From a virus (lineage: Duplodnaviria; Caudoviricetes), in the IMG/VR virus record IMGVR_UViG_3300012682_000166, positions 1 to 25,213 of that record: a DNA stretch of 25,213 nt. One strand, given 5' to 3'. Positions 1 through 25,213 of the stretch are shown here, piece after piece. The position numbers and the translations under genes are program-made. Positions within the stretch are counted from its first letter, which is position 1. Each line of letters begins with the position of its first letter. A model generated the notes under the pieces. It made no database searches. It was given only the letters and a program-made list of their open reading frames with translations, and was not told the DNA's origin.

Positions 1-1
1 C

Positions 2-436
2 ATGGCAGGAAGTCACACCCAGCGTAAATCAACCGGCGTTAGTATAGCGTCACTTAGCCGTAAGGGTATTGGCGGCCGTCCTACATCTGTAACTACAGAA
101 GTTATCGGAAAACTTGAACAGGCGTTTGCCATCGGTGCCAGTGATAAGGAGGCTTGTTTCTACGCCGATATACATCCTGACACACTTTATGCGTACCAAA
201 AAAAGTATCCTCAGTTCTCCGACCGCAAGGAAGCACTGAAGTTACGACCCATCTTAGCAGCCCGTCAAAAGGTCATTGATGACATCAATAAAGACGACAA
301 TACAGCCAAGTGGTATCTGGAGCGTAAACTCAAAAGCGAGTTCAGTACTAAGACGGAATCCGACACGACTATCCATGTTGTCCAGCCAATCATAGATATA
401 CCTATCAATCCAGTCCTTGATATAGATGAGTCCTGA
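2..436 (+). CDS. terS: Terminase small subunit
   Basis: GRPT..T.EV..KLE.AF..GA.D.EAC.YA.I...TLY.Y HTH-like N-terminus and AKWYLERK..EF motif. The stop overlaps the terL start (TGATG). The start is at the window edge. Confidence 0.85.
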   Translation: MAGSHTQRKSTGVSIASLSRKGIGGRPTSVTTEVIGKLEQAFAIGASDKEACFYADIHPDTLYAYQKKYPQFSDRKEALKLRPILAARQKVIDDINKDDNTAKWYLERKLKSEFSTKTESDTTIHVVQPIIDIPINPVLDIDES

Positions 437-1665
437 TGTTTACCAGCACGACATCCACTAAGAAGGTCATACGGCTTAACAAGCGTATCCGGTTGCTGGC
501 TGGCGGTACCAGTGCATCCAAGACCATATCCGTACTGTTATACCTGATTGCCAAATGTCAGACGGATAAGACACCGACGCTTACCAGTATCGTATCTGAA
601 TCGTTCCCACATCTCCGTAAGGGTGCGATGCGTGACTTCCTGAACATCATGCAGCAGCATAACTACTATAAGGACGCCCGGTGGAGTAAGACTGATTTCA
701 CCTACACTTTCGAGAGTGGTAGCAAGCTGGAGTTCTTCAGTGCCGACCAGCCAAGCAAGGTACGTGGTCCACGTCGTGACAGGCTATTCGTCAATGAGAT
801 CAACAACGTCGATAAGGAATCATGGGAACAGCTGTTACTCCGAACCAAGGAGTTCGCCATAGCTGACTGGAATCCGGTGACTGACTTCTTCATGTATGAG
901 GAATACGGATTGATAGACGAACCGGCAGCCGGTGAGAAACCACATGCCGGTGATCCTGATACCGACTTCCTGATACTGACTTATAAGGACAACGAAGCCC
1001 TGGACGCCGCCATCGTCAAGGAGATAGAGAAGCGTATGACCAACAAACAGTGGTTCCGGGTGTACGGCAAGGGCATCCGAGGCGAGGTCGAAGGCAAGAT
1101 ATTCAAAGGCTGGAAAGTCATTGACGAAATACCCCACGAAGCCAGACTGGTAGTCAGAGGTCTGGACTTCGGCTATAGCATCGACCCAGTCGCCTTATGT
1201 GACGTCTACTATTATAACGGCGGATACATAGTCGATGAGCTAGCCTACCGTACAGGCATGTTAAATAGACAGACTGCCGACCTGATACTCAACCAGGATG
1301 ACCCGAACGTCTTGACCATAGCTGATAGTGCCGAGGTCAAGTCTATAGCTGAAATGATGGAGTACGGCGTCAACATCACGGGTGTCATCAAGCAGGGTGC
1401 CGCCGGACAGAAGTTTACGACCAGTGCTATACAGTTCGTACAAGGCCAGCAGATGAGTATTACCAAGCGTAGTACTAACTATATAAAGAGCTATCGTAAC
1501 TTTATGTGGCAGACAGACAGGGACGGCGTCATACTCGACCAATACGACCATTATTTGAGTGACGGCATGATGAGTGTCATATATGCTATGACCAGTATTA
1601 GCCCACGTAAGGCAGAGACAGAAACCTACTCCACCGGTAACATGTCAACCTCATGGAATTATTAG
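436..1665 (+). CDS. terL: Terminase large subunit, PBSX/Terminase_3-like
   Basis: Walker A-like GGTSASKT, RGPRRDRLFVNE Walker B, DWNP coupling motif, TYKDN, and GLDFGYSIDP RNase H-like nuclease motif. Confidence 0.95.
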   Translation: MFTSTTSTKKVIRLNKRIRLLAGGTSASKTISVLLYLIAKCQTDKTPTLTSIVSESFPHLRKGAMRDFLNIMQQHNYYKDARWSKTDFTYTFESGSKLEFFSADQPSKVRGPRRDRLFVNEINNVDKESWEQLLLRTKEFAIADWNPVTDFFMYEEYGLIDEPAAGEKPHAGDPDTDFLILTYKDNEALDAAIVKEIEKRMTNKQWFRVYGKGIRGEVEGKIFKGWKVIDEIPHEARLVVRGLDFGYSIDPVALCDVYYYNGGYIVDELAYRTGMLNRQTADLILNQDDPNVLTIADSAEVKSIAEMMEYGVNITGVIKQGAAGQKFTTSAIQFVQGQQMSITKRSTNYIKSYRNFMWQTDRDGVILDQYDHYLSDGMMSVIYAMTSISPRKAETETYSTGNMSTSWNY

Positions 1666-1666
1666 G

Positions 1667-1672
1667 TATACT
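1667..1672 (+). promoter_or_regulatory. Putative -10 box (TATACT) for a leaderless transcript of the 1679 gene
   Basis: TATACT is followed 6 nt later by the ATG at 1679, with no SD sequence in between. Confidence 0.45.
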
Positions 1673-1678
1673 TATAAG

Positions 1679-1987
1679 ATGAAAGCCCAAGACTACCAAT
1701 CAAAAGACAACAATAGAGCTGATATCGTCGACCGCTTAATAGCCGTCTGTGACAGTCTAGGGCTGAGTTACAGCTATACCGAGGCGACCTTCAGTATCAC
1801 CCTGCCAACTGTCGAACCGGTACCAGTCACGCCGGTTGCAAATAATACAACAAAACGTAAGACGTTCGATATAGCTAACTGGGGAGAAAAATCAGTAGAC
1901 GAAGCCCTACCGGACGACTTCCAGATGCCGGACACCGGACAGCAACTAGACGAAGGTACGCCACCTAAGGAGGACCGGGAACCATGA
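1679..1987 (+). CDS. Hypothetical protein (102 aa, acidic/Pro-rich C-terminus)
   Basis: ORF between terL and portal, with ATGA overlap to the next gene. Confidence 0.7.
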   Translation: MKAQDYQSKDNNRADIVDRLIAVCDSLGLSYSYTEATFSITLPTVEPVPVTPVANNTTKRKTFDIANWGEKSVDEALPDDFQMPDTGQQLDEGTPPKEDREP

Positions 1988-2256
1988 ATAGCATAGAAGC
2001 CGCTGAAGCCTATCTCGAGAGTGAGAACAACAAAGCCCGGACGTTCGATCTCGACGAGCTAGCAAGGTCTGGTATGGCACGTAGCATCGGTTTCCCCTTC
2101 GCCGTTACCATAGAACACAACCGCTTTATATGTACCGACAACACCAACGGCTATAAGACGACTGCCTTCTACAAGCACATGGACGAGAAGGCTGTTAAGC
2201 GGCTGGTACGAGCGTTGACACGGCTGAAAGCCAACCATGACAAGGCAAACATATAG
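1984..2256 (+). CDS. Hypothetical protein (90 aa)
   Basis: ATGA coupling to the upstream ORF and AGGAGG upstream. Confidence 0.7.
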   Translation: MNSIEAAEAYLESENNKARTFDLDELARSGMARSIGFPFAVTIEHNRFICTDNTNGYKTTAFYKHMDEKAVKRLVRALTRLKANHDKANI

Positions 2257-2271
2257 ACCATTAGCGGTATG

Positions 2272-2280
2272 TGATATAGT
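2272..2280 (+). promoter_or_regulatory. Putative extended -10 promoter (TGaTATAGT) upstream of portal
   Basis: TGn plus TATAGT in the intergenic gap. Confidence 0.45.
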
Positions 2281-2316
2281 AACAAGCAACACCTCTAAAC
2301 ACGAGAGACTATTACA

Positions 2317-4419
2317 TTGAGTACACCTTTTTTAAAATCCACCGACGCCATGGGAGCTTACGAAGAATCCCGTAAGTGGTACCGCCAATACGACGAACCA
2401 ATACAGGAATACGAACGTTTAGCACGTAACCGGCCAAGTGAACGGATAGACCCTACCCTGCCCCGAGTCACTGACGGTACACTAGCTGCCCTCAACCAGG
2501 AAGGACCGAAGCGGATAGTCCAGCAGATACCAAGCGGCCTAACTGTCTGTAAGACGTATCCGGAGTACGCTGCTATTGCTAACTACCTGCTGCATAACAA
2601 GCTGATACCGATGAGCTGTAAGATGGGTAGTGAACTCCAGAAGTCCTGGCAGATGATCGGTAAGGCTGGACAGGTTGGTAGTAGCACATCCTATAGCTAC
2701 CTGACCGTGATTGACGGTGAGATGTACGTCGAATGGATATTACCGTATGTCAAAGATGTATTCGGCGAAAAGGGTAAGACATTCATGCCGGATAGCAACG
2801 TCCGGTTTATGCGGAGTTGGTATCAGAAGACTGACTTGCAAGCCATTGTCGCCAAGGAGAAGTCACTGAAGGCTAAGGACAGCAAGTACCAAAGTGACTG
2901 GGACTTAAACAAGCTGAGCCTCTTTATAAACGAAGGCACGACCAGTAAGAACTCTGAGGATATGACGCCAGCTGAGCGTGAGAAGGGTGACGGTCATAGC
3001 GGTGGTTATGAGGTCATACACGCTTTCCAGAACGGCAAGGCGGCTGACTTCTTTAGTTTCAGTCCTCGTTACAAGGACGGCGAGACACTGCGGACTAAGA
3101 CCAGTAAAGACCCAAGAGGGAAGATGCCACTGGACGACATGTACTGGAATATCGACCACAGCAACCCGAGAGGTCGTGGACAGATAGAGTTAAGTGGTGG
3201 TATTCAGAACCTGATTGATAACCAGTTACAAGCCTTCCAGTTTAATAGCACCTACATGCAGGCTCCGGCACTGATGGTCTGGGGTGGTGTCAACAAGGCC
3301 AGTCTGAAGATACGCCCGAATACTATATGGGATATGGGAACTAACCCTAACAACAAAGTAGAACGTGACGCCATTGACAACGCTGCAATCGGTAACTTCG
3401 TGGCTAACATGCAGTTCCTGCAGTCCAAGATCTATAACCTCAACAGTAGCCAGGATAACAGCATTGCCGCTGGTGTCGGTGACGTCAACCAGAGTAAGAC
3501 ACAGGCTGGTGTTAAGGCGAGTGAGAGTAAGCTCGGTGTATCGGATAACTACGTCCGTAAACAGTATGAAGAGTTCTGGGCTAACATGAGTGAAACCAGG
3601 CTGAACATCTACCTGAGTGAAATGACCGGCACAAGCGACCCTATGAAGCTTGACGCTGATGAGCTGAAGAAAATTCGTGACAGTGCCAGTGCTAAGTTCT
3701 TAAATGACAAGAATGAACTGATTATACCCTTCAAGTCAATCGACATGGTCAAGTTCAAGTTCCAAGTCGATGGTGGCAGCAGTGAAGTCAAAGAGGACGT
3801 TGATAACGCTGAGAAGCTGACAGAGGTCTACAAGCTGATGAGTACTGACCCAGACCCTGAGATAGCTAAGAAGAAGAAACAAGTACTGAAAGTCCTGATA
3901 GATGAAATCGGAGCCGAAGGTACTGACGACCTATTCCCTGAACTGAAAGAGACAGACAGGGACGGTAATATGATTGAGCAGCAACCAGAGCAGCCACAAG
4001 GCCCTGATCCTCAGATGATTATGCAGATGGTACAACAAGCCGTACAAGAGGCTATGCAACAGGAGAAGGCTAACAACCCACCAGAAGATCCATTACTGAA
4101 GATATTCAAGGACTTACCAGAGGATGCTAAACAGCAGTTACTGAGTAAGTACGGCTACGAAACACAAGTAGATAGCCCGATTGAACGTAAACTAGACATC
4201 GAAGCCCAAGCAGCCCTCGGACAAGCTGAACGTGATGAGATAGAGGCTGAAACCAGTGCCTACAAGCTGATACATGAAGAGGAGCAGACACAGTTCAATA
4301 ACAGCCAAGCTGACCGTAGTAGCAGCCTCAGTGAAGCCCAAGCGTTACAACAGGCAGAACAAGCTAGAGAAGCACAAAAGCAAGCTAACAAACCTAAGCA
4401 ACTAGCAGGAGTTAAATAA
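2317..4419 (+). CDS. Portal protein (P22-like, long Gln-rich coiled-coil C-terminus)
   Basis: 700 aa after terL and before scaffold/capsid. It has a PRGRGQIE motif, an SKTQAGV region, a KFQVDGGS motif and a Q/E-rich helical tail. TTG start. Confidence 0.8.
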   Translation: MSTPFLKSTDAMGAYEESRKWYRQYDEPIQEYERLARNRPSERIDPTLPRVTDGTLAALNQEGPKRIVQQIPSGLTVCKTYPEYAAIANYLLHNKLIPMSCKMGSELQKSWQMIGKAGQVGSSTSYSYLTVIDGEMYVEWILPYVKDVFGEKGKTFMPDSNVRFMRSWYQKTDLQAIVAKEKSLKAKDSKYQSDWDLNKLSLFINEGTTSKNSEDMTPAEREKGDGHSGGYEVIHAFQNGKAADFFSFSPRYKDGETLRTKTSKDPRGKMPLDDMYWNIDHSNPRGRGQIELSGGIQNLIDNQLQAFQFNSTYMQAPALMVWGGVNKASLKIRPNTIWDMGTNPNNKVERDAIDNAAIGNFVANMQFLQSKIYNLNSSQDNSIAAGVGDVNQSKTQAGVKASESKLGVSDNYVRKQYEEFWANMSETRLNIYLSEMTGTSDPMKLDADELKKIRDSASAKFLNDKNELIIPFKSIDMVKFKFQVDGGSSEVKEDVDNAEKLTEVYKLMSTDPDPEIAKKKKQVLKVLIDEIGAEGTDDLFPELKETDRDGNMIEQQPEQPQGPDPQMIMQMVQQAVQEAMQQEKANNPPEDPLLKIFKDLPEDAKQQLLSKYGYETQVDSPIERKLDIEAQAALGQAERDEIEAETSAYKLIHEEEQTQFNNSQADRSSSLSEAQALQQAEQAREAQKQANKPKQLAGVK

Positions 4420-4739
4420 TGAGTTCAGATGATATTTACGTGAATACAGGTCTAGACTACGCCCCAGCTGACTACCAAGCAACAATACCGAAGGAACGCC
4501 TCGAGCAGGAGAGTAAAGAAGCCGCTATTAAAGCCGCTAGCTACCCAATAATGGCTGACATCGCTGACTGGTTTCAAGTACAGTTTGCTTATCTTGATTC
4601 ACGGACGGCAGTATTAGCTTATGCTACAGAGTACGAAGTAGATGTCGAGGTAGCTGGAAGAGCCTTTGATGTAGCCCGTGATATCATCGCCGTCAAGGCC
4701 AAAGAGTTTGAAGACTTCCAAAGTGAAAAAGACGTATGA
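4419..4739 (+). CDS. Hypothetical protein (106 aa)
   Basis: TAATG overlap with the portal stop and GGAG SD upstream. Confidence 0.75.
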   Translation: MSSDDIYVNTGLDYAPADYQATIPKERLEQESKEAAIKAASYPIMADIADWFQVQFAYLDSRTAVLAYATEYEVDVEVAGRAFDVARDIIAVKAKEFEDFQSEKDV

Positions 4740-4969
4740 CAGACACTGACTACACACCGGAAGAGCTAGAAGCATTGCCCCAGACGGAAACTATATTTAA
4801 CCAGCCAGCCTTAGAGTTCGATAACCATGTGTGGGTGCAAGTTGGCTATACCATAGAAGACCACTGCCCTACCGGTTGTGTGTCTCAAGGTATACCAATC
4901 AAGTCTGGTACAATGCTCATAAAAGATAAGGAGACCGGCAAGTACAGCATAGTAGACGAAGTTAGATAG
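4736..4969 (+). CDS. Hypothetical protein (77 aa)
   Basis: ATGA overlap with the upstream gene. Contains H..W...G....DHCPTGC. Confidence 0.7.
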   Translation: MTDTDYTPEELEALPQTETIFNQPALEFDNHVWVQVGYTIEDHCPTGCVSQGIPIKSGTMLIKDKETGKYSIVDEVR

Positions 4970-5003
4970 CTACCTGTATATATCGAAACTTATATACAGG
5001 TAG
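4970..5003 (+). promoter_or_regulatory. 13-bp perfect hairpin upstream of the scaffold gene
   Basis: CTACCTGTATATA-tcgaaact-TATATACAGGTAG, with no U-tract after it. Confidence 0.7.
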
Positions 5004-5096
5004 GTGTTCACCTCCGTCATCACCAACCATTACCGGTATCGCAAGCCGAGAAACTAATTTAGCAGCCTTGAAAGAGGAAGAAAAGGAGAGCTTCGT

Positions 5097-5921
5097 ATGA
5101 ACGACGAACATAACGACGATTTTAACGAAGATGACATACCGGACGCTCCATTACTGGACGACGATCACAGCAGTCAGGACACGGACACACCCGTAGAAAC
5201 ACCCGAAGATACGGGTACGGAATCCGACACAGAAGACAAGCCTGAGTCACCAGACAAAGAAGAGACGCCTGAGGGCGAGCAACCGCCAGCTGAGGGTGAA
5301 AAACCCGACAAGCAACCAGATGCAGAGGAAACAGCAAAACAGGAACGCCAACAGCAGAACGCCATGATGGCTGAACGCCGGATAGCCGAACGTAACCGTA
5401 CGAGGCAGGAGGTTGCCCAGCAACTAGATAGCGTCTATGGCCCTAAGACTGCCGAGCAGTTAGAGGATGAGGGACTGGAGCCACAACAAGCCCAGATACA
5501 AGCCTTACGTGAGGAGATGGCCTACGAACGCCAACGTAGCACGATAGCTGAACTGAACGCTGGTATGCAGTCTGACGCTGTCAACGCCATGAACGACTTC
5601 CCGGTATTCAATGAGAAATCACCTGACTATGACCCTGAGTTCACGGCAATGGTGCAACAGCAGTACCAAGTAGCAGCCAGACTACAGACTGACGATAACG
5701 GCATCATCCTGAACGCTGAAGTTCCCTTATACGACTATTACCAATCGATGAATAAGATTTACAACCGGGGCAGTTCCAAAGGCTCCAGTCAGGGACAAGC
5801 AGAAGCGATGCAGATGCTATCCCGAACTGAGGACGCTACCGGTGGCAGCTCATCCAGTAGAAGAGGTGAAGAGACCTTAGAAGAGATGGGTGAACGCCTC
5901 GCTGATATCCCGGTTGTGTAG
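5097..5921 (+). CDS. Capsid scaffolding protein
   Basis: Very acidic disordered N-terminus and coiled-coil core, directly upstream of the major capsid gene. AAGGAG SD. Confidence 0.8.
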   Translation: MNDEHNDDFNEDDIPDAPLLDDDHSSQDTDTPVETPEDTGTESDTEDKPESPDKEETPEGEQPPAEGEKPDKQPDAEETAKQERQQQNAMMAERRIAERNRTRQEVAQQLDSVYGPKTAEQLEDEGLEPQQAQIQALREEMAYERQRSTIAELNAGMQSDAVNAMNDFPVFNEKSPDYDPEFTAMVQQQYQVAARLQTDDNGIILNAEVPLYDYYQSMNKIYNRGSSKGSSQGQAEAMQMLSRTEDATGGSSSSRRGEETLEEMGERLADIPVV

Positions 5922-5955
5922 ATAATAACCATAACCACAAGAAAGATATAATCCA

Positions 5956-6888
5956 ATGCCTACAGTAGCAACCGGTACCGCCGGAACAATCGGTAACTTA
6001 CAAGCCGAACAGCAAACATACTTTGCCCGTACCTTGCTCAAACAAGCCAAATACAAGACTTTACTTGACCAGTTCGCCTACACTGAGAAGATCCCTGCAG
6101 CGTCCAGTAAGACGATCCAGTTCAACCAGTACAGCGACCTGCCACTGGCAACAACGCCACTGGCTGAAGGTACGCCGCCAGCTGAAACACAGCTGACCGT
6201 TACTCCTATCACGGCAACTATCGACCAGCTTGGTAGCTACACGATCCTGACTGACCTTGCCAACCTGACAACTAAGCACCCGGTTATGACCAAGACTAAC
6301 GAACTACTTGGTACTCAGGCAGCTCGTACCTATGACCGTTTAATTAACGCTACAGTCGTCGCCGGTACTAACGTCATCTATCCAGGTGCCGTTACCTCAC
6401 GGGTAACAGTTGCAAACAGCAGCAAGCTGACATTTACTGAAGTCAAAAAAGCCGTAGCCATGCTTCGTAAGAACGGTGCTAATGAGTTTGATGACGGCAA
6501 CTTTGTCTGTGTGATTGACCCTAGTGTCGAAATCGACCTGCTCGATGACACCAGCTACGCTAACACCGTCTACCGCCAGACTGGTAAGAATGAACTCTAC
6601 AAGGGTGCTATTACCACTTTCGCTGGTGTGACATTCGTACGTTCCAACAACATCCCAGTCCTGACTGGTGCCGGAGCTACTGCCGCTGACGTCCATACTT
6701 CCTACATATTCGGACAGGATGCCTTTGCCGTTACTGACCTGCAGACGCTCCAGATGTACAAGGAAGCACCTGGCGGCGTGACTGACCCACTGCACCAGAA
6801 GATGACACTTGGTTGGAAAGTCGGCTTTAAGTCGGTTATCCTGAACCAGAACTGGTTAATCCGTTTAGAGAGTGGATCATTGAACTAG
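5956..6888 (+). CDS. Major capsid protein, N4-gp56-like family (HK97 fold)
   Basis: PLAEGTPP, ITATIDQLGSY..LTD, LG.QAARTYD, AGTNVIY, CVIDP, GVTFVRSN, and GG..DPLHQK.T.GWK motifs. Confidence 0.9.
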   Translation: MPTVATGTAGTIGNLQAEQQTYFARTLLKQAKYKTLLDQFAYTEKIPAASSKTIQFNQYSDLPLATTPLAEGTPPAETQLTVTPITATIDQLGSYTILTDLANLTTKHPVMTKTNELLGTQAARTYDRLINATVVAGTNVIYPGAVTSRVTVANSSKLTFTEVKKAVAMLRKNGANEFDDGNFVCVIDPSVEIDLLDDTSYANTVYRQTGKNELYKGAITTFAGVTFVRSNNIPVLTGAGATAADVHTSYIFGQDAFAVTDLQTLQMYKEAPGGVTDPLHQKMTLGWKVGFKSVILNQNWLIRLESGSLN

Positions 6889-6907
6889 AAACAATAACGA
6901 TTAACGC

Positions 6908-6954
6908 ATGATGAAGTGCTGGTATAACTTGAAACACTATACCAGCGCCGTCAT
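6908..6954 (+). promoter_or_regulatory. Long hairpin downstream of the capsid gene (processing, stability or attenuation element)
   Basis: ATGATG-aa-GTGCTGGTATA-loop-TATACCAGCGC-CGTCAT, 17 bp including G-U pairs on the + strand. Confidence 0.65.
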
Positions 6955-6969
6955 TCTAAGGAGATAATC

Positions 6970-7176
6970 ATGGCAGACGAAACGACAAGTATGAACCTGC
7001 AGAACAACGTGACCATTAATGGTCGTAAGTTCACTAAAGGCATGAACGTCATCGTACCGAAAGGACAGGCTGACGACATTGCCCGGATTGACTACAACGC
7101 TCAGCAAGCTCAGAACAACCTGGTACGACAACCCAAGGAGTACATCGCTCCTATGGGCAGAGACGTCCAAATATAA
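6970..7176 (+). CDS. Small capsid-associated hypothetical protein
   Basis: AAGGAG SD. VTING..F.KG..V.VP motif, of a type I recall following N4-gp56-like capsid genes. Confidence 0.75.
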   Translation: MADETTSMNLQNNVTINGRKFTKGMNVIVPKGQADDIARIDYNAQQAQNNLVRQPKEYIAPMGRDVQI

Positions 7177-7207
7177 CAGATTTATTACCTAACGAAAGGA
7201 ATAACCT

Positions 7208-7603
7208 ATGGCAGATTTCGGAGTAGATAACTTCCTCGGTACCGTAACACTGGATGGCAAGCAAGCCGTCTATAAGTTCCACGATCCAAGTGACGTAACC
7301 AACACCGCTGAGGTAACACTCAGTGAAAAAGACCTTGACGGCAAGCAAGCTGAGACACGTGAAGCAACCGACCTGGCTTACAGCAAAGTAGCTGAGGGCA
7401 TGAACAGTAAGCGTGATACCAAGAACTTCAAGGATCAGGCGAAGCAAGTCGCTGATAAGCAGAACGAAGACAGCAAAACTAGACAAGCTGCTACTGACTT
7501 CTTGGACAACACAGCCGACAATACGACTAAACCTGTTAGTGTTGATAAGGATGGCACTAATGTCTTCAATACCAAAGATCAAAACAAGGATAACGATAAG
7601 TAA
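7208..7603 (+). CDS. Hypothetical protein (131 aa, D/K/T-rich)
   Basis: AAAGGA SD, in the operon, followed by a terminator. Confidence 0.75.
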   Translation: MADFGVDNFLGTVTLDGKQAVYKFHDPSDVTNTAEVTLSEKDLDGKQAETREATDLAYSKVAEGMNSKRDTKNFKDQAKQVADKQNEDSKTRQAATDFLDNTADNTTKPVSVDKDGTNVFNTKDQNKDNDK

Positions 7604-7614
7604 TACATGTAAAC

Positions 7615-7647
7615 GGGCGGCAGTAGCAATATTGTCGCCCTTGTTAT
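7615..7647 (+). terminator. Putative intrinsic terminator
   Basis: GGGCGGCAGTA-GCAA-TATTGTCGCCC (11 bp, GNRA loop) followed by TTGTTAT. Confidence 0.65.
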
Positions 7648-7675
7648 ACACTAAGCGTAACAACTATAGACAACC

Positions 7676-8053
7676 ATGGCTGATACAACATACACCGAAC
7701 AGTACATCTTAAACACCTTGTACGGCAGTGCTCCAACCCAGTACAGTACACAAGAGGTTGCCAACCTGCAAGCCGGTACCGGACGTACCAGTCGGTCATG
7801 GCAGGAAGTCCTGAACACTAATGCCGGTAATCACCCTACAAGGTACAGTGTCCAGCAAAGTCTGTTCATTAACCTGAGTGCAAGTCTCGGCCTGTCCGGC
7901 AGTTACACTCAGCTCAGTGAACAAGCCCTACTCAACCGGGCATTCAGTGGCGGCGTTACCTTGGCTACTATACTGGGTGCAGCCGGCGGTGGCACTCCAA
8001 GTACCGCCGGACAGCCTATCGGGTTATTATTATTGATAACTAGAGCAACATAG
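7676..8053 (+). CDS. Putative virion structural protein with short internal repeats
   Basis: Repeated Y/W-S/T-x-Q-x-x-L-N units and a C-terminal GQPIGLLLLIT. Confidence 0.65.
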   Translation: MADTTYTEQYILNTLYGSAPTQYSTQEVANLQAGTGRTSRSWQEVLNTNAGNHPTRYSVQQSLFINLSASLGLSGSYTQLSEQALLNRAFSGGVTLATILGAAGGGTPSTAGQPIGLLLLITRAT

Positions 8054-8057
8054 AAAT

Positions 8058-8645
8058 ATGAATACTCAATTTCAAAAAGGGTGCATACCTTTCAATAAAG
8101 GAACAAAAGGAATTATGAAGCCTAATTCTGGTAGTTTTGTCAAAGGTCAAAAGTCATGGAACAAAATTGGTACAACCAAAATTTGTACAATTTGTTTTAC
8201 AGAATACGCTGTTAGGGGTATAAAACGTCGTGAGACAAGTCTATATTGTTCCATGAAGTGTCGGGGAATTTCATTACAAGGGAAGCCCTCACCAATGAAG
8301 GGGCGTATTTCTAGTCCCGAAACCAGAGAAAAACAACGACAAGCCAAGTTAGGAATCAGAGGTAAGGATCATTGGAATTATAAGAATGGAAGCGGTTCTG
8401 AAAGACACAGAGACATGCAACGGGATGAATATAAGCAATGGCGTAAAGCGGTATTCGAAAGAGACAATTACACCTGTCAAACATGCAAAGCTACAGGAGT
8501 TTACTTACAGGCAGACCATATAAAACAATGGGCATTTTTCCCAGAATTGAGGTACGATCTTAACAATGGACGTACACTTTGTATTGATTGCCATGAGAAA
8601 ACAGACAGTTTTCCAATACAACTAAGAAGGAGGATAGTAATTTGA
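8058..8645 (+). CDS. HNH homing endonuclease with NUMOD3-like repeats and Zn finger
   Basis: F.KG..P/SWNK repeats, CxxC...YCSxxC, SPETREKQRQAKLG, and WRKAVFERDNYTCQTC..ADHIK..NGRTLCIDCH. Visibly more AT-rich than its flanks. Confidence 0.9.
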   Translation: MNTQFQKGCIPFNKGTKGIMKPNSGSFVKGQKSWNKIGTTKICTICFTEYAVRGIKRRETSLYCSMKCRGISLQGKPSPMKGRISSPETREKQRQAKLGIRGKDHWNYKNGSGSERHRDMQRDEYKQWRKAVFERDNYTCQTCKATGVYLQADHIKQWAFFPELRYDLNNGRTLCIDCHEKTDSFPIQLRRRIVI

Positions 8646-9127
8646 GCGACAATATTTCAATCACAGCCGGTACGGGTACAGTCGTATCAACCGAGGAAGC
8701 AACAACCCTAAACGGTGCAACTGTCACAGCCCAGCAAGTCCAGCGGGTCATTACGGCTACTAGGACAGCCGACGGTACGGTCATCGACGGCGAAGCCATG
8801 GCAACCCGCCTTGACGCTGTAAACGACGCCGTGACTACCTACCCGTTCGGACACAGTGCAACCAATATTTCAACAGGTACGACGACTACTCCGATTACGA
8901 CAGTCGTTAAGTCCGGCTCCGGTGTTCTAAGGGGTGTAGTTACTGGCGACATCGGCTCGTCTTGGCAAGCGACGCTGTACGACAATACGGCTGCTTCAGG
9001 AACTATCATCTCGGTACTCAAACCAACCAACGCTGGATTTATCGGTTTTGAAGTTGGCTTCACAACTGGCCTGACGATTGCCACGACTGGTACGGCTGCT
9101 GGTAACTTAACAGTAATTTGGAGATAA
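8642..9127 (+). CDS. Putative head decoration/structural beta-sandwich protein
   Basis: T/G-rich, with VKSGSGVL.GV..LYDNTAASGT..F.TGLTI. TTG start with AGGAGG located inside the HNH 3' end. Confidence 0.65.
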   Translation: MSDNISITAGTGTVVSTEEATTLNGATVTAQQVQRVITATRTADGTVIDGEAMATRLDAVNDAVTTYPFGHSATNISTGTTTTPITTVVKSGSGVLRGVVTGDIGSSWQATLYDNTAASGTIISVLKPTNAGFIGFEVGFTTGLTIATTGTAAGNLTVIWR

Positions 9128-9131
9128 TCCA

Positions 9132-9389
9132 GTGGCACGCAGTATAACCCTCAACAGCTACAGTACCGCAACCGGCCTCGTCACCTTCACGGTAGCCGGT
9201 TCAACGATTACTGCAATAAACCAGACATACAAACTAGCCCTACCAGTAGACAGCAAAGAAGCTTGCCTCAGCGCCATACGAGCGTACCTGCAAGCTTACG
9301 TCGCTGGCTTCCAAGCGAATGTTCGACTGGACGCTGGCACTGACGTCACGGCTGCTATGGGCGTTCCTCAAGCCGATACGGGGGCTTAG
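9132..9389 (+). CDS. Hypothetical structural protein (85 aa)
   Basis: GTG start with GGAG upstream, tightly packed in the operon. Confidence 0.65.
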   Translation: MARSITLNSYSTATGLVTFTVAGSTITAINQTYKLALPVDSKEACLSAIRAYLQAYVAGFQANVRLDAGTDVTAAMGVPQADTGA

Positions 9390-9392
9390 GTT

Positions 9393-11969
9393 ATGCCACG
9401 ACAGGTTGTACAGGACATGAAGGCGAGTCTGGCGTTAAATGGTACAGCTGATTACCTGACACTACCGATAACGCCGTCAACGACTGCTTTTTCTATTGGA
9501 TTTTATATTCGTCGGGATTCATTCACGACAGGTGCTCGGATTGTAGATTGGCAAGATGGTGGTCCGGCAAATGGATTTAGAATTGAATTACAAGGAACGT
9601 CTAATAATTCAGTCTACCAAGTGCAGATATCAACAACAGGTACGTTGGTACCACCAGCTACACCTACGGGCAAATGGGATCACCTCGTCCTAGTCTACCA
9701 AGTTAATGATGCCCGTCTGTATCTCAACGGGGTGCTAGTCGCCAGTGATAATACAGTAACAATGACAGCAGCTACCCAAACGTTGACTATTTGTCGGCGT
9801 TCCAATGCCTCTGGTAACTTCTACAAAGGAGGTATTTCACAATTGGTTGTTTATAATGGTACAGCTTTGACAACCGCCGACGTAGTAAACCTTTACAGTA
9901 ATGGAGTCATACCGTCTGGTGCTACCGGTATTTACAAACTTCAAGAAGGAGCCGGTACAACCGCCCTGGACAGTTCAGGCAATGCAAACAACGGCACCAT
10001 AACCGGAGCCACCTTCTCCGCAGACACCCCCTCAACTGCCCGCAAACAAGTCGGCGGCAACCTCGTCCGTAATGGGGATATGGAGTACTCACCACCTTTT
10101 ACGGCAGCAACTACGGCGAATTCTCGTTGGATAGATGGTACAGCCGCCGGTGGAGTTTTTTCAAGTAATATCATTGCACTACATGGGTGGGGTCTTATAT
10201 CTGGTGCTAGTGCTCAGTTTGACAGTGGTGCTATGAAGCTAAGTATCGCATCCGGAGGAGTTGGAGAAGTATCAAATGTTGCTGCCAATATCGCCTCTCA
10301 AATACTGGCTCTTAATATGCAGCTTATGCCTAGCACAAGCTATACAGTACGTTGGCGTATGAAAACTAATTTTACTGGCGATTCCAATGATGGTGCAAGG
10401 TTGATTCTTACTGAGAATACTATAACTGGCAGTACCGCAGTTACGAACAGTGGTACTGCAGCTAAGGGAATAACCGATTGGACTTCGTACAGCATGACAG
10501 TTACGACAGGGGCGACAACTAGGTTTGGTCGAATTAGACTAGAATGTAGAGGAAATACAGGAGCACTTACTCTTGCTGGGGACGCCTGGTTCGACGACAT
10601 AACCCTCACAGAAACCGTCCCAGTCGGCAGGGGAGCGGTGCAGGACTTTCGGGCGAGTCTGTTGTTGGCAGGTGTCCAAAACGTTGCGACGACAGCCCAT
10701 AGTACAGACTTTGATTTAACAGGTGATTTCAGTATGGCAGCCTGGATAAAAAAGCCAGCTACACCAAACTCAGCACGTGGAGTATTTGCGAAAAGTACAG
10801 GTGCAACTGGCAATTACCGCTGGTCTGTTATACCGAATGGTATTCAATTTACGATATACGGAATAACTGACATTAACTTTACAAGTTCAATCGTACCGAA
10901 TGACCAATGGGCTTTTATTTGTATTACACAAGCTGCTGGAACGTATAAGACATATCTCAACGGTACACTACAGGAAACCAAAACTGGATCTCAACCAACA
11001 GGAGTAGATGTACAAACAATATACGTCGGGCAAGGTCGAACGAATGAATTATGGGTCGGTAATCTTAGTAATGTCAGAGTCTGGAAAGGTACTGCTTTAA
11101 GTCCTACCGACATAGCAAGTATGTATACGACTGGCATTATTCCATCTGTTGCAACTCTTAAAGGTGAATGGAAACTAAATGAAGGAGCTGGCCTAACCGG
11201 CAACGATACGTCTGGTAATGCTCGACACTTAACACTTCTTTCAACCGGAGCAACCTATTCAGCAGACGTACCTTCTAAGAAACGTGGATTGATAAATGGA
11301 GACCAACCGTTAAATATCTTCCCGAATCCTGTTGTCTGGTTAAAAGCTGATAGCCTAGCGTTAGCTGACCTCGCACCAGTTGCTACTTGGACGGATAGTA
11401 GTGGAGCTGGTAATAATGCAACAGCAACCGGTACAGCCCAGCCGACGTATAGAACCAATATATTAAACGGTAAGCCGGTACTTCGGTTCAACGGTACGGC
11501 TAATGTGATGAATCTCCCGAATAACTTCACAACCCAGAACAGCGTGTTCATCGCCTATGCAAATGCTACAGGAACCGGCTCGATGATTTCACAAACTGGT
11601 AGCGGTAGTGCGTGGCTACAGCGTAATACAAGCATTTGGGCAAATGCCAACGCCACTAACTTTACGATAAACCCTAGTATCAATACCCGTAACTTATATG
11701 TTCAACAATTCGATTACATAAACAATCAGTTCCGAGTCAGAGTTAATGGGACGGACGCTGGTGGCACTAACGCTGTTATCGGTGGTGTTGGCACATTTCC
11801 ATATGCTATCGGTGCGAGAGGTGGTAACAGTGAGTTCTTCAACGGTGATATAGCCGAAGTGATTATATTCGCCCGACTATTAACACAATCTGAGATATTA
11901 GATGTCGAGCGTTATTTAGCTTATAAGTATAATGTGACGGCTGCGTTTGGTGCCAGAGCCATAGCCTAA
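9393..11969 (+). CDS. Multi-domain LamG/ConA-like lectin fibre (three LamG-like domains plus a CBM-like domain)
   Basis: W.H.V.VY...RLYLNG, F.G.I....YN..LT, and EGAG....D.SGN occur twice. NLVRNGDME...WFDDITL marks a CBM-like domain. VWLKAD..WTD.SG..QPTY..NGKPVLRFNG..GDIAEVIIF marks the third LamG. Confidence 0.85.
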   Translation: MPRQVVQDMKASLALNGTADYLTLPITPSTTAFSIGFYIRRDSFTTGARIVDWQDGGPANGFRIELQGTSNNSVYQVQISTTGTLVPPATPTGKWDHLVLVYQVNDARLYLNGVLVASDNTVTMTAATQTLTICRRSNASGNFYKGGISQLVVYNGTALTTADVVNLYSNGVIPSGATGIYKLQEGAGTTALDSSGNANNGTITGATFSADTPSTARKQVGGNLVRNGDMEYSPPFTAATTANSRWIDGTAAGGVFSSNIIALHGWGLISGASAQFDSGAMKLSIASGGVGEVSNVAANIASQILALNMQLMPSTSYTVRWRMKTNFTGDSNDGARLILTENTITGSTAVTNSGTAAKGITDWTSYSMTVTTGATTRFGRIRLECRGNTGALTLAGDAWFDDITLTETVPVGRGAVQDFRASLLLAGVQNVATTAHSTDFDLTGDFSMAAWIKKPATPNSARGVFAKSTGATGNYRWSVIPNGIQFTIYGITDINFTSSIVPNDQWAFICITQAAGTYKTYLNGTLQETKTGSQPTGVDVQTIYVGQGRTNELWVGNLSNVRVWKGTALSPTDIASMYTTGIIPSVATLKGEWKLNEGAGLTGNDTSGNARHLTLLSTGATYSADVPSKKRGLINGDQPLNIFPNPVVWLKADSLALADLAPVATWTDSSGAGNNATATGTAQPTYRTNILNGKPVLRFNGTANVMNLPNNFTTQNSVFIAYANATGTGSMISQTGSGSAWLQRNTSIWANANATNFTINPSINTRNLYVQQFDYINNQFRVRVNGTDAGGTNAVIGGVGTFPYAIGARGGNSEFFNGDIAEVIIFARLLTQSEILDVERYLAYKYNVTAAFGARAIA

Positions 11970-11973
11970 GTAC

Positions 11974-12102
11974 ATGAAACTCCGTAACATCCTCCTGATA
12001 ACCGGTGTTCTGCTCGGCACGTACAGCCTGTATTTTTACGCTACCCACGACGGTATGGCGTTGAGTCAGGTTGTAGAAACCCACTTCACCCCATTTCATT
12101 AG
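11974..12102 (+). CDS. Small membrane/secreted peptide (42 aa, MKLRNILLITGVLLGTYSLYFYATHDG...)
   Basis: Hand-translated and below the ORF-track cutoff. Starts 4 nt after the LamG stop, has a basic N-terminus plus hydrophobic stretch, and its stop abuts the convergent HNH stop. Confidence 0.5.
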   Translation: MKLRNILLITGVLLGTYSLYFYATHDGMALSQVVETHFTPFH

Positions 12103-12576
12103 TTAAAATAGGGATAGGACTCCACCCGGATTATCTATTTCTAACTTATATTTAATTTCAGCTTGTTGACGTGCTTTCACTGCATCATCGTAATTTCTAA
12201 ATCGCTTGTTTAAAACAACTATTCGGTCTATGGTTAGCATTGCTTTCCAAGTATTTTTAGTGTTATCCCAATTTACTCCCGGATTTTTAACGTTATCACT
12301 TCTGTTTATTGCTTGCTGGTGAACGGTTGCCCAACGGCAATTACTCGGCTCGTATATACCGTTGTTATCAATACGATCGACACTGTGCTTTGGGCTAGGA
12401 CGTGGTCCCATATCTTCTGCAAAATTTAAATAGCTATATCTCCAACGTTCACACATTGTTATTCCCTTAGCCCCATATCGGGCGTAAGCATGATGACTTT
12501 TAGTAAAACATCGTTGTTTGATTTTTGCCCATAAACGATATTCTTGTGTTTTACTCAATCCATGTACAATATTCAT
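12103..12576 (-). CDS. HNH endonuclease with C-terminal AP2-like DNA-binding domain
   Basis: HG.S.T.EY..W..IKQRC, YGAKGI.MC.RW, MGPRPS..HSVDRIDNNG.YEP.NCRWAT, then GV.W......WKA...RF....DAVKAR..AE. AGGAGA SD. Confidence 0.9.
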   Translation of the reverse strand: MNIVHGLSKTQEYRLWAKIKQRCFTKSHHAYARYGAKGITMCERWRYSYLNFAEDMGPRPSPKHSVDRIDNNGIYEPSNCRWATVHQQAINRSDNVKNPGVNWDNTKNTWKAMLTIDRIVVLNKRFRNYDDAVKARQQAEIKYKLEIDNPGGVLSLF

Positions 12577-12635
12577 ATAGTCTCCTATCTACTTTAAGCG
12601 GTGGTGGGAGACTTTTAAATTGTCTCTTAATTTCT

Positions 12636-12644
12636 ATTATAACA
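12636..12644 (-). promoter_or_regulatory. Extended -10 promoter (TGtTATAAT) for the HNH-AP2 gene
   Basis: Perfect TGn-TATAAT about 60 nt upstream of the start codon. Confidence 0.65.
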
Positions 12645-12667
12645 GAGGTCGTTACAGTTAAACAGTG

Positions 12668-14011
12668 TTAATTTCTTTGTAGCCCTACTTCGACTTTTCC
12701 AGCCTGTCTCGTTCCCCAGCCTGTCTTAAACACTGTCAGATAAGCGTAATACTTAACGAACCGCATAACACAAAGCAACCATATCATGGCAATAGGAGCC
12801 GTCAGAAACGTTATAAACTGAGATACAACCGACTCATCTGACCGCCGTATAATCAGATACCGCAGAGACTGCACGTAAGCGATTATAACGGGTACTAACA
12901 CCAGATACGGTAACAACTGCCGGTTATGAAAGATACCGCTGTAAATCAGGTATACGCTAGCCACGGCAGACAAGGCAAACTGTACCCACCGGAACAGGTG
13001 CAACCAGTAGATGTATGACGTTAAAGGAAAATACTTGAACCGCCACCATGTCCGTATAAAGCTACCTCTCATCCAGCGAATGTAGCGCCGGATGTGGTGA
13101 CTGTACTTATTCGGTACGGCACTAAAGGCAATTGAGTTGGTTTGCTGTACGGTCTTACCATGGTTCAGGGCATATAAGGTCATTAAGGAGTCATCACTAA
13201 ACCGGACTTCCCTACCGAAAAACGTTTCACTCATATAGCCTGACATATAGGTACGGATAGTATCACCTCTATAGAAGGCTAGTATGCCACTATTGACGGT
13301 GACACAGCCCATAGTCGATTGTGCCGAGCGTTCGACTAACTGCCAGATAGTCTCCCAGAGTCCAGTAAACCGGGTGAGCAGGTTCTCTGATACGTTGATA
13401 GGCAGACACAGGCCAGCAACCGACTGTATACGAGGATCGGCAAACGGTAGCAGACCGTTCCGGATAGCATCAGGGTCAAGTACCGTGTCACTGTCCAGTG
13501 TCAGATAGATGTCAGCATCCGGGTTATTGGCTATACCGACAGATTGAGCATGACGTTTGCCGCCGTTGTCTGTCCGTGTCCAACGGATTGATATATCTCG
13601 ACGTTCCAGTAGTGCTACGAGCCACAGCCGGACAGGTTGGTAATTCTTAGTCGAACCGTCATCGACAACCTCTATATGATTCGGTAGTCTACTCTGTATC
13701 AGCAGGGAATTGATACAAGCCTTGAGGAGTGCCTCATCCTCGTTATAGGCAGGGATTAAGACAACGACACGTAACTTGTCCAGTTCACGTTCCTGTACTC
13801 TACTAGCCGTCTTCGGACGTTCCAGCAGTGCCAGTAGATTCGTCCAGGCGATAGTTGCAAATGACAGTATCCAGATAAGCCACAGACTATCCGGCCTTAG
13901 TGAGGGAATAGCTACCGTAGCGATATGCCGCATCAGCCAAGCGGCAATAGCAGCCAGTACCAGAACTAAAACAAAGACGATCCGGCCGTTACTTAACCGG
14001 GCAGATAACAT
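12668..14011 (-). CDS. Processive membrane glycosyltransferase, GT2, hyaluronan synthase/NodC/chitin synthase-like
   Basis: IPAYNE, VDDGS, GKRHAQ, LTLDSDT, ERSAQS, SG...YR, SDD, RYIRW in place of QxxRW, and C-terminal WGTR. Two N-terminal and several C-terminal hydrophobic helices. Confidence 0.9.
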   Translation of the reverse strand: MLSARLSNGRIVFVLVLVLAAIAAWLMRHIATVAIPSLRPDSLWLIWILSFATIAWTNLLALLERPKTASRVQERELDKLRVVVLIPAYNEDEALLKACINSLLIQSRLPNHIEVVDDGSTKNYQPVRLWLVALLERRDISIRWTRTDNGGKRHAQSVGIANNPDADIYLTLDSDTVLDPDAIRNGLLPFADPRIQSVAGLCLPINVSENLLTRFTGLWETIWQLVERSAQSTMGCVTVNSGILAFYRGDTIRTYMSGYMSETFFGREVRFSDDSLMTLYALNHGKTVQQTNSIAFSAVPNKYSHHIRRYIRWMRGSFIRTWWRFKYFPLTSYIYWLHLFRWVQFALSAVASVYLIYSGIFHNRQLLPYLVLVPVIIAYVQSLRYLIIRRSDESVVSQFITFLTAPIAMIWLLCVMRFVKYYAYLTVFKTGWGTRQAGKVEVGLQRN

Positions 14012-14179
14012 CTATTCTCCGATGTTTTTATTCTTACGCCAGACGTAGCGGATAAGTAAGGCAGCACAGACAACGATGACGGCAATAGCCCCGACGGTTA
14101 TCAGTTGTCCAGTCAATGTGCTGGCGAATAGAATACCACCGCCGGTTACTGGTAATACTTTAGGTTGGCCGTAGTCCAA
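14012..14179 (-). CDS. 55-aa peptide consisting almost entirely of an LPXTG sorting signal (MDYGQPKV-LPVTG-...-TM-RKNK)
   Basis: TTG start at 14179 with AAGGGG 7 nt upstream. LPVTG is followed by a hydrophobic helix and a basic tail. The stop abuts the GT2 ATG (TAGATG), and GGAG lies just upstream. Confidence 0.75.
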   Translation of the reverse strand: MDYGQPKVLPVTGGGILFASTLTGQLITVGAIAVIVVCAALLIRYVWRKNKNIGE

Positions 14180-14218
14180 GATAATTCCCCTTATCGTTAA
14201 TTCCCTGTTATGTCCTGC

Positions 14219-14224
14219 ATTATA
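14219..14224 (-). promoter_or_regulatory. -10 box TATAAT for the LPXTG-peptide/GT2 operon
   Basis: Perfect TATAAT about 40 nt upstream of the TTG start. Confidence 0.6.
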
Positions 14225-14274
14225 CACTACTTGGCATAAGCGGTATTTTAGGACTAAGACAATCGTTAGCTGTA

Positions 14275-14283
14275 TGGTACTAT
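14275..14283 (+). promoter_or_regulatory. Extended -10 promoter (TGgTACTAT) for the putative structured RNA
   Basis: TGn-TACTAT with AAGACA 16 nt upstream, divergent from the GT2 operon promoter. Confidence 0.5.
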
Positions 14284-14298
14284 AGTAGTAACTCAGCT

Positions 14299-14377
14299 TG
14301 TTTATGACTAAATTAGCTAGAGGGGTATAAGGGCTATAGAAAAGCCACTATTGCTAGTGGCCGCCTGTTTATGACTA
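14299..14377 (+). repeat. 12-nt direct repeat TGTTTATGACTA (14299-14310 and 14366-14377)
   Basis: Exact match read from the sequence, extendable to 14/15 nt. Confidence 0.9.
14338..14376 (-). ncRNA. Putative ~40-nt antisense RNA
   Basis: Upstream promoter TTGCAT-16-TAAAAT with TG extension. Ends in GCCACUA-GCAA-UAGUGGC-UUUUC terminator. Confidence 0.55.
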
Positions 14378-14504
14378 GTCTTATTTTATCACCAGTCAGT
14401 ACTTATGCAAATACATTTTTCAGTTTGAGAGTTATACGACCTCTCATTTACAACCAAGACGTATAGTGAGCAGACAAAAAACTAGGCTCTGACCGGCCGC
14501 CTGT
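14359..14504 (+). repeat. 10-nt direct repeat GGCCGCCTGT (14359-14368 and 14495-14504)
   Basis: Exact match read from the sequence. Confidence 0.9.
14383..14410 (-). promoter_or_regulatory. Sigma70-type promoter of the antisense RNA
   Basis: TTGCAT (14410-14405), 16-nt spacer, TGa-TAAAAT (14391-14383). Confidence 0.55.
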
Positions 14505-14682
14505 CAACCTAGTCCCCCGCTTGCTCACTAACTGGATGACTGCCTGAGACTCACGGACTCAGTAGTAGCATCACTGGATAATCAAGCTTGCATAGACCAT
14601 TCCTAGGACAACGGGGGAATAGAGGCGGCTCTATGGCTTAGACAACCATAAGAACTACAATGCTTATATTTATTTCCGTATC

Positions 14683-14691
14683 TGCTATACT
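14683..14691 (+). promoter_or_regulatory. Extended -10 promoter (TGcTATACT) for the ejection-protein cluster
   Basis: TGn-TATACT about 40 nt upstream of the ATG at 14733, and AAGGA SD. Confidence 0.55.
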
Positions 14692-14732
14692 TCTGATATA
14701 CATGATTAATTCTAAATCAAGGACTTTGTAAT

Positions 14733-15869
14733 ATGGCAGGAAACAACATTGGAGCAAGAGTCAGTAATTTCATAGGATTCGACCCAACACCGGGATTCAA
14801 CTTATCAAAACAGGCTAATGGTCAAGCTGGCACATACGGAGTTACGGCTACTGGTACGACTAATCTGTTTGGTAGACAGCAAGGACAGAGTTCAAATGAT
14901 TACGTGAACGGCCTGACGCAGCGTGTCAATAATAGTGGACAGGTACCACAGTATCGTAATGATGCAAGTACAACTCAGCAGCAATCGGGTGCTTACACTG
15001 ACGGCGGTGCCGCCCAAAGACAAGCCGACCTACGCCAGCAATACGGTGATCCCTCCCAGTACGACGCTGAAATCGGTCAGTACCAGAACCAGATAGGCGG
15101 ACTCGGTGCCCAGCAACAAGTCGGTGAACAGAACGTCAATGACCAGTATAATAAAGCCGCCCAAGGCTATTATGACAACAAGGCTAGAGACGAAACCAGT
15201 TATAATCGTGATGTCCAACAGAACGTCCGTAGCTACACCAACAACCGTACCAAGACCATGAACTCTGTCCGTAGCAACGCCAACGCCCTGCAACGCTTAC
15301 TTGGCATGAACGGAGCCGGTAACAGCAGTGCAGCCTTAGAGCAAGCACCGTACGCCGCTGGATTACAAGGCAGCCAAGACCTAGCTGGAGCACAAGAGAC
15401 GTATGGTATGAACGGTCAGAGGCTTAGTGACGAATGGACAGATAGACAGAAGAAATACAAAGACGGCTTTGATGACTTAGAGAATCAGAAGTGGCAAGCC
15501 ATGAACGGTGAGAAATCAAAGACCGCCCAAGCTAGAGCCGGACTACTAGACAAGATTGCTAACGCCAGTGTGAAACGTAACCTAGCCAACGGCCAGACAG
15601 GTGCACAAGCCCAAGCCGGACGCAACCAGTATCAGCCGGAGATTGAAAGCCTACTACAGCAGATTACCCAGCTAGGCCGTACCAATGCTAACCCTGTCCT
15701 GCAAGCTCAGGCAGTTGCTCCAAGGGACTTTACTCTCAGTGACTACGCCCAAGGTAGGCGGACGGCTATAGACAGCCCAGAACTAGCCGGTGGAGGGGAG
15801 ATCAACCCGGTGTTCGCAAGTCTATTTAATAATCGACGAGACGAATACAATACACCACGTTTTAACTAG
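14733..15869 (+). CDS. Putative internal virion/DNA-ejection protein (Q/N/G/A-rich, helical)
   Basis: Composition and position ahead of large ejection-type proteins. No catalytic motifs seen. Confidence 0.6.
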   Translation: MAGNNIGARVSNFIGFDPTPGFNLSKQANGQAGTYGVTATGTTNLFGRQQGQSSNDYVNGLTQRVNNSGQVPQYRNDASTTQQQSGAYTDGGAAQRQADLRQQYGDPSQYDAEIGQYQNQIGGLGAQQQVGEQNVNDQYNKAAQGYYDNKARDETSYNRDVQQNVRSYTNNRTKTMNSVRSNANALQRLLGMNGAGNSSAALEQAPYAAGLQGSQDLAGAQETYGMNGQRLSDEWTDRQKKYKDGFDDLENQKWQAMNGEKSKTAQARAGLLDKIANASVKRNLANGQTGAQAQAGRNQYQPEIESLLQQITQLGRTNANPVLQAQAVAPRDFTLSDYAQGRRTAIDSPELAGGGEINPVFASLFNNRRDEYNTPRFN

Positions 15870-15884
15870 AAGGCTATACCTTAA

Positions 15885-18404
15885 GTGAATTTCTTAGAAA
15901 ACCTTGCCCGTAAAGCCAGAGAACGTGCCAGTCAGGTATACGATCAAGCCAATATGCTCGACGGTGGCCGAACGTACCAGCAACGTACAGCAACCCGCCC
16001 ACAGGCAAGTGCCGTACAGCAGATACAGAGAAGCGGTGTCAGTAATGCCGTTGGCGGTGTCGTTAAGCCGTTAGTCCGAAGCAGCATGGCATTGAACCAA
16101 GGTATCGGTAACGCTCAAGTCGGTGTCTATAACATGTTCGCCAAGAACAATAAGCCGATGCTAACCGGCCAGCAGTTCGCCGATGACAGTATCGGACGTA
16201 ACGCTAACCGAGCTATTGATTATACCGGTACAAAACGTCAGATAACCGGTGACGTTATATCCAATGTCGCTAATGTCGGCTTCCCTGGAAGTAGTAAGTT
16301 AGTAACGAACGCTGCCAAGACTTTAGTACCACAAAAAGCTCCTCAAATTATACAGAACTTCGCCCCTAAGATTGCCGGTGGTGCCAGTGTCGGAGCCGTC
16401 TCAGGTGGTGTCGGTAACGTCGGAACGTACGTCGGCTCAAATGAACCATTGTCACTCAAAGGTGTTGCCAATGAAGCTAAGACCGGTGCTATGTACGGTG
16501 CTGCCTTTGGTGGAGCTTTACCAGTGGCTATTCCAGCTGCCCAACTAGCAGCTAAAGGCACTGTTAAAAGTGCTAAGTTCGCCGACAAACAAGTACGGAC
16601 AGCTAACGACAATCAGGCAGCGGTCGCTAACTATGACATGAGTATCAAGCGTATAGAAAAACAGATAGCCGCTAAACAAAAGGGTATTGATAACACGACT
16701 AACTTCCGTGGTGTTGAAACCAACCGTCGTCACATCGATATGCTGGAAGCTGAGAAAGCTAACATGATAGCTAATAGGCCGAAGCTAAGTCTCAAGGACA
16801 AGGTACTAGCTCCGAATATCGGTCTGACAGTCGGTGGTCCGAACGCCCTGCAATACATGTATGCCAAGAAACAAGGCCGGGTCTTTGACGGAGTAGACGG
16901 CAAGCCACGGTTTGAGATAGATGATAGTGGGGCAAAGTTCAAGTCTCATGATCTTACTAATGGAAGTTTTGCTGGTGATATACTTGACCATCCAGAATTG
17001 TACAAAAACTATCCTGGCATGAAAGATGTGCCAATAGAAATTGACCGCAACTTAAAAGGTAACGCAGCACTTGATGATAGAACAGGAACATTAAAAATTA
17101 ATCCACGACTTACTGAACAAATACAGAGCGCAAAAGCTGATCTGTCTAAAATAAAACGCAGCGATGTTGAAGTGCATTTGCGTTCTATTGGTTATACGCA
17201 GAAACAGATAAAAGCAGAAACAGGAAATTTGAGTCTTGAAGACCTTATCAAGAATTCACTTACTCAAGAAGAAATTAATAAATTAGCAAGATTAGAGAAT
17301 CCGCAGCACCAGTTAAGACTTAAAGAGGATGCTAAAGGTACGCTATTACATGAGTTACAACATGAGATACAGTCTCGGGAACGGTTTACCGCTGGTGGTT
17401 CACCTAAAGATTCAAGTGGCAAAGCTATCGAACAGTACCGCAACCTAGCCGGAGAAGCCGAAGCCCGTGCCGTCCAAGCCCGTATGAACATGACTGATGG
17501 GGAGCGGTATGTGACGCCTAATGGAGATTCTTATTATCACGGCACAAACCAGAAGTATGACGATTTTGATTTAAGTAAGGCTAATGCAGGTGGTCTATAT
17601 GGTAAGAGCGCATATCTTACCAAAGACCTTAATCGAGCGAAATCCTATGGAGATAATGTTAATAATCTTAAAGTTCCAAAGGATGCTAAATTGCTTACTC
17701 CGAAAGAGTTTGAAAAGCGAGTCAGCGCTCTAACCTCAACTGTTCCATATGGTGACCCTACTCTTGCTAGAACTAAGGCGATAGACCAGCTCATAAAAGA
17801 AGGCTGGGATGGTGTTCGTGAAGTTAATAAGCAAAACGGCGATACTGTAGCAATATTTAATCCTAAGAAGCTACTCAACGATAAACCCCAATCCACCTTC
17901 AACGACACCCTCTTTGCAGACGTACCCAAAAAAGACCTCATCATTAAAGGTAATACCCCTACCCTGTCCGGCGCTGAAACAGCATCTATCAAGCGTGAGA
18001 TTGCTGAACTAGACCGGAAGATAGGTGCTTTCGGGGATGAGGGTGTATCAGGTAAAGAGGTTGGTGACTTCTGGCGTAAAGAACTTGGTGTTCGACCAGG
18101 TGACGATGACATGGTGAAGCTGGCTGAAAAAGCTGGCCCGTACCAACTACGAGATGTAAGCATTAAAGACTTAATACAAAGCGACCCATATTTAGCTAAA
18201 GAAGTACAAAATGGCAAGAGTATGACGAACGTGCTTACCAGTGACGCTTCTGGTAAGCCAGCGATTATTGATGAAAACGGTGTTTTAGATGGCTATCACC
18301 GTATAGCAGCAGAGTATAGAAATAACCCCAATGGCACAGTAAAAGCTTATATCAGTGATAAGAACACTCTTCCACCCCCAACCCTGCCAAACAAGCCCTC
18401 ATAG
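15885..18404 (+). CDS. Polyvalent virion protein: Gly-rich hydrophobic segment, LPD23-like, zincin HExxH, ART-like and ParB-like domains
   Basis: G.DGKPRFEIDDS..ILDHPELYKNYP; LLHELQHEIQ..GGSP..YRNLAGEAEARAVQ.R; YYHGT...FD...G.YG...YLT...AKSYG..GWDGV..IFNP; PAII....LDGYHR.AA. Confidence 0.8.
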   Translation: MNFLENLARKARERASQVYDQANMLDGGRTYQQRTATRPQASAVQQIQRSGVSNAVGGVVKPLVRSSMALNQGIGNAQVGVYNMFAKNNKPMLTGQQFADDSIGRNANRAIDYTGTKRQITGDVISNVANVGFPGSSKLVTNAAKTLVPQKAPQIIQNFAPKIAGGASVGAVSGGVGNVGTYVGSNEPLSLKGVANEAKTGAMYGAAFGGALPVAIPAAQLAAKGTVKSAKFADKQVRTANDNQAAVANYDMSIKRIEKQIAAKQKGIDNTTNFRGVETNRRHIDMLEAEKANMIANRPKLSLKDKVLAPNIGLTVGGPNALQYMYAKKQGRVFDGVDGKPRFEIDDSGAKFKSHDLTNGSFAGDILDHPELYKNYPGMKDVPIEIDRNLKGNAALDDRTGTLKINPRLTEQIQSAKADLSKIKRSDVEVHLRSIGYTQKQIKAETGNLSLEDLIKNSLTQEEINKLARLENPQHQLRLKEDAKGTLLHELQHEIQSRERFTAGGSPKDSSGKAIEQYRNLAGEAEARAVQARMNMTDGERYVTPNGDSYYHGTNQKYDDFDLSKANAGGLYGKSAYLTKDLNRAKSYGDNVNNLKVPKDAKLLTPKEFEKRVSALTSTVPYGDPTLARTKAIDQLIKEGWDGVREVNKQNGDTVAIFNPKKLLNDKPQSTFNDTLFADVPKKDLIIKGNTPTLSGAETASIKREIAELDRKIGAFGDEGVSGKEVGDFWRKELGVRPGDDDMVKLAEKAGPYQLRDVSIKDLIQSDPYLAKEVQNGKSMTNVLTSDASGKPAIIDENGVLDGYHRIAAEYRNNPNGTVKAYISDKNTLPPPTLPNKPS

Positions 18405-18448
18405 ACCGCCGTACACGCAGACAGGCAGAACTAGACGGCGGTAATGGT

Positions 18449-21400
18449 GTGGCTATGAGTATTGATAAGCGTACACCTAAGCCCACATCAGAAACACCAT
18501 TATATAAATCAAATAGACTACACCAGGAAAAGCTAACCAAGAATAATCTCACACAAAACGAGTATGCCGGATTACATCAAGACGTAACTGATTTAGAGAA
18601 CCTAGTATCACAACGTAAAACTGCGGCATTCCAAGCCTTAGACAATGCACCTAAGACCTCAGACGGGAAACTTACACCAGCTGGTCAGGTTCAAGTTAAA
18701 AGTGCAGCAGACATCTGGACTAAAGCTGCAAACGACCATTTAACAGCACTTAATAAAGTTCGCGTAATAGATGGTGAGATACCAATCGTTCTGTATAAGC
18801 CTGTCAACACTCCGCCAAAAATAGTACAAAACAAACCTGTACCATCCCCACCGAAGCCAGCCGTTACAGCCGCCCCCAAACCCCTCAAGCCTATCAACGT
18901 ACCAGAGAAGAGTGTACCGGTTAAGAAACAGTTGCCAACAGTTAAACAGCCGAATGAATCAAAACTGAATACCAACCGACTCAATACATCTGATACCAAC
19001 AAAGCACAACTCGACAAAGACACGACAGAGATTATCGGAAAGCTGAGTAACAAAGATGTTGAAACAGCTGCTAAGGGTGCTGGTATTGATACCAAGACAC
19101 ATACCATTGACCAGACAAAGAAGATTATTGCTCAACAACTCAACGTCCGTAAGGACGCTGTACGACTGTCTAACGAAGCCGAGACAGCTCGTAAAGCTGG
19201 TGACACGACGAAGACAGCTGAACTGATTAAACAGGCAGCAGAACAGGGCAGGGTATCACGTAGTCAAGGCACTGACATAGCTCGGCAGTTACAAGCTCGG
19301 AAGATTATCGCTAATGAACTCGATACGCCGCAGCACCGTATCTTTAGGTTACTAGACGAAGCCGGTATTAACCCGGATGTATACAGTAAACGACTCGCCG
19401 AAGTAGACTTTGCAAACAGCAAGCAAGTCGTCAAAGCCTACCGGGAACTCGTACCAGCTAAAGCGGTTGATTGGCTCGACACACTACGGTACAACTCTAT
19501 GCTATCCAGCCCACTTACTCAGGCGGTTAACATCTTTGGTAATGCCCAGAACATCGCTATCGTCGCTCCTATAGAAAAGACTCTACGTGGCACGATAGAC
19601 GCCGTTGGTGGACTATTCGGTAAAGAACGCCAGTATGCAGCTAGTGAGGGTACTGCCTACGCTGGTGGTGCCGCTAGGAACATCGTCAAAGCCTCTAATG
19701 AATTTGTTGATGCCCTCAGAGGCACTGGTAAATACTCCAACCCGGACTTTGAAGCCTTCAATATACCGCTTGCCCAAGGTGGTGTTAAGGGTGCAACATA
19801 TAATACGTTATCGGCTCCGATGCGTGTGCTTGACGGCATGGATAAATTCTTCCGGGCTTTAGCTGACGGTGGTGAAGAGGCGGCACTGACTGCAAGGTCA
19901 AAGGCTGGTATTAAAATCAAAGGCAACCGTGAAGCTATCATAGAAGCGGAAAAAGATTACAGGGTATTCCAAACCGAACTGGGAACGCCTGGACAGGGTA
20001 CTATTAACGACGCTTTCGATGAGTTTGCCAAGCTTGTTATGAAGGCTCGGGGTTCCAAGAATCCACTGATATCTCTACCTGCTAAGTTCACCGTACCGTT
20101 TGTAAAGACGGTTAACAACATTAACAAACAGGGCGTCGTTGATTACTCGCCAATCGGTTTTCTTAACCTCAAAGGTAATGCTGATAAGACGACGGCTATT
20201 ACCCGGGCGATTATGGGTAGTGCCGTATTCGGATCGAGTGCAGCGTTGATAGCTCAAGGTCAGATGACATGGGCTGAACCTCGCAATGCTGACGAACGTG
20301 CTCGTTTCAGAGCTGAAGGCAGGCAGCCGTATGCCGTAAAGTTTGGTGACAAATGGGTGAACTTCTCCAAGATGACACCAAGTATCGCTTTCCCTATGGC
20401 TATGACAGCAGCATTACATGATGCCCTTGAGAACGGTAAGACAGACCAGAGTACCGTTGATAAGGTCATTGAATCAGTTGCTAAAGTTGGTAACTTTTAT
20501 TCAGACCAGTCCTATGCTAAGGGAATCGGTGACACTCTGGCAGCTATTGGCGGAGACACGGAAGCAATTGCACAGGCAGGCTCGAATAACATCCAGCAGG
20601 TCGTACCGTTTCGAGCTCTGAGTGGTTGGATAGCCCGTATCACTGACGACACTGAACGAAAGGTTGATACGACTGCCGGATACTTTGACCAGCAGGTACA
20701 GGCCTTGATGCAACAGTACCCAGGACTACGTCAGAAAACCAATACTCGTGACTATAAAGGCCTGCCGATTGCAGCTAACAATCAAGTATTCAACGGCATT
20801 TCACCTGTCCGAATTACCAAAGACAGAGGCGTTAATCCTGTTGATAAAGCACTGGATGATTCTAAGAAGTATGAAGAAGAGACGGCTACAGCTGGACTTA
20901 GTAAGTCAGACCAAGCAGAACTCAAGAAGCTAAAACAAGCTCAAGTAAGTGCCGGACAAAAGAATCTTATAGCCACTGAAGACTTCGCCGCTATGACACC
21001 AGAACAGCGAACTAAGGCACTGAACAAAGTCAGTAACAGCGTCGGCCGTGACGTCACTACTGAGTATAAGAACTCAAAAGGTATTACAACGACCAAGAGT
21101 TCCGGCTCTAAATCAGAAGTAAACGACAAGACCTCCGACTACACCAAAAAAGTCCTAAACGAATACAACACCCTCGATGCTGAAACCAAGAAGTCCAAAG
21201 CCTACAAAGAAAACAGCTATGACTTCAAGGTAGCTCAGGCCAAGTACGACAATGACAAAGTGTCCGGCAAGCTCAGTACCGTACAGGATATCAACCGTAA
21301 ACAGGCCGTCGAGAAGGCCAAAGTTGGCAAGGACTATAGCAAGGACATCCGGGAAGCCTACAGCGGCCTGACAAGCTCCGAAGTCTACGCCTACGCCAGC

Positions 21401-21724
21401 ACCGATCCAGACGGCAACCGTATCGTCGAGAAGCTACTAGAATACGGCGATAAGCTAGCCGAAGCCACTGGTGAAAAGAACAAGTTTAGAAACAAGAACG
21501 GCAGTGTCAATATTGCCGCCAAGTCATCCGGTGGCAGTGGTAGTAGAGGCGGCAAAGCTAAGAAACAACTCCCCTACAAGAACGCCACCAACGTTTCCAG
21601 TCGGATAGCCTTAAGCAGAAAGCTAAAAACTGCTACAATAAGGGCTAAGTCGATTGGCGGTCGTAAAAGACAACTAGCCGTTAAAACCTACAAAGCCCCT
21701 AAGTTATATAGGAAAGTAGCTTAA
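18449..21724 (+). CDS. Large internal virion/ejection protein (possibly the C-terminal part of a frameshifted fusion with the upstream ORF)
   Basis: P/K-rich linker, W...RYNSMLSSP.T...N..GN, and G.QPYAVK.GD.WV.F (LPD38-like region by recall), with a highly basic C-terminus. The frame is open from 18362. Confidence 0.7.
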   Translation: MAMSIDKRTPKPTSETPLYKSNRLHQEKLTKNNLTQNEYAGLHQDVTDLENLVSQRKTAAFQALDNAPKTSDGKLTPAGQVQVKSAADIWTKAANDHLTALNKVRVIDGEIPIVLYKPVNTPPKIVQNKPVPSPPKPAVTAAPKPLKPINVPEKSVPVKKQLPTVKQPNESKLNTNRLNTSDTNKAQLDKDTTEIIGKLSNKDVETAAKGAGIDTKTHTIDQTKKIIAQQLNVRKDAVRLSNEAETARKAGDTTKTAELIKQAAEQGRVSRSQGTDIARQLQARKIIANELDTPQHRIFRLLDEAGINPDVYSKRLAEVDFANSKQVVKAYRELVPAKAVDWLDTLRYNSMLSSPLTQAVNIFGNAQNIAIVAPIEKTLRGTIDAVGGLFGKERQYAASEGTAYAGGAARNIVKASNEFVDALRGTGKYSNPDFEAFNIPLAQGGVKGATYNTLSAPMRVLDGMDKFFRALADGGEEAALTARSKAGIKIKGNREAIIEAEKDYRVFQTELGTPGQGTINDAFDEFAKLVMKARGSKNPLISLPAKFTVPFVKTVNNINKQGVVDYSPIGFLNLKGNADKTTAITRAIMGSAVFGSSAALIAQGQMTWAEPRNADERARFRAEGRQPYAVKFGDKWVNFSKMTPSIAFPMAMTAALHDALENGKTDQSTVDKVIESVAKVGNFYSDQSYAKGIGDTLAAIGGDTEAIAQAGSNNIQQVVPFRALSGWIARITDDTERKVDTTAGYFDQQVQALMQQYPGLRQKTNTRDYKGLPIAANNQVFNGISPVRITKDRGVNPVDKALDDSKKYEEETATAGLSKSDQAELKKLKQAQVSAGQKNLIATEDFAAMTPEQRTKALNKVSNSVGRDVTTEYKNSKGITTTKSSGSKSEVNDKTSDYTKKVLNEYNTLDAETKKSKAYKENSYDFKVAQAKYDNDKVSGKLSTVQDINRKQAVEKAKVGKDYSKDIREAYSGLTSSEVYAYASTDPDGNRIVEKLLEYGDKLAEATGEKNKFRNKNGSVNIAAKSSGGSGSRGGKAKKQLPYKNATNVSSRIALSRKLKTATIRAKSIGGRKRQLAVKTYKAPKLYRKVA

Positions 21725-21725
21725 T

Positions 21726-22412
21726 ATGAGTACCACTCCACGAAACGCCGATTATGTGATTACTAAGGCCTACTTAAGTTTCAAAGGTAAAGCTATACCA
21801 CCAGCCAGCAGCACGACCAAGTACGCCCAGTTACTCGGTACGCTCGATACCGTACAACAGGAATGGTCAACCGAACCGGACGTCGAATGGGATAGCTTAT
21901 ATGCTGATGTCAATATAGGCGTTATTACTGCCACTGACACATACGACCTCGACGACACCATAGACTACATCAGCAAACGTGACGGTGATTACATCACGCT
22001 TGATAAGACAGTCAACGGCGAAGTAAATAAGGTAAACGTACTACTAGTCAGCCCTGCTCAGCTACACGGCTACAGAGAACAACTAGCCTGTGCTCAAGTC
22101 GGACGGACACTAAAGTTCAGCAAACCGTTCAAATCTACTGATGCCTACTTAGGTTACAGCATCGTCATACCAAGCCGTCTAGTTGTAGAGGACATCACCA
22201 AAGGAACTGACATCGTGCAGTGTGACAACCCGCTGTTCCTAGCCGACATGTTAGCGGCTGAAGTAGCAAGGAACGACGTTACTAAGTCCGGCCAGTATGA
22301 CAACCTACTAGCTAAAGCCGGAGAGAAAATGACGAAAATGAAACAGCAAAATGGTGGCCAGAGTGAACAGATACCGAGATACTCCTTAAGCGGTGTCGGA
22401 GATACCTACTAG
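21726..22412 (+). CDS. Putative head-tail adaptor / tail tubular protein A-like
   Basis: 228 aa with helical N- and C-termini around a beta core, immediately upstream of a nozzle-like gene. Confidence 0.55.
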   Translation: MSTTPRNADYVITKAYLSFKGKAIPPASSTTKYAQLLGTLDTVQQEWSTEPDVEWDSLYADVNIGVITATDTYDLDDTIDYISKRDGDYITLDKTVNGEVNKVNVLLVSPAQLHGYREQLACAQVGRTLKFSKPFKSTDAYLGYSIVIPSRLVVEDITKGTDIVQCDNPLFLADMLAAEVARNDVTKSGQYDNLLAKAGEKMTKMKQQNGGQSEQIPRYSLSGVGDTY

Positions 22413-22413
22413 T

Positions 22414-24450
22414 ATGATCGGACAAACTGCTCGAAGGCAACGGGCGTCACCACAGCCAAAGATAGGCTACACCAAGGTAGACAAATGGCCGAAAGGTTTA
22501 TTTAGCCGGTTTGACGCTGATAGAGTACCTCTCGACGGTCTATTAGTTGGCGAGAACGTCATCCTCGAACAGGACGGTACGATTAGTCCACGCCCAGGCC
22601 TGAAGCTGTACGGTATTCAGCCGAGTGGTATAGTCCTTGGACAGATATACGAGTTCGTTTATATGAACGGTACATTGCCGGAAACATGGCTCGTCTGTAT
22701 GCAGAATATTGGCAGTATCGGCTACGTGACTGTGAATAAGAACGGTGGAGCTTGGCAGACATTAACTGGTAAGACGTATAGTGCCACAGCCAAAGCCCAC
22801 TTTGAGCAGGTATTCGGTAAGATACTGGTCAGTAACGGCGCCGATAATTTAAGCTTCGTCGATATCCAGCCACTAACAATTACACCGTTCACGGCTCTAG
22901 CTCAACCGACTGCTGCCCCAACAGTTACCGTACCAACGGTTGCCGGTTTCAATGGTGCTAATATTACCTATAGGTATCGTTACACCTATTCCAACCAAGG
23001 TGAAACGGCAGGCAGTCCGGCAGCTACGAACGGCACTACTAATAAGCTCCGTGAACAGTGGAATGGTACGACTGAGTTTATGACTGTTGAAGGTACCGGC
23101 GTACCAGTTGGCACACAGCGGGTAAACATCTATGTCGGCACTGAGGCAGGTAACGAGTTTTACCTCGACACTGTTGCTATTACCGGCGGAGCTACGACTT
23201 TCAAATACACTGATACCGGTACGATAGCTGAGAACCCTAACCGGATAGTACCAGTCGGCGATAGTACCAGTGGTCCGAAAGTGACACGGATAACCAACGT
23301 CAAAGGTCAAGTCTACATGGTCGGCGACACTGAGAATCCGAGCCGTATCTGGTTCGGTGGAGCTGGTACCTATAGCCTTGATTTCTCTAGCTATAACGGT
23401 GGTGGCTGGGTAGAACCGAACAAGGGCGGCAAAGACTTCCCTGTAGTTGTGAAGCCATTCCGTGACGGTAAAGGTACGCCGATGGCCGTTTGTTTCTCTA
23501 AGGGTACTAACGGAGCCGGTAAACGCTACCTGCTATCTCCTCTGACTACCACGCTTGGTACGACAACTATCTCCTACATGTCAGTACAGGAAGATAACGG
23601 ACAGGACGGTACTGACTCCCCTGACGGTGTGGTGATGACCAATGACGGTGCTTGGTATCCAAGTCGGGAAAGCTTTAAGACCAGTAATACCAAAGCCAAT
23701 ATTCAGAACATCGTCAGTACATCCGGCATCACCGATAACATAGGTGATGTCGTCAATGCCTTGTCTTCTAAGTCGATGGACTCCTGTGTCGGACTTGTCA
23801 ATGACCAGCGTATCTACTGGGCGGTACCATTTCAGTCCAGTACCAATAACCAGATATGGATACTTGACCTGAGACAAAACGGTGCCTGGATGCGGCCGTG
23901 GTACATAAATGCCGACTGGATGTTGCTCTACGCTGATAACGCTGATGGTACGACCAAGACACTGATACTCCGTAACAATAAGATATACCAGTTAGATAGC
24001 ACCTCGGCTACCAATGACGACGGCGTAGCCTTTGCAACCAACATCAACTCCGGTCATATTAGAGTCGGTGAGAACGGCCAAAGTGCTAATGTCCGGTACG
24101 TCAAGTTTATATTTCTGAGACCCCAAGGTGAGATCAACATTAGTGTGACAGCCAATACTGAAGACGGCTCACAGACCTTTAGTGAAAGCCTGAATGATAC
24201 GACCCTGCAATCAGTCGGGGCGCTCGGAGCTTACGGCCTCGGCATGATCGGACTCGGCAACCTCTGGCCGGTTGCTGGTGGCTTAACGGTTGCCTCAGCC
24301 CGATCAAGAGTCAGTAAGACCATCGAGATAGATGAGGAATGTGATTACTACAGCTGGTCAGTTGGTTCGACGGCTTCCGGTGTATCGTACCAGTTAGCTG
24401 AAGTACTGGACTCAAAAGTAGCTGTAGGTTATTCCGAGGGAGACAACTAA
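22414..24450 (+). CDS. Putative tail nozzle / packaged-DNA stabilisation protein (beta-propeller, P22 gp10 / T7 gp12-like role)
   Basis: N-terminal GL.....ENV.....G.I.PRPG, SRIWF, RIYWAVP..NNQIWILD....W and a beta-rich body. ATG at 22414 is preferred over the overlapping GTG at 22393. Confidence 0.7.
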   Translation: MIGQTARRQRASPQPKIGYTKVDKWPKGLFSRFDADRVPLDGLLVGENVILEQDGTISPRPGLKLYGIQPSGIVLGQIYEFVYMNGTLPETWLVCMQNIGSIGYVTVNKNGGAWQTLTGKTYSATAKAHFEQVFGKILVSNGADNLSFVDIQPLTITPFTALAQPTAAPTVTVPTVAGFNGANITYRYRYTYSNQGETAGSPAATNGTTNKLREQWNGTTEFMTVEGTGVPVGTQRVNIYVGTEAGNEFYLDTVAITGGATTFKYTDTGTIAENPNRIVPVGDSTSGPKVTRITNVKGQVYMVGDTENPSRIWFGGAGTYSLDFSSYNGGGWVEPNKGGKDFPVVVKPFRDGKGTPMAVCFSKGTNGAGKRYLLSPLTTTLGTTTISYMSVQEDNGQDGTDSPDGVVMTNDGAWYPSRESFKTSNTKANIQNIVSTSGITDNIGDVVNALSSKSMDSCVGLVNDQRIYWAVPFQSSTNNQIWILDLRQNGAWMRPWYINADWMLLYADNADGTTKTLILRNNKIYQLDSTSATNDDGVAFATNINSGHIRVGENGQSANVRYVKFIFLRPQGEINISVTANTEDGSQTFSESLNDTTLQSVGALGAYGLGMIGLGNLWPVAGGLTVASARSRVSKTIEIDEECDYYSWSVGSTASGVSYQLAEVLDSKVAVGYSEGDN

Positions 24451-24462
24451 CTATAAGCACTG

Positions 24463-24471
24463 TGCTAGAAT
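24463..24471 (+). promoter_or_regulatory. Extended -10 promoter (TGcTAGAAT)
   Basis: TGn-TAGAAT upstream of a GAGGA SD and TTG start. Confidence 0.45.
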
Positions 24472-24492
24472 AAAGGAAAAGAGGATAAAAAT

Positions 24493-25213
24493 TTGGCTAT
24501 TTCTGACAAGTTAACAAGAGCAACAGACTCAAGTACCGGTAGACCGGTCATCGCTAAACTAGCCAGTGGCAAGGCTGTCGGTGCTGCTACGGCGTCGCTG
24601 ACTGTTGCTACCAACTGGACAACTGTCACTCCTATCTACGGAGCTATGTACCTGCTGACGGCTGCCGGAGTCAAAGACCCGACGACTCAAATAGACTGGA
24701 AAGCTGTACTCACAGGTACGACACTCAACAACTTCACGATTACCGGCGGTACGGATCGGGCATACACCACAGACGCCTACGTCGAGATTACAATTACTGC
24801 TGCTCAGTTAAAAGACCAGTACGACATGCTGACACTGCAACACGCCGTTGACGGTAAACATGCCAATACAATTACCACCGATACCGTCAACGAAAACACA
24901 ACAAACAACGGTGTCACAATCGACGGCCTGAGCATCAAGGACGGTAAGGTTGTAACTGGTGCTTCTTTGTCGCCGGTATTTACGGTAAATCCTTACAAGT
25001 TCAGTGTCTGGGGTAGCACTACGACGATTATTGCCGCTGGAATCGGTGGTTCTTATGGAGCGTTTACGAAGATATCATACCAGACCGAGCTATTTGATAC
25101 TGGTTCAAACTTTGATTCTACGACGAATTATAGATTTACAGCTCCAGTTGCCGGATTTTATCAGTTTCTAGGTCAAGTTGAACTGAATGTTGCTAACGGC
25201 GTCGTGGTTCAGG
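24493..25213 (+). CDS. Tail fibre/receptor-binding protein with C1q-like domain (partial, runs off the window)
   Basis: Hand-translated open frame MAISDKLTRATDSSTGRPV...NPYKFSV...KISYQTELFDTGSNFDSTTNYRFTAPVAGFYQF. It is absent from the ORF track, presumably because no stop falls in the window. Confidence 0.8.
   Translation, partial: MAISDKLTRATDSSTGRPVIAKLASGKAVGAATASLTVATNWTTVTPIYGAMYLLTAAGVKDPTTQIDWKAVLTGTTLNNFTITGGTDRAYTTDAYVEITITAAQLKDQYDMLTLQHAVDGKHANTITTDTVNENTTNNGVTIDGLSIKDGKVVTGASLSPVFTVNPYKFSVWGSTTTIIAAGIGGSYGAFTKISYQTELFDTGSNFDSTTNYRFTAPVAGFYQFLGQVELNVANGVVVQ

Follow-up and report, generated by a model that had tools for sequence, protein, structure and literature searches.

The window (the whole stretch of 25,213 nucleotides that was analysed) is one part of the virion region of a phage, with genes for the terminase, the major capsid protein and internal virion proteins. 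Because a homologue of the window gene at 14733 is present in one Saccharimonadales genome assembly, the host is likely a Saccharibacterium, a reading drawn from one locus. Between a leftward moron and the rightward virion genes lies a non-coding gap of ~500 bp occupied by a predicted antisense unit, in which a small RNA on the minus strand faces a predicted counter-RNA on the plus strand. The features of the gap and its flanks are as follows.

12103..14227, minus strand: neighbouring moron, with a small LPVTG-containing membrane peptide, a GT2 glycosyltransferase and an HNH endonuclease
14262..14283, plus strand: predicted convergent promoter, with extended -10 element TG-n-TACTAT at 14275-14283 and an alternative -10 at 14273-14278
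14292..14322, plus strand: 5' hairpin of the counter-RNA; site (a), the duplicated target, consists of its 5' arm and loop (14296-14310)
14337..14377, minus strand: predicted ~40-nt antisense RNA, a free 5' guide of ~15 nt followed by the terminator
14343..14362, minus strand: terminator-like hairpin of the intrinsic type, with GCAA tetraloop and UUUUC tail
14383..14410, minus strand: predicted small-RNA promoter, TTGCAT at 14410-14405, 16 nt, TAAAAT at 14388-14383, with TG at the extended -10
14463..14531, minus strand: long hairpin that contains a G-U run and has a U-run following its upper stem (terminator-like), carrying the 10-mer 14495-14504
14532..14665, minus strand: additional non-coding region with structure, folding more stably on the minus strand
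14659..14713, plus strand: promoter-like block before the downstream virion genes, 85% identical in phage record G002, where it precedes a different gene

A preliminary description had embedded the unit in a virion operon; the gap is rather an accessory slot between the leftward moron and virion genes that have a promoter-like block of their own. The moron likewise has its own TG-TATAAT near 14220-14228. We treat it as context for the small-RNA unit, its regulation by the unit being not shown, and it does not seem tied to the unit: in the contigs of sequencing run X5 the unit is covered and the GT2 gene has no coverage, which is in itself no proof of absence. The GT2 gene (12668-14227, minus strand) lies behind the small LPVTG-containing membrane peptide, has NodC as its best NCBIfam match, below the cut-off, and is 96% identical in its C-terminal part in G002. 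At four other loci (L004, L005, L006 and L007) a similar-looking structured leader runs from promoter to start codon ~150 nt upstream of the gene-14733 homologue; these leaders have no Rfam match, and the window is without one.

Guide and duplicated target of the predicted small RNA

The minus-strand promoter (TTGCAT-16-TGaTAAAAT, 14410-14383), ~40-nt RNA and GNRA terminator proposed in the preliminary description are all present in the sequence as stated. The promoter scan includes this minus-strand site, but promoter-like sites are as frequent in this region as in shuffled sequence (5 versus a mean of 4.7), and the convergent promoter at 14262-14283 was seen in the sequence and is missing from the promoter scan's list. 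The terminator scan, which bears on the bidirectional intrinsic terminator typical of par/Fst loci, returned 14343-14362 as terminator-like on the minus strand only. The plus strand has no adjacent U-run. The element at 14275-14283 is predicted to start a plus-strand RNA near 14290, ~2 nt before hairpin (a), and the 12-nt block at 14264-14275 is identical in an analogous module of G002 (module 1, described below).

The two direct repeats reported earlier are borne out, with 14 of 15 positions shared between 14296-14310 and 14363-14377, and 10 of 10 between 14359-14368 and 14495-14504. A CRISPR mini-array, for which we would look for regular repeats of 25-37 nt at equal spacing, was rejected: the copies share only 10-15 nt, their spacings of 67 and 136 are unequal with nothing matching in between, and no Rfam repeat family is found. 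Rfam covariance models, proposed as a check in the preliminary description, gave no match for the window at E<=5 or for 14200-14760 at E<=10. The region also holds a near-palindrome at 14370-14383.

Among 500 shuffled versions of the region 5 contain an equivalent of the 14/15 repeat, as does 1 of 95 other genome windows, and the repeat is thus above chance. The duplex with site (a) has the 14 bp, including one G-U pair, that had been attributed to it in the first plus-strand hairpin, and a net energy of -9 to -11 kcal/mol after opening costs; the hairpin itself (14292-14322) appears in plus-strand folds extending up to 14673. Across 25 kb and both strands, site (a) is the sole site other than the cis site with 15 contiguous pairs, the runner-up having 11. 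In a looser duplex scan that allows bulges, the energies of site (a) and of the second repeat, site (b), are no better than those of several other places in the window, and thus it is the contiguous-pair test alone that singles out site (a). A partial copy in inverted orientation at 14578-14587 has a net energy of -2.0 to +0.8 kcal/mol and was discarded as a possible target.

Natural variants come from runs X2-X4, which belong to one study, and X5, which belongs to another; X1 is left uncounted as possibly the window's own source. One X2 contig is identical to the window across 14287-14451 (165 nt) and one X3 contig across 14287-14422 (136 nt), and at its loose end the latter retains TG-n-TA..T in the same register, with a -10 that is different yet valid. 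The X5 contig matches 14261-14413 with 6 differences, from promoter to promoter, and diverges directly past the -35 box. No difference is listed in X2, X3 or X5 within the antisense RNA stretch 14337-14377. Four listed X5 changes all fall within the 3' arm of hairpin (a), where 3 of 3 affected pairs are retained on the plus strand and 2 of 2 are broken on the minus strand; the variants favour G-U pairs on one strand.

Analogous modules in other phages

G002 module 1 has the same order of parts as the window, namely promoter, 12-nt guide, GNRA terminator and a direct copy of the guide in a hairpin, with the guide and its copy 69 nt apart (67 nt in the window). Its terminator has a different stem and a GAAA loop, followed by the same TTTTCTATA tail. 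The two units share a 9-nt block (the terminator tail) and the 12-nt block of the counter-promoter, and their plain similarity is marginal, with a score of 39 set against a shuffle maximum of 34 and values of up to 37 for unrelated phage DNA. The regions behind the two counter-promoters are unlike each other. Around module 1 (L291:4170-4365 and 4560-4850) there are also a long hairpin (~190 nt, arms of 31 nt), another hairpin with a perfect stem of 15 bp, and a hydrophobic ORF of 52 aa for which a very short leader is predicted.

Module 1 was first spotted by eye and a sequence-independent layout scan was written afterwards, so that only module 2 of G002 is a blind pick. In 1.78 Mb the scan listed 1211 exact 10-nt repeats, 24 rows with a terminator and 7 rows with a -10 box as well. 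These 7 rows represent four places: the window, module 1, module 2 (three rows) and a site in G004 (two rows) that has no counter-hairpin. The same scan of 330 unrelated loci (1.10 Mb) gave no row with a -10 box. Module 2 occupies a slot syntenic with that of the window unit, in inverted orientation, and has a third guide with a spacing of 104. A weaker fourth case in G408 has an exact 9-nt repeat 95 nt away, and the search for a counter-promoter there was negative; the full layout is known from two phage records only.

Cognate guide-hairpin duplexes in the window, module 1 and module 2 have energies of -22.3, -19.0 and -19.8 kcal/mol, against -5.6 to -11.7 kcal/mol for all six non-cognate pairs. 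Each guide is thus predicted to be specific to its own module, giving three addresses without cross-reaction. At the level of sequence, guide and hairpin copy match each other in three modules of differing sequence. Since related phages keep the layout with different but matching sequences, the unit is likely an RNA on/off switch; that both RNAs are transcribed and that regulation follows is what we infer from the sequences. The co-variation of the three copies that the preliminary description had proposed as a check is found for guide and hairpin copy, which differ together in the two G002 modules, but not for the site (b) copy, which is absent there.

These comparisons also bear on a reading in which the repeats act as DNA operators at two convergent promoters, through protein binding or transcriptional interference and in the absence of RNA pairing. 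Both copies do lie at predicted start sites, there is the near-palindrome at 14370-14383, and interference between convergent promoters is established, as set out in the accessible part of PMC2879508. However, the repeat differs between two modules of one phage, and therefore a separate protein would be needed for each, and the second copy sits in the hairpin in which, on one strand, the variants favour G-U pairs. We regard operators as very unlikely.

Close copies of the unit were sought widely. Pattern scans of viral contigs returned chance matches or the window's own record only, as did a scan of metagenome contigs with its 97 stretches, and the scan of genome contigs returned 0. BLAST of phage and plasmid collections and of 13 phage records gave no real match to the unit; among 401 genomes of the host's class BLAST again gave no real match, with 5 short matches outside the core, and a pattern search gave 2 matches, neither of them scored by a model built from the window unit and module 1. 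Run on 38 sources, that sequence-only model did not turn up a third member. In G004 a match of 30 nt (E=0.036) was dropped, since it lies in an apparent coding frame.

The second repeat and the minus-strand hairpin

The preliminary description had the small RNA also pairing with site (b) at 14495-14504, taken to be the apical loop of the longest hairpin. In the plus-strand fold, 6 of the 10 nt of site (b) are paired; the small RNA, for its part, has some of the partner sequence tied up in its terminator stem, and its binding yields a net energy of -3.3 kcal/mol. The minus strand gives the stabler long hairpin (-37.1 versus -26.4 kcal/mol on the plus strand, with -15.8 for the upper hairpin), and there the 10-mer and the small RNA are in the same sense. 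A third direct copy longer than 8 nt is absent from all three analogous modules (modules 1 and 2 and G408). In X5 the site (b) region is absent at 80% likeness, and the site falls beyond the block that X5 conserves. With binding weak, the hairpin stronger on the other strand and no counterpart in the analogous modules, site (b) is not supported as a small-RNA target.

The corresponding three-site model, in which one long plus-strand RNA would offer both remote loops, (a) and (b), to the small RNA for pairing, draws on the rarity of an exact 10-mer matching the segment 14359-14376 (11 of 5000 shuffles), on a gapped extension of this match to ~16 of 22 nt, and on run X4, which covers the long hairpin 14463-14531 with no listed difference. 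An exact 10-mer repeat located anywhere is found in 72 of 500 shuffles and in 21 of 95 other genome windows. Against the model stand the small net energy, the minus-strand preference of the hairpin, the lack of a site (b) counterpart in modules 1, 2 and G408, and the divergence of X5 at 14413, and we judge it highly improbable. The 10-mer match could go back to an old duplication, or it could serve the plus-strand RNA as a target.

The latter possibility leads to a reversed three-RNA circuit, in which the plus-strand RNA would be the effector, acting through 14359-14368 on the tip of the minus-strand hairpin, and the 40-nt RNA would neutralise it. This pairing of 10 bp has a net energy of -10.3 kcal/mol, although the extended duplex, at +0.6 kcal/mol, is unfavourable. 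Folding of the region is biased to the minus strand, with an ensemble energy for 14420-14670 of -86.2 versus -72.1 on the plus strand and z-scores for 14240-14700 of -3.13 and -0.94, respectively, and the variant G14548A of X4 is compatible with the minus-strand fold. The long hairpin offers a terminator-like stem and, on the minus strand, GGGGGA with the TTG start of a 19-codon ORF at 14507. An inverted repeat (14509-14519 with 14612-14622) competes with this hairpin as an alternative pairing, and could be an antiterminator or a cover for the GGGGGA site on the minus strand. However, the analogous modules have no such site, no clear minus-strand promoter was found near 14670-14715, and the region is unlike that of module 1. 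The reversed circuit is, in our view, quite unlikely.

Proposed switch, its output and known antisense systems

We consider it probable that the unit forms one half, the antisense one, of a leader switch made of two convergent RNAs. The ~40-nt RNA of the minus strand would repress the plus-strand transcript predicted to start near 14290. The earlier proposal of a two-RNA antisense switch thus stands for site (a), given the matched guide and hairpin in G002 and the hairpin kept in X5, and falls in its three-site form. In the proposed mechanism, the free 5' end of the small RNA would catch the loop of hairpin (a) early, when ~30 nt of the counter-RNA have been made. Pairing would then spread across all 40 nt with the cis-complementary stretch, and full pairing would shut off the downstream output of the counter-RNA. 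Site (b) lies outside this mechanism.

What the output might be is best seen in the analogues. In module 2 and G408 the counter-RNA is the leader of a gene for a protein of ~90 aa, and the antisense promoter overlaps this gene's ribosome-binding site and start codon. With the cis site kept unpaired, the ribosome-binding site becomes 1.4-2.9 kcal/mol more costly to open, going from 5.0 to 7.9 kcal/mol in module 2 and from 5.8 to 7.2 kcal/mol in G408. Because holding site (a) unpaired leaves the ribosome-binding site unclosed (5.2 kcal/mol in module 2, 4.9 in G408), folding does not explain the role of site (a). In the constrained fold no new, antisense-induced terminator was identified.

The protein belongs to a small helical family of 79 representatives, nearly all of 80-125 aa, with a predicted four-helix fold (pLDDT 80) and no Pfam, PHROG, PDB-sequence or fold match. 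Its nearest named clusters are replication-related and DnaD/RepB-like, at values of 0.77-0.78 that are too low to count. Among the loci examined, the gene is found at four places (G002, G004, G408 and G281), and all four adjoin a promoter-terminator unit; the G002 copy (L278:3808-4023) is truncated at its junction with a GT2 remnant. In G004 (L294:2702-2945, minus strand), tandem promoters precede a small helical gene of ~110 aa, and the 13-nt loop of the hairpin RNA from the first promoter is complementary to the 5'-most hairpin of the leader that the second promoter starts; here gene and promoter-terminator unit share a strand.

No member of the family is present in any frame of the window, and the plus strand of the gap has no ORF with a ribosome-binding site; module 1 is likewise without the small helical gene. 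The earlier statement that there is no obvious long protein gene to regulate is therefore right for the window and module 1, and does not extend to module 2 and G408, which lead the small gene. For the window two readings are the likeliest: the module gates a transcript, non-coding or read-through, in the direction of the virion genes, or its cassette has lost the gene and has no output. A broader possibility, which we regard as unlikely, is a re-addressable, protein-free RNA switch cassette that Saccharibacteria phages swap among accessory slots, each time with a fresh address, and which here would form a three-RNA circuit through pairing of the plus-strand RNA with a minus-strand attenuator at site (b) and gate virion or moron genes.

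Several known systems share features with the unit. ColE1 RNA I is complementary over its whole length to the 5' end of RNA II, and the likeness lies in a small RNA directed against a longer non-coding counter-transcript; no origin features were seen here. The geometry resembles that of pAD1 par (RNA I/RNA II, Fst), where, in the accessible text of PMC7472228, an RNA I of ~230 nt encodes a 33-aa toxin and the repeats are DRa and DRb. Common to both are convergent promoters and an antisense RNA of ~40 nt (both predicted here), and direct repeats that are oppositely read and provide the long RNA with another pairing region close to its 5' end. Unlike par, the window has no toxin frame in the ~30 nt from repeat to terminator, and one repeat instead of two, and in the analogues described here the regulated gene lies beyond the antisense promoter. 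An Fst-like toxin-antitoxin was rejected, as between repeat and terminator there is no hydrophobic frame of ~30 aa with a ribosome-binding site and only an 8-codon ORF.

The unit might instead be a remnant of a par-type type I toxin-antitoxin, with the toxin shrunk to this 8-codon ORF at 14304 or with a leader peptide as its output. The shared geometry (PMC7472228, as far as its available part goes) would fit, the ATG lies within site (a), and two X5 changes keep one Leu codon of the ORF synonymous. However, the ORF has no ribosome-binding site, no hydrophobic frame of toxin size is present, the module 1 hairpin has no ATG frame and the plus strand has no U-run adjacent to the terminator. Of the readings considered here we find this one the least probable.

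With P4 CI (seqA/seqC; PMC4825925) and P1/P7 C4 (PMC12197685), as treated in the available portions of these sources, the unit shares a small phage RNA, more than one leader target and sequence-specific groups. On the same partial texts, CI is processed from the transcript of its targets whereas the RNA here has its own promoter on the opposite strand, and CI and C4 act from the same strand; the unit has no Rfam match. The targets in the window are direct repeats, and therefore the opposite strand is needed; the best inverted matches within 1.3 kb are 7-8 nt. Short cis-antisense RNAs whose promoter is located close to where the regulated gene begins are found in pT181/pIP501 attenuation and Shigella RnaG/icsA (accessible part of PMC2879508) and in P22 sar, sas and lambda OOP (accessible part of PMC12197685). 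Those parts of the two sources do not describe what is seen here, a target duplicated in a 5' hairpin that lies outside the overlap. An antisense-induced terminator in front of a replication gene, typical of pT181/pIP501-type attenuation, was not identified in the constrained fold here. By analogy, the geometry would be that of pAD1 par without a toxin, and the logic that of P4 CI or pT181-type leader control. As read from sequence, the module is a real, conserved cis-antisense leader control with one duplicated target, new as a variant and known in kind.

Trans-acting small RNAs are also predicted in related phages. They are of three sequence types, and the 23-26 nt at their 5' end are the complement of a hairpin with which the early leader begins, with pairings of 23/25 in G411 and G415, 26/26 in G412 and G413, and 23/23 in G004. 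In G414 an RNA of this type is present, and no target was found in its record. The RNA and target pairs are located as follows.

L379:9530-9600 with L378:103-127
L390:10175-10245 with L389:147
L381:10505-10575 with L380:119
L386:8275-8345 with L385:174
L293:9415 (minus strand) with L293:7534

An antisense promoter-terminator unit of ~30 nt also lies in the early leader, directly before the first ORF, at L378:475, L380:480, L385:545 and L389:517, all on the minus strand.

Gene regulation in Saccharibacteria phages is little described. Our search, which covered mainly open-access papers, found no relevant publication on antisense or small RNAs in phages of Saccharibacteria, Patescibacteria or the CPR, and the term 'antisense' is absent from the available part of PMC12647753. 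The module is compact, at ~150 bp, with at least three addresses predicted not to cross-react, and it would use a par-like duplicated target without a toxin. It is directly testable in vitro and in a reporter strain. Together with the trans-acting pairs of related phages, it suggests wide small-RNA regulation in these phages.
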